From Candidatus Woesearchaeota archaeon (GTDB lineage Archaea > Nanobdellota > Nanobdellia > Pacearchaeales > GW2011-AR1): a stretch of DNA of 64,000 bases. The notes below the pieces were generated by a model. That model worked only from the letters and a program-made list of their open reading frames with translations, was not told the origin of the DNA and searched no databases. Of the stretch, positions 1-64,000 are shown piece after piece (position 1 is the stretch's first letter; each line of letters opens with the position of its first letter). The stretch is taken from NCBI GenBank assembly GCA_964493885.1, contig CAZBPV010000002.1, positions 15,614-79,613 of the forward strand, read 5' to 3'. A program made the position numbers and the translations under genes.

Positions 1-2
1 AG

Positions 3-122
3 CTTATTGAATTAGATGGTAGTAGGATCGGGCCTTTTGAGAAGGGACAGATTACAAATATTTCAAAGGAAATTGCCAGGATTCTTATTGATGATGGAAA
101 AGCTGAATTAGTTATTGAGTGA
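3..122 (+). CDS. 3' end of a gene truncated by the window edge (...LIELDGSRIGPFEKGQITNISKEIARILIDDGKAELVIE*); family not assignable, only a weak resemblance to GINS-type C-termini
   Basis: Frame 3 is open from the window edge to TGA at 120-122; only 39 codons are visible. Confidence 0.3.
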   Translation, partial: LIELDGSRIGPFEKGQITNISKEIARILIDDGKAELVIE

Positions 123-126
123 ACTG

Positions 127-375
127 TTATTTATATATAATCTTTTGAATCAAAAGCAAGAGCCACATAGTTGCATTAAATGTTCCAATTATTGTTGAAA
201 GCCAGAGATTTAGTGTAGAGTATGCAATAACTACTAAATACATTCCAATTGTATTAAATAATGCTGTCTGAAAATTAATATATCCTTTTTTATGTTTAAA
301 TCCCTGGATAACTTGAGGAATTAATGCATAAGCAAAAATTAAACTTACTACTGTTATTAAATAATCCTGCCACAT
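127..375 (-). CDS. small 3-TM PQ-loop / SemiSWEET-like membrane protein (82 aa from MWQDYL...)
   Basis: Three hydrophobic segments, with LIPQVIQGFKHKKG (PQ motif) after TM1. The longer ORF to 516 overlaps tRNA-Thr, so the start was trimmed to ATG at 375; ATGs at 438 and 429 remain possible. Confidence 0.5.
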   Translation of the reverse strand: MWQDYLITVVSLIFAYALIPQVIQGFKHKKGYINFQTALFNTIGMYLVVIAYSTLNLWLSTIIGTFNATMWLLLLIQKIIYK

Positions 376-456
376 TTTGAAAAAGTTTAGCTCAAAGCCT
401 AAAATCAAATGCAGTCTACCCTGAAGCATTTGATACATTCTTCTTGCAAAGCAAAA

Positions 457-530
457 AGCCTGTGGAGGGAGTCGAACCCCCGACCCTCTGCTTACAAGGC
501 AGATGCTCTGATCCACTGAGCTACACAGGC
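457..530 (-). tRNA. tRNA-Thr(UGU)
   Basis: Manual cloverleaf: acceptor GCCTGTG/CACAGGC, D arm GCTC-AGTGGATCA-GAGC, anticodon arm TCTGC-CTTGTAA-GCAGA, T arm GGGGG-TTCGACT-CCCTC; 74 nt, no intron. Confidence 0.9.
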
Positions 531-583
531 CTAAAAATTATAGAGAAAGTTAGTTTAAAAGACTTTTTGTCTTTTTTGATTAT

Positions 584-1168
584 TTACTCTTTTTCTGATG
601 TTTTAGTTTCTTCTTTTTCACTCTTTTCTTTGTCAAGCATTTTCTCAACTTTTATGGATTTTATCTCGCAAAGAGACAAGGGATAGATTTTTTTAAGCTT
701 TAGGCTTAAATATTTTTGCAGATTATTTTTTAAGATATCTTCAAATATTTCTTCAGATTCTTTTGTTTTTAAGTAGTCAATTATTTCTTCTCTTGCCTTA
801 TTTCTCAATGCTTTTCTAACTGCTCGTGAGACTTTTCTTCTAGTTATTAAAAAGGGTTTAATTCTTAATTGAGAATCTTTAGACATGGCAGAAAAAGAAT
901 CTTCTACATAATTAGTTCCTTTTCTCATCATTCTTCTTAAATAATAAGGCAGTACTTGGATTTGTTTTGGAATTGCAATTGCTTCTTTCCCATTAACTTT
1001 TATTTGCATCTGGAGAATTACACTTTTTCCTCTTAACATTCTTGTAAGATCATATTTTATGAATTTTCCATCAATGCTTTCTAATTCATATGCCTGAACT
1101 TGAGTTTCTTTTCTTATCAAGGGCATTTCAACATTAAAAAATTTCTTTCTTTTTTTTGATACTGCCAT
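584..1168 (-). CDS. rps3ae: 30S ribosomal protein S3Ae (eS1)
   Basis: 194 aa; MAVSKKRKKFFNVEMPLI...LRGKS...YLRRMMRKGTNYVEDSF matches the eS1 family pattern; sits directly downstream of L44e. Confidence 0.9.
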   Translation of the reverse strand: MAVSKKRKKFFNVEMPLIRKETQVQAYELESIDGKFIKYDLTRMLRGKSVILQMQIKVNGKEAIAIPKQIQVLPYYLRRMMRKGTNYVEDSFSAMSKDSQLRIKPFLITRRKVSRAVRKALRNKAREEIIDYLKTKESEEIFEDILKNNLQKYLSLKLKKIYPLSLCEIKSIKVEKMLDKEKSEKEETKTSEKE

Positions 1169-1169
1169 T

Positions 1170-1487
1170 TTATTCTTGTAGTAATTTACCTGTCCTTTTA
1201 TTTCTTCTTCCTTGCCTATATTTAGATTTTCCGCATTTAGAACAAGTATACATTATATTTGTTTTTTTAGTTGTTTTAGATTTTCTTTTAAATTTTGAAA
1301 CTGCTGGTTTACTTCCCCATTTTCCTTTATTTCCATAACCTCTTCCTCTTCCACGAGCTTTTGCTCTTGAGATGCTTCCTCTTGTTAGTGTACCTCTTTT
1401 AGCTCCTGTTGAAACTAATTTTATCTTTTGCTCTGTCTTTTTTTTGCAATACGGACAAAATCTCTTTGTCTTTTTTGGGAATTTCAT
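1170..1487 (-). CDS. rpl44e: 50S ribosomal protein L44e (eL42)
   Basis: 105 aa, very basic; zinc-ribbon cysteines CPYC...CSKC; MKFPKKTKRFCPYCKKKTEQKI is the typical eL42 N-terminus. Confidence 0.9.
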   Translation of the reverse strand: MKFPKKTKRFCPYCKKKTEQKIKLVSTGAKRGTLTRGSISRAKARGRGRGYGNKGKWGSKPAVSKFKRKSKTTKKTNIMYTCSKCGKSKYRQGRRNKRTGKLLQE

Positions 1488-1542
1488 TGTAAGAAAGAAA
1501 GATAATTTGGCTTTTTAAAGGTTATCAATTAATTATTAAAAA

Positions 1543-1657
1543 TGGTCCCACCAAGAATTGAACTTGGATCTTGTCCATATTGAGGTCAAACCTCAAAAAC
1601 GTTTTTGAGATTCAAAACCGCGTCAAGGACACGTCTTAGCCACTGGACTATGGGACC
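1543..1657 (-). tRNA. tRNA-Val(GAC) with 43-nt intron (about 1578-1620) at 37/38
   Basis: Acceptor GGTCCCA/TGGGACC, anticodon stem TGTCC/GGACA, loop TTGACG, T arm CCAAG-TTCAATT-CTTGG. Positions 32-35 pair with intron AATC... and an outer helix GGT/ACC gives a canonical BHB. Confidence 0.85.
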
Positions 1658-1712
1658 CTATAACATTCTGTTGAATAATAAGATTTATATATGTTTTTTG
1701 GTTGAGTATTTT

Positions 1713-1901
1713 ATGGATATAAAAAAGTGGTTTTGGATTGTATATGTTATATTTGCCTTATATTTAGTAAATAAAGCCCTCGCATATTTTACAATTCCAG
1801 AGAGTCTTTTAGTTTTTGAAAAGTGGATTTTAATTGGAGCAGCAGTTTTGTTGCTCTTAGGAGCGTATAATTCTTTTAAATCAGGCAAGACTCCATATTA
1901 A
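1713..1901 (+). CDS. small 2-TM membrane protein (62 aa, MDIKKWFWIVYV...)
   Basis: ORF trimmed to the first ATG that does not overlap tRNA-Val; two hydrophobic helices; no family recognised. Confidence 0.35.
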   Translation: MDIKKWFWIVYVIFALYLVNKALAYFTIPESLLVFEKWILIGAAVLLLLGAYNSFKSGKTPY

Positions 1902-1943
1902 TATACTAATAAACTTTATATACATAATTTCCATTTATTTTCT

Positions 1944-3812
1944 ATGGTGAAATCGGGGTGGAATAAACATGCACAAGTTACTATTTTTATTATTATTGCA
2001 ATAATAATTGTTGCTGCAGTTGCTGCTTATTTTATTTTAAGAAGTTCAATAAGTGTTCCAATAGTCCCTGCAAGTTTAGAACCAGTTTATGCTTCTTTTT
2101 TAAGCTGTATTAAGGAAGATACTAGTGTTGGAATTAGTGTGCTTGAAAGCCAAGGAGGATACATACAACTTCCTGAATTTGAATCTGGTTCTGGATACAT
2201 GCCTTTTTCTTCGCAATTAGGTTTTTTAGGAAATCCAATTCCGTATTGGTATTATGTTTCTGGGAATAATGTTCAGAAAGAACAAGTTCCTTCTATAAGT
2301 GATATGGAAGATGATTTAGCAAATTATATTGAAGGTAAGATTACTGGATGTTTGCTTGATTCTTATCTTGAAAATGGATATGGGGTGAGCATGGGAGAAC
2401 CTCGAGCAAGTGTTCAGATAAATCCTGAGAGTGTTGAAGTTAATCTTAACATGAATCTTGCTTTAGAGAGAGCAAATGATAGTGTTGTTGTAAGCAAGCA
2501 TAATGTTGTTGTTAATTCCAAGCTTGGAGAGTTGTATTCTGATGCAAGAGCTATTTATGATTATGAACAATCTAGTTTATTTTTAGAGAATTATGCAGTA
2601 GATACCTTAAGATTATATGCTCCTGTTGATGGAGTTGAAATGAGTTGCAGTCCTTTAGTTTGGAATGCTAATAATGTTTTTGATGAACTTGAATTAGCTA
2701 TTGAAGCAAACACTCTTGCATTAAAAGTTAAAAATGGAGATTTTTCTTTAACTGATTCAAGAAATAAGTATTTTATTTTAGATATACCTGGAATTAAGAA
2801 TAATGTATTATTTTTGAATTCAAGAAACTGGAGCCATAGTTTTGAAGTTAATCCAAGTGATTCAAGTGTTATGATGGCTAAACCTATTGGAAACCAGCCA
2901 GGAATGGGAATTATTGGATTCTGCTATGTTCCGTATCATTTTGTTTATAATGTTAATTATCCTGTTTTAGTTCAAGTTTATTCTGGAGAAGAGATATTTA
3001 ATTTCCCTTTTGCTGTTGTAATTCAAGGAAATAAACCAAGACAAGCATTAAATACAAGTGCAGTTGGAACTCCTGAAATTGATTTATGTGATTATAAAAA
3101 TACTTTATTTGAAGTAACTACTTATGATTTTATGCTTAATCCTGTTAGTGCAAATATTTCATACAAGTGTTTTGGTGAGATTTGTGATATTGGAACAACT
3201 TATAAATCAAATGGCTCTTTAATTGCATTATTTCCTCAGTGTGCAAATGGATTTATTCTTGCTAAATCTAATGGCTATGTTGATACAAAATATGAAGTGA
3301 GCACTGTTAATTCTGGATTTGCAGATATATTCATGGATAAATTGTATAAGAAAACAGTAAGTTTAAGTTTAGATGGGCAGGTGTATAATGGAGAAGCAAT
3401 AATTAATATTGTATCTGATGAGGTTTCAGAAACTTTAGTTTATCCTAGACAAAGAGATGTTAAATTAAGTGAAGGGCAGTATGAAGTTCAGGTTTATATT
3501 TATAGAAATGCAAGTATTCAACTTCAGGAGACAACACAAGAACAATGCATTGAGGTTCCAAAAGAAGGAATAGGAGCAATATTTGGAATTACTGAAGAAA
3601 AATGTTTTGATGTTGTTATTCCTAGCCAAATAATTTCAAATTCTCTTGTTGGAGGAGGAAAACAGAATTATTATATTGCTGAGAGTGAATTGCAAACTGG
3701 AACAATAATTGATATAAATTCAGATAGCTTAGCAACACCTAGGACAATAGAAGACTTGCAGAAAAATTATATTGAGTTTGAAGAAAAAGGTTTAGACATT
3801 TACTTTAAATGA
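1944..3812 (+). CDS. hypothetical exported/membrane-anchored protein, 622 aa, with a possible class III (pilin-like) signal
   Basis: N-terminus MVKSGWNKHAQVTIFIIIAIIIVAAVAAYF (charged, then A|Q, then a hydrophobic helix); the stop overlaps the next start (ATGA at 3809-3812). Confidence 0.6.
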   Translation: MVKSGWNKHAQVTIFIIIAIIIVAAVAAYFILRSSISVPIVPASLEPVYASFLSCIKEDTSVGISVLESQGGYIQLPEFESGSGYMPFSSQLGFLGNPIPYWYYVSGNNVQKEQVPSISDMEDDLANYIEGKITGCLLDSYLENGYGVSMGEPRASVQINPESVEVNLNMNLALERANDSVVVSKHNVVVNSKLGELYSDARAIYDYEQSSLFLENYAVDTLRLYAPVDGVEMSCSPLVWNANNVFDELELAIEANTLALKVKNGDFSLTDSRNKYFILDIPGIKNNVLFLNSRNWSHSFEVNPSDSSVMMAKPIGNQPGMGIIGFCYVPYHFVYNVNYPVLVQVYSGEEIFNFPFAVVIQGNKPRQALNTSAVGTPEIDLCDYKNTLFEVTTYDFMLNPVSANISYKCFGEICDIGTTYKSNGSLIALFPQCANGFILAKSNGYVDTKYEVSTVNSGFADIFMDKLYKKTVSLSLDGQVYNGEAIINIVSDEVSETLVYPRQRDVKLSEGQYEVQVYIYRNASIQLQETTQEQCIEVPKEGIGAIFGITEEKCFDVVIPSQIISNSLVGGGKQNYYIAESELQTGTIIDINSDSLATPRTIEDLQKNYIEFEEKGLDIYFK

Positions 3813-6800
3813 GAATTAAAAATACAATAAGAATTGCAATGATTTTTATAATGGTAATTTTAGTTTCTTCTTTAGCTGGAGCAGTTTACACAAGAAGCAC
3901 TCCGCAATTTACTCAATTTCAATCTGCAGATTTATTTGGATTTCAGAGTTCTCTTGAGTTTGACAAATCAATGTGTGAAGCAGGGCAGGATTTTGTAATT
4001 CAGATTGCTCCTTTTGGATGCACTCCTGCTGTTGTTAGAAGTGATTTATTAGAAGAGCAGAATGTTCCTATTTTTTGTCAGCTTGCAGCAACAAAAATAA
4101 ATCCTTTGATTGATGTTGAAGCAATAGAAAGTATTTCTTTTGAAGGAGAGTATCCTAATGAAGTTGCAGGAATTGGATTTCAGCCTGCAAGGGCTGCATT
4201 AGGAGTTACAGGAGATTTAAATTCACCTGTTCTTGAAAATATTGGGTATGTTGTTATTGTATTAAAAAAACAAGACAATGTTTCTAAGATGCCTGAGTAT
4301 GTAACAGGGACTTTAAATGCCAAGATAAAGTATGATATTAAAAATGCATTTGGAATAGGAGAGTCTAGTTATTATCTTCCTATGATGAGTGATGCAGATT
4401 GGGATGAATATAGAACTCAGTATAGTTTTTGGAATTCTAAGGGATATTTAAGAGCAGAAGAAATAGGACTTGATTCTGCTGCAATTTCAGTTTATGATGA
4501 TACTAATAAATTAAGAACAGTTACATTAGAAAAAGGAAAGACTTCTGATAAGATTCAGCTTCCTGGATTTGATTGCTTAGCAACACTTCAATTAAAATTA
4601 AATGATTTGAAAAATCCAGATACAACAGTAAAATTAGGTGTTGGAACTGATGTTATTGAGGTTATTAAAGGAGAAAAATTCCTTGAAGGCAAGTGTTATG
4701 TTACAAATATTGAAAATTTAGGAGTAAGGCAGACAGTAAAAATAGTATGTAAGGAAGATGAGTCTGCTGGAACATTTGGGCTTGGAAAATCTTTCACATT
4801 AGTTTCCAGTCCTAAAGTAAGATTTACTATTGAGGGTAGTGAGAAAATTGTTGGAGTTGGTGATAAATTATATGATTATGATGAAGGAGCAGAGCAAAGA
4901 AGTGTATTTGTAGCGTATGTTGGAAGTGTTAAGGGCTCAACAGATTTGAAGGTTTTATTATTGAGTGTTCCTATTTCTTCAGTAAAAGAAGGTAAGTTAA
5001 GTGATAGTGATTTGATTACTGCAGCTAATACAGTTAAGACTTATGATTGGGATGCACAAACAAGAAAGTTTAAGGTTGCAAATTTAGGACAAAAGGTATT
5101 AGGTGCTGTTACTAATATTTTTAATTTTATTTTTCAAGGACAAACAACTGAAATCTTGTCTGTTGATGGAAGTACAGTTAAATTTTCAAAAAATATAAAA
5201 CTTATAGGTTTTGCAGAGCCAGTTGATGAGGAATTTACTGGAAATAATGCAAATACTTTGTTAAATAATTATGAAAATGCAAAAAAAGATTATACTCTTA
5301 TTAAAGAGAGTTTTGCATCGGAAAAAACTGAAAGGGGAGTAACTTATGGAGAAGATGCAACTTTTAATTATATTACGTTAGCTATTTCTTTAGGACAAAA
5401 AGGAACTGCTGCACAACTTTGCAAAGAATTTATTGAAAAATATCCTAATTCAAAACAAATAGGTAAGATTAAAGGCGAATGCAGTGAATTAAAACTTTCA
5501 AGTTCAGAAACTGCAAGCACAATTGTTTTTGTTAATGGAAAAAGTAGACTTATTTCCTTAGAAGGTATTTCAGAACCAACTCAAGAACAATTTAGTGCAG
5601 ATGTTTTTATAAGAGCTGCAAGTGGAAAAACCGAGACAATTAATCTTCAAAAAGGCAGTGTTTATTATATTGATTATTTGAGATTTGGACAAGATGTTGA
5701 TATTAATTTAGGTTCAAATTGGGGGGCTGTGGGAGGTGTTGTAACAACTGCTACTGCTGGTATAATTACTCCAGAAGATGTTCACATGAAGTTTGATAGC
5801 AAAACAAGCCCTAATCAATGGTTATGGAATGCATATGATTCTGGATGGAAGCCAACAAATTCTGAAAATGTAAATCCCTATAAAAGAGCATTGACAAATT
5901 TAGCAGGATTAACTGAGGCTCAGGTTAATTTTATTAGTTCTTTTACTGACAAATCTTATGAAGAAGGAGTGCTATTAATCTCTCAGTATCGTGGAGCAGA
6001 GTCAATTGAACTTCTTGATTTGGATACAGATGCAGCTAAATTAAGAGTTTCAGTTTCTAAGGGAGCAATTAGAGATGTCAAAGATTTCTTGATTTCAGAT
6101 TCAGAGACATTAAAATTAAATGAAGCTAAAGTTTTAGGAGATTATTCATTTACTTTAAAGAAAGTTAATTTAATTAAAAAAGCAAGTGTTACAGTTATTC
6201 CTGGAATTGAAAATGCTGGAAGTAATACAACATTTCAGTTTAATGTTGGAATTGAAAAAAGAAGCATTGAATTATCTCCTCAAAAAACAGAAAAGATAAT
6301 AAAAAGTGTTAATGAATCAATCAAAGAGTTAGAAAGTATATCTGAGAATCTTGGAGATTTAGTTAAGGGATTAAAGGGGGCGTGTCTTGGAGTTGGTGCT
6401 GCTCTTACTGTTAAGAATTTCTTTGCAAATGTTGGGGGAAAAGGAATTGCAAGGCAAAATGTTATGAGACAACCTGGGGGATGGACAGAGAGATGCACTG
6501 CAATGTCTGGGCCTGGAAAAACATATACTTCTGTTAGTAAGTGTTATACTGAGAATGCTGATGCAATTGAACAAGAAGTTAATATTGCTTCAGATATAAT
6601 TAAACAGCAAAATGCTAGATATAAAAAAGAACAAGAGGGTGCAATGGAGAACGGAGGAAACTTTGCAAACAAAGTAGTTAATACTAATAAATTTATGCAG
6701 ACAGATATCCCAGTAGTTTCTGGAAGTTTAACTAAAGATTCTAAGTATTATTATGCTGCAGATGGAACAAAAGTTGACATGACTGATTTGCTTAAGTATG

Positions 6801-9800
6801 ATGCTTATTCTACTCAAGGATTATTTACTACAAATGAAATTAGAGAAATAGATTATAATTCACAGATTATGAATAATCCTCAAGCTACTCCTGCAATGAT
6901 AAATTCAGCAAATAGAAGCTTGCAGAGTATTTATGGGAAGATTCATGGAACTTCAAATTCTTATATTGAAAGACAAGCTGAAACAACTAGATTGGGAGGA
7001 ATCCAGCCAGATGTAGTTGCTTCTAAAGAATTAAAAGAAGTAAGATATGCAAATGATATCAGATTCAGCCAGGTAAGTTCAAAGTATTCTGGTGCAACAA
7101 TTGATGCTAATGCAAAAGTCCGTCCATTACTTGATCCTGCTACTGGAAATAATTATCTTCTTGTTTTAGATGATAGTGGAAGAGTGGTTCAGCAAACTTA
7201 TCTTGTTGGGACAAGTGGGGAATTGACACTGCAACAAGGCACTAATCTATTGGGAATAAGTTATACTAAAGTTGATTCTACATCATATAAAAATACTTAC
7301 AAGAGTCCTGAACTTAATTATTTTGAAACAGGGCCATATAAGGGCTTGCCTGCAATTGTTCCAGTAGATACTACAAATGGATGGTATGCTTCACTAAAAC
7401 AAACTCTTCCTGTATTTGGAGGAATAAGTGCTTATGATGCATCTGGAAGAGTTACTAGTTTTTATTTATGTAATGTAGGAATTAATGGTTTAGAAGAAAA
7501 TAGAGGAGGAGATGATATTTGCCAGCAGATAAATACTGGAACAGGACAGCCTTATAATCAGTTTGCAGGATTATCAGAGACAGAAGCCAAAACTATTATT
7601 AATAAAGCAGTTCAGGCAATTGCTGAAGCATCTAACAAATATAAAAGTGGAATTTCAGGACAGATGAGTATTTTAGGGCAGTTAGTAAATATTGGAAGTC
7701 CAGCAGCAGATATACCTGATATGCAGTGTGAGGATTTGATGTCTCCTAAGGATTGTAGATTATTATTTAATGTTTGTGACCCTGTTGTTTGCCCGTCAAG
7801 CAGGTGTAATTTAGGAGGAGCATATCCTGTTAAAGATGTTGTTCAGTCTGGAATTATTGGAAGCTTGGTTTTATGTCTGCCTAATTTCCCACAGGTTTTT
7901 ATTCCAGTTTGTTTGACTGGAGTTCAAGCAGGAATTGATGGATGGCTTTCTGTTCAGACAGCTTATAGAGATTGCATGCAGGAGAGTTTAGATACTGGAA
8001 AAATGACTGGAATTTGTGATGAGATTTATGGTTTGCATGCTTGTGAATTTTTCTGGAGACAGAGTGTTCCTATTGCAAAGCTTGCAATACCAAAATTAAT
8101 TGAAGTATTTACAGGAAATAATGCAGCTCGTGGTGGTGGAGAGTATTTAGGAGTTCAGAATGCATGGAATAATGCACAGAGTTCATTTAATTTCTTTACT
8201 CAGTATTATGCTGCAAATTCTTTCAAGGCTTTCCAGGCTCGTTCAACTGAGCAAGTTGGAGGAGAGATTTGTAATGCTTTTGTTTCAGGAGTTTATCCAA
8301 CTGGAGATTTCTTAGATACTTTTACAGACCCAGATTCACCTTCACAATTTTACGGAAGATTTGATGAGATTCCATTTACATCAACAACTAATCCTCCTAT
8401 TTCACAGTATAAGGTATATTATCATATTTATGCTGGAAAAGATGCAGGAGCATCTTATAAGGTATTTTTAATGGGAGATACATCTAGTTCATATTATATG
8501 GATACTTCAAGTTCAAGACTTGTTGCTTCTGGATTTGTTAAAAAAGGAGAGTATGCTACTGAGACTAAAGATTTTACTGCTAATTCAGGATATAAACAAT
8601 TATGCATTAATGTTAATGGGCAGGAAGAGTGTGGATTTAAGGAAACTTCTACTTCATTTGCAATTAATTATGTTGAAGATAAATATATACAAGAGCAGGC
8701 AAATCAAACTGATATAAAATCAGAGACTGAGTGTGTTTCTGGAAGTGTAAGTGCTTATAGTTTACTTTCTCCAAGTGTTGAAGGGGCTGCTCAAGAAATG
8801 CTTAATCCCTCAATTTATAACAGAGGATTAATCCGAGTCTGTGCTTCACTTAATCCAGGGCAAGGAACTGACCCGTATGCTGGAACACAGCAAGCAAGAT
8901 GGATAGAGGTTGGCAATTGCGGAAATAGCAATATTAAGTGCTGGCTTGATACTCAAAGTGTTAAAGATATTATTGAGAATAGAAATATAGAAAATGAAAC
9001 TATCCAGGACTTGAATACAAATGCTGAAAGTAATTTGGCTTTGTTAGTAGCAGAAGGACAGTATGTAAAGGACTTTAAGGCAGAGGTTACAAAGATAGAA
9101 GATCAAGGAGATAATACTAAGAAGATTGAGATGATTAATAGTATATATAATAAGGTATTTTACAATAATCAAAAAGCTAAATTATTGAGTTTAAGAGCTG
9201 GGGCTTACGGAGTCTTAGCTAAGGAGGCATTTGAGGTAACAGAACAAGGAAAGGCAAGGGCAAGAGAAGATGTAAGAATAGCAGACTTTAATATGGTTGA
9301 GGAAGCTTTGAAAAATATTTTTTTAGGAGATAATTTAGATGTTCAATTAAGCAAATTAACTATCTCTAAATATGAAAATGTTAATGATGAAAGAAAATAT
9401 ACTCTTTCTGATGGAACAATAGTTTCAACAGATACAAGAGTTACAGTTTCTCCTGGGGTTTATATTGATTTACAGGCAGCTAGAATATATGATAGTGGTA
9501 AAGATTATTATGTTATTTATCCAGATAGGAATATTGTTGCAACTTTTAAATTTTCAGAATCTTATACTGGAACTCCATCAACCCCGAGCGTTACACCAAT
9601 TCCCGAGGCAACTACTCCCACAACACCATCTCCCCAGGCAATTACTCTTGATGATGCTATTAATCAAATTAGTTCATTAAAAGGAAAAGCTTCTGATCCT
9701 GCTAATCTAGACTTTGTTGCAAAACTTGTGGAGGATATGATTTTGACTGCTGCAGAATCTGCTGACATAGTTAATAATGATAGGGATATTTCTTATATTA

Positions 9801-10582
9801 GAGAGTTGTTGCTTCGGAAAAAAACTCAACAGCAACGGGCTGTAGAATACTTGTATAGAGACAGACTTAAAGATTTATCTATATATGAAGTGGGAATAAA
9901 TTCTAATAAGGTACTTACTGGGAGTTATTATACTGTCGGAAGAATAAATGAGATAAATGGACAGTATATAATTACTTTTGGAACTCAGTTTAATGCAATT
10001 AACAGTCTTACTGGGACAAAAATTTTAACAGAAGAAGAGGCTAAGGAAATCCTTTGCAATTTTAGATACCCTTATATTGATAATGATGGCAAAAATTCTG
10101 AACTTAAACCAATAGTAGTTGAAAGAGCTGGAGTTTATCCGAAATCAGGAATTGTTTATACAAATTATGCTGCAAATTGTGTTCCAACATTACTTGGAAC
10201 TTCTTATGTAGCCCCAACACTTGTAAAAGGAGAACTTCCTACTTATCCAGCAATTATTACTTTAAGATTTTCTTTTGTTCTTACTTCTATGAGTTATAGA
10301 TATGATAGAACAACAAAACAGTGGATGGCTGATAAGAATTTAGATGGAGAACCTGAATTAACTTTGGAAAAGATGTATCCTAGAGAAAGTAATCCTAAAA
10401 CCTCTCAAGCAACTATAATTCAGGCACTTTATGATTTAAGAAATGATATTAACTGGGAGAAAAGAGGATATGAATGTTTTACATATCTACAACAAAATCC
10501 TCCTACTGGATTTTTTAGTGGTTTGGAGTCTATATCTGGAGTACCAACAAATTTTGAAGCTAAGAAATGTTTTAATCTTTGA
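3809..10582 (+). CDS. giant secreted protein, 2257 aa, unknown function; contains a Cys-rich block and a Pro/Thr linker
   Basis: Uninterrupted 6.8-kb ORF. Has a signal-like N-terminus MRIKNTIRIAMIFIMVILVSSLAGA, a Cys-rich hydrophobic segment (CEDLMSPKDCRLLFNVCDPVVCPSSRC...) and the linker TPSTPSVTPIPEATTPTTPSPQ. Confidence 0.75.
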   Translation: MRIKNTIRIAMIFIMVILVSSLAGAVYTRSTPQFTQFQSADLFGFQSSLEFDKSMCEAGQDFVIQIAPFGCTPAVVRSDLLEEQNVPIFCQLAATKINPLIDVEAIESISFEGEYPNEVAGIGFQPARAALGVTGDLNSPVLENIGYVVIVLKKQDNVSKMPEYVTGTLNAKIKYDIKNAFGIGESSYYLPMMSDADWDEYRTQYSFWNSKGYLRAEEIGLDSAAISVYDDTNKLRTVTLEKGKTSDKIQLPGFDCLATLQLKLNDLKNPDTTVKLGVGTDVIEVIKGEKFLEGKCYVTNIENLGVRQTVKIVCKEDESAGTFGLGKSFTLVSSPKVRFTIEGSEKIVGVGDKLYDYDEGAEQRSVFVAYVGSVKGSTDLKVLLLSVPISSVKEGKLSDSDLITAANTVKTYDWDAQTRKFKVANLGQKVLGAVTNIFNFIFQGQTTEILSVDGSTVKFSKNIKLIGFAEPVDEEFTGNNANTLLNNYENAKKDYTLIKESFASEKTERGVTYGEDATFNYITLAISLGQKGTAAQLCKEFIEKYPNSKQIGKIKGECSELKLSSSETASTIVFVNGKSRLISLEGISEPTQEQFSADVFIRAASGKTETINLQKGSVYYIDYLRFGQDVDINLGSNWGAVGGVVTTATAGIITPEDVHMKFDSKTSPNQWLWNAYDSGWKPTNSENVNPYKRALTNLAGLTEAQVNFISSFTDKSYEEGVLLISQYRGAESIELLDLDTDAAKLRVSVSKGAIRDVKDFLISDSETLKLNEAKVLGDYSFTLKKVNLIKKASVTVIPGIENAGSNTTFQFNVGIEKRSIELSPQKTEKIIKSVNESIKELESISENLGDLVKGLKGACLGVGAALTVKNFFANVGGKGIARQNVMRQPGGWTERCTAMSGPGKTYTSVSKCYTENADAIEQEVNIASDIIKQQNARYKKEQEGAMENGGNFANKVVNTNKFMQTDIPVVSGSLTKDSKYYYAADGTKVDMTDLLKYDAYSTQGLFTTNEIREIDYNSQIMNNPQATPAMINSANRSLQSIYGKIHGTSNSYIERQAETTRLGGIQPDVVASKELKEVRYANDIRFSQVSSKYSGATIDANAKVRPLLDPATGNNYLLVLDDSGRVVQQTYLVGTSGELTLQQGTNLLGISYTKVDSTSYKNTYKSPELNYFETGPYKGLPAIVPVDTTNGWYASLKQTLPVFGGISAYDASGRVTSFYLCNVGINGLEENRGGDDICQQINTGTGQPYNQFAGLSETEAKTIINKAVQAIAEASNKYKSGISGQMSILGQLVNIGSPAADIPDMQCEDLMSPKDCRLLFNVCDPVVCPSSRCNLGGAYPVKDVVQSGIIGSLVLCLPNFPQVFIPVCLTGVQAGIDGWLSVQTAYRDCMQESLDTGKMTGICDEIYGLHACEFFWRQSVPIAKLAIPKLIEVFTGNNAARGGGEYLGVQNAWNNAQSSFNFFTQYYAANSFKAFQARSTEQVGGEICNAFVSGVYPTGDFLDTFTDPDSPSQFYGRFDEIPFTSTTNPPISQYKVYYHIYAGKDAGASYKVFLMGDTSSSYYMDTSSSRLVASGFVKKGEYATETKDFTANSGYKQLCINVNGQEECGFKETSTSFAINYVEDKYIQEQANQTDIKSETECVSGSVSAYSLLSPSVEGAAQEMLNPSIYNRGLIRVCASLNPGQGTDPYAGTQQARWIEVGNCGNSNIKCWLDTQSVKDIIENRNIENETIQDLNTNAESNLALLVAEGQYVKDFKAEVTKIEDQGDNTKKIEMINSIYNKVFYNNQKAKLLSLRAGAYGVLAKEAFEVTEQGKARAREDVRIADFNMVEEALKNIFLGDNLDVQLSKLTISKYENVNDERKYTLSDGTIVSTDTRVTVSPGVYIDLQAARIYDSGKDYYVIYPDRNIVATFKFSESYTGTPSTPSVTPIPEATTPTTPSPQAITLDDAINQISSLKGKASDPANLDFVAKLVEDMILTAAESADIVNNDRDISYIRELLLRKKTQQQRAVEYLYRDRLKDLSIYEVGINSNKVLTGSYYTVGRINEINGQYIITFGTQFNAINSLTGTKILTEEEAKEILCNFRYPYIDNDGKNSELKPIVVERAGVYPKSGIVYTNYAANCVPTLLGTSYVAPTLVKGELPTYPAIITLRFSFVLTSMSYRYDRTTKQWMADKNLDGEPELTLEKMYPRESNPKTSQATIIQALYDLRNDINWEKRGYECFTYLQQNPPTGFFSGLESISGVPTNFEAKKCFNL

Positions 10583-10626
10583 TTCAACTCGTTGCTCACT
10601 TCAACAAAAAAACACTGAGTTCTATG

Positions 10627-10647
10627 AAGCGAGGGGCGGGACTCGAA
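10627..10647 (-). repeat. orphan 21-nt copy of the tRNA-Cys 3' end (T-loop to discriminator plus 1 nt)
   Basis: aagcgaggggcgggactcgaa is identical at 10627-10647 and 10757-10777. The upstream T-stem partner is absent, so it is not a tRNA. Confidence 0.8.
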
Positions 10648-10757
10648 GCGAGACAACGAAGTTTTCTTCGCTTAACTTTCCTGTTTGAATTAGTTTAAAC
10701 CTATTTACTGAGTCCCTTCCTTAAAGATATATTCTACAAGAAATAAATATCTTAAAA

Positions 10758-10830
10758 AGCGAGGGGCGGGACTCGAACCCGCGAAAAGCCGGGCTGCAAC
10801 CGACCGCAGTAGCCGCTGTGCCACCCCCGC
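10758..10830 (-). tRNA. tRNA-Cys(GCA)
   Basis: Acceptor GCGGGGG/CCCTCGC, anticodon arm GTCGG-TTGCAGC-CCGGC, T arm GCGGG-TTCGAGT-CCCGC; 73 nt; followed by a T-tract. Confidence 0.9.
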
Positions 10831-10866
10831 GTATTATTATAGAAAAAGCCTTGTATTTAAAATTAT

Positions 10867-11943
10867 TTATTCTTGGAGATTAAGAGCATGGACAGGGCAG
10901 ACTTCCATACAGCAAAAACATCTTATGCATTTCTTTTTATTAATTGTTGGATAAGGGTTTAATTTGATTGCTTTGACTGGACAGTGTTTTGCGCATGTTC
11001 CGCATTTGATGCATTTTTTCTTGTTGCATATAATTGGCTGTTCCTTGAAAAGAGCGTGAGCTCGTGACATCATTTTTTTAGTTTGAGCTTTTTTAAAGTG
11101 AATTTTAGGAAGTTTTTTCATTCCTAGTAATTGAAATTTATAATTTGGGTAGAGTCCTCTTTTGATTGCGAATTCTATTGCAGGAATTTCTCGTGGATTG
11201 AAGTCCATTATTGTCGACGCTGCTATATCCAATGCTATTGCATTTTTGCTTGCGATAATTAATCCTGCTTTTTTTGGAATTCCAGACGTTGGACCTTGCC
11301 CCTCCATTCCAATTATTCCGTCGAGAATTGTCAGCTGCGGAGGGAAATTTTGATAAATATCTACAAGGATTTCTGAGAATTTCTTACCTTTTGCTTTATT
11401 ATGCAATCTTTGTTTTAATCCTCCAGGTATTAATCCATAAAGATTTTTAATTCCGAGTGTAACTTCAGCAAGAGAGTGAGTTTTCATTTTTGGAAGATTT
11501 ATTATATAATCAACTTCCTTAAGTAATTTTGCAACTGGGAATTTTTTCAGAACCTTTGCTTTTTTGTCTTTAATTCTTATTAATTTCTGTTGCTCAAAAA
11601 TAATGAGTTTTCCGTATTTTTTTGCAACCTTTCCAAGCCCGGATTTAATAAAAGCATCATCAGTTCCTCTGAAACTGCTTTCTCCTACAAAGATTTTGCA
11701 TTCATTTTTCTTTAAGAATTTGCATACTGCCTCGACAATTGAAGGATGAGTTGTTATTGATTTTTGCTTGCTTTTAGAGTATGCACCAACAATATTTGGT
11801 TTTACAAGAACTTTTGTTCTATTTAATGGATCAAATTTAATTAAAGAGAGAGCTTTTGTAACTGCCTTATCCACTTGTTTTTGAGAGTAAGAATCACATT
11901 TAACAACAGCAACTTTTTCAGTTTGAATACCACCTTTTTTCAT
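10867..11943 (-). CDS. DUF362 domain protein with C-terminal 2x[4Fe-4S] ferredoxin domain
   Basis: VLVKPNIVG...TTHPSIVEAV...PKMKTHSLAEVT...MEGQGP, plus CIKCGTCAKHCP and CIRCFCCMEVCP. Confidence 0.8.
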   Translation of the reverse strand: MKKGGIQTEKVAVVKCDSYSQKQVDKAVTKALSLIKFDPLNRTKVLVKPNIVGAYSKSKQKSITTHPSIVEAVCKFLKKNECKIFVGESSFRGTDDAFIKSGLGKVAKKYGKLIIFEQQKLIRIKDKKAKVLKKFPVAKLLKEVDYIINLPKMKTHSLAEVTLGIKNLYGLIPGGLKQRLHNKAKGKKFSEILVDIYQNFPPQLTILDGIIGMEGQGPTSGIPKKAGLIIASKNAIALDIAASTIMDFNPREIPAIEFAIKRGLYPNYKFQLLGMKKLPKIHFKKAQTKKMMSRAHALFKEQPIICNKKKCIKCGTCAKHCPVKAIKLNPYPTINKKKCIRCFCCMEVCPVHALNLQE

Positions 11944-12004
11944 ATTATATAGATGCGCCCTTATTTGGCTTTAGATGAACGAGTAGTTTTTTGCAAAGCA
12001 AAAA

Positions 12005-12100
12005 CGCCCCGGACAGGATTTGAACCTGCGACCCTTAGCTTTCTTCTTTAGTTATCCATTTTAGAAGGCTAATGCTCTATCCAGGCTGAGCTACCAGGGC
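12005..12100 (-). tRNA. tRNA-Arg(UCU) with ~21-nt intron (about 12041-12061)
   Basis: Acceptor GCCCTGG/CCGGGGC, D arm GCTC-AGCCTGGATA-GAGC, anticodon stem TTAGC/GCTAA, loop CTTCTA, T arm GCAGG-TTCAAAT-CCTGT. The central 4-bp helix CTTC/GAAG is present; the outer helix is weak. Confidence 0.85.
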
Positions 12101-12148
12101 TTCTTATATTAAAAAAGAAGTATTTTCTATATTTAAAAGTGTTTGTTT

Positions 12149-13045
12149 TTACTCAACCTTTACTTGTTTTAAGTCCTCAGCAAGCATAGAATTCTTAAAT
12201 ATCTTCTTAGCTTCTTCAAGTATTTGATTTAAGTTTTTCTCGTATCTCTGGCTTATATGGATTAGGACAAGTTTCTTTGAGTTAGATTTTTTTGCTATCT
12301 GGGCAGCTTGTTCTGATGTTAAATGCATGTATTCTTTTGCTGTTTCTTCTAATTCTTTGCTAAAGGTAGCTTCGCAAACAATAACATCAGAATCTTTTGC
12401 AAAAGAAATTATTTTATCATTAAATTTAGTATCTATAATAAATGAGATTTTTGTGTCTTTTTCTTTGAATGTTAAATTTTTTGCAAGATATTTTTTTCCC
12501 TTGAAAATTATGTCTTTTCCATGCTTTAAATTTTTTAACAAAGGTAGATTTGGCAATTTAGCTTTTTTTAACTTATTTCTGTCTATTCTTATGTTTCCTT
12601 TTTTAACAAAAGAATAAGCATTGCATGGGATTCCATGTTGCATAGGTTTTGCTTCCAAGTAAAAATCTTTATTTTCAAGGAATTTTCCTGATACTTCTTG
12701 AACTTTTATTTCGTAATTTTTATGAAAAACAAATGTTTTTAGTAAATTTCCCATAAATGTTTTTGTTCCTTTTGGACCGTAGATATAGAGTGTTTTATTA
12801 TAGTTTCTTAAAGATAGAGATTGAAGTATTCCTGGAATCCCTAGGACATGATCCCCGTGCCAGTGGCTAATAAGAATTTTAGTTATCTTGTTCAAACTAA
12901 TGCCAACTTTTCTAAACTGTCTTTGAGTTCCTTCTCCGCAATCAAAAAGAATATTCTCCCTTTGATATGTCAATAACATTGAGGTATGGTTTCTTTTTGC
13001 TGTGGGAATTGCATCTGAAGTTCCTAGGAAAGTTAAGTTTATCAT
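12149..13045 (-). CDS. rnz: ribonuclease Z (tRNA 3' endonuclease)
   Basis: MINLTFLGTSDAIPT...LFDCGEGTQRQ...ISHWHGDHVLGIPG metallo-beta-lactamase motifs. The ATG at 13045 is preferred over the upstream TTG at 13060. Confidence 0.85.
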   Translation of the reverse strand: MINLTFLGTSDAIPTAKRNHTSMLLTYQRENILFDCGEGTQRQFRKVGISLNKITKILISHWHGDHVLGIPGILQSLSLRNYNKTLYIYGPKGTKTFMGNLLKTFVFHKNYEIKVQEVSGKFLENKDFYLEAKPMQHGIPCNAYSFVKKGNIRIDRNKLKKAKLPNLPLLKNLKHGKDIIFKGKKYLAKNLTFKEKDTKISFIIDTKFNDKIISFAKDSDVIVCEATFSKELEETAKEYMHLTSEQAAQIAKKSNSKKLVLIHISQRYEKNLNQILEEAKKIFKNSMLAEDLKQVKVE

Positions 13046-13151
13046 TTTAACAAATAGCAAAAATACTTTATATAAGTTGTGAAAAATATAGTTCTAACTA
13101 TCTTTAGTTACCTGAGAACTCAGCCCAGCGAAAACTATAAGGCAAAAACGC

Positions 13152-13403
13152 TTATTCTTTTTTCATTGCAGTAGAAGCAGGTGACACAAAGATTATTGTA
13201 TCTCCTCTAAGAAAAGTCAAACCTAGGTTTTTCTTTATCTCTCCATTCTGCATTTCTTTGGTGTTATCCAAAACAAGGTTGATGTGTATATCAAAAGCCA
13301 TAAGGGTTCCAACAAACTGTTTTTCTCCTTTTAGCTGTACTAACACTTCTTTTCCCTTAGAATTGTTTAACAGGTCCAAAGGTCTGTCAATTCCACTAAC
13401 CAT
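13152..13403 (-). CDS. Sm-like archaeal protein (LSm/SmAP)
   Basis: 83 aa; RPLDLLNNSKGKEVLVQLKGEKQFVGTLMAFDIHINLVLDNTKE...FLRGDTIIFV matches the Sm1/Sm2 motifs. Confidence 0.85.
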   Translation of the reverse strand: MVSGIDRPLDLLNNSKGKEVLVQLKGEKQFVGTLMAFDIHINLVLDNTKEMQNGEIKKNLGLTFLRGDTIIFVSPASTAMKKE

Positions 13404-13508
13404 AAATTAATTTTGTCTGACTTGTTTATAAACCTTTTTATTCTCGAATATAAAATAGGATTTTTACAAAATAGAAAGCTATTTAAAGAAAAAATTAAAC
13501 TTCATATT

Positions 13509-13877
13509 ATGACAACTAACAAAGGAAGGAAAAAAAGCGGAGGAAAATATATTCAAGATAGAAAGAAAAGACTATGTGAAATGACTGGACAATTAAAGAC
13601 AACCAGGCTTGGAGAAATAAGAAGAAAGAGTAAAAGAACTATTGGAGGGGGTAAAAGAGTCTTTTTACTTCAGGCAAATTCAGTAAATGTTTCTCTGGAA
13701 GACAAAAAAACTAAAAAAGCTACAATAAAAAATGTTCTTGAAACACCTTCAAATAGGTTCCTTGCAAGACAAAATATAATTACAAAGGGAAGTATACTGG
13801 ATACTGATTTAGGTAAGGTAAGGGTAACTAACCGGCCTACTCAGGTAGGAGTTGTTAACGGAGTTCTAGTAGAGTAA
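13509..13877 (+). CDS. rps8e: 30S ribosomal protein S8e
   Basis: MTTNKGRKKSGGKY...RKSKRTIGGGKRV...NRFLARQNIITKGSILDTDLGKVRVTNRPTQVGVVNGVLV. Start moved to the ATG at 13509. Confidence 0.85.
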   Translation: MTTNKGRKKSGGKYIQDRKKRLCEMTGQLKTTRLGEIRRKSKRTIGGGKRVFLLQANSVNVSLEDKKTKKATIKNVLETPSNRFLARQNIITKGSILDTDLGKVRVTNRPTQVGVVNGVLVE

Positions 13878-13948
13878 GAATTTAGCAAAATCTATACCAA
13901 AAGCTTTATAAATACAAACCTTTTTTAAATCTTACGTTATCTTTAAAA

Positions 13949-14872
13949 ATGGTTTCAGTAAAAAGATGCCCAGAGTGTGGAAGCATTAATTTAACACATG
14001 ACCCTCATTTAGGAGAAATTATTTGTAATGATTGTGGACTTGTTGTTGAAGAAAAAATGGTGGATACTGGGGTAGATTTACAAGGCAAATTTGACAAAAG
14101 TGAGAAAAAAGGACGTGGCGGTGCTCCAATGAGCATGCAGAAGTTTGACAAAGGATTAACTACTAATGTAGGGGAGATTTCTGATATATATAAATTAGAG
14201 CCAGGACAGACAAGAAAATTCCTTAGATTAAAGAAATGGCAGGAAAGAGTTTCCACAAGTATTGAAAGAAACTTAAGGCTTGCCATGGCAGAACTTAGAG
14301 TTATTGCTTCGTATCTTAATCTTCCAAATGTTGTAAGAGATGAGGCTTCAAGAATTTATAATTATGTTCTTCAAAGAGGACTTGTAAGAGGGAGAAGCAT
14401 GGAGTCAGTTATTGCTTCGTGCCTTTATGCTGCATGCCGTTCTTATAATATACCAAGAACTCTTGATGAAATGGCAACTGCTTCAGATGTTGAAAGAAAA
14501 GAGATAGGAAGAACTTATAGATTTATAATCAGGAAGCTTGGAATTAGGGTTAAGCAAAGTTCTCCTAAAGATTATATTTCAAGATTCTCATCTGTTCTTA
14601 AATTATCTCCAAAAACTCAGAATGATGCCTTGAAAGTTTTGAGAGATGCTGAGAAAGTTGAATTAACTTCAGGAAGAGGGCCAGCAGGAATTGCTGCTGC
14701 AGCACTTTATGTTGCTGCTTTAATGAATGACGAGAAAAAAACTCAAAGAGAAGTTGCAGACATTGCTGGAATCACTGAAGTCACAATAAGAAATAGGTAC
14801 AAAGAGCTTATTGAAAAGCTTAAGCTTGAGGATAAAATTAAGCAAAAAGAAGTTACTTTGAAGAAAAAGTAA
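13949..14872 (+). CDS. tfb: transcription initiation factor IIB (TFB)
   Basis: Zn-ribbon CPECGS...CNDCG, a B-linker and two cyclin-like repeats (LNLPNVVRDEASRIY..., QREVADIAGITEVTIRNRYKEL). Confidence 0.95.
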   Translation: MVSVKRCPECGSINLTHDPHLGEIICNDCGLVVEEKMVDTGVDLQGKFDKSEKKGRGGAPMSMQKFDKGLTTNVGEISDIYKLEPGQTRKFLRLKKWQERVSTSIERNLRLAMAELRVIASYLNLPNVVRDEASRIYNYVLQRGLVRGRSMESVIASCLYAACRSYNIPRTLDEMATASDVERKEIGRTYRFIIRKLGIRVKQSSPKDYISRFSSVLKLSPKTQNDALKVLRDAEKVELTSGRGPAGIAAAALYVAALMNDEKKTQREVADIAGITEVTIRNRYKELIEKLKLEDKIKQKEVTLKKK

Positions 14873-14989
14873 ACTTGCACTTATCTGAATGAGTCAAAAT
14901 TCTATTTGAAGTTATTTTGCCTAAATTTTTATTGTTCTTTTGTAATTAATAGAAACATTTATATAATAATTATACTAATTAATTATACT

Positions 14990-15217
14990 ATGAATATTGA
15001 AGTTAAAACAAGAAAATGGGGAAATTCTTTGGGATTAGTCATACCTAGTGAAGCAGTTGAGAGGTTAAACATCAAGCCAGAAGAGACTGTTGTAATTGAG
15101 ATAAGCAAAAAAGGAAATGTTCTAAAGGAGTTATTTGGTTCTATAAAATTTAAAAAAACAACAAAACAACTTATGGATGAATCTAAGATTGAGATGGAGA
15201 GTAAATGGTTGAGATAA
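14990..15217 (+). CDS. vapB: AbrB/SpoVT (MazE/VapB-like) antitoxin
   Basis: MNIEVKTRKWGNSLGLVIPSEAVERLNIKPEETVVIE swapped-hairpin motif; overlaps the PIN gene by 13 nt. Confidence 0.7.
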   Translation: MNIEVKTRKWGNSLGLVIPSEAVERLNIKPEETVVIEISKKGNVLKELFGSIKFKKTTKQLMDESKIEMESKWLR

Positions 15218-15579
15218 AAAGATGTCTTGATACTTATGCATTAATTGAAATCTCCAAGGGGAATCCTAAATTTGCAGAATATCTAAAATCTATTTTTATT
15301 CTTTCTGATTTAACTCTTGCTGAATTTTATGGAGTTTTGCTTAGAGAAGAAGGAGAGTCAGTTGCAGATTATTGGACAAAAAAATTAGAAAAATACTCTC
15401 TTCCTGCAAGTAAGGAAGTATTAATAGAGGCAATTAAGTTTAGATATGAAAACCGTAGATTAAATCTTTCTTTTTTTGATGCAGTTGGTTATATTTTTTC
15501 TTTAAAAAACGGGTGTCTTTTTGTTACAGGAGATAAAGAATTTGAAAAATTTACCAATGTAGAATTCATAAAAAAGTAG
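15205..15579 (+). CDS. vapC: PIN-domain ribonuclease toxin (VapC-like)
   Basis: 124 aa; N-terminal LDTYALIE, an acidic residue within LAEFYGVL, FFDAVGY and C-terminal VTGDKEF, which fit the PIN acidic quartet. Confidence 0.75.
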   Translation: MVEIKRCLDTYALIEISKGNPKFAEYLKSIFILSDLTLAEFYGVLLREEGESVADYWTKKLEKYSLPASKEVLIEAIKFRYENRRLNLSFFDAVGYIFSLKNGCLFVTGDKEFEKFTNVEFIKK

Positions 15580-15592
15580 AATTCTAAACCTT

Positions 15593-15600
15593 TTTATATA
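15593..15600 (+). promoter_or_regulatory. putative TATA box for tRNA-Leu
   Basis: tttatata lies 25-32 nt upstream of the tRNA 5' end at 15625. Confidence 0.4.
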
Positions 15601-15624
15601 GATAGTTTATTATAATTCTTATAT

Positions 15625-15708
15625 GCGGAGATGCCGGAGTGGTCAAACGGGTCAGGCTTAGGACCTGATAGCTTAGTGCTTACTAAGGTTCGAATCCTTA
15701 TCTCCGCA
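15625..15708 (+). tRNA. tRNA-Leu(UAG), long variable arm
   Basis: Acceptor GCGGAGA/TCTCCGC, anticodon arm TCAGG-CTTAGGA-CCTGA, variable arm TAGCTTAGTGCTTACTA, T arm AAGG-TTCGAAT-CCTT; 84 nt. Confidence 0.9.
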
Positions 15709-15894
15709 TAATTCATAGTCATATCATTGTAGATATGGCAGGATGGTGTTTTCACGGAAACATCATCCACATATTTATTACAAAATGGAAAAGTATATAC
15801 TTAGTTTATAGTTAGAGATGAATTGGAGAGTGGTTTGATTGGCTTAAACAAGAACATTTTAATGAAACTAATTCTATTTCAGAAATATTAAATT

Positions 15895-16677
15895 TTATTG
15901 CTTAGATTTTTCGTATCTTCGTGTTATTGCCAGTAAAATTCCAGCTCCAAAAATTACAAATATAAAAACATAAACGAATTTATGATTCTTAACATAAGTT
16001 AAAAATGCTAAATCTTCATCTTCATCTGGAGCAATTCCACCTGTAATAGGGCTTCTTTCAGAGGGTCTTTCATCTAATGCTCCAATAGCCTTTCCTGTTG
16101 TTCCAAATAAGATTACTTGGTCTTTTATAAGAGTGGTAGTTCCATCAGTTACTTTTATATTATAAGCTCCTTGAGGAGCCACTAATCTATATTCAATACT
16201 TTCTCCTATTTCTAAATTAGGATTTCTTATTCCTATTGTGTCTCCTATTATTATCTGAACTGTTTTTGTATATTTAGTATTTCCTAAGTTAGTTATTATT
16301 AATTTGTCTTCATTAATTTCAAATTTAGCTTGTTCTTGCATTTTAACCATAAAAATTCCAGAAGCAGTAACGCCTTCATAAGATGCAATAATGTTCCAAT
16401 AACCATGATTTGCCCCTTGCCCCATATCAATTTCTATTAAATCATTAGCAGGGATTGTTTTTTCAATTGTTCTTGTTTTTTCAGCATTTTCTATTTTAAT
16501 TTCAAGAATATCGCTAATAGGATTATTGCTGTCATCAAGTAAAGAAACTTTTAAAGTAATATTTTCTCCTGCTGAAAATTCTTCTTTGATAGTTGAAACT
16601 TCTATTTTAGCTGCCTGGGCTAGACTTAAAAGTAATAAAAATATTGCACAGAAAATTATCAGGTTTCCTCTTTTCAT
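15895..16677 (-). CDS. secreted, C-terminally membrane-anchored surface protein (260 aa)
   Basis: Signal peptide MKRGNLIIFCAIFLLLLSLAQA, a beta-rich body, and a C-terminal TM FVYVFIFVIFGAGILLAI followed by a basic tail. Confidence 0.6.
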   Translation of the reverse strand: MKRGNLIIFCAIFLLLLSLAQAAKIEVSTIKEEFSAGENITLKVSLLDDSNNPISDILEIKIENAEKTRTIEKTIPANDLIEIDMGQGANHGYWNIIASYEGVTASGIFMVKMQEQAKFEINEDKLIITNLGNTKYTKTVQIIIGDTIGIRNPNLEIGESIEYRLVAPQGAYNIKVTDGTTTLIKDQVILFGTTGKAIGALDERPSERSPITGGIAPDEDEDLAFLTYVKNHKFVYVFIFVIFGAGILLAITRRYEKSKQ

Positions 16678-16833
16678 ATAGGTAGTATTTTATTATAGTA
16701 TTTAAAGATTATGAAAAATTTCTTATTAGATGTAATTGTACTTATTTAGAAGTATATGGAAATATAAATACCTCTTTGGAAATATTTAAATAATCAATTA
16801 GATATATTCTCTAGTAAGGAAATACTTAATAAT

Positions 16834-17019
16834 ATGAAAAAAGAGGAATTAATAAGAAAGCAAAAAGCTACGCTTAGTTTGAATCCAGAGATTTATAAAA
16901 GATTTAAGGAATATTGCGAAGAAAATGCCTTTATGCTTTCTAAAAAAGTGGAAAATTTTATGAAGGGTGAATTAGATTGGAAAGAGAATGGCACTGAAAG
17001 AAGGAGGAAGAAAAAATGA
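16834..17019 (+). CDS. small ribbon-helix-helix-like protein (61 aa)
   Basis: KATLSLNPEIYKRFKEYCEENAFMLSKKVENFM resembles CopG/RHH; the stop overlaps the start of the next gene (ATGA at 17016-17019). Confidence 0.35.
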   Translation: MKKEELIRKQKATLSLNPEIYKRFKEYCEENAFMLSKKVENFMKGELDWKENGTERRRKKK

Positions 17020-20000
17020 AAAGAGGAATTTTATTGATATTAATCTTATTAATTTCTTTTGCTCTAGTTGCTGGATTAAGCTTTAGTGATTTGGGTGAAG
17101 AAGATTTTTCTGGAACATTTAATAATACTTTTTATAATTTATCTGGATTTGTTCAAGTTGGGAACTTGAGTATTAATGGCTCTGAAATAACGGAGATGAT
17201 TGGAAACGAAAATGGATTAATTGCTTATTGGAGATTAAATGAATCTTCATGGAATGGTACAAGTGGAGAAGTAAAGGATGTTCTTGGGAATCGTAATGGA
17301 ACCTCTATAAGCGGGGCAAATACTACTTCGGGATTGTTTGCAAGAGCTGGAAGTTTTGATGGAGTAAATGATTATGTAAATTTAGGAAATATTTTTTCTT
17401 CACCTCAAGATAATGGAACTATTAGTTTTTGGTTTAAGACTTCTGATACTAATGGAACAATCTTATCCCAAGATGCAACAGGATGGAATAATCTTGATAC
17501 CCTCTTTGGAATTGGACAACAAAATGTAATTGCTTGTACTGCGGGTTATTTATGTTTTGAAACTCATGGACCAAGCACTAGTTTGAGCAGAGGAGTGAAT
17601 TCAGGAGTAATTGTAAATGATAATGAATGGCATTTTGCTGTTTTATCTTTTAATAATACTGGTTATTATCTTTACTTGGATGGAGATTTAAAAAACACAG
17701 TGGCTTATGATGGAGGGATTTGGGGGAGTAATGGAAGCCAGGATATTTATATGGGACAGAGACAATTGATGAGTTATTATTCTGGGAATGTTGATGAAGT
17801 TGCATTTTGGAATAGGGATTTAAATTCAACTGAAATCCAAGAACTATATCAAAAGGGAAGCAATTCTTCTGGGGAACAGCCAACTACTGGAACTTACGAA
17901 TCTGAAGTTAAAGATGCTGGAGGAATTTCTAATTGGACAGATATTTCCTGGAATGGATTGTCTTCAGGAAATCCTCTTGGAAAGGCAAATATAATCTTTT
18001 TAAGAATGAATGGAAATGCATATGATGAAAATGGGATAAATAATGGAACAGTTAGTGGGGCTGTGAATGCCTCTGGGAAGTATGATTCTGCTTATTATTT
18101 TGATGGAGTCAATGATTATATAATTGTTGCAGACAGTTCTTCTTTGGACTTAACTTCTGATTTTTCTTTAGGAGCATGGGTTAATATGTCGAGTCTTCCT
18201 TCTGGTGTAAATGAATGGAGAGGGATAATAACTAAAGGAGGACAAGGAGATGGATTAGGAACAGATCATAATTATTTCCTTGCAATAGATAATGCTATTT
18301 GGGGAACAGGAGTTGGAATAACTTTTGGATATGAAAATTCAGCTGGAGCTAATTTTGATACACGATATCAAATAAACAGCACTTACTTGAATGCATGGCA
18401 TCATATCGTCGGAGTTTTTAATGATTCTGTAAATACAATGACTTTGTATATTAATGGAATCCAGGTTTCACAGGATTCAGATGTAACAGCAACTCCAACA
18501 ACACAATCAGAGCCATTATTTATTGGAAGAAACATGAATGGAAGCTCTAATATTTATTATTTCAATGGAACAATTGATGACGCATTTATCACAAATAAGT
18601 CACTTTCATTAACGCAAATCCAGGAAATCTATAGTAATAATGATTACAGTTCATCCTCAGAAGGAGGCAGTTCAAACTTGCAAATTCAAGTAAGAACAAG
18701 CAATGATAATTCCTCCTGGACAGATTACACCAGTTATTACAATTATCCGAGTTCCTTGAATATAAGCAACTCAAGATATATTCAATATAGGGCTTATTTT
18801 GCAGATGTTTTAGCTAAGCTGTATAACCTAACAATAAATTACTTATCACTTGGAGCAGTTAGTGTTTCTTTAGATTCTCCAGCTGATAATTATTTAACTA
18901 ATGAGTATAATATTAATGTTACTTGTTCTGCATCTGCATCTGCTGGATTAGTAAATATAACTCCTTATTACAGTAAGTTTGATTGGGGGCAATCTGAACC
19001 TGCGAGGAGTGTTTCTGGAACAAGCAATACAACCATATTTACTCTTAATGAAATTTCAAGCACAATAAATTGGAATTGTTATGCTTGTGATGTTGAAGGA
19101 AATTGTTCATTTGCTTCTCAGAATAGGACAATAATTGGAGATATTTTATCTCCTGAAATAACTTTAATTTCTCCTGCAAATAATAATCTAAGTACTGAAA
19201 GAAGCAATAATTTTGTATTTAATGTAACTGACAATCGAGCAGGCACATTGAATTGCACTCTTTATGTTGATAGTGAAGCAAAAGCAAGCAATTCTTCTGT
19301 TTTTTCTGGAGTTTCGACTATTTTAAGTGCTTCTTTGAGCAATGGAAATTATTCTTGGTGGATAAATTGTAGCGACGGAATTAATTATAATATAAGTGAG
19401 ACAAGGAATATTTCAGTTAATAATACTGGTAATATAATCTGGGCAAAGACACAGATACATACTCATACAACAAATTCAGATGGGAGCAGTTCTCCTGCAA
19501 CAGTTATAAGCACATATAAAAATGCAGATTATAATATCTTAGCAGTAACAGACCATAATGTTATAACTAATTGTTCTAATTATACTAATCTAAGTGAAAA
19601 TTTCATTTGCATACAATCAGAAGAATGGACTCCTGGCTCTGGAACTTATCTTAAACATGTATTAAGGATAAATATAAGCTCACATGTTGCAGTTGGAACA
19701 AGCACTGATGCAGAAGTGCAGAATGCAATGACTACTGCCAAGAATGAAGGAGGATTTGCAGTAGCAGCACATCCTAATTGGAGCTCAACATTATGGAATA
19801 CTAGTTCATTAATAAATTTCCAGAATTACAGCCACATGGAAATCTATAATGGGGTTATAGAAAGATTGTCTCCAAGTCCTTATGCTGTTCAAAAATGGGA
19901 TGTTGTTCTTCAGTCTGGAAAAAGAATGTTTGGAGTTGCAAGTGATGATATGCATGTAATTTCAAGTGATTTTGGAAAAGGATGGATTATGGTTTATATG

Positions 20001-22187
20001 GAGGATTTCACAAAAGAAGAATTTTTGAGTTCAATGAATAACGGGCATCTTTATTCAACACAAGGGCCAACAATGAATTCAGAGTTTACTCTTTATTGCG
20101 ATGATGGAGAAAGCTATTATATGGGAGAAATAGCTAATTGCACTGAAATCCTTGTTAATGCAACAATCTCTGCAACAAATTCTTCTTATAAACTTCAAAA
20201 TATTTCTTTAATAAAAGATGGGGTTTCTTTAAGTGTTAAAAATGACTGTCCTGCAAGCCAGAACTGCACTTTTAATTATTCTGAAAATGTTTCATCTTCT
20301 GGGTATTATAGATTAGAAGCATGGGATTCTAATAACAAACAAATTTGGAGCAATCCAATTTGGATTACAAAGTTTGTTCCAAAGATAAATATTACTATTA
20401 ATGTTCCTTTAAATGGTTCTACAACAACAGAGCATTTCCCTGAGTTTAATGTAACTTTAGATAGAGTTGCAGAAGCTTTATGGTTTAATCATAAGGGGGC
20501 TAATCAAACTTTATGTGTTAATTGTTCTAGTTATTATGGAAATGGAGGGAATCTTCAAGAAGGGGTTCATAATTTCAGAGTTTATGCAAATAACAGCAAT
20601 AACGAAGTTTCAACTGCACTTTCTACATTTACAATTGATTTTAATAAGACTTATTATGAGAATTTTTCAAATAATTTTTCAATTAGTAGTATTACAAATG
20701 CTTTTTGGAATTCAAATAAGATAAGTTTAGCTACAAATGAAACTTCTGGGAATATTACTATTAAAAACATGGTTGCTGTGAATAATCTTAGCAGTCTTAG
20801 AATTATTTGGACAGAAAATAATACTGAAAATGCAAGAGGAGAAGGGCAATTAAATCCAGTAAGATTTTTTTACAAGTTTAGAGACGACTCTTGGAGTGAA
20901 TTAATTAATGGCTCTGAAATTTCGGGATTAAATACAAATAATTTAAGCATGAAATTTGAGTTTGATAAAAATAATTATACTTCTATAGACTTACTGAATT
21001 TCAGATTAACCTGGACTGAATTTACAATACCTTTAATTTCAAATGTTAGTGAATCAACAACAACTTCTAGTGCAACAATTTCATGGGCTACTGATACTGC
21101 GTCTAATTCAAGCGTGGAATATGGAACATCTTTTTCACTAGGAAGCATACAAAGCAATTCTTCTGATACAACAAGTCATTTAGTTACTTTAACTGGATTG
21201 AGTCCAAATACTGTTTATTATTATAAGATAAAAAGTTGCACCATAGACAGCTGTTCAGATTATCCTCAGTATCCTTATCCATTGGATTCATTCACAACTC
21301 AGCAAATTCCTGGAGGAAATAATGGCGGTGGCGGAGGAGGAGGCAGTGGAGGTGGAAACACAACTACTACAATAATTAATACAACTAATATTACTGGAGT
21401 TCATGCAATGTCTTCTTCAACCATAGACAATATAGTTGCTAAAGATGGAGATATAAAGAGTATTTCATGGAAAGTGAAGAATACAGGAACTTTATTTTTG
21501 AATAATTGTGTTTTAAAGGCTGTTGGAGATAAATTTTCTTGGTTGAGTGTTGGAGAGATATTTAATTTAGCTGCAGGACAAGAGCATGATTTTGTATTTA
21601 AGATTAATGTTCCAAAAGGAACTAGTTCTGGAGTGTATTCTATGGGAGTTGAATTAGTCTGCAAAGAACTTAGTGAAAGAGCTGATTTTAATGTTGAAAT
21701 TACTAAATCAAAATTAAATTTTGATTTAATCAAAGTAGAGAGAGCAGGGGGCAATGAAATTATTATTAAATATAATTTAAAGGAAATTTCTGGAATTAAT
21801 CAGGAAGTTAATCTGCAGTTCATGATATTTGATGATAAGAATAATAAAATATTAGAAGCTATTGATATAAGAGAGCTTAAGGCATTTGAAGAAGGAGAAT
21901 TTACATTAAGAATCAAGGTTGATAAAAGATTAAAAGGAAATCTTAATCTTCTTGTTAATTTAAACTCAGAAACCTACTCTGGTTTTATTCAGGAGGATGT
22001 TTTCCTTGCTCCAATGAGCGGATTTTCAATATTTGGTGAAACTTTAGAGGGTTCAGATATAGTTCTTTGGGGAGCAATAGCTTTTGTTTCTGGCATTATC
22101 TTGTTTTTTATTGCAAAGCAAATAATTAATAGTAGAAAGGCAAAAAGAAGAATGAATAATATTATTTATTTAGGATATCATAGATAA
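17016..22187 (+). CDS. giant surface protein (1723 aa): 2x LamG/ConA-like lectin domains, Ig-like modules, PHP metallo-phosphoesterase domain, FN3, CARDB-like domain and a C-terminal TM anchor
   Basis: Signal MKRGILLILILLISFALVAG. LamG pattern twice (AYWRLNE...FDGVNDYVNLG and SAYYFDGVNDYIIVADS). PHP motifs IHTHTTNSDG...AVTDHN...AAHPNW...SDDMH. FN3 ATISWATDTASNSSVEYG...LTGLSPNTVYYYKI. Gly linker, terminal TM and KAKRR. A GAAGGAGGA SD-like element lies upstream. Confidence 0.8.
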   Translation: MKRGILLILILLISFALVAGLSFSDLGEEDFSGTFNNTFYNLSGFVQVGNLSINGSEITEMIGNENGLIAYWRLNESSWNGTSGEVKDVLGNRNGTSISGANTTSGLFARAGSFDGVNDYVNLGNIFSSPQDNGTISFWFKTSDTNGTILSQDATGWNNLDTLFGIGQQNVIACTAGYLCFETHGPSTSLSRGVNSGVIVNDNEWHFAVLSFNNTGYYLYLDGDLKNTVAYDGGIWGSNGSQDIYMGQRQLMSYYSGNVDEVAFWNRDLNSTEIQELYQKGSNSSGEQPTTGTYESEVKDAGGISNWTDISWNGLSSGNPLGKANIIFLRMNGNAYDENGINNGTVSGAVNASGKYDSAYYFDGVNDYIIVADSSSLDLTSDFSLGAWVNMSSLPSGVNEWRGIITKGGQGDGLGTDHNYFLAIDNAIWGTGVGITFGYENSAGANFDTRYQINSTYLNAWHHIVGVFNDSVNTMTLYINGIQVSQDSDVTATPTTQSEPLFIGRNMNGSSNIYYFNGTIDDAFITNKSLSLTQIQEIYSNNDYSSSSEGGSSNLQIQVRTSNDNSSWTDYTSYYNYPSSLNISNSRYIQYRAYFADVLAKLYNLTINYLSLGAVSVSLDSPADNYLTNEYNINVTCSASASAGLVNITPYYSKFDWGQSEPARSVSGTSNTTIFTLNEISSTINWNCYACDVEGNCSFASQNRTIIGDILSPEITLISPANNNLSTERSNNFVFNVTDNRAGTLNCTLYVDSEAKASNSSVFSGVSTILSASLSNGNYSWWINCSDGINYNISETRNISVNNTGNIIWAKTQIHTHTTNSDGSSSPATVISTYKNADYNILAVTDHNVITNCSNYTNLSENFICIQSEEWTPGSGTYLKHVLRINISSHVAVGTSTDAEVQNAMTTAKNEGGFAVAAHPNWSSTLWNTSSLINFQNYSHMEIYNGVIERLSPSPYAVQKWDVVLQSGKRMFGVASDDMHVISSDFGKGWIMVYMEDFTKEEFLSSMNNGHLYSTQGPTMNSEFTLYCDDGESYYMGEIANCTEILVNATISATNSSYKLQNISLIKDGVSLSVKNDCPASQNCTFNYSENVSSSGYYRLEAWDSNNKQIWSNPIWITKFVPKINITINVPLNGSTTTEHFPEFNVTLDRVAEALWFNHKGANQTLCVNCSSYYGNGGNLQEGVHNFRVYANNSNNEVSTALSTFTIDFNKTYYENFSNNFSISSITNAFWNSNKISLATNETSGNITIKNMVAVNNLSSLRIIWTENNTENARGEGQLNPVRFFYKFRDDSWSELINGSEISGLNTNNLSMKFEFDKNNYTSIDLLNFRLTWTEFTIPLISNVSESTTTSSATISWATDTASNSSVEYGTSFSLGSIQSNSSDTTSHLVTLTGLSPNTVYYYKIKSCTIDSCSDYPQYPYPLDSFTTQQIPGGNNGGGGGGGSGGGNTTTTIINTTNITGVHAMSSSTIDNIVAKDGDIKSISWKVKNTGTLFLNNCVLKAVGDKFSWLSVGEIFNLAAGQEHDFVFKINVPKGTSSGVYSMGVELVCKELSERADFNVEITKSKLNFDLIKVERAGGNEIIIKYNLKEISGINQEVNLQFMIFDDKNNKILEAIDIRELKAFEEGEFTLRIKVDKRLKGNLNLLVNLNSETYSGFIQEDVFLAPMSGFSIFGETLEGSDIVLWGAIAFVSGIILFFIAKQIINSRKAKRRMNNIIYLGYHR

Positions 22188-22210
22188 AACTAATAAGAAT
22201 TATTTCTTTT

Positions 22211-22414
22211 TTATCCTCGTAATCTCTTAGCACGATTTATTAAAGAAATTGCTTTTTTTTCTTTGCTGATGTTTTTTCTTAATTTTTTGTCTCTTTTTTT
22301 TATCCTGGAAATCTCTGTTTCAAGATATGCCTTGGATTTTTCAATTACTCTAAGCTTTTCTTCTAAATTCTTTAAACGTTCACTTTTTTCAATTCTTTTT
22401 TTACTCTTTTTCAT
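22211..22414 (-). CDS. small basic coiled-coil protein (67 aa), hypothetical
   Basis: Lys/Glu-rich heptad-like sequence; last gene of the minus-strand surface cluster; weak coding evidence. Confidence 0.35.
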   Translation of the reverse strand: MKKSKKRIEKSERLKNLEEKLRVIEKSKAYLETEISRIKKRDKKLRKNISKEKKAISLINRAKRLRG

Positions 22415-22448
22415 AATCCTTATTATTTATTTTCCTTTTTATTTCTTT

Positions 22449-23672
22449 CTATTTAATTCTCTTTTTTAATCTTCTTTTATATTCCTTAAAGATTCTTTTC
22501 TTTCTTATTAAATATCTTTTTGATTCTAGTAATGCAATAATATTTAGTGTAATGTAGCATCCAACAACAAATGCAATTAATTTTGCAATTATTTCTCCAT
22601 AGTTATCAATAAAATCTTGGATAATTTTTGGGGTTGCTGATTTTTCTTCAACTTTAAACCACTTGCTTGCACTAGCTGTTCTTGAGTCATAAGTTACTTT
22701 AATATAAAATAAATAATTTCCTTCCTCAATGCTATCTGGAAGTTTAAATGTTTTAGTCATGCTTAGTGATGTTCCAATTATTAGAATTTGTTTTTCTCCA
22801 AAAAGGATATTTCCATCTATATCTTTAATTACATATTCTATTTGAACATCTGTTTCTCCTGCTTTTCCAATGTTATAAAAAGTAACTTGTGAGATTAATT
22901 CATCGCCTGGTTGGTAAATTGTAGGTTCTTTTGGAATTTCAAGAGTAACATCAAATAAAAAATCTAAGGATTCTACCTCTATGTAGAATAATATTTCTTT
23001 TTGAGAATCATCTGTAATAATAATTACTCTTTCTAGATAAACTTCTGGGATTTTATTTTTATCAGCTGAAAAGGTGAATGTTACTTCCTTTGCTTCTCCT
23101 GGATTTAAGTAAAATTCTTTATCACTTATCCTTATTAATAAGTCAGTTAAATCCTTGTCTTCTATTCTAATATTTGTTCCTGTTGCTTGATTATTTTTTA
23201 TTAATAATCTTATTTCTTTTGTCTCTGTTTGTTTTAGTGTTACTGGAATTTTTTCTTCACTAATAGTTATATTTTCTTTTTCAACTATTACTTCTCTTCC
23301 TCTCCCACCTCCGCCCGTAGATACTTGCTGAACAGTAAAAGTAACATTATCAGACAATACTGTTCCATTGCTTATATTTCCATATAAATAAAGTGTATGC
23401 TGTCCTACACTTGCTTGAAAGTAAAGAGAGGTGTTTATTGTTATGTTTGCAGTATTATCTAAATTATACCATATTGTATTAATTAAATTTGAATTATAAT
23501 CTAAAAGAATATACTCATTTTCTTCATAAGTTGTATTTTGAGGGCTTACTAGGTTTAGATAGGGATTATTTGAGACTACACTTACTGAAACTCCTGTTTC
23601 TTGGCTTGTGCTTGCGTTTATTGCTGTTAATAATAGAATTAATAAAATTCCTATGAAATACTCTCTTTTCAT
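22449..23672 (-). CDS. secreted membrane-anchored surface protein (407 aa)
   Basis: Signal peptide MKREYFIGILLILLLTAINAS, a GGGGRGRE linker, CARDB/Ig-like beta-rich repeats, and a C-terminal TM plus basic tail. Confidence 0.6.
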   Translation of the reverse strand: MKREYFIGILLILLLTAINASTSQETGVSVSVVSNNPYLNLVSPQNTTYEENEYILLDYNSNLINTIWYNLDNTANITINTSLYFQASVGQHTLYLYGNISNGTVLSDNVTFTVQQVSTGGGGRGREVIVEKENITISEEKIPVTLKQTETKEIRLLIKNNQATGTNIRIEDKDLTDLLIRISDKEFYLNPGEAKEVTFTFSADKNKIPEVYLERVIIITDDSQKEILFYIEVESLDFLFDVTLEIPKEPTIYQPGDELISQVTFYNIGKAGETDVQIEYVIKDIDGNILFGEKQILIIGTSLSMTKTFKLPDSIEEGNYLFYIKVTYDSRTASASKWFKVEEKSATPKIIQDFIDNYGEIIAKLIAFVVGCYITLNIIALLESKRYLIRKKRIFKEYKRRLKKRIK

Positions 23673-23721
23673 AACACAAAAAGAAAAACAAAGTATTTAA
23701 ATTTATTTTTTAATTAGGAAT

Positions 23722-24237
23722 TTATCTTTTTTTCTTATTTTTAAGAAGAATCCATAACATTGCTACTAAGATTAGTATTGCAATTATTAGAGCAACAATC
23801 ATTCCTGTGCTTGTTTCTGCAACTGCTTCGCCTGCTATTACATCAAAAGCTATTGTCATCCCAGTTCCCATTGAAATTCCTTGAGTATCTTCTTGAACTG
23901 TTTTTAACTCAACTTTAACTGTCTTGGTTTCTCCAGGAATTGCATCTTTTGAAACTGAAATCTTTAATGGGACTGTAGTATTAGAAGTTCCGGATTTAAC
24001 TAAAAAAGTATCTTCAGAAAGAGAAGTTACATCATTTCCTTCAATAAGAAATGCTTTAACCTCTACATCTTCTTCTCCAATCATGTTTTGTAGATTTAGA
24101 TTAACTGTTTTTGTTTCCCCTCTATCCATAACAAGGGGATTTTCATCCCAGTAAGGAGAACTGACTCCAAAAGCACTTGTTAAAGAGATTAATAGAATTA
24201 TAGATACTATACTTAGTATAATATTCTTGATTTTCAT
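23722..24237 (-). CDS. small secreted membrane-anchored protein (171 aa)
   Basis: Signal MKIKNIILSIVSIILLISLTSA, a single beta-sandwich-like body, and a C-terminal TM MIVALIIAILILVAMLWILL followed by KNKKKR. Confidence 0.6.
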   Translation of the reverse strand: MKIKNIILSIVSIILLISLTSAFGVSSPYWDENPLVMDRGETKTVNLNLQNMIGEEDVEVKAFLIEGNDVTSLSEDTFLVKSGTSNTTVPLKISVSKDAIPGETKTVKVELKTVQEDTQGISMGTGMTIAFDVIAGEAVAETSTGMIVALIIAILILVAMLWILLKNKKKR

Positions 24238-24270
24238 ATCTTTAGATGATTCTATCTCTTTTAAATTTTC

Positions 24271-27200
24271 TTATTTCTTGGTTCTATTATATATTGTCCA
24301 GATATTACGCTGGTCTCTACTTAGTAAATCTGCAATTTCTGAGAACTTCATGTCTTTTTCTTTTAAATAAACAACAATCGCCTCAAAAATTGTTAATTCT
24401 CTGTTTTTGAAAATTGAAGTTGGTATATGAACAAGGGTTTTACTTATTTTTAATTTCTCAGGCATTTTTATTTTAGATTTATTATATGCTGTCCAGATTG
24501 TTCTATCATCTCTGTTTAATAATAATGCAATTTCATGATAAGTTAATTCAAGATTTTCTTTAAGATATTTAACAATAGCTTCTAATCCTCCAATTTTATC
24601 TGTGAAAATACTTACTGGAATAGATAAATCATCTACAATTATCTTTCTCTTTTTCTTTTTTGCAGTTGAAATCATTACAAGGCTTAATATTACTTTGATT
24701 AGCCAGCTTCCATATCCTTGTGTTGAATAAGTCTGAGATGAAACATCCCCTACTTCATTTATGCAATAGTATAATTGTTCTTGTCCGATTCCCCCTCCAA
24801 GGCTTAGGTTTCCTGCTTGGAGAATTACTCCTGTAATGTTTGTGTCAGTTGCATTCTGAAGCCGAGTTCCTGCACAATCATCTGCTGTTCCTATTGAGAA
24901 ATTCTCAGCAGCAAGATACTCACTTGCATTTGTTTCTCCGAGAAGATTTAGTGCATTTATTGCAATTTTATCTGTCATGTTGTAGTTTCCTGTATTATTA
25001 ATAATCACTGGGTCATTTGTTGCTGTTTGATTAGATGCGCTGGCATTTACATTAAAAGTAATATTGCCTGGAGATATTACTATTGCTTGCAATAAATTAT
25101 ATGTAAAATATGTTAAATCATTAATAGTCTCATTTTCATAAATATCTTTTCCAGAAACACTTACATTCCAGTTACCTGCTGAGTCAAAATACCACATATT
25201 TATTGTGCAGGAATAATTTGCACAAGTAGAGTTAATGTCTGAAACTAATATGCAGGAATTATTTTCACGTGTTGCTTGCCCTGCTCTTGTGAAATTGGCT
25301 TTAACACTTGTGTCATTTAAATCTGCAACACCATTTTCATCGCACATTGTTGTGTAGAATGTTATTGGAGTTGAACTTGCTTCTATTGGATTTGTATTTG
25401 CAATTGGAGAAATGTAAGTTATATTCGGAGCTATATTTACGGGAGCAGTGTAATTAATTTTCAAACTTCTATTTGTATCTGCCCAGTCAGTTTGGCTGGA
25501 ATTGTCATAAGCAAGGCAATTCCAGGTATAATTTCCATTAATTAATGATAAATTCCAGCTTGTTGAGTTGCTTGTTCCAGAAATTGCTGTTGTCTGATTT
25601 AATGCAAAGCTTGAGTTTGTTGAGTCTGTTATATATAAACTCATATTTACTAATTGGTAATCATCAGTTGCATTGCATTGGAATGTAATATTGACTGGAG
25701 AGGAGGAATCATTGTAATAGTTATCTAAAGGAAGACTAAGAGTTACATTTGGAGAGTTGTCAAGAATAGTATAGCTTATATTTAATTCAGGCCATCTTGT
25801 GCTGTTAATATTATCACTGCTTGCAAAGCTTGTTGTTCCGCTTCCTGCAGTTGTTGTTCTTAAAAGTATACCATAATTTACAAGAGTTCCATTTACCATA
25901 TTTTGAACTAAATCTGTTAAATTCCAGTCAAAGAAAGTATTGATTGCTGTGATAGTTGTGTTATTCCAGATATTTGAGTCAAAATCTCCTCCAGAAATAT
26001 CCCAGCTTGCAGTTCCACTTCTATTATTCCATGTTGCACCATTTCCTGTTATTGTTCCTGTGCCTGTTCCTTCTGTCCATGTACTATTAACTCTGTAAAC
26101 ATTTACTATTGCATCAGAGCTTCCTTTTGCAGTTGCATACAATGTTAAAATTGCTGAATCAATTATTGCATTTGCTGGAATACTTGAAACATTAAATTCT
26201 ATTAGAATCCTTCTTGCATCATCTCCTCTTATATCAAGTGTTGAATCTGCACCATAATTAGCATTTGGAGTGCCTTGAACAATATGAGTATCTTTTCCAA
26301 GAGTTGCATTTGGCTGCAGAACCTCAATAAATCCCGGGTCTGTTGAGTTTATAGTTATATTATATGTTTCTCCTGGAGTTAATAATTTCGCAGTTGTCCA
26401 ATTTAATTCATCGTTGCAAAGAAGAGTAGTCATATTCCAGTCAAGGCATTTGTATAAGTAATTTCCTTGAGTGGCATTCATGCTTAGAGTCATATTATCA
26501 AAAATCATGCATTCTGCAGATATTGCATAACTGTTATTTCCAATTGTTTCATTTGTATTGCTTTCAAAAGTAATATTACTGCATCCACTGATGTTAAATC
26601 CTGAAATAAATATATTCTCTACATCTTCATCAGAGATGGTGATATTCAAGTCATAAATTCCATTTCCGTAATCTGTTGCAATTGTCACGCTATAATTTAA
26701 TTCACTGCCTTCATTGGAAGTTAGGTTTATGTCTGGAGCTGCGTCAATAGTTATGTTTCTGATTTCGCTTCTGCCCCAATTTTCAATTTCATCCATTGCG
26801 TATATGCTGTAGGTATAAGAATTATCAGCCAAGCCAGTTTTGTTTAAATACAAGGAAATATTATTATCTGAGCCAATTACATTTAGGCTTTCATTTCCTC
26901 CATTCCATTGCAACAAGTAATCATCTATTGAATTAGCATCTGTGGCAGTTGCATTTATGTATATCCCATTTTGATTTAGTGTTGAATTGTTATCTGGTGT
27001 TGGGGATACAAACAAAATAATTGGAGCAGTATTGTCTATTGTGAAATTTCCTCCAAGAGTATATGATACATTATATAATTCAACAGTATTATTTTCAAAG
27101 ACAGTTATTCTTAAAGAATAATTTTCATCAGCATATTGACTTGTATTCCATGCATAACTTGTTGAGCTTGCATTTCCATAATTACTTATAATTGTTGCGT

Positions 27201-30200
27201 TATAACTCAAATCAGGATTAAGAAGAGTTATGTTGAACTGCAAGCTGTCTCCTTCTACATCATAAACATTGCTCCAGATTATATTATAAATCCCGGAAAT
27301 AACTTCATTAGGGGTTGGGGTGAGCAGGAATGGTGTTGTTGGAGCGTCGTTTATTTCTTCAATTGTAAAGTTAGTTTTTTCAGTATTATTTACTGCTCCA
27401 AGAGTATCATTTGCAATAATTGTAATATTATAATCTCCTTGTATTGAGGTATCTGTAAAGCTTCCAACATAAAGTAAAGGATTTATTCCTGTTTCTAAAT
27501 CATCCCACTCAACACTTATATTCCCCCAACCTGTTTCTGTTGATTCAGTCTCCAAAGTAATAAACAGTCCCGGATAAACATCTATTTCACTTTCTGTTTC
27601 CTCAAACCAAGAACTATCTGAGTTATTCCAAGTATAAAATGTGAAGGTATTATTGACTCTTTTTATTCTGAATTTTCCTTCTGTGTCATTGGTTTCTCTT
27701 TCTGAAATATAATCTGAGATATTTCCGTCATTTACAAACACATCATAGTTTCTTCCATAACCTGTCCAGTTTCCAATAGACATAAATATATTTTTAGAAG
27801 CATTTATTGAAGATGAAATCTCAGTTAATTTAAACAGCATGGCATAATCAATTCCTGATTCATTAGTGATATTAAATGAAACATTCATGTCAAAATCTCC
27901 AATTGTTTGCTGAATCATTACAAGACTGCAATAAGTATCTGTGTTTGGAGTCCCATTTCCACTTATTGAAGTATATGCTTTGTCTGTTATTGTTGTATCA
28001 ATGTTGGCTGTACAGATTTGATTGCTTTCAATAGACTCATTTTCAACTTTCCAGACAATCCCCATTGTATTAAAGTTAAAATTATCTTTTTGAGGGGGTT
28101 GATAAAGAGAAATATTCACTGCTGTGCTATTCGGGTAAGTTATCTCTGCCATTGCAGAGCTTATTCCATCACTGTCAGTTATATTTGCCATTATTGCAAT
28201 ATAACTATCTTCTTGTCTTACAGTGTTTGCTTTAGGGTAGAGGATTACCACGCTTGCGGGAGTTGGAGTGGTTAAATTGAATGTTACGCTTGTTGAGTTG
28301 AAATTTCCAAGAGTATCATTTGCATAGGCATAAATTGTATTGCTTCCTTCACTGAAGTTATAGTACAAAGATGAATTATAAGTCAGATTTGCAGTTCCAT
28401 TATTCCACCAAATATTAATTGCATCAGAATTATTTGTAATATTTATTAAAATTGGATTAGAAATATAATTTTGATTTAATGGAGAAATAAATACAATATA
28501 TGGGGGGGTTGCATCTAATGTTATTGTATAATTTCCTTCATTGCTATAATTTGAATTTCCATTTGCATCAGAACCAAGACAATTCCATTTGAATGAATTG
28601 TCATAAGGTAAATTATAAGTCCAGTTTGTTTGATTGAACACTCCTGTTAGGTTTGTTGTGTTAGAATGTATAAGATTATTGCTAGAATTCCATATTTTTA
28701 ATGTGAGGTTTGCAATTTCTATATTTGAGATATTGCATGAGAATGTCTGGCTTGATTGATTTGTTAAGGTATTATTTGCAGGAGAGATTAAATGGACTTC
28801 TGGAGAAGTTATGTCCTGAGCAGTTATTGTGTAGACTATTGTTCCACTTAAATCAGTCAGAGGCATTGTTATTGTTTTTTCTGTTGTGTTAATTATAACA
28901 TCATTAGTTATATCTGTCGTATTCCCATTTGTTGTTTTTGTTACATTAAATTCCCAATCATCAGGCACGCCGTAAGCAGAATAATTTGTCCATGTTGTTA
29001 CATTATATAACATAACCTGTGAAATGAAAATACTTGATAAAGTTATATTCCATCTTTTATCTGACGTTGTGTTATAGTAAATTGTTTCATTGTTTCTGAT
29101 TGCATCTTTAATACCTGCCTGTAAAGTTTCATTTATAGTTGTATTGCCTGGAATAACCTCGGTATTCCAGCTAATCTGATTGTTTGTATAGGTTGTGAGA
29201 TTATTCGGCGCACCTGCAGAAGTATTATCACTTGCCAATAACTGTCCTGTTGAATTCCAGACATAATTTGTTCCATTTATCCTACTATTTGGATAATCTG
29301 CAAGTATCTGCGGCTTGAAGAAATAATGAGTATATCTTTCTGAGGACTCTGTATTGTTGAATGTTATCCACCATTTTCTTGTAACATTTATATTTTGGTT
29401 AGAACCAATAGTATAATTATTTTCAATCTGTGCCCATGTTGCAATTGAACTTAGCATTTGTGTTGGTTCAGCATGCTTTATTTCTATGTTTGCTGGTTGT
29501 CCTGTGTAGTTGTAGTAAACTGTAACCTGCTCAGAAACAGCAGAAGAGCAATTTAAATGCAAGTGCATTACTAAATAATTATTTTGCGAGATTGTGTAAT
29601 TTTCAGTCATATTCTGCTCAATCAAAGTTGGAGTGTTTGCTGAAATTAATACAGGCGAGTCGCAGTGCTCTATAAGTGGATTGAGATTAAAGTTATAGAC
29701 CTGCATGCACAAATATGGCTGGCATGTATCATTGCTGACAGAAACATTCAATCGCAAAGTATGCAATCCAAGCATATTGTAATCTTTCATGAAAGAGCAG
29801 TTTGTTCCTGCTCCGCAAAAATAAAACATCTTGCTTAATTCATTTTCTCCAATGCTTGCGCTTATGGCTTCTGTGAAATTATAGACATTTCCTTGCGTAG
29901 ACTCTTTTCTCAGCCAGGTTGTCGTGTAATTATTAGCTGAGCCGTAACTTCTGTTTTCCCATTCCCATAAATACGCAAATAACCAGACATTTGTGGATGT
30001 GTTGTTGGATGAAGAGTTATAATTGGTTTTTGAGCATGTCACATTAAAATTAACAACATCATACATTAGATAATTACTCACATTCCCTGTGTAGTTTCCA
30101 GAACTTTCATTGTATGTTAAAGAGGTTATATCGCTTGTCTCGTCATTTGTAACATTACAGATTGCTCCGCTAATTGGCTGTCCTAGGCTATCTAGGTAAC

Positions 30201-33123
30201 GCGCTTGGAATGGAATATAAATATCATATCCAGCTCCGGGACTTCTTCCTTGAGGATACATTGTTTGATTTACTGAAAATGCAAGGCTTGTTGGTATGCT
30301 CTGCACTACAAAACTCTGAACATCTGTCTGATTGCTGTTTCCCGCAGTATCATTGCAATATAATGTCCATGTGTTGCTTCCTTCATTTGAAGTTATGTTG
30401 GTAAAGTTTATTCCAGCGACAACAGCAGAACTATTTATAGTTCCATTATTATACCAACAAAATCCTGGATTGTCATCGCTGTAAGTATAATTTAATGCAG
30501 AGACATTTACAGAATAGGTTGTATTTTGAGGATAGGTTATGTTGATTTGTGGGGAAGTTATATCTGCTGTATAATTTATTTTCAAACTCCTGTTTGCATC
30601 TGCCCAGTCAGACTGAGAGGCATTGTCATAAGTAAGACAATTCCAGGTATAATTTCCATTAATTAATGATAAATTCCAGCTTGTTGAGTTGCTTGTTCCA
30701 GAAATTGCTGTTGTCTGATTTAATGCAAAGCTTGAGTTTGTTGAGTCTGTTATATATAAACTCATATTTACTAATTGGTAATCATCTGTTGCATTGCATT
30801 GGAAGGTAACATTGACTGGGGAGGAGGAATCATTGTAATAATTATCTTCTGGCAGACTTAAGGTTACATTTGGAGAGTTATCTACTGCAGCTCCACAGCT
30901 TCCGTCCCATATTGTTCCATTAATGTAATACTGCTTTAATGTTGTTATATTTGAGGAATTTGAATAAGCAACTATAAATGTTCCTGGGCAGATTTGCTGT
31001 CCTGTTACAGATTCTTTGGCTACAACACTCATTAAATGGTAGTTTGCATTTTCTTCTGTGTCAATAGTAAATGTGGCTATGTTTGTTCCATTTCCATAAT
31101 AAGTTGCTCCAACAATATTTCCTGCAGTTGCATTATACCATATTAAAACAAAAGAATCATTTGCATAATTTTCTGATTTTATAGCAGCAACATCCAACCA
31201 TGTTCCTGTAGTTGGGCCTGCATTTGTTTCTATTATTGTATTTTCTATTAGTGAAGTTCCGTTTTTGTAGATTATAGTATATCCAATATCTTGGTCATTT
31301 GATAAGTAAAATGCATAAACAAACTTGTCATTATCTAGTCCAGCAATACTTAACCTTGAGTCTGTTGCTGCTGATGGGTTAACATTTACTCTAGCAACAG
31401 CTTCTCCTCCCGTTTCATTATAAATATTGAATGCCAAATCATTTACTCCCTGGTCAAACCAGCCATAAACAAAACTTGTAGAATTTATCGCAGATACACT
31501 AATAGTGTCTGTGAGAGCATCATTGGCTGCTGTTGTTGGATCTACAAGAATTGAGCCTGTCAGATTGTTTCCTGAATTGTCAAATATCTTTAATTGAGCA
31601 TCATCTGTTGAATCATCTCTCCATCCTATAACAAACCTATCCCCCATTTGAGTAATAGACAAATCAGTGAAATGATTATCTGCTGTTGCTTGCGCAATAT
31701 TGTCATCAACAATAATATCTCCAGTTAGTTTGTCTCCATTAATATCATAAATTGCAAGAGTAATATTTGCAATATTATTTGCGGTGTCATGGTCATTTAT
31801 CCATGCAACAACAAAATGAGTTTGATTTATTGCAGATATAGCAACTCTTGGGTAAAGGGGCTGGTTTGTTGAATCGATAGTGCTGTTTGATAAAATAGTT
31901 CCATTTGTGTTATAAACTCTGAAATAAACACTTTTATCTTCAGAGGCATAAATCATTGCAAAAGTAGTATTATCTAGAGGGGTTGTGTCTATGTCTAAGG
32001 AAGAGTTTTGAGAAACTGATTCCTGAAGCAACTCTCTTATAAGAGTTTCATTTTCTTCTTCAACAGGAGTTTCTGGCTCTTGTTCTGTCGGGATTTCTTC
32101 TGGTTCTTCAGGCGCTTCTTCGGGGTATTTTATGATGCTATACCTTATTTCATCTAGATTTATTGTTGCTGAATCAATTTCTATTCTTAATGTGTATGAA
32201 GATTCATTTAAATTAAGAGATTCAAGATTGCAGGATTCTTCGCAGATATCTGTGAAAGTTCTTGTTCTTATTTCAGTTTCAGGTTCTGAACTTGGTTCTT
32301 GTTCTGAATCAGGAACTTCTGTTTGATTTTCTTCTTCAACAGGAGTTTCATTGATTTCTTCTGCGGGGATTGTTGGAATTTCTGGTTCAAGTTCTTCTAT
32401 AGGTATGTCTCTTGTTCCGTCACTTTCTGTATCTTCTTGGGTTTCTTCAACTTCTCCTGTTACTTCATCATCTTTTACTTTTTCTTCTTTATCTTTTTCC
32501 TCTTTCTCGTCTTTTGTTTTATTTTCAGCTACTAATCCTGTGATTGTTCTTGTGCCTGTTTTTAATGTCGAGGTGTCAAGAATTAAGATATTATTTAAGT
32601 AGATTTTTGCTTCGCCGTCACCTTGTATTGCCCCTGATAATCTTACTGAATTTAATTGTCCTGGGTTTTCCAATTGCAATTCATATTCTGAATTCTCAGA
32701 GAAATTAATATTTAGACCTTGAGTATAAGGGGTTATAATTATTTGAGAAGCATTTTCATCTTGAGTAAAAAAACCAACAAAGTTGGAGTTGTTGAATATC
32801 AAGGAGATTAAGAATAATCCAACAATGCATGCAAGCAAAAATATTAGATGAGTTTTTTTCCCAACATGGCTATGATGTTGCTTTATTCTTTTGTGGCATT
32901 CAAGTGATTCAAAATGATAAAAATGAATCCATTCTTCTATTGTTCTCCCATCTCTTTTATGATGAATTATTTCTAGATATCTTGCATAAGAAATTTGTTT
33001 TTTTCTGTAAGCTTCTTTTAGCTTTTCCAGGTAATTAATTAAGTCTCTTTTTCTGGTTTCAGACTCATGTTTTCTTCCATGCAAATGATGCAATTCAGAC
33101 ATAGATAATTTCTTGCTAATCAT
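24271..33123 (-). CDS. giant bitopic protein (2950 aa): cytoplasmic His/Lys-rich N-terminus, TM1, acidic linker, beta-propeller-like repeats, many Ig-like modules, DNRLRE-like domain, TM2, and a cytoplasmic tandem HTH tail
   Basis: Uninterrupted 8.85-kb ORF. TM1 LIFLLACIVGLFLISLIF (about 32794-32850). Repeats of the FVVAW/FVIGW/FVYGW type. DNRLRE-like stretch GKDTHIVQGTPNANYGADSTLDIRGDDARRILIEFNVSSIP...AILTLY. TM2 WLIKVILSLVMIS (about 24667-24720). Two IP.SIF...EAIV.YLKE...EIA.LL.RD.R.IWT.Y repeats at 24274-24666. Confidence 0.8.
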   Translation of the reverse strand: MISKKLSMSELHHLHGRKHESETRKRDLINYLEKLKEAYRKKQISYARYLEIIHHKRDGRTIEEWIHFYHFESLECHKRIKQHHSHVGKKTHLIFLLACIVGLFLISLIFNNSNFVGFFTQDENASQIIITPYTQGLNINFSENSEYELQLENPGQLNSVRLSGAIQGDGEAKIYLNNILILDTSTLKTGTRTITGLVAENKTKDEKEEKDKEEKVKDDEVTGEVEETQEDTESDGTRDIPIEELEPEIPTIPAEEINETPVEEENQTEVPDSEQEPSSEPETEIRTRTFTDICEESCNLESLNLNESSYTLRIEIDSATINLDEIRYSIIKYPEEAPEEPEEIPTEQEPETPVEEENETLIRELLQESVSQNSSLDIDTTPLDNTTFAMIYASEDKSVYFRVYNTNGTILSNSTIDSTNQPLYPRVAISAINQTHFVVAWINDHDTANNIANITLAIYDINGDKLTGDIIVDDNIAQATADNHFTDLSITQMGDRFVIGWRDDSTDDAQLKIFDNSGNNLTGSILVDPTTAANDALTDTISVSAINSTSFVYGWFDQGVNDLAFNIYNETGGEAVARVNVNPSAATDSRLSIAGLDNDKFVYAFYLSNDQDIGYTIIYKNGTSLIENTIIETNAGPTTGTWLDVAAIKSENYANDSFVLIWYNATAGNIVGATYYGNGTNIATFTIDTEENANYHLMSVVAKESVTGQQICPGTFIVAYSNSSNITTLKQYYINGTIWDGSCGAAVDNSPNVTLSLPEDNYYNDSSSPVNVTFQCNATDDYQLVNMSLYITDSTNSSFALNQTTAISGTSNSTSWNLSLINGNYTWNCLTYDNASQSDWADANRSLKINYTADITSPQINITYPQNTTYSVNVSALNYTYSDDNPGFCWYNNGTINSSAVVAGINFTNITSNEGSNTWTLYCNDTAGNSNQTDVQSFVVQSIPTSLAFSVNQTMYPQGRSPGAGYDIYIPFQARYLDSLGQPISGAICNVTNDETSDITSLTYNESSGNYTGNVSNYLMYDVVNFNVTCSKTNYNSSSNNTSTNVWLFAYLWEWENRSYGSANNYTTTWLRKESTQGNVYNFTEAISASIGENELSKMFYFCGAGTNCSFMKDYNMLGLHTLRLNVSVSNDTCQPYLCMQVYNFNLNPLIEHCDSPVLISANTPTLIEQNMTENYTISQNNYLVMHLHLNCSSAVSEQVTVYYNYTGQPANIEIKHAEPTQMLSSIATWAQIENNYTIGSNQNINVTRKWWITFNNTESSERYTHYFFKPQILADYPNSRINGTNYVWNSTGQLLASDNTSAGAPNNLTTYTNNQISWNTEVIPGNTTINETLQAGIKDAIRNNETIYYNTTSDKRWNITLSSIFISQVMLYNVTTWTNYSAYGVPDDWEFNVTKTTNGNTTDITNDVIINTTEKTITMPLTDLSGTIVYTITAQDITSPEVHLISPANNTLTNQSSQTFSCNISNIEIANLTLKIWNSSNNLIHSNTTNLTGVFNQTNWTYNLPYDNSFKWNCLGSDANGNSNYSNEGNYTITLDATPPYIVFISPLNQNYISNPILINITNNSDAINIWWNNGTANLTYNSSLYYNFSEGSNTIYAYANDTLGNFNSTSVTFNLTTPTPASVVILYPKANTVRQEDSYIAIMANITDSDGISSAMAEITYPNSTAVNISLYQPPQKDNFNFNTMGIVWKVENESIESNQICTANIDTTITDKAYTSISGNGTPNTDTYCSLVMIQQTIGDFDMNVSFNITNESGIDYAMLFKLTEISSSINASKNIFMSIGNWTGYGRNYDVFVNDGNISDYISERETNDTEGKFRIKRVNNTFTFYTWNNSDSSWFEETESEIDVYPGLFITLETESTETGWGNISVEWDDLETGINPLLYVGSFTDTSIQGDYNITIIANDTLGAVNNTEKTNFTIEEINDAPTTPFLLTPTPNEVISGIYNIIWSNVYDVEGDSLQFNITLLNPDLSYNATIISNYGNASSTSYAWNTSQYADENYSLRITVFENNTVELYNVSYTLGGNFTIDNTAPIILFVSPTPDNNSTLNQNGIYINATATDANSIDDYLLQWNGGNESLNVIGSDNNISLYLNKTGLADNSYTYSIYAMDEIENWGRSEIRNITIDAAPDINLTSNEGSELNYSVTIATDYGNGIYDLNITISDEDVENIFISGFNISGCSNITFESNTNETIGNNSYAISAECMIFDNMTLSMNATQGNYLYKCLDWNMTTLLCNDELNWTTAKLLTPGETYNITINSTDPGFIEVLQPNATLGKDTHIVQGTPNANYGADSTLDIRGDDARRILIEFNVSSIPANAIIDSAILTLYATAKGSSDAIVNVYRVNSTWTEGTGTGTITGNGATWNNRSGTASWDISGGDFDSNIWNNTTITAINTFFDWNLTDLVQNMVNGTLVNYGILLRTTTAGSGTTSFASSDNINSTRWPELNISYTILDNSPNVTLSLPLDNYYNDSSSPVNITFQCNATDDYQLVNMSLYITDSTNSSFALNQTTAISGTSNSTSWNLSLINGNYTWNCLAYDNSSQTDWADTNRSLKINYTAPVNIAPNITYISPIANTNPIEASSTPITFYTTMCDENGVADLNDTSVKANFTRAGQATRENNSCILVSDINSTCANYSCTINMWYFDSAGNWNVSVSGKDIYENETINDLTYFTYNLLQAIVISPGNITFNVNASASNQTATNDPVIINNTGNYNMTDKIAINALNLLGETNASEYLAAENFSIGTADDCAGTRLQNATDTNITGVILQAGNLSLGGGIGQEQLYYCINEVGDVSSQTYSTQGYGSWLIKVILSLVMISTAKKKKRKIIVDDLSIPVSIFTDKIGGLEAIVKYLKENLELTYHEIALLLNRDDRTIWTAYNKSKIKMPEKLKISKTLVHIPTSIFKNRELTIFEAIVVYLKEKDMKFSEIADLLSRDQRNIWTIYNRTKK
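25449..25757 (-). repeat. intragenic repeat copy A (Ig-like module NSPNVTLSLP...KINYTA)
   Basis: About 309 bp similar to 30570-30878; 25517-25665 is identical to 30638-30786 (149 bp, compared base by base). Confidence 0.85.
30570..30878 (-). repeat. intragenic repeat copy B
   Basis: See copy A; the offset is 5121 bp (a multiple of 3, so the frame is preserved). Confidence 0.85.
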
Positions 33124-33457
33124 TACTTAATATGTGTGTAAAATTATTTATAAATCTACCTATTATATATGTATAGAGAGAAAAAGGTAAGTTTGATTAC
33201 CTATTATGTATGTAATTATTATTTAAATACTTTTCTATATTAAAAATGTTACCTATTATGTATGTATTAAACTAATAATTCTCTAGAGTTGTTGTATTAT
33301 TTACTTATTAAAAATGTATTAAACTTTTTTATTGTACTTATTATGTATGTTTTTATTAAATGATTATTTTTTATTTGTTATTTAATACTTACTATGTGTG
33401 TACAATAAATGATATCTAATTTTCTCTTCGCTGATTATTTTACTTATTATGTGTGTA
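33124..33457. repeat. array of eight direct copies of the 17-nt motif TACYTAYTATRTRTGTA in a divergent intergenic region
   Basis: Copies start at 33124, 33157, 33198, 33250, 33302 (degenerate), 33335, 33386 and 33441, all in the same orientation. Confidence 0.8.
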
Positions 33458-33507
33458 TTAAATTCTTATTTGCAAAGATTTATAAAATGTAGTGTCTAAA
33501 GGAATAT

Positions 33508-35193
33508 ATGGCTTTTATTGTTAAAAAAAAGGTTTATGGAAATTATTATTATTATCTTCGAGAAAGTAAGAGGCAAGGGAAAAAGGTAATTTCAAAATGT
33601 TTGGCGTATTTGGGAAAAAATAAAGAAGAAGCTGTAAAAAGAGCAAAAGAATTTTTAGAAAACAAAGAGATTAAAAACTCTGCAGAAAATAATATTAAAA
33701 TGGAAAAAGAAATTGTTGAAAATATTCCGGAAAAAAATGAAATTTCTATAGAAGATATAGCTGTTTTTTGCAAGAAAAAGGGATTTGTTTTTCCAAGCTC
33801 TGAAATTTATGGGGGATTTTCTGGATTCTGGGATTTCGGGCCATTAGGAGTTGAACTTTTTAATAATCTAAAATCAAACTGGTGGAAGTATTTTGTTCAG
33901 GATAATGAAAATATGGTTGGAATAGATGCAAGCATTATTTCTAATCCTCGAACCTGGAAAGCTTCAGGACATATAGAGAGTTTTAGTGATATTTCTATAC
34001 AATGCAAGAAGTGCAAAAAAATAAATAAGATTGATAAGGTTGAGATAGGAAAAGTGAAATGCGAATTTTGCGGAGGAGAATTAGATAAGACAACTGCAAA
34101 AGAATTAAAATTATTATTTTCAACAGAAGTCGGGGCTACTGATAACAGAATACTTTCTTATTTACGAGGGGAAACTGCGCAAGGAATGTTTCTTGATTTT
34201 AAATCTGTTTTTGATACATCAAGAGTAAAACTTCCTTTTGGAATTGCCCAAGTTGGAAAGTGTTTTAGAAATGAAATTGCTCCAAGAGATTTTTTATTCA
34301 GAAGCAGAGAGTTTACAATTGGAGAATTTGAATTTTTTATACATCCAGATGAATTTAAATGCAATTTATTGGATAAACAACATCTTGAAGTTGAATTAAG
34401 ATTGCTTGATGCTGAAACTCAGGAAAAAGGAGATTGCTCTTTGAAAAAAACAACTATTAAAAAAATGCTCGAAGAAAAAAGACTTGATGAATGGCATGCT
34501 TACTGGCTTGCTGAACAACTTCTTTGGTTTAAGTCAATTGGATTATTAAATAAAATTAAAGTGAGGGAGCATAAAAAATCTGAATTATCACATTACTCTT
34601 CTGCAACTTTTGACATGGATTATGAATATCCTTTTGGAAGTAAAGAAGTTGCAGGAAATGCAAATCGAGGGCAGTATGATTTAACTCAGCATATTCGAGA
34701 GAGTAAGCAAAAATTAGAGATTTTTGATGAAACAACAAAACAAAAAATAATCCCGAGGGTTATTGAACCAACTTTTGGAATGGAAAGAGTTTTTCTTGCA
34801 GTTTTAGCCAATGCTTATAATTATGATCATAAACGTGGAAATGTTGTTTTAAAGCTCCCAAATAAACTTGCACCAATTAATTTAGGAATTTTTTCATTAG
34901 TAAACAAGCTTAATGAACAAACTAAGGAGCAAATTTATAATTTATTGAGGAGAGAGTTTATCTGTCAGTTTGATTCTTCAGGGAGTGTTGGAAGAAGATA
35001 TGCAAGAGCAGATGAAATTGGAATTCCTTACTGCATTACTTTTGACTTTGAAAGTCTAAAAGACAAATCAGTCACAATAAGAGAAAGAAATACAACAAAA
35101 CAAGTAAGAGTAAAGATTTCAGATTTAAAAAATATCTTGAAAAAGCTTATCGACGGAGAAATTGAGTTCGAAAAATCAGGAAAAATCATCTAA
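33508..35193 (+). CDS. glyS: glycyl-tRNA synthetase (archaeal/eukaryotic alpha2 type) with a ~65-aa N-terminal extension
   Basis: KKKGFVFPSSEIYGGFSGFWDFGPLG, FRNEIAPRDFLFRSREF, and a C-terminal anticodon-binding domain. The canonical core begins near the internal M at 33700. Confidence 0.9.
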   Translation: MAFIVKKKVYGNYYYYLRESKRQGKKVISKCLAYLGKNKEEAVKRAKEFLENKEIKNSAENNIKMEKEIVENIPEKNEISIEDIAVFCKKKGFVFPSSEIYGGFSGFWDFGPLGVELFNNLKSNWWKYFVQDNENMVGIDASIISNPRTWKASGHIESFSDISIQCKKCKKINKIDKVEIGKVKCEFCGGELDKTTAKELKLLFSTEVGATDNRILSYLRGETAQGMFLDFKSVFDTSRVKLPFGIAQVGKCFRNEIAPRDFLFRSREFTIGEFEFFIHPDEFKCNLLDKQHLEVELRLLDAETQEKGDCSLKKTTIKKMLEEKRLDEWHAYWLAEQLLWFKSIGLLNKIKVREHKKSELSHYSSATFDMDYEYPFGSKEVAGNANRGQYDLTQHIRESKQKLEIFDETTKQKIIPRVIEPTFGMERVFLAVLANAYNYDHKRGNVVLKLPNKLAPINLGIFSLVNKLNEQTKEQIYNLLRREFICQFDSSGSVGRRYARADEIGIPYCITFDFESLKDKSVTIRERNTTKQVRVKISDLKNILKKLIDGEIEFEKSGKII

Positions 35194-35262
35194 TTTGTTT
35201 TTTACAAAAAATATTTAAAGAACTTTTTCTTTATTTAGATAATTAAAATGAGGTGTACATCA

Positions 35263-35340
35263 ATGGCTAAGAAAAAAGCTAAGAAAAAAGCTAAGAAGAA
35301 GGCTGGTAAGAAATCAGCTAAGAAGAAAAAGAGAAGATAA
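35263..35340 (+). CDS. possible micro-ORF encoding a 25-aa poly-Lys/Ala peptide (MAKKKAKKKAKKKAGKKSAKKKKRR)
   Basis: ATG is preceded by GAGGTG 8 nt upstream; sits in a 215-bp gap; could equally be a chance ORF in an A-rich tract. Confidence 0.3.
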   Translation: MAKKKAKKKAKKKAGKKSAKKKKRR

Positions 35341-35408
35341 TATCTCTCAATATTTTTTATTTTTATTTTTTTAATTAAATTTTTAAACTAATTCTTATTA
35401 TTCTTTTT

Positions 35409-35756
35409 ATGGATGAGTGTATTTTCTGCAAAATTGCAAAAGGGGGAGTTCCTAGAGAAAAAATTTATGAAAATGATAATTTTTTTTCAGTTCCAGATAT
35501 TAAGCCAATAGTTCCAGGGCATACGTTAGTTATTCCAAAAAAACATTTTGAAACTATTTTAGATTTGCCAAGCAGCTTAGGGCCAGAACTTTTAGATTGC
35601 ATTAAAAAAACATCTTTAAAATTAATTGAGGAATATAAGGCAGAAGGATTTAATTTAATTACTAATAATTTTGAGGCTGCAGGGCAGGTAGTTAAGCATG
35701 TTCACTTTCATATTATTCCTAGAAAAAAGGGTGATGGGTTAAAGGTTTGTACTTGA
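35409..35756 (+). CDS. HIT-family (histidine triad) nucleotide hydrolase
   Basis: CIFCKI...PGHTLVIPKKH...HVHFHIIPR. Confidence 0.85.
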   Translation: MDECIFCKIAKGGVPREKIYENDNFFSVPDIKPIVPGHTLVIPKKHFETILDLPSSLGPELLDCIKKTSLKLIEEYKAEGFNLITNNFEAAGQVVKHVHFHIIPRKKGDGLKVCT

Positions 35757-35808
35757 ATATGTCTCTAGGGATAAGTTTTTTATCTTATCGCAAGACATTA
35801 TAAAATAA

Positions 35809-35903
35809 TGACTCTGGGGGGATTTTAACCCCCGACCTCCGCCTTGCTCAATATTTTTTGATATTCATGAGAGCGGCGCTGCTGAACACTGAGCTACAGA
35901 GTC
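35809..35903 (-). tRNA. tRNA with CAU anticodon (elongator Met, or Ile2) with 21-nt intron (35845-35865)
   Basis: Acceptor GACTCTG/CAGAGTC, anticodon stem CCGCT/GGCGG, loop CTCATG, canonical BHB (CTCA/TGAG plus ATAT/ATAT), T arm GGGGG-TTAAAAT-CCCCC. Confidence 0.8.
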
Positions 35904-36018
35904 AAAACTACTAGAAATGAATGATTTAAAAGACTTTTTATCTCAGAAATCTTTGGATTATTTTTTTAATCTCCAAAGCTACAGAGTCAAAACTACTAGA
36001 AATGAATGATTTAAAAGA
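35892..36018 (-). repeat. 42-bp perfect direct repeat (35892-35933 and 35977-36018) covering the first 12 nt of tRNA(CAU) plus 30 nt of its upstream promoter region
   Basis: agctacagagtcaaaactactagaaatgaatgatttaaaaga occurs twice with a 43-bp spacer. Confidence 0.85.
35925..35930 (-). promoter_or_regulatory. putative TATA box of tRNA(CAU); a duplicate copy lies at 36010-36015
   Basis: TTTAAA is centred about 24 nt upstream of the tRNA 5' end (35903) on the minus strand. Confidence 0.45.
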
Positions 36019-36035
36019 GTTGTTATAATTAGGGT

Positions 36036-36269
36036 TTATTCTTTTTTAGAAATGGCTTTTATTGATTTTTCAGTCTCTTCTTGCTTTTTCTTTTCTCTTT
36101 TCTTTATTCTAGCAATATATCCTGCAATTTGATTTCTTACTTTCTTACCTGGCATTTCTCTTCCAAGTATCTTTTTGTTTCTTTCAAAATGTTCATTAAA
36201 CTCCAAGCCATCAATAGTCATTAGAGTTCCTGATGTTCTCTTAATAAGCCTTGTTTTTATCTTTCCCAT
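36036..36269 (-). CDS. rps17e: 30S ribosomal protein S17e
   Basis: MGKIKTRLIKRTSGTLM...FERNKKIL... is the typical eS17 N-terminus; 77 aa. Confidence 0.85.
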   Translation of the reverse strand: MGKIKTRLIKRTSGTLMTIDGLEFNEHFERNKKILGREMPGKKVRNQIAGYIARIKKREKKKQEETEKSIKAISKKE

Positions 36270-36303
36270 ATTAGAATGTCTTTTCAGAGGTTTTTAAAGA
36301 TTT

Positions 36304-37173
36304 TTATTCAATTTTTTTGATGCTGGAGAGGTTTTTTATAGCATCTATTAACCCTAACAATTTTTTAGAGGGTTCGCCCAAGCTTAAAACCATATATTTT
36401 AAACCAGATTCAGAAGATTTTTTGAAGGCATTTGCAATGTCTGATTCAGATATTTTTTTCTTATTATATGCAATTAGCATTTTTTCTTCTTCACCAACTC
36501 TTATTTTTAATGCCAAATCCAATTTACTTACTCCTTCAACCCCAATTATCTCAATATTTTTCTTAGATAAGAATTCTTTTACTACATCAAAAAATCTTTC
36601 ATTTTTCTTTTTAGAAGAGGGAGATTTCTTTTTGCTTGTTTTTTTCTTTGGCTTTTCATTTTTCTCTTCTTTTTTAGGGGTATCAAATATGTCAATTTTA
36701 TTTTCTTCTTTGACACTAGGGACTTCTTTTTTTTCCTCTGCTTTTGTTTCAATAATTAATTCTGATTCAGGAACAGTAAAGTATCTCCAGAAAATTTCAT
36801 CATTTTTTTTAAATGGAATAGCAAAATCTTTTATTGCCCTCAATGCAACTCGTATTGCTGGCTCTTGTTCTGAGTCTTTTAGAATTCTTTTTTCTTTTAT
36901 AATTTCAAAAGCATCTTTTTCTCTGCTTTTCAAATGCTGAGCAAATGCTTCTAATCTATGTTCTTGCCCTTCGATAAAATTAAGAGACGAGCTCCCAATT
37001 TTCATATAGCTTATTTTTATTCTTCTTTCAGAAATTAGTTCAGATAAAAATGCTGAAGTAAATAGCATGCTCATGTTAATCTCTTTTGCAATATGAACTG
37101 GTAGGCTAGGGCCACGAATTTTTAGAAAAGTGACTATCCTTTCTTTAATATCTGAAGTATCTTGTTGTGGCAT
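36304..37173 (-). CDS. hypothetical protein with N-terminal winged-helix-like region, Lys/Glu-rich linker and a C-terminal domain
   Basis: IKERIVTFLKIRGPSLPVHIAKEINMSMLFTSAFLSELISERRIKIS looks like a wHTH. Preferred over the low-complexity antisense ORF 36317-36940. Confidence 0.5.
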   Translation of the reverse strand: MPQQDTSDIKERIVTFLKIRGPSLPVHIAKEINMSMLFTSAFLSELISERRIKISYMKIGSSSLNFIEGQEHRLEAFAQHLKSREKDAFEIIKEKRILKDSEQEPAIRVALRAIKDFAIPFKKNDEIFWRYFTVPESELIIETKAEEKKEVPSVKEENKIDIFDTPKKEEKNEKPKKKTSKKKSPSSKKKNERFFDVVKEFLSKKNIEIIGVEGVSKLDLALKIRVGEEEKMLIAYNKKKISESDIANAFKKSSESGLKYMVLSLGEPSKKLLGLIDAIKNLSSIKKIE

Positions 37174-37209
37174 ATATTCTCTTTAAAGCTAGAAGTATTA
37201 TAAAGATTG

Positions 37210-37725
37210 TTATGGTTTCATCCACTTAACTTCATAATAAGTCACATCCCCTTCATCATCTATTACTGCAAGCAGAAGATGTTTCTTAGTTGAGTGAGCT
37301 ACTCTATTTTTAGCTGAAAACTCATGCCATGATATTCTTTTTGATTCATAGTCTATAAAAACCAACCATTTAGCATGTGCAATTCCTGGTTTAGTTCCTT
37401 TTTCATAAACTCTAAAATCTGCTCCAAATTTTAATGCTGTTTTTGGAATGTACCCCTTATTTCTTAAGTCCTTGAATACAATGTATTTTAATTCAATTCT
37501 TTTGTCAATCTTTTGAAGTTTTTTAAGAGCATTTTTTTTAGAAATTTCTTTATTATTTGAGAATAATCTTAATTTTTTTAAATTCATTAAATAAAGAGCT
37601 TCACTTAAAGAGTATTGAATTTTATCTTCTATTCTTTCTCCAAAATGGCTTTTTTCAAATAAAGAGTATGCTTCTTGGGAGTTGCTTGAGATTGTTCTTT
37701 TTGAAAGATTTGCCTGTATGCTCAT
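37210..37725 (-). CDS. endA: tRNA-splicing endonuclease
   Basis: 171 aa; LRNKGYIPKTALKFGADFRVYEKG...AHAKWLVFI catalytic-domain pattern. Consistent with the five intron-bearing tRNAs in this window. Confidence 0.85.
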   Translation of the reverse strand: MSIQANLSKRTISSNSQEAYSLFEKSHFGERIEDKIQYSLSEALYLMNLKKLRLFSNNKEISKKNALKKLQKIDKRIELKYIVFKDLRNKGYIPKTALKFGADFRVYEKGTKPGIAHAKWLVFIDYESKRISWHEFSAKNRVAHSTKKHLLLAVIDDEGDVTYYEVKWMKP

Positions 37726-37862
37726 AAATATGTTAATTTAGGATAATATTTAAAAATATGTATTTATTGCTTAATTCATGAGACTAACATTATTGTTGCT
37801 TATTGTAATTTTAGTATTAGTCGTGGCTCTCATTTAATAGAGCCAAAACAACTTTTCTTAAA

Positions 37863-38174
37863 ATGGCTTTAAATGTTATAAAACAAACAGATACTGGAAA
37901 CTTTTTTGTAGATGTATATAGAGTTAAAAATGGAAAACCAGAAAGCATAGGAACTGCTTATAATATTGTTGGATTGCATACTTTTTTGAATTCTTGTGAT
38001 TTTTTAAGGATAGATATATCTCAGCCTATTTTAGAAGATTTAGGGCAGTATAGAAGATATTGCGAAGAGAGGAAAAAAATATGGATTGGAAGAGGAAATA
38101 GAGATTCTAAGCTGGAAAAGATAGATACTCTAAGAGGAGATATTGTAGAATCCAGGCTTTCTAGAAACTTATAA
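37863..38174 (+). CDS. hypothetical protein (103 aa)
   Basis: ORF only; no recognisable motif. Confidence 0.4.
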   Translation: MALNVIKQTDTGNFFVDVYRVKNGKPESIGTAYNIVGLHTFLNSCDFLRIDISQPILEDLGQYRRYCEERKKIWIGRGNRDSKLEKIDTLRGDIVESRLSRNL

Positions 38175-38264
38175 GAAAGGTTATAAATGTAGAAAGATAA
38201 TATTGATTATGGTGTATAACTTTAAACAAATAAAGAAAAGGGGCTTTTCATCAGTCCTTTAAAG

Positions 38265-40772
38265 ATGGCAGAATATAACTTTAAACAACTAGAGAAAAAG
38301 TGGCATAAAAAATGGCAAAAGGAAAAGATTTTTGATGTTAAGGAGGATTCTAAGAAACCAAAATATTATGTTCTTGAGATGTTTCCGTATCCTTCAGGAG
38401 AAGGTTTGCATATTGGGCACGGGTTAAATTATACTATTGGAGATATTTATGCAAGATTCAAAAGAATGAATAATTTTAATGTTCTTTATCCAATGGGGTA
38501 TGACTCTCTTGGCTTGCCTGCAGAAAATGCAGCAATTAAGGCAGGAACTCATCCAAGGCAGTATACTCAGAATTCAATAAAGAATTTTATGAAACAACAG
38601 CGTGCTCTTGGATTAAGTTATGATTGGAGCAGGATGATTAATACTAGTGATTCTTCTTATTACATGTGGGATCAGTGGATTTTCCTTAAAATGCTGGAAA
38701 AAGGAATTGCTTATAGAAAAAAAGCTGCAGTTAATTGGTGTGATAAATGTGAGGGAGTTTTAGCTAATGAACAGGTTCATGATGGAAAATGCTGGATTCA
38801 TAAAACTGATGTTAAAATTAAGCATCTTGAACAGTGGTTTTTTAAGATTACAGATTATGCAGATGAACTTTTAGATAAAGTAGATGATTTGGATTGGCCT
38901 ATAAGAATAAAATCAATGCAAAAAAATTGGATTGGAAAAAGCCAGGGAACAGAAATTTTATTTGATATTGATGGCGAGAAGTGGCCAATTTTTACAACAC
39001 GTCCAGATACAATTTTTGGAGTTACATTTATGGTTGTTTCTGCTCAGCATCCAAAGCTTGCAGAGCTTGTAACAAAAACTCAGCAAAAAGAAGTTGATAA
39101 GTTTCTTAAAAAATTAAAATCTGTTAGTGAAAAAATCTTGCATGGAAAGTCAGAAGATAAATCTTCTAACTCATCGAAACAATCTGAAGATTTTTCAATG
39201 AAAGAAGGAGTATTTACAGGAAGTTATGCAATTAATCCATTAACAAAAGAAAAAGTCCCTGTTTATGCTGGAAATTTTGTTGTTGCTGATTACGGAAGTG
39301 GGATGGTTATGGCTGTTCCTAGCCATGACCAAAGAGATTTTTTGTTTGCTAAAAAATACAGTATTCCTATGAAAGTTGTTATTCAACCCGAAGAGTATGA
39401 GCTTGAAGAAAAAAAGCTTGCAGAAGCTTATACTGGAGATGGGAAGTTAGTTAATTCTGGAGAGTTTGAAGGATTAAATAACAAAGAAGCAATTGAAAAA
39501 ATTACTAAGTATTTGACAAGAAAGAAACTTGGGAAAAAAGTTGTTCAGTATAAATTACGAGACTGGCTTGTTTCAAGGCAAAGATACTGGGGAACTCCAA
39601 TACCTATAATTTATTGTGATAAATGTGGAATAGTTCCTGTTGATGAAAAAGATTTGCCAATTGAGCTTCCAGAAAAAGTTAAGTTTGGAAAAGGAAATCC
39701 ACTTTTGACAAATGAGAAGTGGATTAGTGTTAAGTGTCCAAAATGTGGAAAAATTGGAAGAAGAGAGACAGATACAATGGATACTTTTGTTAATTCTTCT
39801 TGGTATTGCTTAAGATATTGTGATTCAAAAAATAATAAGGAAATTTTTGATAAGAAAAAAGTAAAGTATTGGATGCCAGTAGATAAATACATTGGAGGGG
39901 CAGAACATGCTTGCATGCATCTTATTTATTTTAGATTTTATACTAAATTTTTAAGAGATTTAGGATTGTTAGACTTTGATGAGCCAGCTAAGAGTTTGTT
40001 TAATCAAGGAATGCTGCACGGAGCTGACGGGCAGAAAATGTCAAAATCACTAGGCAATGTAATTAATCCCATCAATATTATTGATAAGTATGGAGCAGAT
40101 TCTTTGAGATTAGCTTTAATGAGTTTTGCTTCCCCAGATAGTGATACTAATTGGGATGAAGGAGTTTTAATAGGGAGTTTGAAATTTTTAAATAAGATTT
40201 ATGAGTATTTTAATAGTGTTAAGATAGGAAAGTCTGACGCTAAAATAGAAAGCAAATTAAATAAAATAATTAAAGAAGTGACTAACCAAGTTGATAATTT
40301 TAAATATAACTTAGCAATAATTAAGGTTAGGGATTTGTTTAATTCTCTTCCTCAGGAAACAAGCAAAGAAATTCTTGAAAAATCCTTGAAATTGCTCCAT
40401 GTCTTTTGCCCTCATATAACAGAAGAACTTTGGGAAAAAATAGGAAACAAGAGTTTTATTTCACTAGCTGATTGGCCAAAACCAGATGAGAAAAAGATTG
40501 ATGATAAATTTGATAAGCAAGAGCAAGCAAAAGATAAGATTGTAGGTGATATTATAAATATTTTAAAAATAATTGAAGCACGAGGCGAAAAAAAAGACAA
40601 AGTTTTTGTTTATGTTATTCCAAATGAAAAGGAATTTTACAATGAAGCTGAGATAAGCAAGAAAGTTGGCAAGGAAGTTAGGATTTTTGCAGTAAATGAT
40701 AAGAACAAGTATGATCCTACTAACAGGGCTAAGAATGCAAAGCTAGGTAAACCTGGAATTTATTTGGAATAG
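38265..40772 (+). CDS. leuS: leucyl-tRNA synthetase, bacterial-type architecture
   Basis: KYYVLEMFPYPSGEGLHIGH, GYDSLGLPAENAAIK, CP1 editing region, QKMSKSLGNVI; 835 aa. Confidence 0.9.
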   Translation: MAEYNFKQLEKKWHKKWQKEKIFDVKEDSKKPKYYVLEMFPYPSGEGLHIGHGLNYTIGDIYARFKRMNNFNVLYPMGYDSLGLPAENAAIKAGTHPRQYTQNSIKNFMKQQRALGLSYDWSRMINTSDSSYYMWDQWIFLKMLEKGIAYRKKAAVNWCDKCEGVLANEQVHDGKCWIHKTDVKIKHLEQWFFKITDYADELLDKVDDLDWPIRIKSMQKNWIGKSQGTEILFDIDGEKWPIFTTRPDTIFGVTFMVVSAQHPKLAELVTKTQQKEVDKFLKKLKSVSEKILHGKSEDKSSNSSKQSEDFSMKEGVFTGSYAINPLTKEKVPVYAGNFVVADYGSGMVMAVPSHDQRDFLFAKKYSIPMKVVIQPEEYELEEKKLAEAYTGDGKLVNSGEFEGLNNKEAIEKITKYLTRKKLGKKVVQYKLRDWLVSRQRYWGTPIPIIYCDKCGIVPVDEKDLPIELPEKVKFGKGNPLLTNEKWISVKCPKCGKIGRRETDTMDTFVNSSWYCLRYCDSKNNKEIFDKKKVKYWMPVDKYIGGAEHACMHLIYFRFYTKFLRDLGLLDFDEPAKSLFNQGMLHGADGQKMSKSLGNVINPINIIDKYGADSLRLALMSFASPDSDTNWDEGVLIGSLKFLNKIYEYFNSVKIGKSDAKIESKLNKIIKEVTNQVDNFKYNLAIIKVRDLFNSLPQETSKEILEKSLKLLHVFCPHITEELWEKIGNKSFISLADWPKPDEKKIDDKFDKQEQAKDKIVGDIINILKIIEARGEKKDKVFVYVIPNEKEFYNEAEISKKVGKEVRIFAVNDKNKYDPTNRAKNAKLGKPGIYLE

Positions 40773-40834
40773 TTATAGTGAAATAAGTTTTCTAAGAGAA
40801 TAATGCTTTTAAGCTGACACAGAGTAGGATTTTT

Positions 40835-41824
40835 ATGGGAAAGAAGAGGATTTATTTTAAACCAGTTCTTGAAAAACAAATTGATAGAGATGCTGAGATA
40901 AGAAAGGCCATTAGGGAGCATACAGGATGGGATTATGAAGTTGCTTATAAAAAAAATCCTGGATGGTGCACTAGGATTTCTAGGCTAGTCGGAATCGAAA
41001 GAACCAAGAGAATGGCTGATAATGTTGGAAGTTTTTTTGCTTATATGTTTGCTGAAATTTTCGGAGGAGAGGTGAAAAGAGCGAGATATGGATATTCTGG
41101 TTTTCATGCTGATGTTGTTGAGGATCATGATGCTATTATTATTGAAACAGAAGTAAAGGCAACTGCAAAAAGAAATGGTGCTCCTAAGTTAGGTCTTTGC
41201 CAATTTGCAAATGCATTAGGAGAATTTTATAGATTGACTCAGTTAAGTATTGGAGAAACAAATATACAATATGCAATTTTTCAATATGGTCCATCTGAAC
41301 AATCTTTGGGGTTAGCTAAATATGATAATAATGGATTAGTCAAGATACTCAGCAGGAATGTTAGGAGTTTATTAGTTATTCCATTGAATTTTTTAATTCC
41401 CATGATTCTAACACATCATTTCGCACCATTAAATCATGGAAGTTCCACTAGTTCCAGATACGAAGAACATTATTCTGAGCCTCATGCAAGATTAATTACT
41501 GCCATAAACAAAAGTCATGATGCTACAAAAGAATTATTTGAATTTGCAAAAAAACAAGGATTTTCTCAAGAAGACTTATGCTTGGAGAATTTAGTAAGAG
41601 AAGAAACAATGTCTCCTGATAATCTTTATTGTAGGAGTTATAGAGTCCAGCCCTTTAAAATAGTGCATTATCTTAATAGAGATTCCAGAAAATGGGCAAA
41701 CGCTTTTGTTGGAAAAAACAATGATGGAGTCTGCCACAGGATTTTTGATTATTTTTATTTAAGTCCAGAGTTTTTTCTTGCTAAACCAGAGGATCCTAAA
41801 GATGCAGGCGAGGTTCCGTTTTAA
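40835..41824 (+). CDS. hypothetical protein with a possible PD-(D/E)XK nuclease core
   Basis: GFHADVVEDHDAIIIETEVKA fits D-x12-E-x-K; no other family signal. Confidence 0.45.
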   Translation: MGKKRIYFKPVLEKQIDRDAEIRKAIREHTGWDYEVAYKKNPGWCTRISRLVGIERTKRMADNVGSFFAYMFAEIFGGEVKRARYGYSGFHADVVEDHDAIIIETEVKATAKRNGAPKLGLCQFANALGEFYRLTQLSIGETNIQYAIFQYGPSEQSLGLAKYDNNGLVKILSRNVRSLLVIPLNFLIPMILTHHFAPLNHGSSTSSRYEEHYSEPHARLITAINKSHDATKELFEFAKKQGFSQEDLCLENLVREETMSPDNLYCRSYRVQPFKIVHYLNRDSRKWANAFVGKNNDGVCHRIFDYFYLSPEFFLAKPEDPKDAGEVPF

Positions 41825-42228
41825 GGTTTTATTAAAATATCAGAATAGTGAACCCATTGATTAAATAATTTCATTAAAACATAAGCTTCTTTATAATTAT
41901 CCATATTGTGAGAATGGAATTTTATAGGTTCTGATTGTTGCTCTTTCCCTAAAAGATTTTCTATTGTTCTATAATCCGTGCTTAACCATTTTCCATTTTC
42001 TCCAATATAAACCTGGCTTAAAAAACAGGTATCTTCATGAAATAGATAAGGATTTTTCCAGAATACTTTAAATCTTTTGAGCTCTTCATTGCCTAATCCA
42101 TTTATTTTATCTCTTTTAGCTGGACTAAACTTAGAGATTATCATTTCTCTTGCAAAACTATAATCCAGGCTTATTCCAAAATCAAAACCACTAAAAAATT
42201 CTGGCTGCCAAATTACTTTTTCTAACAT
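41821..42228 (-). CDS. hypothetical protein (135 aa)
   Basis: ORF converges on 40835-41824 with a 4-nt overlap of the 3' ends; no motif recognised. Confidence 0.45.
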   Translation of the reverse strand: MLEKVIWQPEFFSGFDFGISLDYSFAREMIISKFSPAKRDKINGLGNEELKRFKVFWKNPYLFHEDTCFLSQVYIGENGKWLSTDYRTIENLLGKEQQSEPIKFHSHNMDNYKEAYVLMKLFNQWVHYSDILIKP

Positions 42229-42276
42229 GAAAAATCTATTTAAGATTTCTTTATAAGAATTGTTATAGCAGGAAGA

Positions 42277-44025
42277 TTATTCTAAAATAGCTTTGATTCG
42301 TCTCACACCAGCTGAAGAAGATTCCTCTTTCTGGATTTTGAAGTGCCCGAGCTCGCAGGTGTTTTTTGCATGAGGGCCTGCGCAGATTTCCTTTGAGAAA
42401 CTTCCTATTGTATAAACTGAGACTTTTTCTCCATACTTTTTATCAAAGATACCGCAAGCTCCTTGTTCTTTTGCTTGGGCAGGAGTCATTTCTTGCCGAA
42501 CTATCTCGCAGGAATCTTCTATTTGAGCATTAACTAAATCTTCAACATCTTTTACTTCTTGTTCTGTTAATTTTCTTGGGAAATTAAAATCTAATCTTAA
42601 TCTTTCTGGAGTTATGTTGGAACCTCTTTGTTCTATATTTTCATCTTTCAGAATTATTTGAAGAGCTTTTAATAATAAGTGAGTTGCTGTGTGAAGTTTT
42701 GTTGTTTTCTCAGAGCTGTCAGCAAGGCCAGATTTAAATCTTCCTGCTGTTGCTGTTCTTGAAAGCTCCTGATGTTTTTCAAGTTCTTCTTTAAATCCTG
42801 ATTCTTCAACTTTTATTCCTTTTTCTTTTGCCATTTCCAGTGTCATTTCAATAGGAAACCCGTAACTTTGCAATAATAAAAAAGAATCTTTTCCAGAAAG
42901 AACTTTTTTACCTTGAGTTACTTTATTAAAAAATCTTAATCCTGAAGCAAGAGTCTGCCTAAATCTTTTTTCTTCATTTTCAAGCTCCTTAAGAATCTTT
43001 TCTTTATTATTTTTAAGTTGAGAGTAATCTTCATAAATTTTTATTATTACTTCTCCAATTTTTCTTGTGAAATCATTTTGAATCATTAATTTTTTTCCTT
43101 GAATGATTGCTCTTCTTATTAGCCTTCTTAAAACATATCCCTGCTCTGTATTGCTAGGGGTTATTCCATCACCTATTATAAAAATAGAAGCCTTGAGATG
43201 GTCAGCAATAATTCTCATTGGAGTTTGATGCTCTGAATATTTCTTTTTTGAGATTTTTTCTATTTCTTTTATTATTGGAAGCCACATATCTGCCAAATAA
43301 TTATCTTCTAATCCATTTAAGACAGCAACTGTTCTTTCTACACCCATCCCAGTATCCACATTCTTTTGTTTTGCAAGATTATATTTTCCTTCTTTATCTT
43401 TATTATACTGCATTAAAACATCATTCCAGATTTCTACCCAATTTGAATCACTTGGATTAAATTTTTTTGGAGCTGGCTTTGAATTGTTTTTCCAGTAAAA
43501 TATTTCAGTATCTGGTCCACATGGCCCTGTAGCCCCTGCTGGGCCCCACCAATTATCTTTTTTTGGAAGAAAGGCAATTCTTTCCTTGCTTACTTTTAGA
43601 GATTCCCAAATTTTACCTGCTTCTATGTCTTTTGGAGCATCTTTATCTCCTGCAAAGCAAGTTACCCCTAATTTTTCAATTGGGATTTTTAATATTTTAG
43701 TTAAAAATTCAAAACTCCATTCTATTGCTTCTTTTTTAAAATAATCTCCAATACTCCAATTACCGAGCATCTCAAAAAAAGTGTGATGATAAGTATCCCC
43801 AACTTCTTCTATATCTCCTGTTCTTATACATCTTTGAACATTCACTAATCTCTTTCCTAGAGCATGCGGTTGTCCAAGAAGATACGGAACCAGGGGGTGC
43901 ATACCTGCAGTTGTAAATAATATAGTAGGGTCATTTTCAGGGATTAGGCTAGCATTAGTAATTTCCTTATGTTTCTTTGATTTAAAGAATTCAATATATG
44001 CTTTGATTAGTTTTTTTCTATTCAT
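42277..44025 (-). CDS. alaS: alanyl-tRNA synthetase, short form (582 aa) lacking the C-terminal C-Ala region
   Basis: LFTTAGMHPLVPY, QRCIRTGDIEEVGDTYHHTFFEMLGNWS, editing-domain HTATHLL and CAGPH motifs. Confidence 0.85.
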   Translation of the reverse strand: MNRKKLIKAYIEFFKSKKHKEITNASLIPENDPTILFTTAGMHPLVPYLLGQPHALGKRLVNVQRCIRTGDIEEVGDTYHHTFFEMLGNWSIGDYFKKEAIEWSFEFLTKILKIPIEKLGVTCFAGDKDAPKDIEAGKIWESLKVSKERIAFLPKKDNWWGPAGATGPCGPDTEIFYWKNNSKPAPKKFNPSDSNWVEIWNDVLMQYNKDKEGKYNLAKQKNVDTGMGVERTVAVLNGLEDNYLADMWLPIIKEIEKISKKKYSEHQTPMRIIADHLKASIFIIGDGITPSNTEQGYVLRRLIRRAIIQGKKLMIQNDFTRKIGEVIIKIYEDYSQLKNNKEKILKELENEEKRFRQTLASGLRFFNKVTQGKKVLSGKDSFLLLQSYGFPIEMTLEMAKEKGIKVEESGFKEELEKHQELSRTATAGRFKSGLADSSEKTTKLHTATHLLLKALQIILKDENIEQRGSNITPERLRLDFNFPRKLTEQEVKDVEDLVNAQIEDSCEIVRQEMTPAQAKEQGACGIFDKKYGEKVSVYTIGSFSKEICAGPHAKNTCELGHFKIQKEESSSAGVRRIKAILE

Positions 44026-44100
44026 AATTGTGATTAGTAAGTGTATTTTAAAAAGATTTGTTTAAGGAATTATCTTACTAAAATAAGCAGTTTAAATGGC

Positions 44101-44505
44101 TTATCCTGCTAAAGAATTAAGTTTTCTTTGAATTTCCTGCAGTTGAGATTCAATATCATCTTTTGCAGGCTGTGGTTGAATTATCTTTTCAAATATCCTC
44201 TCTTTTTCAACAACTGCCCCACCAGCTTTTCTTTCTTTTTGAGCTTTTTTGTGAGCTTCTCCAAGAATTTCAGGGATTTGAAGGACTGGCATTAAGTTTT
44301 GAACTTTTCCCAAATCCAATTTCATTGCACGCAATTTTCTTTCTAATCTATCTTTTATTTCTAATTCTTTCATTCTGTATTCAATATATCTTTTAAGTTT
44401 TTGATTAATCTTCAATAAATCCACTTCAGTAGAAAGAATATCTTTTTTAGATTGAACTGCTGCGCTATAATCAAACATTATATGGATTAATTTTTCATTT
44501 TTCAT
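44101..44505 (-). CDS. coiled-coil protein (134 aa), hypothetical
   Basis: Heptad-rich sequence; its start overlaps the stop of the upstream gene by 4 nt. Confidence 0.5.
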   Translation of the reverse strand: MKNEKLIHIMFDYSAAVQSKKDILSTEVDLLKINQKLKRYIEYRMKELEIKDRLERKLRAMKLDLGKVQNLMPVLQIPEILGEAHKKAQKERKAGGAVVEKERIFEKIIQPQPAKDDIESQLQEIQRKLNSLAG

Positions 44506-45035
44506 TCTATTTTAGAAAAAAGTTCTTTATCAACACGTTCAATTTGTTCTTTTGTTGCCTGAATATCTCTTTGCCAACCATTTAGTTCCTCTTCTTCTTT
44601 TTCTTTTAATCTTCTAATTTCCTTGAGCATCTTTTCAATTTCCATAATTTTTTCTTTTGTTTTTTCAAAAGTTTCAAGTGCCTTTTCAAATTTATCAATT
44701 CTTACAAATACTGGCTCTGCTTTTTTAACCATTTTAGCAGCTTCCTTGAAACCATAAGGGACTTCCATTTCTCTGCTCATTGGTATGTCTCTTAGAGGTT
44801 TTTGCATCATTCCACTATCGAATTCATCTGCGTCTGCCTCTGTATTCACCTCTTTTCCCCCAGCAATAGCTTCTTTAATAGCACTCTGAGAGAATTTATC
44901 TCCGAAAGAATTTGATGGAAAACTTGGAAGTTGAGGGAGAGGCTCTTTTTCCCAATCAGGCAAGCTTGGAAGTTCTGGCAATTCAGGAATAACTATATTT
45001 CTTTTATCCTCTTCTTTTTTATTAAACCAACCCAT
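44502..45035 (-). CDS. hypothetical protein with a Pro-rich N-terminus and C-terminal coiled coil (177 aa)
   Basis: IPELPELPSLPDWEKEPLPQLPSFP, then EPVFVRIDKFEKALETFEKTKEKIMEIEKMLKEIRRLKEKEEEEL. Confidence 0.5.
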   Translation of the reverse strand: MGWFNKKEEDKRNIVIPELPELPSLPDWEKEPLPQLPSFPSNSFGDKFSQSAIKEAIAGGKEVNTEADADEFDSGMMQKPLRDIPMSREMEVPYGFKEAAKMVKKAEPVFVRIDKFEKALETFEKTKEKIMEIEKMLKEIRRLKEKEEEELNGWQRDIQATKEQIERVDKELFSKIE

Positions 45036-45208
45036 TTTTATATTGCAAAATACTCTTTTTAATATATATAAGATACAACATAGGTTTAAAAACTTTTATT
45101 TTTTTAATATCCTATAAAAATAATCAAAACTGGAAAAATATCTTTACGCAAGCTTTTTTGTTAGAACAAAACCGAAAGGTATTTATTTAACCAATTTTTA
45201 ATATTCAA

Positions 45209-45949
45209 ATGCTCGAAAATTTTCTTAAGGAGGTAGTTTCAATTATTGTAGGAAAAAATTCAGAGTTAATTGCAGATTTGTTAAACAGCAAAAAACATGT
45301 GAATGAATTCTTAATTGCAAAGAAACTTAGCATTACAATAAATCAAACAAGAAATTTATTATACAAACTGTCTGATTTTGGGCTTGTATCTTCTATAAGA
45401 AAAAAAGATAAGAAAAAAGGATGGTATACTTATTTTTGGAAGATTGAGATTTTGAAAGCTCTTGAATTTCTTAAAGATGAAAAAAGAAAGAAGCTTACTT
45501 ACATTTATAATCAGATTAGGAGCAGAGAGACAAAAGAATTTTATATATGCGAGAGATGCCATATAGAAGTTAGTGAAGAACATGCTCTTCTTAATAATTT
45601 TACATGCAATGAATGTGGGGATATCTTTGCAAGAAAAGACAACACAAAAATTCTAAAAGAAATGAAGAGGCAGGCTGAGAAAATAGAGAATGAAATTAAA
45701 TTAATCGACGAAGAAATCACAAAGGAAAAAGAGAAGCTTGGTAAAATAAGGGTTAGTGAGACTCAGAAAGAAGAGAAGATTAAAAAAGAAACAAGAAGAA
45801 AAAAAGCTCTTGAAAGAAAAAAAGCTAAAAAAACTTTAAAAAAATCAAAACCAAAGAAGTCAAAAAAGAAAATCAAAAAAATCAGGAAAATAATCCGTAC
45901 AATTAAAAAAGCAATTAGGAAGAAATCAAAATCTCGGAAGAAAAGGTAA
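45209..45949 (+). CDS. tfe: transcription factor E (TFE alpha) with a Lys-rich C-terminal tail
   Basis: Winged helix (FLIAKKLSITINQTRNLLYKLSDFGLVSSIRKKDKKKGWYTYFW) plus Zn ribbon CERC...CNECG. Confidence 0.8.
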   Translation: MLENFLKEVVSIIVGKNSELIADLLNSKKHVNEFLIAKKLSITINQTRNLLYKLSDFGLVSSIRKKDKKKGWYTYFWKIEILKALEFLKDEKRKKLTYIYNQIRSRETKEFYICERCHIEVSEEHALLNNFTCNECGDIFARKDNTKILKEMKRQAEKIENEIKLIDEEITKEKEKLGKIRVSETQKEEKIKKETRRKKALERKKAKKTLKKSKPKKSKKKIKKIRKIIRTIKKAIRKKSKSRKKR

Positions 45950-46768
45950 ATGGCGGAATTTAATCTTTCTGCAAAAAGAAAAAGTTTTTTCTCTGGATTG
46001 AGCTTATCAACTCAATTAATAATTATAAATTTATTTTTTTATTTTGTAGCATTTATAATTCTTCAGGTTTATGGAGAAAAATTTATCTTAGATTACATAG
46101 CAATAACCCCCGGACTTATTATTGCTGGAAAGTCTTTGTGGACATTTATTACAAGCATGTTTATGCACGGAAGTTTTTTCCATATTTTTGCTAATATGTT
46201 TTCATTATTCTTTATTGGAACTTTTTTGGAGAGAATAATTGGAAGAAAGAGATTTTTTTGGGTTTATATTATATCAGGTATTATCGGGGGTTTATTTTTT
46301 GTTTTAGCTGGCTTGCTTTTAGGGGACTTAAATACACCTGCAGTTGGAGCAAGTGGAGCAATATTCGGGCTTTTAGGGGTATTGGCAGTATTAGTTCCCT
46401 TTTCTAGGGTTTATCTTATTGCAGGGCCTTTGATATTGCTTGTTTTAAATTTTGCACTCTCTCCTATACTGCCTCCTTCTTTGGCTGATGCTTTTAGCTT
46501 GGTTGTAAGCATCCTAATTTTTGTAATGATATTTTCTCTTTTGTCTTTTAATAGAACCCTTAGAAAGATAGCCATTCCAATTGAACTTCCTATGTGGCTT
46601 CTTCCCATAATTGCAATTGTGCCTTTGACTGTTATAGGATATTTTGTTCAACTGCCAATTGGAAATAGTGCACATATTGGGGGGCTTATAGCAGGATTAG
46701 CTTATGGTTTTTATCTTAGAAAGAAATTCCCAAAAAAAACTAAAAATCTAAGAAATCTTTTTAGATGA
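45950..46768 (+). CDS. rhomboid-family intramembrane serine protease
   Basis: FMHGSFFHIFANM, GASGAIFGLLG, AHIGGLIAG; multi-TM. Confidence 0.85.
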   Translation: MAEFNLSAKRKSFFSGLSLSTQLIIINLFFYFVAFIILQVYGEKFILDYIAITPGLIIAGKSLWTFITSMFMHGSFFHIFANMFSLFFIGTFLERIIGRKRFFWVYIISGIIGGLFFVLAGLLLGDLNTPAVGASGAIFGLLGVLAVLVPFSRVYLIAGPLILLVLNFALSPILPPSLADAFSLVVSILIFVMIFSLLSFNRTLRKIAIPIELPMWLLPIIAIVPLTVIGYFVQLPIGNSAHIGGLIAGLAYGFYLRKKFPKKTKNLRNLFR

Positions 46769-47346
46769 TGAAAAAATTTCTTAAACAAAATTTAAAGAAA
46801 AGCTGGGAATTTTTAATAGATTCAAAAAAATATATTTATTTTATAATTGGGATTTTTTTCTTGTTTGCAATTATTGGACTTTTTGTGCCTGCTCCATTAA
46901 TTATAGAAGAAAAAATTATGCAATTCATACAAGAATTAATTGAACTTACTAAAGGAATGAATTTCTTTCAGCTTGCATGGTTTATCTTTTCAAATAATAT
47001 TAAGATAAGCATTCTTTCTATTTTATTAGGAATTATTTTTGGAGTAATCCCTGTATTATTTGCACTATCTAATGGGTATATGCTTGGATTTGTTTTATTG
47101 CTTTCTATTAAAAGCGAGGGTATTCTTTCATTGTGGAGAATTTTTCCTCATGGAATTTTTGAACTTCCTGCAGTCTTTATTTCTTTAGGATTGGGTTTGA
47201 GATTAGGCACTCATTTGTTTTTTGCTAAAAAAAAGACTAATTTTAAAGAAATTTTTTATAATTCCATCAAAGTTTTCTTTTTTGTTATTCTTCCATTGAT
47301 GATTATTGCAGCAATAATTGAGTCTCTTTTGATATTTGTTTCTTAG
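46765..47346 (+). CDS. SpoIIM-like (DUF95) membrane protein
   Basis: IFSNNIKISIL...ALSNGYMLGF...IFPHGIFELPAVFIS; ATGA overlap with the rhomboid gene. Confidence 0.7.
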   Translation: MMKKFLKQNLKKSWEFLIDSKKYIYFIIGIFFLFAIIGLFVPAPLIIEEKIMQFIQELIELTKGMNFFQLAWFIFSNNIKISILSILLGIIFGVIPVLFALSNGYMLGFVLLLSIKSEGILSLWRIFPHGIFELPAVFISLGLGLRLGTHLFFAKKKTNFKEIFYNSIKVFFFVILPLMIIAAIIESLLIFVS

Positions 47347-47421
47347 TAAGAGAGTTAATTTTATATACTCTTATTCCCTTATTAAAAAATAGGATAAGTC
47401 TAAATAAAAAGGAGGTTGAAA

Positions 47422-47610
47422 ATGGAAACTTTAACAAAAGTTGCTTTAGTTTTGGCAAACATCGGTGCTATTAACTGGGGATTGAATGCTCTAGGATGGA
47501 ATGCAGTTGATAGTTTGATTGTAAGTTGGGCTGGAAGCACTATTGGAATGATTGTTTACTTGTTAGTTGGTGTTTGCGGTCTTGTTGGACTATACAAGGT
47601 ATTTAATTAA
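47422..47610 (+). CDS. DUF378 small membrane protein
   Basis: LANIGAINWGLNALGWNAV...YLLVGVCGLVGLY. GGAGG lies 7 nt upstream of the ATG at 47422. Confidence 0.7.
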   Translation: METLTKVALVLANIGAINWGLNALGWNAVDSLIVSWAGSTIGMIVYLLVGVCGLVGLYKVFN

Positions 47611-47648
47611 ATTTTAATTTTTTAGCTTCTATTTCTTTATCTTTTTTA

Positions 47649-47834
47649 TTATTCTTTTAAATCAGTTATACTTAGAAATAAAAGTAGCAAACCTAACATT
47701 ATCACAAACCATACTACCCCGCCTTTTAATAGACTCAGTGCTGCTTCTCCAAAACCTAAGAAATTCATTCCCCAGGCATAGACAGCTGTAAGTACAAGGA
47801 TTAAACCAATTAATAATTTTAACCATTTGTTCAT
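47649..47834 (-). CDS. small 2-TM membrane protein, hypothetical
   Basis: MNKWLKLLIGLILVLTAVYAW...VVWFVIMLGLLLLFL. The start is uncertain; the ORF extends to 47885. Confidence 0.4.
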   Translation of the reverse strand: MNKWLKLLIGLILVLTAVYAWGMNFLGFGEAALSLLKGGVVWFVIMLGLLLLFLSITDLKE

Positions 47835-47917
47835 TGTAGTATTACTTAATCTGGCTTGTTTAAAAGGATTTTTATGATAAAGCATATATTTTTAAAATTA
47901 GATTTAAAGGTATATTT

Positions 47918-48901
47918 ATGGATAAACAGGAAATAGCAAGGAAAAATGTCTTAAGAAAAAGTGATGAAATTAAAGGGATTTCTATTAAAGGATATGATTT
48001 TAATAATGGAGTAGATTTTGAAAAGCTTTTAGATAGTTTTTCTTCTACAGGATTTCAGGCAAGCAATCTTGCAAGAGCAAGAACAATAATAGACAAAATG
48101 ATTTCTGATAAAGCATTTATTTATCTGGGATATACTTCAAACATGATTAGTTCTGGTGCGAGGGAGATAATTAGATATCTTGTTGAGCATAAAAAGGTTA
48201 ATGTCTGCGTTACAACTTGCGGTGGGATAGAAGAAGACATAATAAAATGCCTTGGAGATTTTATCCTTGGAGATTTTAGAGCATCTGGAAAAGAACTTAG
48301 AGAAAAGGGGATAAATAGGATAGGTAATATTTTTGTTCCTAATAATAGATATGTGGAGTTTGAAGAATTTTTGCAACCTATTTTAAATGAATTATTTGAA
48401 GAACAGAAAAAAACTGGAAAAAGAATTTGTGCCAGTAATTTAATTTGGAAACTTGGAGAAAAAATTAATGATGAGAGAAGTATTTGTTACTGGGCATGGA
48501 AAAATAAGATAAGAATCTTTTGTCCAGCTATTTCTGATGGAGCAATCGGTGATAATATTTATTTTTTTAAGTTGAATAATCCTGAATTTGAGATAGATTT
48601 GACAGAAGACATAAGATTGCTGGATGATTCTGCCTTTGAATCAAAGAAAACAGGGGTAATTATTTTAGGAGCTGGGTTAGTTAAGCATGCAATTTTAAAT
48701 GCAAATATGCTTAGAAATGGAACAGATTATTCAGTTTATATTAATACTGCTCAAGAATTTGACGGCAGTGATTCTGGAGCTCTTCCTGAAGAAGCAATTT
48801 CTTGGGGAAAAATACTACCTAATGCTGAATATGTAAAAGTTTTTGGAGATGCCACAATAATTTTTCCACTATTAGTGGCTCAGACTTTCGCAAAAAAATA
48901 A
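47918..48901 (+). CDS. dys: deoxyhypusine synthase
   Basis: LGYTSNMISSGAREIIRYLVEHKKVNVCVTTCGGIEEDIIKCLG...EAISWGKI. Confidence 0.9.
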   Translation: MDKQEIARKNVLRKSDEIKGISIKGYDFNNGVDFEKLLDSFSSTGFQASNLARARTIIDKMISDKAFIYLGYTSNMISSGAREIIRYLVEHKKVNVCVTTCGGIEEDIIKCLGDFILGDFRASGKELREKGINRIGNIFVPNNRYVEFEEFLQPILNELFEEQKKTGKRICASNLIWKLGEKINDERSICYWAWKNKIRIFCPAISDGAIGDNIYFFKLNNPEFEIDLTEDIRLLDDSAFESKKTGVIILGAGLVKHAILNANMLRNGTDYSVYINTAQEFDGSDSGALPEEAISWGKILPNAEYVKVFGDATIIFPLLVAQTFAKK

Positions 48902-48902
48902 A

Positions 48903-49946
48903 ATGTTAACACCTTCCCAAGTCAATGAAATCAAAGAACATTTAGAGAAAGCTCAAAATCCTATTTTTTTCTTTGACAATGATCCTGATGGATTATGCAG
49001 TTTTCTTTTGCTTCAAAAATATATACAAAGGGGCAAGGGAGTTCCAGTAAAATCATTTCCAGATTTGACTGTAGAGTATTTTAGAAAAGTTACTGAACTT
49101 AATTCAGATTATATTTTCATATTAGATAAGCCAGTAGTTTCAGAAGAATTTTGGAAAAAGGTAGAAGAAGTAAATATGCCTGTTGTTTGGATTGATCATC
49201 ATGATATTAATTTAAATTCTATTCCTGAATTTGTAAATTATTATAATCCACTGCATAATGAAAAACCAAATAATGAACCAGTAACTTATCTTTGTTATCA
49301 GATAAGCCACAAAAAAGAAGATTTGTGGCTTGCAGTTGCAGGATGCATTTCTGATAGATTCTTACCTGATTTTTATGAAGATTTTAAAAAACAATTTTCT
49401 GAACTTGTAATTAATTCTGATGATGCTTTTGAGATATTATATAAATCTGAAATAGGAAAAATAGCCAGAATCTTTGGATTTGCATTAAAGGATAGAATCA
49501 CTAATGTAATTAATATGCAGAAATTTCTTATGCAGGCTAAATCTCCTTATGATGCTCTTAATGAAATAGGAAAGAATAGGACAATGCATGAAAGGTATAA
49601 AGAGGTTAATAAAAAGTATATTAAATTCATTGAAAAAGCAAAGGATTCAGTAAAAGATTACAAAAAACTTTTATATTTTCAGTATGGAGGGGATATGAGT
49701 ATTAGTGCTGACTTATCTAATCAGCTTAGTTATGATTTTCCTGATAAAATTATTGTGGTGGTTTATGTTTCTGGGATAAAAGCAAATATTTCTGCAAGAG
49801 GGAAAAACGTGAGAAATCTTATTTTAAAAAGCATAGAGGGAATTGAAGGCGCAACAGGAGGGGGGCATGAGGAAGCTGTAGGAGCACAGATGAAATCAGG
49901 TGATTTAGATAGGTTCAAGGAAAGATTGGTAAATTTTGTTGAATAA
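48903..49946 (+). CDS. DHH/DHHA1-family phosphoesterase (RecJ-like)
   Basis: FFDNDPDGLCS, WIDHHD, GGGHEEAVGAQ. Confidence 0.75.
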   Translation: MLTPSQVNEIKEHLEKAQNPIFFFDNDPDGLCSFLLLQKYIQRGKGVPVKSFPDLTVEYFRKVTELNSDYIFILDKPVVSEEFWKKVEEVNMPVVWIDHHDINLNSIPEFVNYYNPLHNEKPNNEPVTYLCYQISHKKEDLWLAVAGCISDRFLPDFYEDFKKQFSELVINSDDAFEILYKSEIGKIARIFGFALKDRITNVINMQKFLMQAKSPYDALNEIGKNRTMHERYKEVNKKYIKFIEKAKDSVKDYKKLLYFQYGGDMSISADLSNQLSYDFPDKIIVVVYVSGIKANISARGKNVRNLILKSIEGIEGATGGGHEEAVGAQMKSGDLDRFKERLVNFVE

Positions 49947-50341
49947 TGGTAAGAAAGCAAAAAATATAGAAAAGTATAAAAATATCCTTTTTCTAATTAT
50001 ATTATGAACGAAGCACGTAGATTGCTAAATTGTTGGAATGTCATGTGCAGTCTGGGCTTTGCTATTAAATATCCTACCTCACATTAATTCAGAGATTACT
50101 TACTGGTTCTGAATTGAGTGGGATTATTTCTATAAGATTTAGAACTTGAAGGGTTTTTGAATGGTGTGCTGTGGACTTCAAAAAAAAATGGATGAAGATT
50201 TGAAACAGCAAATGAAAGAAAAAGAATATGTGGAGAATGAGTTAAGCAAGTTGTTAGAAACAACTTTGCGATTAGAGAATGAATTATACTCAATATCTCA
50301 ATAATAAAAGTTGAAATAGAATTTCTTGTACTGAATAGTAT

Positions 50342-51787
50342 TTAATATGTCTTGCCTACATACACCCAGTATTTTGCTGGTTTGTTGCAGATGATACATT
50401 TTTTGTTTTTAATTGAGGGATTATCTGGACTGATGAAAAGTGTTTTAGCCCCATTGGTATCTGTTTTGAGAATATCTTCACATTTTTCAGAATTACAAAG
50501 AGGAATCATAACCATATTTTTTTCTTTAATATATTTTATTAGTTCTTTTTTATCTTCAGTCTTTTTTTGAGAGGAATCCAGAAGATTTTTTGCATTTTTG
50601 AATAATTCTATTTGTATTTCTTCCAATAGAATTGGAATTTGTTTTTTCAAATCTTTTATTTTTATCACCTGCTTTTTAGAGTTAGTTCTTTTTACAACTA
50701 TCACTGATTTTTTCTCTAAATCCCTAGGACCAATTTCTATTCTTAAGGGAATTCCTTTTAATTCCCATTCATTATATTTCCATCCCGGAGAAATTTCTTC
50801 TCTAGAGTCTAAGATAGGATTAAATTCTGATAATTCTTTTCCTATTTTGTCTGATTCTTTTAAGATTTTTTCTTTTGTTTTATTAAATAAAATTGGGATT
50901 ATAACAATCTTATTTTCTACAAGTTTTGGGGGAAGAATTAATCCTTTGTCATCAGAGTGGATTGCAAACATTGTTCCTAACATTCTTGTGCTGATTGCAT
51001 AAGTATTTTGCCAAACATAATCTTCTTTCCCATTTTTATCTAAGAATTTTATTTGATAGGCTTTTGCAAAATTCTGTCCATTATGATGGAAGCAAGGACC
51101 TTCAATAACCTTGCCATTTGGAAGCATATAATGCAATTTTTCTGAAAAGACTGCTCCTGCGAATTTTTCTTTTTCTGTTTTTTTCCCATAAATTCCTGGA
51201 AGTGCCATAAACTCTTCAACAACTGTTTCATAAGCTTCTTTTATTTTTATTCCTTCATCAAGAGCTTCTTTTTCAGTTGCAAATGCACTATGCCCCTCAT
51301 TCCATAAAAATTCACGTGTCCTAAAAAATGGAACTGGATTGTTAAATTCCCATCTTACTACATTATTCCACTGGTTTAATTGCAATGGCAAATCTCTATG
51401 GCTTCTTATCCATTTAGAGTAAGATTCATACATTATTGCTTCTGATGTTGGACGAATTGCCAGTCTTTCATTAAGTTTTGTGTTTCCTGCTTGAGTCACC
51501 CAAGCAACTTCAGGAGCAAATCCTTTTACATGTTCTTTTTCCTTTGCAAAAGCTTTTTCTGGGATAAATAGAGGGAAGTAACAATTTTTTATACTAATTT
51601 TTTTGAATTCTTCATCACAAAGTTCTTTTATTTTTTCCCAAATACCATAACTTAATGGACGAAAGATTATGCATCCTGATACAGAAGAGTAATCTGCTAG
51701 TTCTGATTTAAGTATTAATTGTTGATACCACCCTGAAAAATCTACACTCTTTTTTACGCTTAAACCTTCTTGATTATCTTTAGCCAT
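50342..51787 (-). CDS. proS: prolyl-tRNA synthetase (archaeal type)
   Basis: LAIRPTSEAIMY...RDLPLQLNQWNNVVRWEF..., class II motifs, and a C-terminal Zn-binding-type domain ending YWVYVGKTY. Confidence 0.9.
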   Translation of the reverse strand: MAKDNQEGLSVKKSVDFSGWYQQLILKSELADYSSVSGCIIFRPLSYGIWEKIKELCDEEFKKISIKNCYFPLFIPEKAFAKEKEHVKGFAPEVAWVTQAGNTKLNERLAIRPTSEAIMYESYSKWIRSHRDLPLQLNQWNNVVRWEFNNPVPFFRTREFLWNEGHSAFATEKEALDEGIKIKEAYETVVEEFMALPGIYGKKTEKEKFAGAVFSEKLHYMLPNGKVIEGPCFHHNGQNFAKAYQIKFLDKNGKEDYVWQNTYAISTRMLGTMFAIHSDDKGLILPPKLVENKIVIIPILFNKTKEKILKESDKIGKELSEFNPILDSREEISPGWKYNEWELKGIPLRIEIGPRDLEKKSVIVVKRTNSKKQVIKIKDLKKQIPILLEEIQIELFKNAKNLLDSSQKKTEDKKELIKYIKEKNMVMIPLCNSEKCEDILKTDTNGAKTLFISPDNPSIKNKKCIICNKPAKYWVYVGKTY

Positions 51788-51837
51788 AGGATTTTAAAAG
51801 AAAGAATGTATTTAAAATTAACCAAAACAAGAACTAT

Positions 51838-51963
51838 GGGCTCATAGTTTAATGGATAGAATAGCTGGCTACGGCGATGATGTTTGCGAGGCTTTAAGCC
51901 TATTGATATGCGAGCAGGCATCGGAGAAACCGGCTGATGAAGGTTCGATTCCTTCTGGGCTCA
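51838..51963 (+). tRNA. tRNA-Arg with apparent ACG anticodon and 54-nt intron (51875-51928)
   Basis: Acceptor GGGCTCA/TGGGCTC, anticodon stem GCTGG/CCGGC, loop CTACGG, T arm GAAGG-TTCGATT-CCTTC. The BHB has outer helix GATG/CATC and central helix CTAC/GGAG with one A.G mismatch at position 34. Confidence 0.7.
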
Positions 51964-52010
51964 TATAAATGCATTCGAACCCTTTAGGGTTTGGTTTGGC
52001 TTTCAGACGA

Positions 52011-52051
52011 ACCAGACCGAGCTTGCGAGAGTCCGATTCCTTCTGGGCTCA
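52011..52051 (+). pseudogene. degenerate copy of the tRNA-Arg 3' half
   Basis: ACCAGA...GAGAG-TCCGATT-CCTTC-TGGGCTCA parallels ACCGGC-TGAT-GAAGG-TTCGATT-CCTTC-TGGGCTCA. 21 nt are identical (52034-52054 = 51946-51966). There is no 5' half. Confidence 0.6.
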
Positions 52052-52106
52052 TATTTACTTTGAAGTGATAGTTGAAGATTATATATTTAATTCTCTTTGA
52101 AACTTA

Positions 52107-52856
52107 ATGATTCAATTAACTCCTGAACTGTCTGAAATTTGCGGTATCCATGCGGGCGATGGTTATATGAGGACAAGAGGAAGAAATAAGGGGGAGATAG
52201 ATATAAGTGGAAATCTTGAAGAACAGGAATATTATGATAAACATGTTATCCCTTTATTTAACAAAGTTTTTGATTTACATTTAAAAGGAAGAACTTTCTC
52301 TAGAGGTACTTATGGGTTTGTTTGCTATAAAAGAGAAGTAAGAGAATTGTTTTTTAGATTAGGTTTTCCTTTTGGGAGTAAATCTTTAACTGTAAAGGTT
52401 CCTAAACAAATATTGGATTCAGAGAACTCTGTTTTGTATTCAGGCTTCTTAAGAGGTCTTTTAGATACAGATGGACATATTGGATTTAAAAAAAGAACAT
52501 CTGGCAAGTATTGCAAATTTAAATTGAATAATCATTATTATCCTACTATTGTTTTGACTACAATCTCTAAAAAACTATCTGAAGAAATTAGTTTTATCTT
52601 GAATAAACTTGAGATAAAACATTTTGTGTATTCTTCTCAACCGAAAAATCTTAGGGATAATTATTATTTTAGGATAATTATTAATGGGGTTGATAGATTA
52701 GAGAGATGGATGAAATTAATTGGAAGCAAAAATCCGGTTAAATTTTCTAGATATTTGGTTTGGAAAAAATTTGGCTTTTGTCCAACACACACTACCTTAC
52801 AACAAAGGAAAGATATTTTAAGTGGAAAGTTAGATCTATTGAGTATAGGCTCATAG
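52107..52856 (+). CDS. LAGLIDADG homing endonuclease (double-motif, monomeric type)
   Basis: LSEICGIHAGDGYM and FLRGLLDTDGHIGF motifs about 100 aa apart. The last 10 nt overlap the 5' end of the next tRNA. Confidence 0.8.
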   Translation: MIQLTPELSEICGIHAGDGYMRTRGRNKGEIDISGNLEEQEYYDKHVIPLFNKVFDLHLKGRTFSRGTYGFVCYKREVRELFFRLGFPFGSKSLTVKVPKQILDSENSVLYSGFLRGLLDTDGHIGFKKRTSGKYCKFKLNNHYYPTIVLTTISKKLSEEISFILNKLEIKHFVYSSQPKNLRDNYYFRIIINGVDRLERWMKLIGSKNPVKFSRYLVWKKFGFCPTHTTLQQRKDILSGKLDLLSIGS

Positions 52857-52958
52857 TTTAATGGATAAAATTTCAGGTTTCGGAAATTTTGCTTATTTAA
52901 AAATTATAATCAATATTGGAAAACCCTGACGATGGGGGTTCGAATCCCTCTGGGCCTA
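52847..52958 (+). tRNA. tRNA-Arg(UCG) with 40-nt intron (52884-52923)
   Basis: Acceptor AGGCTCA/TGGGCCT, anticodon stem TCAGG/CCTGA, loop TTTCGG, BHB central helix TTTC/GGAA, T arm GGGGG-TTCGAAT-CCCTC. Confidence 0.8.
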
Positions 52959-52962
52959 TTTT

Positions 52963-54324
52963 TTATTTTAGTTTCTTCTCTAGAATCTGCTTTGCTGTCT
53001 TGAAATCTGCACGCTTGTCTGACAATCTCATTATTTGTCCAATAAGGAAGTTGAGGGCGTTTTTTTCTCCAGACTTAAAGTCTTGAACTGCCTTTGAATT
53101 ATCTTTTATTACTTTTTCAATAATCTTGTCAATTTCTCCTTTGTCTGAAATCTGGCTGAATTTTTCAGACTCTTTTTTAGGAGATGAGCTTCCTTTAATC
53201 CAGCTTCTTAAAATGTCTTTTGCTTTAAGATCTGTTATTTTCTTTTTTTCTATTAAATCAAGCAGTTCAATAAAGTGCAGAGGATTAATGTCAATTTCTT
53301 CAAGTTCTTTTTTATTATAATTTAATACAGAAAGAAGCTCCTCTGTTATCCATCTTACTGCTAGAGATGGATTAGTTTTCTCAATTATCTTTTCAAAGAA
53401 TTCAACTATCTCTAGTTTTTTTGTGAGTATTTCTGCAGATTCCTTGTTTATCTTGTATTTTTTTATTAATTTTTCAAGCTTTGCTCTTGGAGTTTCTGGC
53501 AAAGAAGCTTTTAATTTTTCTACTCTTTCTTTCTTGATTATTATTGCTGGCAAGTCTGGCTCTGAAATAAATCTGTAATCTTCTGCTTGCTCTTTTGTTC
53601 TCATTAATTTAGTTATATTTTTTTCAGAATCAAACATTCTTGTTTCTTGGATTTTTGGAATATCTTTAGTTTGTCTTTGAATTTCTGATTCAATTGCTTT
53701 TTTTATGTTGCTTAATGAATTTATGTTTTTCATTTCAATTCGTGCTCCCTTTAATTCTGGAAGAGAGATATTAACATCTGCTTTTATTCCAGCTGTTTTG
53801 TCAATTGCTTTTATGTAGCTAAGAGTTGCAAGCAATTGCTTGAGCCATTCCACAACTTGCTCTGAAGTTTTGAAATCTGGTTCTGTAACAATTTCAATTA
53901 GTGGTGAGCCACTTCTATTGTAATCTATTTCCCCTGTTTCAGGGTTCCATGCTGCAGGATCTTCTTCAAGATGACACTCTGTTATTCTTACCCCAAGAAA
54001 ATTCCCTTTTTCTGCATTTGGAGTTGAATGGGGGCCAGAAATTGTATTTTGGAATCCTTTTGGTAAGTCAGGCCAGGAATAATGCTTTCTTTGCCAGACA
54101 AGCTTTGGATTGATTTTGCAATTAAGAATAAGAGCTATTTGAATTGCCTTGCTTATTGCTTCTGAATTTGGAAGAAGAGGCTTGCTTCCTGGAGCACCGA
54201 CACATATTGGGCAGATATTTGTATTTGGCTTTGCATTTTTAGCTCCATGCTCTGCTTTGCAAGTGCAGAATAGTTTCTCTTTTGTATTAATATATCCATG
54301 AATTTCAAGTCCTATCTTTGGCAT
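52963..54324 (-). CDS. gatB: Asp/Glu-tRNA amidotransferase subunit B
   Basis: IGLEIHGYINTKEKLFCTC...PNTNICPICVGAPGSKPLLP...RKHYSWPDLPKGFQ, with a C-terminal YqeY-like tail. Confidence 0.9.
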   Translation of the reverse strand: MPKIGLEIHGYINTKEKLFCTCKAEHGAKNAKPNTNICPICVGAPGSKPLLPNSEAISKAIQIALILNCKINPKLVWQRKHYSWPDLPKGFQNTISGPHSTPNAEKGNFLGVRITECHLEEDPAAWNPETGEIDYNRSGSPLIEIVTEPDFKTSEQVVEWLKQLLATLSYIKAIDKTAGIKADVNISLPELKGARIEMKNINSLSNIKKAIESEIQRQTKDIPKIQETRMFDSEKNITKLMRTKEQAEDYRFISEPDLPAIIIKKERVEKLKASLPETPRAKLEKLIKKYKINKESAEILTKKLEIVEFFEKIIEKTNPSLAVRWITEELLSVLNYNKKELEEIDINPLHFIELLDLIEKKKITDLKAKDILRSWIKGSSSPKKESEKFSQISDKGEIDKIIEKVIKDNSKAVQDFKSGEKNALNFLIGQIMRLSDKRADFKTAKQILEKKLK

Positions 54325-54329
54325 TTTAA

Positions 54330-54752
54330 TTAAAGATTGTTTTCTTTTATCAATTTATCTATTTTAGATTTTATTTGTGAGTAGAATTCTTTTATATTTT
54401 TTGCATCTTCTGATGAGATAATTCTTCCATAATATTTGGAACCATTTCTCATGTATCTGAAATTATCCATTTTTTGAATTAATGCAATATCAAATCCCTT
54501 ATTCATGAGATAAACTATCGATGCTTCATGGGAATAAGACTTTAAGCCTTCAAGAGCGAGCAATGAATTGCAAAAGTCCTGAATAGAATCATACATGCTT
54601 TCAAAAATTGTTTTGGGCTTCTTTTTTTCGTCTTCGTTCCAGTTTTCACTTAGCCTTATTTTCATATCTTTTATAAGGGATTTGGCTAAAACTGGATTTT
54701 TAGAGCATTTCTTAACTTCATGATTGCTTAAAAAATATTCAAAAGGTTTCAT
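54330..54752 (-). CDS. HEPN-domain protein (toxin partner of the adjacent nucleotidyltransferase)
   Basis: 140 aa helical protein with NFRYMRNGSKYYG (an R-x4-type HEPN motif region); 4-nt overlap with the MNT gene. Confidence 0.6.
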   Translation of the reverse strand: MKPFEYFLSNHEVKKCSKNPVLAKSLIKDMKIRLSENWNEDEKKKPKTIFESMYDSIQDFCNSLLALEGLKSYSHEASIVYLMNKGFDIALIQKMDNFRYMRNGSKYYGRIISSEDAKNIKEFYSQIKSKIDKLIKENNL

Positions 54753-55279
54753 TTTTTATTAATGTATCCATAGAGGATTAGCCCATTTATTAAATTAGTA
54801 TAAAATTCATCAGACATTTTCTTATAATGAGTAATAATGAGGTGTATCTTTCTATTAATGGATTTTTCATACCTGCTTAAATCAGGATATTCTTCTTTAT
54901 CTGCTATAATTACTATGTCTATATCACTTTTCTCAATGTCTTCGCCTTTAGAATAGCTTCCTATAGCTGAGATTAATTCTGGATTAAGCTTACTTGTCAG
55001 ATGCTCAATCAATCCTGAGGAGTATAGTTGCTCAATATTTGACAGCCTTTTTCTTATAACTGCTTTTGGATTATCAAAATTAAAAGATATCTCTGTAATA
55101 TGTTTCTTTTTTTCCTGAATTAAAATATCCTCTTTGACAAGACTTTCTGTAATGTTTATTATTGTATTTGGGTTTAGGTTGGTAATTTTTGCAAGCTCTC
55201 TTATATGAAATTTGTAGGTTGGTTTTGAAAATATCTCTTTCAATATCCTGCTTTTATTATTGTTCATTTTATTATACAA
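54749..55279 (-). CDS. minimal nucleotidyltransferase (MNT) with an N-terminal wHTH
   Basis: AIGSYSKGEDIEKSDIDIVIIA (GS-x9-DxD), with the N-terminal stretch FHIRELAKITNLNPNTIINITESL. Confidence 0.75.
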   Translation of the reverse strand: MYNKMNNNKSRILKEIFSKPTYKFHIRELAKITNLNPNTIINITESLVKEDILIQEKKKHITEISFNFDNPKAVIRKRLSNIEQLYSSGLIEHLTSKLNPELISAIGSYSKGEDIEKSDIDIVIIADKEEYPDLSRYEKSINRKIHLIITHYKKMSDEFYTNLINGLILYGYINKK

Positions 55280-55403
55280 TTATCCTTTTAATTATACAAC
55301 TGTATAATATTTTATATATTTAAATGTTATGATGAGGGAGTATACCCCTTTTAAGTAAGAACATAAGGGAAAGATTTAAATAATCTATCTTTCTCCAAAA
55401 GTC

Positions 55404-56048
55404 ATGGCACCCATAATCAACGTTGCTGAAGAAGACTTTGAAAGAGCAAGTAAGCTTTTGGAACTTGCAAATGTAGATTATACTCTTCTAAATACTTCTA
55501 AATCTAATTCAACTGAATATTTTGAAGTTCCTAGTCTTAAGGGCATTAAAATTGCAAAGCAAAGAACACTATTAGGAAAGAGTTGGTATGAATCTCATGA
55601 AGCATTACAATCTCAAGGACAGAGAATGATTACTCTTCCTGAATTTGCTGAAGTTCTTAAATACACTCAAAAAGAGCTTCCAGAGGTTTACGAAGATATA
55701 ACTGCAGTAAGAAATCCTTGGAGAGTAGAATGGATTGATGCTTTCTTTGAAGAAAGAGAAGATGGAATGTATATTCTTACAGGAAATAAAACTAGAGCAG
55801 AAAAACTTAAGCCCTGTTTAATGGAAGACAGAACTCCTGGAATTTCATTAGATTCATGGATTGAAAATCCAACAAATCAAGGACTTCCTAAAAGAAATGC
55901 TAAAGAAGGAGATTTATACTTTTGGGCTCCAAAAAGTGGAGCAGTCGCGGGGTTCGTTGCCATCGGTGTTAGGGCTGACCTTGACTGCGTCGGGGATCCT
56001 ACTATCAGGAATTCCATTCTCGGGGTAAGAGCTGTTAAAACCGCTTGA
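55404..56048 (+). CDS. DGR variable (target) protein, 214 aa, with the C-terminal VR probably in a C-type-lectin/FGE-like fold
   Basis: The VR occupies codons 181-208 (AVAGFVAIGVRADLDCVGDPTIRNSILGV) just before the stop. The upstream stretch ...WRVEWIDAFF...GDLYFWAPKSG is consistent with a CLec-type scaffold (inference). Confidence 0.85.
   Translation: MAPIINVAEEDFERASKLLELANVDYTLLNTSKSNSTEYFEVPSLKGIKIAKQRTLLGKSWYESHEALQSQGQRMITLPEFAEVLKYTQKELPEVYEDITAVRNPWRVEWIDAFFEEREDGMYILTGNKTRAEKLKPCLMEDRTPGISLDSWIENPTNQGLPKRNAKEGDLYFWAPKSGAVAGFVAIGVRADLDCVGDPTIRNSILGVRAVKTA
55943..56027 (+). other. DGR variable region (VR)
   Basis: 85 nt aligned without gaps to 56300-56384: 69 identities and 16 mismatches, all opposite TR adenines. 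Confidence 0.9.
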
Positions 56049-56299
56049 TGTTTGGCTCGCTAACAGGAAACTTAAATTTTTAAATAATCTTTTACTTTGT
56101 TTATTGTCCTGAAACATTGTTTTTTGAGCCTTTTTCAGCATGAGCAATTGAAAAAGACTAGAGCAAGAAAAACAAAGGAGGACTACATGCCAGTTTATTA
56201 GCACATCATTTAGATTTATTTTAAGTCATAAAATTCAAAAGTTTCTTGTGAGGAACTTTGGTGGCAGGTTTACCTGATAATTGATAATCTGGCTACACT

Positions 56300-56384
56300 A
56301 GTCGCGAGGTTCAATGCCAACGATGATAGGGCTAACCTTAACTGCAACAGGAATCCTACTAACAGGAATTCCAATCTCGGAATA
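56300..56384 (+). other. DGR template region (TR)
   Basis: 29 adenines, 16 of which differ in the VR (10 read G, 6 read T). In the target frame it encodes VARFNANDDRANLNCNRNPTNRNSNLGI with nine AAY codons. It ends 24 nt before the RT start. Confidence 0.9.
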
Positions 56385-56408
56385 GTTCTCTTTCAGGATA
56401 TTTTACTT

Positions 56409-57413
56409 ATGAAAAATGAATCTCTTTATGATAAAATTATTTCTCTGAAAAACCTTACTCTGGCTTGGAAAAAAGCCAGAAAAGGCAAGACAAGGAAGGA
56501 CGATGTCATTGAATTTGAAGAGAATATTGTCTATAATCTGAAAGTTCTTCATGATGAATTAAAAAGGGGAAATTACCAACCTAAACCCCTAAAAACCTTT
56601 ATCCTTAGAGACCCTAAAACAAGAAAGATTTCAAAATCAGCATTTAGAGATAGAATAGTTCATCATGCTCTGGTTAGAATTATAGAGCCAATTTTTGATA
56701 AATCTTTTATTTATGATAACTGCGCCAATAGAAAAGGCAAGGGAACTTTGTTTGCTTTAAAGAGATTTGATAAATTCAAGAGAAAAGTTACTTCTAATCT
56801 TTCCAAGCAGGCATTTTGTCTTAAAGCAGACATAAAACATTATTTTCAAGAAGTGGATAGGGGAATATTATTAAAAATTATTCAAAGAAGAGTAGATTGC
56901 AGTGGAACTTGCAATTTAATTCAGATAATATTAAGTAACTTTGAGGGACATAAAGGTATGCCTTTGGGTAATTTAACCTCACAATTTTTTGCGAATGTTT
57001 ATCTGAATGAGTTAGATTGGTTTGTGAAGTATAAGTTAAGAGTTAGATATTACATCCGATATGTTGACGACTTTGTGATTTTGCATAAATTTGAATGGCA
57101 ACTTATAAACTGGAAAATAGAGATTAATCAGTTCTTAAGATTCAATTTAAAGATAGAACTTCATAAAGACAAGTCGAGCATAATTTTAATATCTAGAGGT
57201 GTGGATTTTGTGGGGTTTAGAAATTTTTATTATCACCGATTATTGAGGAAGAGAAATATTAGAAAGATGAAAGTAAAGATAGACTTATTTAATCACCCGG
57301 AGATGGAGCAAAATCAATTCATTGAAGTATTTTTAGGATGGACTGCCTATTCAAATTTGGCTAATAGTTATAGTTTAGTTAAAAGTTTAATAAAAATGAT
57401 AAATCTTAGATAG
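56409..57413 (+). CDS. DGR reverse transcriptase
   Basis: 334 aa; RDRIVHHAL, ADIKHYFQEVD, GMPLGNLTSQFFANVYLNELD (DGR-typical SQ motif), YIRYVDDFVIL (YxDD), VDFVGF. Confidence 0.9.
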   Translation: MKNESLYDKIISLKNLTLAWKKARKGKTRKDDVIEFEENIVYNLKVLHDELKRGNYQPKPLKTFILRDPKTRKISKSAFRDRIVHHALVRIIEPIFDKSFIYDNCANRKGKGTLFALKRFDKFKRKVTSNLSKQAFCLKADIKHYFQEVDRGILLKIIQRRVDCSGTCNLIQIILSNFEGHKGMPLGNLTSQFFANVYLNELDWFVKYKLRVRYYIRYVDDFVILHKFEWQLINWKIEINQFLRFNLKIELHKDKSSIILISRGVDFVGFRNFYYHRLLRKRNIRKMKVKIDLFNHPEMEQNQFIEVFLGWTAYSNLANSYSLVKSLIKMINLR

Positions 57414-57443
57414 TTTTTTATATCTTGCTAAGTTATTTTTCAT

Positions 57444-58727
57444 ATGAATATCCAAGCTAAACCTGGAGATTATGTTGAGATACATTTAACTCGATTAATC
57501 TATGAAGGAATCCTTTTAGAAGCTCCTGAATCTGAGACAGGAGTTGTTTTGCTTAAGCTAGATTCTGGGTATAATATTGGATTTAAGAAAAAAGACATAC
57601 TTGAGATAAAAAAGTTAAAAGAAGCAGATAAAAAAATAGAGAAAGTTGAAGTTGAACAAAAGCAAGGAAAACCAAACATTGCTATGATTATTACAGGAGG
57701 AACAATAGCTTCAAGATATGATTCTAAAACTGGAGGAGTTTCGTGGCTTGATTCCCCTGAGAATTTATTTAAATTTTATCCTAAACTTTTTGATAGAGTT
57801 AATGTGATTAAGGTAGAGGTTCCATTTATGAAAGGAAGTGAGAATATGAATCCTGGTGATTGGAAGAAGATTGCAAGAATTGCTGAGAAATTATTAAATG
57901 ATTCAAATATCAGGGGAGTAATTATAACTCACGGAACAGATACTTTGCATTATACTGCTGCTGCACTGAGTTTCTTCTTAAGAAATTTAAATAAACCTGT
58001 TGCTTTAACTTATTCACAGAGAAGTATTGATAGAGCTTCGAGTGATGCTGATTTAAATCTGCAGTGTTCAGCTCTTGCTGCAATTTCAGATATAGCTGAA
58101 GTAATTCTTATAGGGCATGCTTCAACAAATGATGATTTTTGCTATGCACTGCCTGGAACAAAAGTAAGAAAAATGCATAGTTCAAGAAGAGATGCATTTA
58201 GGGTTGTAAACTCCAAGGCATTTGCAGAAGTTTATCCAGATAAATTTGTAAAATTATCTGATTATAATCTAAGGCATACTGGAAAGTGCAAGGCAGATGC
58301 CAAGTTTGAAGATAAAGTTGCATTAGTTAAATTTTATCCTGGACAGACTCCAGATATACTTGATTTTTATATTAAGAATAAGTACAAGGGAATAGTTATT
58401 GAGATGCTTGGATTAGGGCAGATTGCCACAAATACTGAATCTAAGATTGGCTGGACAAAAAAAATCAAAGAGATTATTGATAAAGGAATTATTGTTTGTG
58501 CTACTGCTCAGACAATTTATGGAAGGCTTGATCCTTTAGTTTATTCAACTGGGAGAGAACTTATGGACACTGGAGTTATTTATTTGGAAGACATGCTTTC
58601 TGAAACTGCATATGTTAAACTTGGATGGGTTTTAGGGCATGAGGAATGGGCAAAAAATAAGGAATTGGTTAAGGAGAAAATGCTTGAAAATTTTTCTCAC
58701 GAACTAAATAATAGGCTGGAAAAATAA
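57444..58727 (+). CDS. gatD: Glu-tRNA(Gln) amidotransferase subunit D
   Basis: Asparaginase-like IAMIITGGTIASRYD...ITHGTDTLHYTAAALSF, with an N-terminal GatD-specific domain. Confidence 0.9.
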   Translation: MNIQAKPGDYVEIHLTRLIYEGILLEAPESETGVVLLKLDSGYNIGFKKKDILEIKKLKEADKKIEKVEVEQKQGKPNIAMIITGGTIASRYDSKTGGVSWLDSPENLFKFYPKLFDRVNVIKVEVPFMKGSENMNPGDWKKIARIAEKLLNDSNIRGVIITHGTDTLHYTAAALSFFLRNLNKPVALTYSQRSIDRASSDADLNLQCSALAAISDIAEVILIGHASTNDDFCYALPGTKVRKMHSSRRDAFRVVNSKAFAEVYPDKFVKLSDYNLRHTGKCKADAKFEDKVALVKFYPGQTPDILDFYIKNKYKGIVIEMLGLGQIATNTESKIGWTKKIKEIIDKGIIVCATAQTIYGRLDPLVYSTGRELMDTGVIYLEDMLSETAYVKLGWVLGHEEWAKNKELVKEKMLENFSHELNNRLEK

Positions 58728-59114
58728 TTACTTAATTTTTTTCTCTATTCTGTTTAACTGCTTTTTTAAATCTAAAATCTCTCTTTCTGCTTTTCTATTT
58801 GTAGCATAATCATACTCTGCTCTTTTCCTGTCTCTTTCTGCTGATCTGTTTTGGGACATAAGAATTATCGGAGCTTGCACTGCTGCTAAACAAGATAATA
58901 TTAGGTTTAATAGAATAAATGGATAAGGATCCCAGATTCTTCCAAAGATAATCCATACTGCATTAATGCTCATCCAGATTACAAGGAATACAAAAAAGAG
59001 TATTATAAAATACCAGCTTCCTGCCCATTTTGTTATCCAGTCTGCTGATTTTTGCCCAACAGTAAGTTGGTTTAGTTGAGGATTATTATGATTTTTTGCC
59101 TCTTTTTTAGTCAT
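58728..59114 (-). CDS. DUF1003 membrane protein
   Basis: GSWYFIILFFVFLVIWM...DPYPFILLNLILSCLAAVQAPIILMSQNRSAERDR. Confidence 0.7.
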   Translation of the reverse strand: MTKKEAKNHNNPQLNQLTVGQKSADWITKWAGSWYFIILFFVFLVIWMSINAVWIIFGRIWDPYPFILLNLILSCLAAVQAPIILMSQNRSAERDRKRAEYDYATNRKAEREILDLKKQLNRIEKKIK

Positions 59115-59355
59115 ATCTATAATAAAATTTAAAATATTATAAAATTTATGTTTAGTTAAAGGTTACTTCTTAGTTGTAACTAGGTAGGGGTTACAAAGAG
59201 AAAGGTTTTTAAATAGAGATTACGACTTTTTAATATGTTAAAAGAATTCAAACCAGTGCCTCATACAATTGGAGACCCTATTGTAATTAATGCAGTAAGG
59301 GCAATTAATTTAGTGAAACAGGCAAAGACAAGTTGATGGGCATGTTGGAGGCGGA

Positions 59356-60015
59356 ATGGCTGTTGGAGCATATATTCCTCCGGAAGAACAAAGACCAACA
59401 ATTGACTTAGATTTTACTCTTTTATGGGGTGGAACAACTGAAGAATTTAGAAGTCTTATGAAACCAATGATTCAGGATTTACGATTAAGTGGTTATGATT
59501 TAGATGTTCAAAAGGGAGATAAAACATATGATATTTCTGTTCAATCTCCTGCTAAAAATGATGCTCTTTTAATACAGCATCATAGAAGAAATAAAGGTAA
59601 TTTTGAAAAAAATCGAAAAAGCCTTGAAAGAGAAGTTGCAAATCAGAGAGTAATTGCTAAAGATGGAGTATCTTTTGCAGTTATGAGTCCAGAAGATTTA
59701 ATCCTGCATAAGTTAAGCAGATTATTTACTTTTTCAAATGTATACAATCTTACAATCCCCACAAGGATGAAAACAGAAAATATGATGAGGACAATTAGAT
59801 TATTTAGAAAATCTTATCATTTAGATAATATTAAAGAATCTGATAATGCTTTAATCAGAATGTATCATGATGCTCATGATATTAAGCATCTTTCAATGCA
59901 TGCTGGTTTAAATAAGAGATATTTTGAAGAAGCAGCAAAAGACTGGAACAAGAAATATATGAATGAAGAATCTGCTAAAGCTTTGTTAGAGAAAATGGGA
60001 GTAGAATTAAAATAA
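59356..60015 (+). CDS. nucleotidyltransferase-like protein (AbiEii-like), possibly frameshifted at its 5' end
   Basis: GGGMAVGAYIPPEEQRPTIDLDF resembles the GG-x-A...R-x-T-x-DxD NTase motif. A 33-codon ORF (59235-59336) in another frame looks like the displaced N-terminus. Confidence 0.4.
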   Translation: MAVGAYIPPEEQRPTIDLDFTLLWGGTTEEFRSLMKPMIQDLRLSGYDLDVQKGDKTYDISVQSPAKNDALLIQHHRRNKGNFEKNRKSLEREVANQRVIAKDGVSFAVMSPEDLILHKLSRLFTFSNVYNLTIPTRMKTENMMRTIRLFRKSYHLDNIKESDNALIRMYHDAHDIKHLSMHAGLNKRYFEEAAKDWNKKYMNEESAKALLEKMGVELK

Positions 60016-60059
60016 ACTTTTATCAATAATTTTAATAACCCTTTCTTATTCTTTTAGTT

Positions 60060-61505
60060 ATGAGTGATTTGGATTATGCAAAATTAGGTATGAAATCTGG
60101 ATTAGAGATTCATCAGCAATTAGATACTCATAAATTATTCTGCAGCTGCCCTTCTGTTTTAAGGCAGGATGAGCCAGAGTATGTTATTAAAAGAAAGCTT
60201 CATGCTGTAGCAGGAGAAAAAGGAGCTGTTGATGTTGCTGCAGAGTACCAGGCATCTTTAGACAAGGAATTTATTTATCAAGCATATGATACTACTTGTT
60301 TAGTTGAATTAGATGAAGAACCTCCCCATCAAATAAATCAAGAGGCACTGAAAATTGCAGTGCAGATTGCTGTTTTGTTAAATGCCAAGATTTTTCCTAT
60401 TACACAGATAATGAGAAAGACTGTTATTGATGGAAGTAATACAAGTGGATTTCAGAGAACTATTTTAATTGCGCGAGATGGTTATCTTGAAACTTCTAAT
60501 GGAAGAGTTGGAATCGATAGTATTTGTTTAGAAGAAGATGCTGCGAGAATTGTTTCTAAAGATGAAAATTCAGCAATATATAGATTAGATAGATTAGGAA
60601 TTCCTTTGATTGAGATTGCAACTGCTCCTGATATGAAAACTCCTGAGCAAGTTAAGGAAGTTGCATTGCAAATCGGAAATATATTAAGAAGCTTAAAAGT
60701 TAAAAGAGGACTTGGAACTATTAGACAAGACTTGAATGTTTCTATTAAAGGAGGAGCAAGAACTGAAATAAAAGGGTTTCAGGATCCTTCAATGATGATT
60801 AAAACAATTGAAAATGAACTTAAAAGACAACAGGAAATTATTTCAAAAGGAGAGAGAGTTGTTGAAGGTGTAAGAAATGCATTGAAAGATGGAAGCACAG
60901 AATTCTTAAGGCCAATGCCTGGAGCTGAGAGGATGTATCCTGAAACAGATTTGCCTTTGTTAAAAATACCTTTAGATTTAATTAATGAAGCAAAGAAAAC
61001 ACTTCCTAAATTAAGAAGTGAAGAAGAAAAAGAATTAGTCAAAAAAGGATTAAATAAAGATATGATTACTTTATTGTTCAAGCAAAACAAGCTTGCAGAA
61101 TTCAAGGAGTTGTTAAAAGAGTTTGATAATCCTTCTTTGGTTGCCAAGATATTGCTGATGTATCCTAAGGAAATTGCATCAAGAGAAAATGTTTCATTAG
61201 AAAGAGCAGAGGAATTATTGTCTAGGGAAGTACTAGCATTTATTCTTGAATCAGTTAAAAAGAAAAAAATCTTAGAGAATGATATTAAATTAGTGCTAGA
61301 GAAAGTTGTTAGAGGAGAAGATGTCAAGGAAGCAATTGAAATTGAAAAAGCAGATGTTACTGAAATTGAAGACGAAATTAGGAAGCTTATAGGTAATAAA
61401 CCAGGATTATCTCCTAATGCCTATATGGGATTAGTTATGAAAGAATTTAAGGGAAGAGTTGATGGAAAAACAGCAATAGAAATTATTAAAAGATATGTCA
61501 AATGA
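60060..61505 (+). CDS. gatE: Glu-tRNA(Gln) amidotransferase subunit E, short form (481 aa)
   Basis: GLEIHQQLDTHKLFCSCPS...TCLVELDEEPPH...FLRPMPGAERMYPETDLP. The segment between ELKRQQ and FLRPMPG is only about 30 aa. Confidence 0.85.
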   Translation: MSDLDYAKLGMKSGLEIHQQLDTHKLFCSCPSVLRQDEPEYVIKRKLHAVAGEKGAVDVAAEYQASLDKEFIYQAYDTTCLVELDEEPPHQINQEALKIAVQIAVLLNAKIFPITQIMRKTVIDGSNTSGFQRTILIARDGYLETSNGRVGIDSICLEEDAARIVSKDENSAIYRLDRLGIPLIEIATAPDMKTPEQVKEVALQIGNILRSLKVKRGLGTIRQDLNVSIKGGARTEIKGFQDPSMMIKTIENELKRQQEIISKGERVVEGVRNALKDGSTEFLRPMPGAERMYPETDLPLLKIPLDLINEAKKTLPKLRSEEEKELVKKGLNKDMITLLFKQNKLAEFKELLKEFDNPSLVAKILLMYPKEIASRENVSLERAEELLSREVLAFILESVKKKKILENDIKLVLEKVVRGEDVKEAIEIEKADVTEIEDEIRKLIGNKPGLSPNAYMGLVMKEFKGRVDGKTAIEIIKRYVK

Positions 61506-61545
61506 GTATAATCGAATTTAAAAATTAATTTTTGTAAAAATATCT

Positions 61546-63048
61546 ATGAAAAAAGGATTTGATACTGAAAAATATTTAGAACTTCAGTCTAAGGAAATAC
61601 TATTAAGAGCTGAAAAAGAGAAAAAACTCTATTTAGAATTTGGTGGAAAGATTTGCGATGATTTTCATGCTGCAAGGGTTCTTCCTGGATATGAACCCAA
61701 TACAAAAATAAAAATGTTAAATTTAATCAAAAATGATTCTGAGATTGTTTTTTGTATTTCAGCAAAGGATATAGTAAATAAAAAAATGAGAGCTGATTTT
61801 GGATTGACTTATGAATCAATGACTTTAAAATCAATAAATGATTTAAGAAATTTCGGGCTTAATTTTTCTGCGGTGATTATAAATAGATTTTCTGGAGAAA
61901 GAGAGGCTTTGAAATTTAAAACTTACCTGGAAAATATTGGAATAAAAGTTTATCTTCAAAAAGAAATACAAGGATATCCTGCAGATGTTTCAAAGATTGT
62001 GAGTTTTGAGGGATACGGGCAAAACCCTTATATTGAAACCTCAAAAAAAATTGTAGTTGTTACCGGGGCAGGTCCTGGAAGTGGTAAAATGTCTTTTTGC
62101 CTTTCACAGCTTTATTTTGATTCTTTAAATAATATTAAATCTGGATTTGCAAAATTTGAGACTTTCCCAATTTGGAATCTTCCAATAGAGCATCCTATAA
62201 ATATTGCTTATGAAGCAGCTACAGTAGATTTAGGAGATATAAACATGGTAGATCCTTTTCATTTAGAAGCTTATTCTCAGATAGCTATAAATTATAACAG
62301 AGATATAGAAAATTTTCCAATATTAAGAGAAATTCTTAAGAGAATTGGGAAAAATTCTTATAAATCTCCAACAGATATGGGAGTAAGCAAAGCAAAAGAA
62401 GGAATAATTAATGACAACATTGTTAAAGATGCTGCTAAAAATGAGATAATCCGTAGGTATTTCAGGCATAAAAAAGATGTTCTTTTTGGAATTCATGAAA
62501 AAATTATTTTGGAGAGAATAGAAAAATTAATGCAAAAATTAGGAATCAATGAAGATTACAGAAAAACTGTAAATTATGCAAGAAATGCTGCTAAAGAAGC
62601 GCAATTACAACAAAATAAGGGCAACAAAGGATTTTATTGCGGAGCTGCTTTGGAGATTGATGAGAAAATAATAACTGGGAAAAATTCTCCATTGCTTCAT
62701 GCTGAATCTGCTTGTATAATCAACACTCTAAAATCTCTTGCAGGAATTCCTGCGGATATTGATTTAATTCCTGAACATATTTTTCAGAGCATTAGAGAGA
62801 TGAAAAAAAATCTCTGTAATTCAAATAATCCAAGTTTAGATGTAAATGAAATTTTAATTGCTTTGTCTATTTCTGCTCAAAATAATCCTTCGGCAAAGAG
62901 ATGTGTAGAAAAACTCTGTCTGCTAAAAAATTGCGAGATGCATACAACCCATCTTCCGAGCAAAGGAGATGAAGAAGGAATAAGAAACATTGGGATTAAC
63001 CTAACTAGTGATATAGAGCTGGGGCCTAAGATATATTTAAAAGATTAG
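61546..63048 (+). CDS. UPF0371/DUF1846 family protein
   Basis: MKKGFDTEKYLELQSKEIL...LYLEFGGKICDDFHAARVLPGYEPN; 500 aa, typical length for the family. Confidence 0.8.
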   Translation: MKKGFDTEKYLELQSKEILLRAEKEKKLYLEFGGKICDDFHAARVLPGYEPNTKIKMLNLIKNDSEIVFCISAKDIVNKKMRADFGLTYESMTLKSINDLRNFGLNFSAVIINRFSGEREALKFKTYLENIGIKVYLQKEIQGYPADVSKIVSFEGYGQNPYIETSKKIVVVTGAGPGSGKMSFCLSQLYFDSLNNIKSGFAKFETFPIWNLPIEHPINIAYEAATVDLGDINMVDPFHLEAYSQIAINYNRDIENFPILREILKRIGKNSYKSPTDMGVSKAKEGIINDNIVKDAAKNEIIRRYFRHKKDVLFGIHEKIILERIEKLMQKLGINEDYRKTVNYARNAAKEAQLQQNKGNKGFYCGAALEIDEKIITGKNSPLLHAESACIINTLKSLAGIPADIDLIPEHIFQSIREMKKNLCNSNNPSLDVNEILIALSISAQNNPSAKRCVEKLCLLKNCEMHTTHLPSKGDEEGIRNIGINLTSDIELGPKIYLKD

Positions 63049-63092
63049 CATTAATAGAAATTATTAAAAACCTATTAAGATGATATAAAATA

Positions 63093-64000
63093 ATGAAGCA
63101 AATAGATTTATCAAACTTTCAGAAAAATAGAACTTATATAGAGGATGTTTTTAAGAGTAAAAAGGATAAAGTTGAAATAGCTGGATGGGTTTATGATTCA
63201 AGGGCATTGGGGAAAATAAAATTTATCTTAATCAAAGATATTTCTGGAGTGATTCAAGTAACTGCAGTAAAATCTAAAGTAAGTGAAGATATTTTTAATG
63301 AGATAGATAAGATTTCAAGAGAGAGTGTTATATATGTAAAAGGGAAGGTAGTTGATTCTAAGCAAGCTCCTGGAGGGAAAGAAATTATCCCCGAAGAGTT
63401 AATTGTATTAGCTAAAGCAGAAGAACTTCCTATTGATGTTACTGATTTTTCAAAGACAGAACTTCCTAAAAGGCTGGATTATAGGTTTTTGGATTTGCAT
63501 CGAACTAAGACTCAGGCTATTTTTAAAATTCAAAATGAAATTGCTAATGGATTTAGAGAGCATTTTTACAAAAAAGGATTTATTGAAATGCAGTCTCCAT
63601 GCATTATTTCTGCTGCATCTGAAGGAGGAACTGACTTGTTTGAAGTTAAATATTTTGAAAAAAAGGGATTTTTAGCTCAGAGCCCTCAGTTATACAAGCA
63701 AATGCTGGCTTGTTCTGTTGGAAAGACCGTCACAATTACTCCGGTATGGAGAGCAGAGAAACATAATACTACAAGACATATCAATGAAATAAGACAAATG
63801 GATATTGAGATGGCTTTTGCAAATCAGGAAGTTGTTATGAAGCAGCTTGAAGAAGTTATTAAAGAAATTGTTGAGAGAGTAATTAAAAATTGCAAAAAAG
63901 AATTAGATATTCTTGGTATGAAATTAAAGATTCCTAAGGGAGTTTATTTGAGTTATGAAGAAGCAATTAAAAAAGTTAAAGGAAAGATTGGAGAGGATTT
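63093..64000 (+). CDS. aspS: aspartyl-tRNA synthetase (archaeal type), 3'-truncated by the window edge
   Basis: OB-fold N-terminus VEIAGWVYDSRALGKIKFILIKD, FLAQSPQLYKQ, PVWRAEKHNTTRHINEIRQMDIEMAF. The frame is open to the window end. Confidence 0.85.
   Translation, partial: MKQIDLSNFQKNRTYIEDVFKSKKDKVEIAGWVYDSRALGKIKFILIKDISGVIQVTAVKSKVSEDIFNEIDKISRESVIYVKGKVVDSKQAPGGKEIIPEELIVLAKAEELPIDVTDFSKTELPKRLDYRFLDLHRTKTQAIFKIQNEIANGFREHFYKKGFIEMQSPCIISAASEGGTDLFEVKYFEKKGFLAQSPQLYKQMLACSVGKTVTITPVWRAEKHNTTRHINEIRQMDIEMAFANQEVVMKQLEEVIKEIVERVIKNCKKELDILGMKLKIPKGVYLSYEEAIKKVKGKIGED

Follow-up and report, generated by a model that had tools for sequence, protein, structure and literature searches.

We describe a locus, lying within a 64 kb window (the whole stretch of archaeal DNA analysed, 64,000 nucleotides), that is very probably an accessory-free diversity-generating retroelement (DGR) of a DPANN archaeon, lacking Avd and holding its template in an RNA scaffold. 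DGRs of this kind are already known; the association with the structured RNA RT-16 and a long-range helix bracketing the template repeat (TR) go beyond the searchable literature. The features of the locus are collected in Table 1.

Table 1 Features of the DGR locus, in window coordinates.
Feature	Position	Strand	Remarks
TATA/BRE-like motif GATTTAAATAATC	55373..55385	+	~20 nt upstream of target start codon; putative archaeal promoter
Target gene	55404..56048	+	214-aa variable protein; predicted C-type-lectin fold; no signal peptide; pI 5.2
VR	55943..56027	+	mutable part ~55943-56018; fixed IMH-like 3' end CTCGGGGTA at 56019-56027
TATA-like motif TTTTTAAATAATC	56077..56089	+	~20 nt upstream of the first conserved element of the RNA
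UUGUCCUGAA	56104..56113	+	5' strand of P1 outer stem; alternative pairing with the a-strand GGAC
RT-16 RNA (Rfam RF03019)	56129..56301	+	covariance-model match; 3' end is first TR base
a strand AAAGGAGGACUA	56174..56185	+	5' strand of long-range helix; followed by C-A-Y-G
RT-16 core domain	56189..56293	+	Rfam consensus; closing stem GCCAGUUUAU (56189-56198) / AUAAUCUGGC (56284-56293)
TR	56300..56384	+	29 adenines, 9 AAY codons; 3' end CTCGGAATA (56376-56384) is IMH*
a' strand UAGUUCUCUUU	56383..56393	+	3' strand of long-range helix; begins with last two TR bases
Putative Shine-Dalgarno-like CAGGAU	56394..56399	+	3' end 9 nt upstream of RT start codon
DGR reverse transcriptase (RT)	56409..57413	+	334 aa, pI 10; RVT_1 1e-16

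Computational realignment of the repeat in the target gene (VR) with TR gives 85 ungapped columns at an offset of 357, with 69 identities and 16 mismatches. As the original prediction had held from a hand alignment, all 16 mismatches fall on TR adenines (10 A>G and 6 A>T), the 56 non-adenine columns are identical throughout and 13 of the 29 TR adenines are unchanged in VR; the translations of both repeats and the nine AAY codons of TR were likewise reproduced exactly. The hypergeometric probability of 16 out of 16 mismatches falling on 29 adenines is P = 8.6e-10. Codon positions 1 and 2 take 15 of the 16 mismatches, and substitution of an adenine at any site of TR yields no stop codon. Furthermore, the pair was recovered independently by a repeat search of the window. 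The TR pattern with its adenines masked occurs only twice in the 64 kb, where no occurrence is expected, so the window contains a single VR and this search revealed no extra ones in it.

Two of the mismatches have to be set apart from the rest. At 56024-56025, the two 3'-most mismatches, VR reads GGGGTA and TR GGAATA; GGGGTA is read by 22 of 24 VRs across 22 related loci, and VR GGGG also stands opposite TR GAAA. The difference is fixed lineage-wide, and these positions are therefore IMH/IMH* markers rather than the outcome of recent or ongoing mutagenesis. The signature of mutagenic retrohoming claimed in the original prediction thus holds for the adenine-only differences, but 2 of the 16 do not belong to it; with these two removed, 14 mismatches are informative (P = 7.6e-9). 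The mutable part of VR, 55943 to ~56018, faces 25 of the TR adenines. The 3' ends of VR (CTCGGGGTA) and TR (CTCGGAATA) display the IMH/IMH* asymmetry of a DGR, and a TGGGGT (IMH) / TGGAAT (IMH*) motif has been reported in Nanoarchaeota DGRs (PMC4372165).

The target gene encodes a protein of 214 residues, as first stated, of which VR covers residues 181-208. An AF2 model (pLDDT 90.7) has the anticipated C-type-lectin fold, with VR at its C-terminus. The top Foldseek matches are all C-type lectin domains (probability ~0.99, at a modest E of 3e-3), and phage tail collar fibre proteins match the model at 1e-4. At the sequence level, neither Pfam nor NCBIfam gave a match to the protein, and in a profile search up to E 10 no PDB chain was matched, those of AvpA, Mtd and TvpA included. 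No signal peptide or transmembrane segment is evident, the maximum Kyte-Doolittle value being 1.29. Across 89 homologues in DPANN archaea the body of the protein is conserved and the last 30 residues are hypervariable. The family appears to consist of cytoplasmic-looking proteins of ~215 residues with a predicted lectin fold. A MAPII motif is conserved at the N-terminus of the target. Upstream of the gene, the GATTTAAATAATC region resembles the motif upstream of the RT-16 RNA in a 17-nt near-repeat.

The RT open reading frame, 334 codons with its start 24 nt past TR, was found as predicted, with its catalytic motifs intact and with the motifs LGNLTSQ (from L186; [I/L/V]GxxxSQ type) and YVDD that are typical of DGR enzymes. 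Its best PDB match, over the full length, is 8ub7_A (E 2.3e-49), compared with 1e-15 for group II intron RTs. The 8ub7 series holds a 328-residue 'Reverse transcriptase' whose residue numbering agrees with the bRT residues given in the cryo-EM preprint of Handa et al., and the bRT residues linked to adenine mutagenesis, R74 and I181, correspond to R72 and L186 in the present enzyme. This best match, to the Bordetella phage DGR RT, together with the motifs, supports placement of the protein in the DGR clade. The RT has more than 7,600 homologues, the nearest being 60-70% identical and mostly from DPANN MAGs. One homologue annotated as 'Paceibacterota bacterium' (P0197) was considered as a CPR copy; its contig carries archaeal genes (L10/P0 insert, aIF5A) and so provides no evidence of a bacterial copy.

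Some of the homologues are labelled 'retron-type reverse transcriptase' in databases, and the enzyme has weak, sub-threshold NCBIfam matches to group II, Drt3a, AbiA and retron RTs. Seen together with a structured RNA on the 5' side of the copied stretch, enclosed by inverted repeats at its flanks, this might suggest a retron-like or defence-type system made up of RT and RT-16, or else what remains of a group II intron, beside a VR/TR pair arisen by partial gene duplication. We regard such an origin as extremely improbable. Every NCBIfam match stays far under its cut-off: the group II model TIGR04416 reaches 124.8 bits where 300 are needed, and the model of retron St85 RT reaches 36.6 where 235 are needed. 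In PDB the DGR RT is matched 34 orders of magnitude better than retron-type or group II enzymes, the E value being 2e-49 for the DGR RT and 5e-15 for chains that carry the name 'retron-type RT'. An Rfam search detected no retron or group II RNA on either side of RT, and a plain duplication would neither place 16 of 16 differences on adenines nor repeat that pattern at 23 other loci.

The element had been called a complete DGR. Target, VR, TR and RT are indeed present, but neither the cassette nor the window yielded an Avd, so that 'complete' needs qualifying and the layout is one of target-TR-RT free of accessory genes. Neither the genes next to the cassette nor the small ORFs tested within the 64 kb gave an Avd-like match in Pfam, and no extra gene is conserved across 24 cassettes. 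Two ORFs were considered as Avd and rejected. One, 54330-54752 (140 residues), has no Pfam, NCBIfam or PDB match and adjoins an MntA-like nucleotidyltransferase, and its product is read as a HEPN-type toxin-antitoxin partner; the other, 55914-56204 on the minus strand, overlaps VR and shows no gene-level conservation. None of ten further small ORFs of the window matched Avd either. The same layout, target-TR-RT with no accessory gene, defines 'Architecture A1' (Wu et al. 2018, PMC5758913), which makes up 29% of the DGRs surveyed there and for which an Avd-independent mechanism has been proposed. An accessory protein (Avd, HRDC, MSL or CH1) accompanies most DGRs only; with ~29% of catalogued DGRs free of accessory genes, the missing Avd does not exclude membership. 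The passages on Architecture A1 retrieved from that survey by term search describe no RNA element, whereas the window has RT-16 and the TR-bracketing helix.

The locus also resembles the DUSEL4 DGRs of Nanoarchaeota and AvpA (Paul et al. 2015, PMC4372165; Handa et al. 2016, PMC5006420) in its DPANN host, in the TGGGGT/TGGAAT motif, in a VR of ~27 residues rich in AAY codons, and in a small (~210-260 aa) single-domain target of C-type-lectin fold without recognisable sequence family. It differs from them in that VR stands at the extreme C-terminus of the target, whereas 46 residues follow it in AvpA, in that the target gene has no internal GRA-loop hairpin, and in that no Avd-like small basic ORF lies between target and RT. 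No hairpin or cruciform was detected downstream of VR (DNA fold of 56015-56110, -3.5 kcal/mol, z = +1.1 versus shuffles), nor did the repeat search find an inverted repeat there; the GC-rich hairpin that follows VR in BPP-1 has no counterpart at the window VR. As such a structure raises homing efficiency in the Bordetella phage, we treat it as enhancing rather than defining.

The spacer between VR and TR is filled by a structured RNA, RT-16, that also brackets TR and had been missed in the original prediction. With a gathering score of 50, the Rfam covariance model reaches 65.5 bits here (whole-window E 7.5e-8). RT-16 is found in the window and in all 27 related cassettes (28/28), ending 0-8 nt from the TR start, and in none of six target loci that lack a TR. 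The closing stem of its core domain ends 6 nt ahead of TR and shows compensatory changes in RNAalifold pairs. The P1 hairpin of the RF03019 model fits the window poorly, with its 5' strand displaced upstream to 56104-56113; this P1 5' motif lies ~52-57 nt upstream of CAYG in most loci and 86 nt upstream in the window. The outer stem of P1 (UUGUCC; 56105-56109 with 56181-56185 in the window) is conserved and covaries with the a strand at the related loci L073 and L065. Upstream of the RNA, TTTTTAAATAATC is a putative promoter of an RT-16-TR-RT transcript. RT-16 has been published only as 'found near RT genes', with RT-10 alone assigned to a DGR (Weinberg et al. 2017, PMC5737381). Within the searchable literature RF03019 and RT-16 appear in database and 3D-motif papers only, and a link of RT-16 to the TR start, to Avd-less DGRs or to a partner beyond TR is absent both from that literature and from the RF03019 model. 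Only the spacer went into the Rfam motif, which therefore could not reveal a partner beyond TR.

The a strand within RT-16 and the a' strand directly after TR form a helix of 8-12 bp (56174-56185 with 56383-56393) that covaries across the relatives. For 56178-56185:56383-56390 in 29 sequences, 93.5% of cells are paired, compared with 32-46% in slid controls. Compensatory changes occur at seven of the eight pairs, and the observed covariation was matched by none of 500 shuffles, although this control overstates significance because the sequences are related and the helix was derived from them; the slide control is free of that weakness. The MFE fold of the window RNA and its centroid fold each contain the helix, and it provides a duplex between RNA that lies upstream and RNA that lies downstream of TR, similar to the cPRT-Stop duplex of a DGR. 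In the C-A-Y-G that follows the a strand (56186-56189) C, A and G are invariant and Y is C or U. Since the core stem and the a:a' helix flank TR, the ~85-nt template would be looped out between two helices.

The UUGUCC of the P1 outer stem is a second conserved partner of the a strand, and therefore the long-range helix cannot be the sole conformation. It could even be that the locus is a DGR in which the a:a' helix has no function, the a strand pairing only with the upstream UUGUCC and a' resembling that motif for some other reason, for example control of RT translation. The P1 outer stem is likewise conserved and covarying, a' lies just upstream of the Shine-Dalgarno-like AGGA, and the model of the Rfam curators has P1 and lacks a:a'. 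We nevertheless consider this unlikely, as the a:a' helix is longer than the P1 stem (6-12 bp versus 4-5 bp), contains invariant UA:UA pairs of which P1 has none and is the predicted structure of the window RNA, and as the seven compensated pairs out of eight include loci (L033, L036, L064, L043 and L075) where no P1 partner was found. We favour a functional long-range helix, which may position the 3' end of TR for priming. A local hairpin after TR (AGUyC...GGAC) was also considered as a fold-back primer and looked good in ~15 loci; it was rejected, since L065, L033, L036, L064 and L075 lose its pairing and show covariation of the upstream a strand instead. The conserved AGGA after TR is probably better read as the Shine-Dalgarno element of RT: CAGGAC or CAGGGC is kept 8-15 nt upstream of the RT ATG in related loci, and its pairing with a' is lost in variant loci.

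The host is a DPANN archaeon, represented by a Candidatus Nanoarchaeia MAG. Pairs of VR and TR that differ at adenines only occur at 23 of 67 loci encoding target homologues, several of them with two or three VRs per TR. At L068, a relative with ~85% nucleotide identity, TR is identical at 84 of 85 positions (98.8%) and RT-16 is 92.4% identical, whereas coding flanks of the two lineages are 75-85% identical; that the non-coding TR and RT-16 are the best-conserved segments argues for continuing purifying selection on the machinery. The VRs of the two lineages are 83.5% identical, with all differences at TR-adenine sites. The element may still be active at present. The cassette might instead be a fossil that once diversified its target and is now dead, with the VR/TR differences as frozen relics. 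Three assemblies of the window's population carry an identical VR, neither Avd nor a target-side hairpin was found, and decay is real at the related locus L069, the closest target homologue (79% identity), where a MazE-like toxin-antitoxin insertion truncates RT-16 and leaves this broken cassette unusable as a VR comparison. A dead element is nonetheless quite improbable given the full-length RT with all its catalytic motifs, a TR and an RT-16 better conserved than the coding flanks, and two lineages whose VRs differ, and do so at A sites only.

In an active, Avd-less DGR of this kind, one transcript, most likely starting near 56104, would run through RT-16, TR and the RT ORF. RT would copy TR into cDNA with misincorporation opposite template adenines, and the cDNA would replace VR from 55943 to ~56018 at the 3' end of the target gene, with the contrast between the fixed end of VR (CTCGGGGTA) and that of TR (CTCGGAATA) giving the direction. 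The outcome would be 16 recoded codons on the predicted ligand-binding face, with ~2e14 proteins possible and no stop codon ever arising. The core stem of RT-16 may halt cDNA synthesis. Such a cycle would be like that of BPP-1 (mtd-avd-TR-brt), with which the locus shares adenine-specific transfer from TR to VR into a C-terminal region of C-type-lectin fold, an RT homologous over its full length, an AAY-rich TR, 3' asymmetry of the IMH/IMH* type and an upstream:downstream duplex around TR, which in BPP-1 is the avd:Sp 'cPRT Stop'; a duplex between TR-flanking sequences is essential in the Bordetella phage DGR. The two systems differ in that BPP-1 has Avd and none was found in the window cassette, and in that the large structured RNA lies 5' of TR here (RT-16) and 3' of it in BPP-1 (~140-nt Sp, Rfam RT-10). 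The distance from TR to the RT start is only 24 nt, unlike in BPP-1, and as a' begins at the last two TR bases, a downstream primer strand such as Sp47-56 of BPP-1 would find no space.

Tentatively, and with more doubt than confidence, we propose that the template:primer duplex is the a:a' helix itself, its primer strand being supplied from upstream of the template. The invariant A at 56185 (paired with U56383), or the next invariant C-A, would then prime through its 2'-OH on the adjacent GGAA of TR, in the geometry of the branching G of retrons, and synthesis would be stopped at the TR 5' end by the core stem of RT-16. An off/on switch would result from the P1 outer stem (56104-56113) and a' taking turns in pairing with one and the same GGAC. 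In retrons the branching G sits at the end of the flanking helix, and the invariant nucleotides are likewise placed here. The likeness to retrons is one of layout only: in both, a structured RNA precedes, on the 5' side, the stretch that is copied, and pairing between inverted repeats joins the 5' flank to sequence directly 3' of the template. Unlike in retrons, the RT matches the DGR clade, and what is copied is part of a gene, for which a cognate VR exists. If upstream priming were true, RT-16 would stand in for Avd as well as for the Sp RNA of the phage, and priming would have a common architecture in DGRs and retrons.

DGRs are to our knowledge the only natural targeted protein hypermutation outside adaptive immunity, and a single phage element, dependent on Avd and on a spacer RNA downstream, is the source of all that we know of their mechanism. 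Host-dependent DPANN and CPR organisms carry them with unusual frequency. The sole DGR studied biochemically requires Avd, and how reverse transcription is primed and stopped in the ~30% of DGRs without accessory genes is an open question (PMC5758913). The window locus and its 27 relatives offer a compact candidate for Avd-independent priming and a testable model, in which a minimal system of ~300 nt of RNA (RT-16, TR and the 11-nt closing strand) and a 334-residue RT has base pairs and invariant nucleotides that can be mutated, and through which the orphan Rfam family RT-16 gains a biological context.

A computed, ungapped alignment of the variable repeat (VR) with the template repeat (TR), offset by 357 nt, gave 69 identities and 16 mismatches, reproducing the 85-nt pair that the original prediction had aligned by hand. 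All 16 mismatches fall on TR adenines, where the VR reads G at ten and T at six; the 56 non-A positions match throughout, and of the 29 adenines 13 are kept. The probability of every mismatch hitting an adenine by chance is 8.6e-10, and the pair was the top direct repeat in an independent repeat search. The predicted coordinates of both repeats, the 214-aa target, the 334-aa reverse transcriptase (RT) and its distance from the TR were all found, as were the nine AAY codons of the TR in the target frame. The observation is real, and its interpretation as a diversity-generating retroelement (DGR) is right. Outside its 3' end the TR holds 16 adenine-containing codons; none of the adenine substitutions yields a stop codon, and about 2e14 protein variants are reachable. 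The TR pattern with adenines masked (A to N) occurs exactly twice in the 64-kb window, against 0 expected, which therefore contains a single VR. Both repeats are G+C-rich islands (VR 56.5%, TR 44.7%, genome 31.5%), and the VR exceeds the TR since A-to-G makes up the majority of the fixed changes.

Coordinates of the DGR cassette and of surrounding features in the window
Feature	Position	Strand	Remark
VR	55943-56027	+	within last 105 nt of target ORF
TR	56300-56384	+	24 nt between TR end and RT ORF
Target ORF	55404-56048		214 aa
RT ORF	56409-57413		334 aa
RT-16 RNA (Rfam RF03019)	56129-56301	+	65.5 bits, gathering score 50; last base is first TR base
RT-16 core stem	56189-56198 with 56284-56293		ends 6 nt before TR
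a strand	56174-56185		AAAGGAGGACUA
a' strand	56383-56393		UAGUUCUCUUU; 11 bp with a strand
Second partner of a-strand GGAC	56104-56113		UUGUCCUGAA
19-nt inverted repeat	55170-55188 and 56570-56588		GGGTTTAGGTTGGTAATTT / AAATTACCAACCTAAACCC
Nucleotidyltransferase and 140-aa ORF	54330-55279	-	overlapping
gatB-like and gatD/gatE genes	52963-54324, 57444-58727, 60060-61505
Long tRNA-model matches	51838-51963, 52847-52958		126 nt, 112 nt
LAGLIDADG endonuclease ORF	52107-52856		between the long tRNA-model matches
Other Rfam tRNA matches	1543-1657, 12005-12100, 35809-35903		95-115 nt
tRNA-intron endonuclease gene	37210-37725

The two 3'-most mismatches, at 56024-56025 (VR CTCGGGGTA, TR CTCGGAATA), are a fixed directional marker rather than a product of mutagenesis, because GGGGTA is read here in 22 of the 24 VRs from 22 related loci, GGGG is retained in the VR even where the TR of such loci reads GAAA, and the same pair is published for the 3'-end markers of VR and TR in Nanoarchaeota DGRs (IMH TGGGGT, IMH* TGGAAT; Paul et al. 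2015, PMC4372165). At the former position, a synonymous third base of a glycine codon, random mutagenesis should give a mixture. The reading of all 16 mismatches as a mutagenesis signature consequently stands for 14, observed in a mutable tract of about 55943-56018, and falls for these two.

Scanning metagenome contigs with the A-masked TR retrieved a single contig (L068), which overall matches the window at about 85% identity. Identity is 75% in the target body, 83.5% in the VR, 85% in the spacer from VR to RNA, 92.4% in the RT-16 RNA, 98.8% (84/85) in the TR, 95.8% in the post-TR segment and 81.5% at the RT 5' end, making the non-coding TR the best-conserved part of the locus. All 14 differences between the two VRs lie at TR-adenine positions, and the L068 VR departs from its own TR at 16 positions, adenines only. 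A conserved TR combined with VR differences confined to A sites argues that the two VRs were rewritten independently, as would be predicted of a working DGR and not of a plain duplication. A-only VR/TR pairs were detected by a simple scan in 23 of 67 genome loci encoding target homologues, and several of these loci have two or three VRs to one TR; three assemblies of the window population share the same VR.

Pfam recognises only a generic RVT_1 domain in the RT, whose ORF is intact, and the public annotation reads only 'reverse transcriptase domain-containing'; the NCBIfam group II, Drt3a, AbiA and retron models all scored far under their cut-offs. Among solved structures the best match is 8ub7_A with eight sister entries (E 2.3e-49, residues 3-323), against 1e-15 at best for group II intron RTs. 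In our reading, these entries are the cryo-EM structures of the Bordetella phage DGR RT (bRT), since their residue numbers fit the bRT residues named in the preprint. The catalytic YMDD of 8ub7_A aligns with YVDD and the DGR-typical I-G-S-L-T-S-Q corresponds to L-G-N-L-T-S-Q, confirming the DGR-type motifs of the original prediction; R74, I181 and Q187, which touch template and incoming nucleotide in bRT (bRT cryo-EM preprint), have R72, L186 and Q192 as counterparts. RT homologues number more than 7,600, the closest (60-70% identical) coming mostly from Nanoarchaeota, Pacearchaeota and Woesearchaeota MAGs. One homologue, P0197, is labelled 'Candidatus Paceibacterota bacterium' by one source, likely through a binning or annotation error, since the contig shown for it (L072, JGI Ga0209202_1000025) bears archaeal markers (ribosomal P0 insert domain, aIF5A-like).

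The target, of which an identical copy from a Candidatus Nanoarchaeia MAG is public under the label 'hypothetical protein', has no family in Pfam or NCBIfam. Its 89 homologues in DPANN archaea (about 205-240 aa) combine a body that is conserved with 30 hypervariable residues at the end, which invariant V-A-x-F...L-G-V-R-A bounds. An AlphaFold2 model with the homologue alignment as input reached a pLDDT of 90.7, and its top Foldseek matches in the PDB were all C-type lectin domains (probability about 0.99, modest E near 3e-3, target-normalised TM about 0.6), in keeping with the C-type-lectin/FGE-like fold proposed for structure prediction; in a viral structure library, phage 'tail collar fiber' proteins and viral C-type lectins matched best. 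A sequence profile of the target found zero relatives in the PDB, the archaeal DGR target AvpA included, and the target therefore represents a lectin-fold family of its own. Its pI is 5.2, and the reported lack of a signal peptide is borne out by the absence of any hydrophobic segment (maximum Kyte-Doolittle value 1.29). In 6-7 related loci (L019:67-3935; also L009, L024, L028, L033, L035 and L072) target genes adjoin genes for a MoxR-like AAA_5 ATPase of about 410 aa and for a protein of 590 aa without Pfam family, often placed between two VR-bearing targets; the two proteins, absent from the window, may function as partners of the variable targets.

The DGR had been called complete, which is correct for TR, VR, RT and target and not for the accessory protein: Pfam searches matched no Avd, the usual DGR accessory, among the cassette neighbours or ten further small ORFs of the window, and all-against-all comparison of ORFs from 24 cassettes found only target and RT conserved. 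Nor was a hairpin found downstream of the VR. The element is an accessory-free 'Architecture A1' DGR; in the survey of Wu et al. 2018 (PMC5758913), this architecture makes up 29% of catalogued DGRs and an Avd-independent mechanism of unspecified nature is inferred for it. Its neighbours are a GatB-like gene and a nucleotidyltransferase with a 140-aa partner on one side, and GatD, DUF1003 and GatE on the other. The nucleotidyltransferase (Polbeta/NTP_transf_2, weak MntA match) and its basic partner of no known family, lying between gatB and the DGR, are probably an MNT-HEPN-type toxin-antitoxin, which the gat genes enclose together with the DGR; GatD homologues adjoin the cassette in loci L022 and L028 as well. 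A perfect 19-nt inverted repeat, its arms in the nucleotidyltransferase and RT genes in differing reading frames, encloses the target gene, RT-16, the TR and the RT 5' end; among the related loci compared it is present only in the window's MAG, and we estimate its chance expectation in this 5 kb at <1e-3. The two long tRNA-model matches, not called by ARAGORN, are probably intron-containing; three other Rfam tRNA matches also lack an ARAGORN call.

The VR-TR spacer, overlooked in the original prediction, is a structured RNA, RT-16. It was found in all related cassettes tested (20/20, then 7 more, three of them picked by way of RT rather than target homologues), always directly upstream of the TR and ending 0-8 nt from its start, and in 0 of 6 target-homologue loci without TR or RT. 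RT-1 to RT-19 were described only as motifs near RT genes, RT-10 being tied to the Bordetella phage spacer and other RT motifs speculated to belong to DGRs (Weinberg et al. 2017, PMC5737381); in the searchable literature, RT-16 appears in database and 3D-motif papers only. In the locus of the closest target homologue (L069:1060-1664, 79% identity), RT-16 is cut off beyond its 5' half, the expected place of TR and RT being taken by a MazE-like antitoxin gene and another small ORF; the arrangement looks like a DGR cassette broken by toxin-antitoxin insertion.

RNAalifold, given 17 aligned RNAs that extend from RT-16 into the RT ORF, paired a consensus GGACUA just 5' of the RT-16 core with UAGUYY immediately 3' of the TR. 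When the window sequence is folded alone, its MFE and centroid structures both contain the corresponding a:a' helix. Across 29 sequences, 93.5% of cells in its 8-bp core are paired, against 32-46% with the partner slid by 1-3 columns, and seven of the eight pairs show compensatory changes (e.g., U-A to C-G, A-U to G-C, U-A to A-U). Both-side changes amount to 34 cells, compared to 9.2 ± 2.7 when shuffled, with 0/500 shuffles reaching the observed value; a 12-bp version behaves similarly. Invariant are the terminal A-U pair, the next C and A on the 5' strand, and the AA preceding a' on the template strand. The TR is modelled as a loop of about 85 nt, bounded 5' by the RT-16 core stem and 3' by the a:a' helix. 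The a-strand GGAC can also pair with another conserved element, located about 52-57 nt upstream of it in most loci; this pairing forms the outer stem of the Rfam hairpin P1 and likewise shows compensatory changes. As the two pairings are mutually exclusive, either they alternate as a switch or one is incidental; the a:a' helix is longer, has invariant UA:UA pairs and persists in a subgroup without a detected P1 partner. Pairing of a' with a downstream AGGAC as a local hairpin, a third candidate, is lost in variant loci; a ribosome-binding site of the RT accounts better for the AGGA.

In the Bordetella phage DGR, the point at which cDNA synthesis stops is marked by an essential duplex between upstream and downstream flanks of the TR RNA, and the primer is an adenosine 2'-OH in a duplex adjoining the TR 3' end; putative TR-flanking duplexes were recorded for 207/278 DGRs in a survey of Avd-encoding DGRs only. 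The window cassette likewise pairs RNA from both sides of the TR, but its arrangement is more compact and turned around, with a large RNA 5' of the TR and just 24 nt from TR to RT start codon.

We count as established the layout of the element, the class of its RT, the fold prediction, the RT-16 family and its strict co-occurrence with TR and RT, the covariation of the helix and the pattern across lineages. In the mechanism we propose, a TATA-like box at 56077-56089, similar to the box before the target gene, would precede the start, near 56104, of a single transcript spanning RT-16, TR and RT ORF. The RT would bind RT-16, the a:a' helix would present the TR 3' end for priming, cDNA synthesis would pass through the TR with adenine misincorporation and halt at the core stem, and the cDNA would replace the VR up to the GGGGT marker. 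Our boldest reading, offered tentatively, borrows the 2'-OH priming of retrons: here the invariant A at 56185, or else the C-A after it, could prime in this way, with which the geometry is consistent. The element is an unannotated DPANN DGR of a type already known, with accessory-free architecture. The analysis adds to this by assigning the orphan RT-16 RNA to accessory-free DPANN DGRs, and the RT-16/helix model offers a concrete, mutable structural proposal for Avd-independent reverse transcription.
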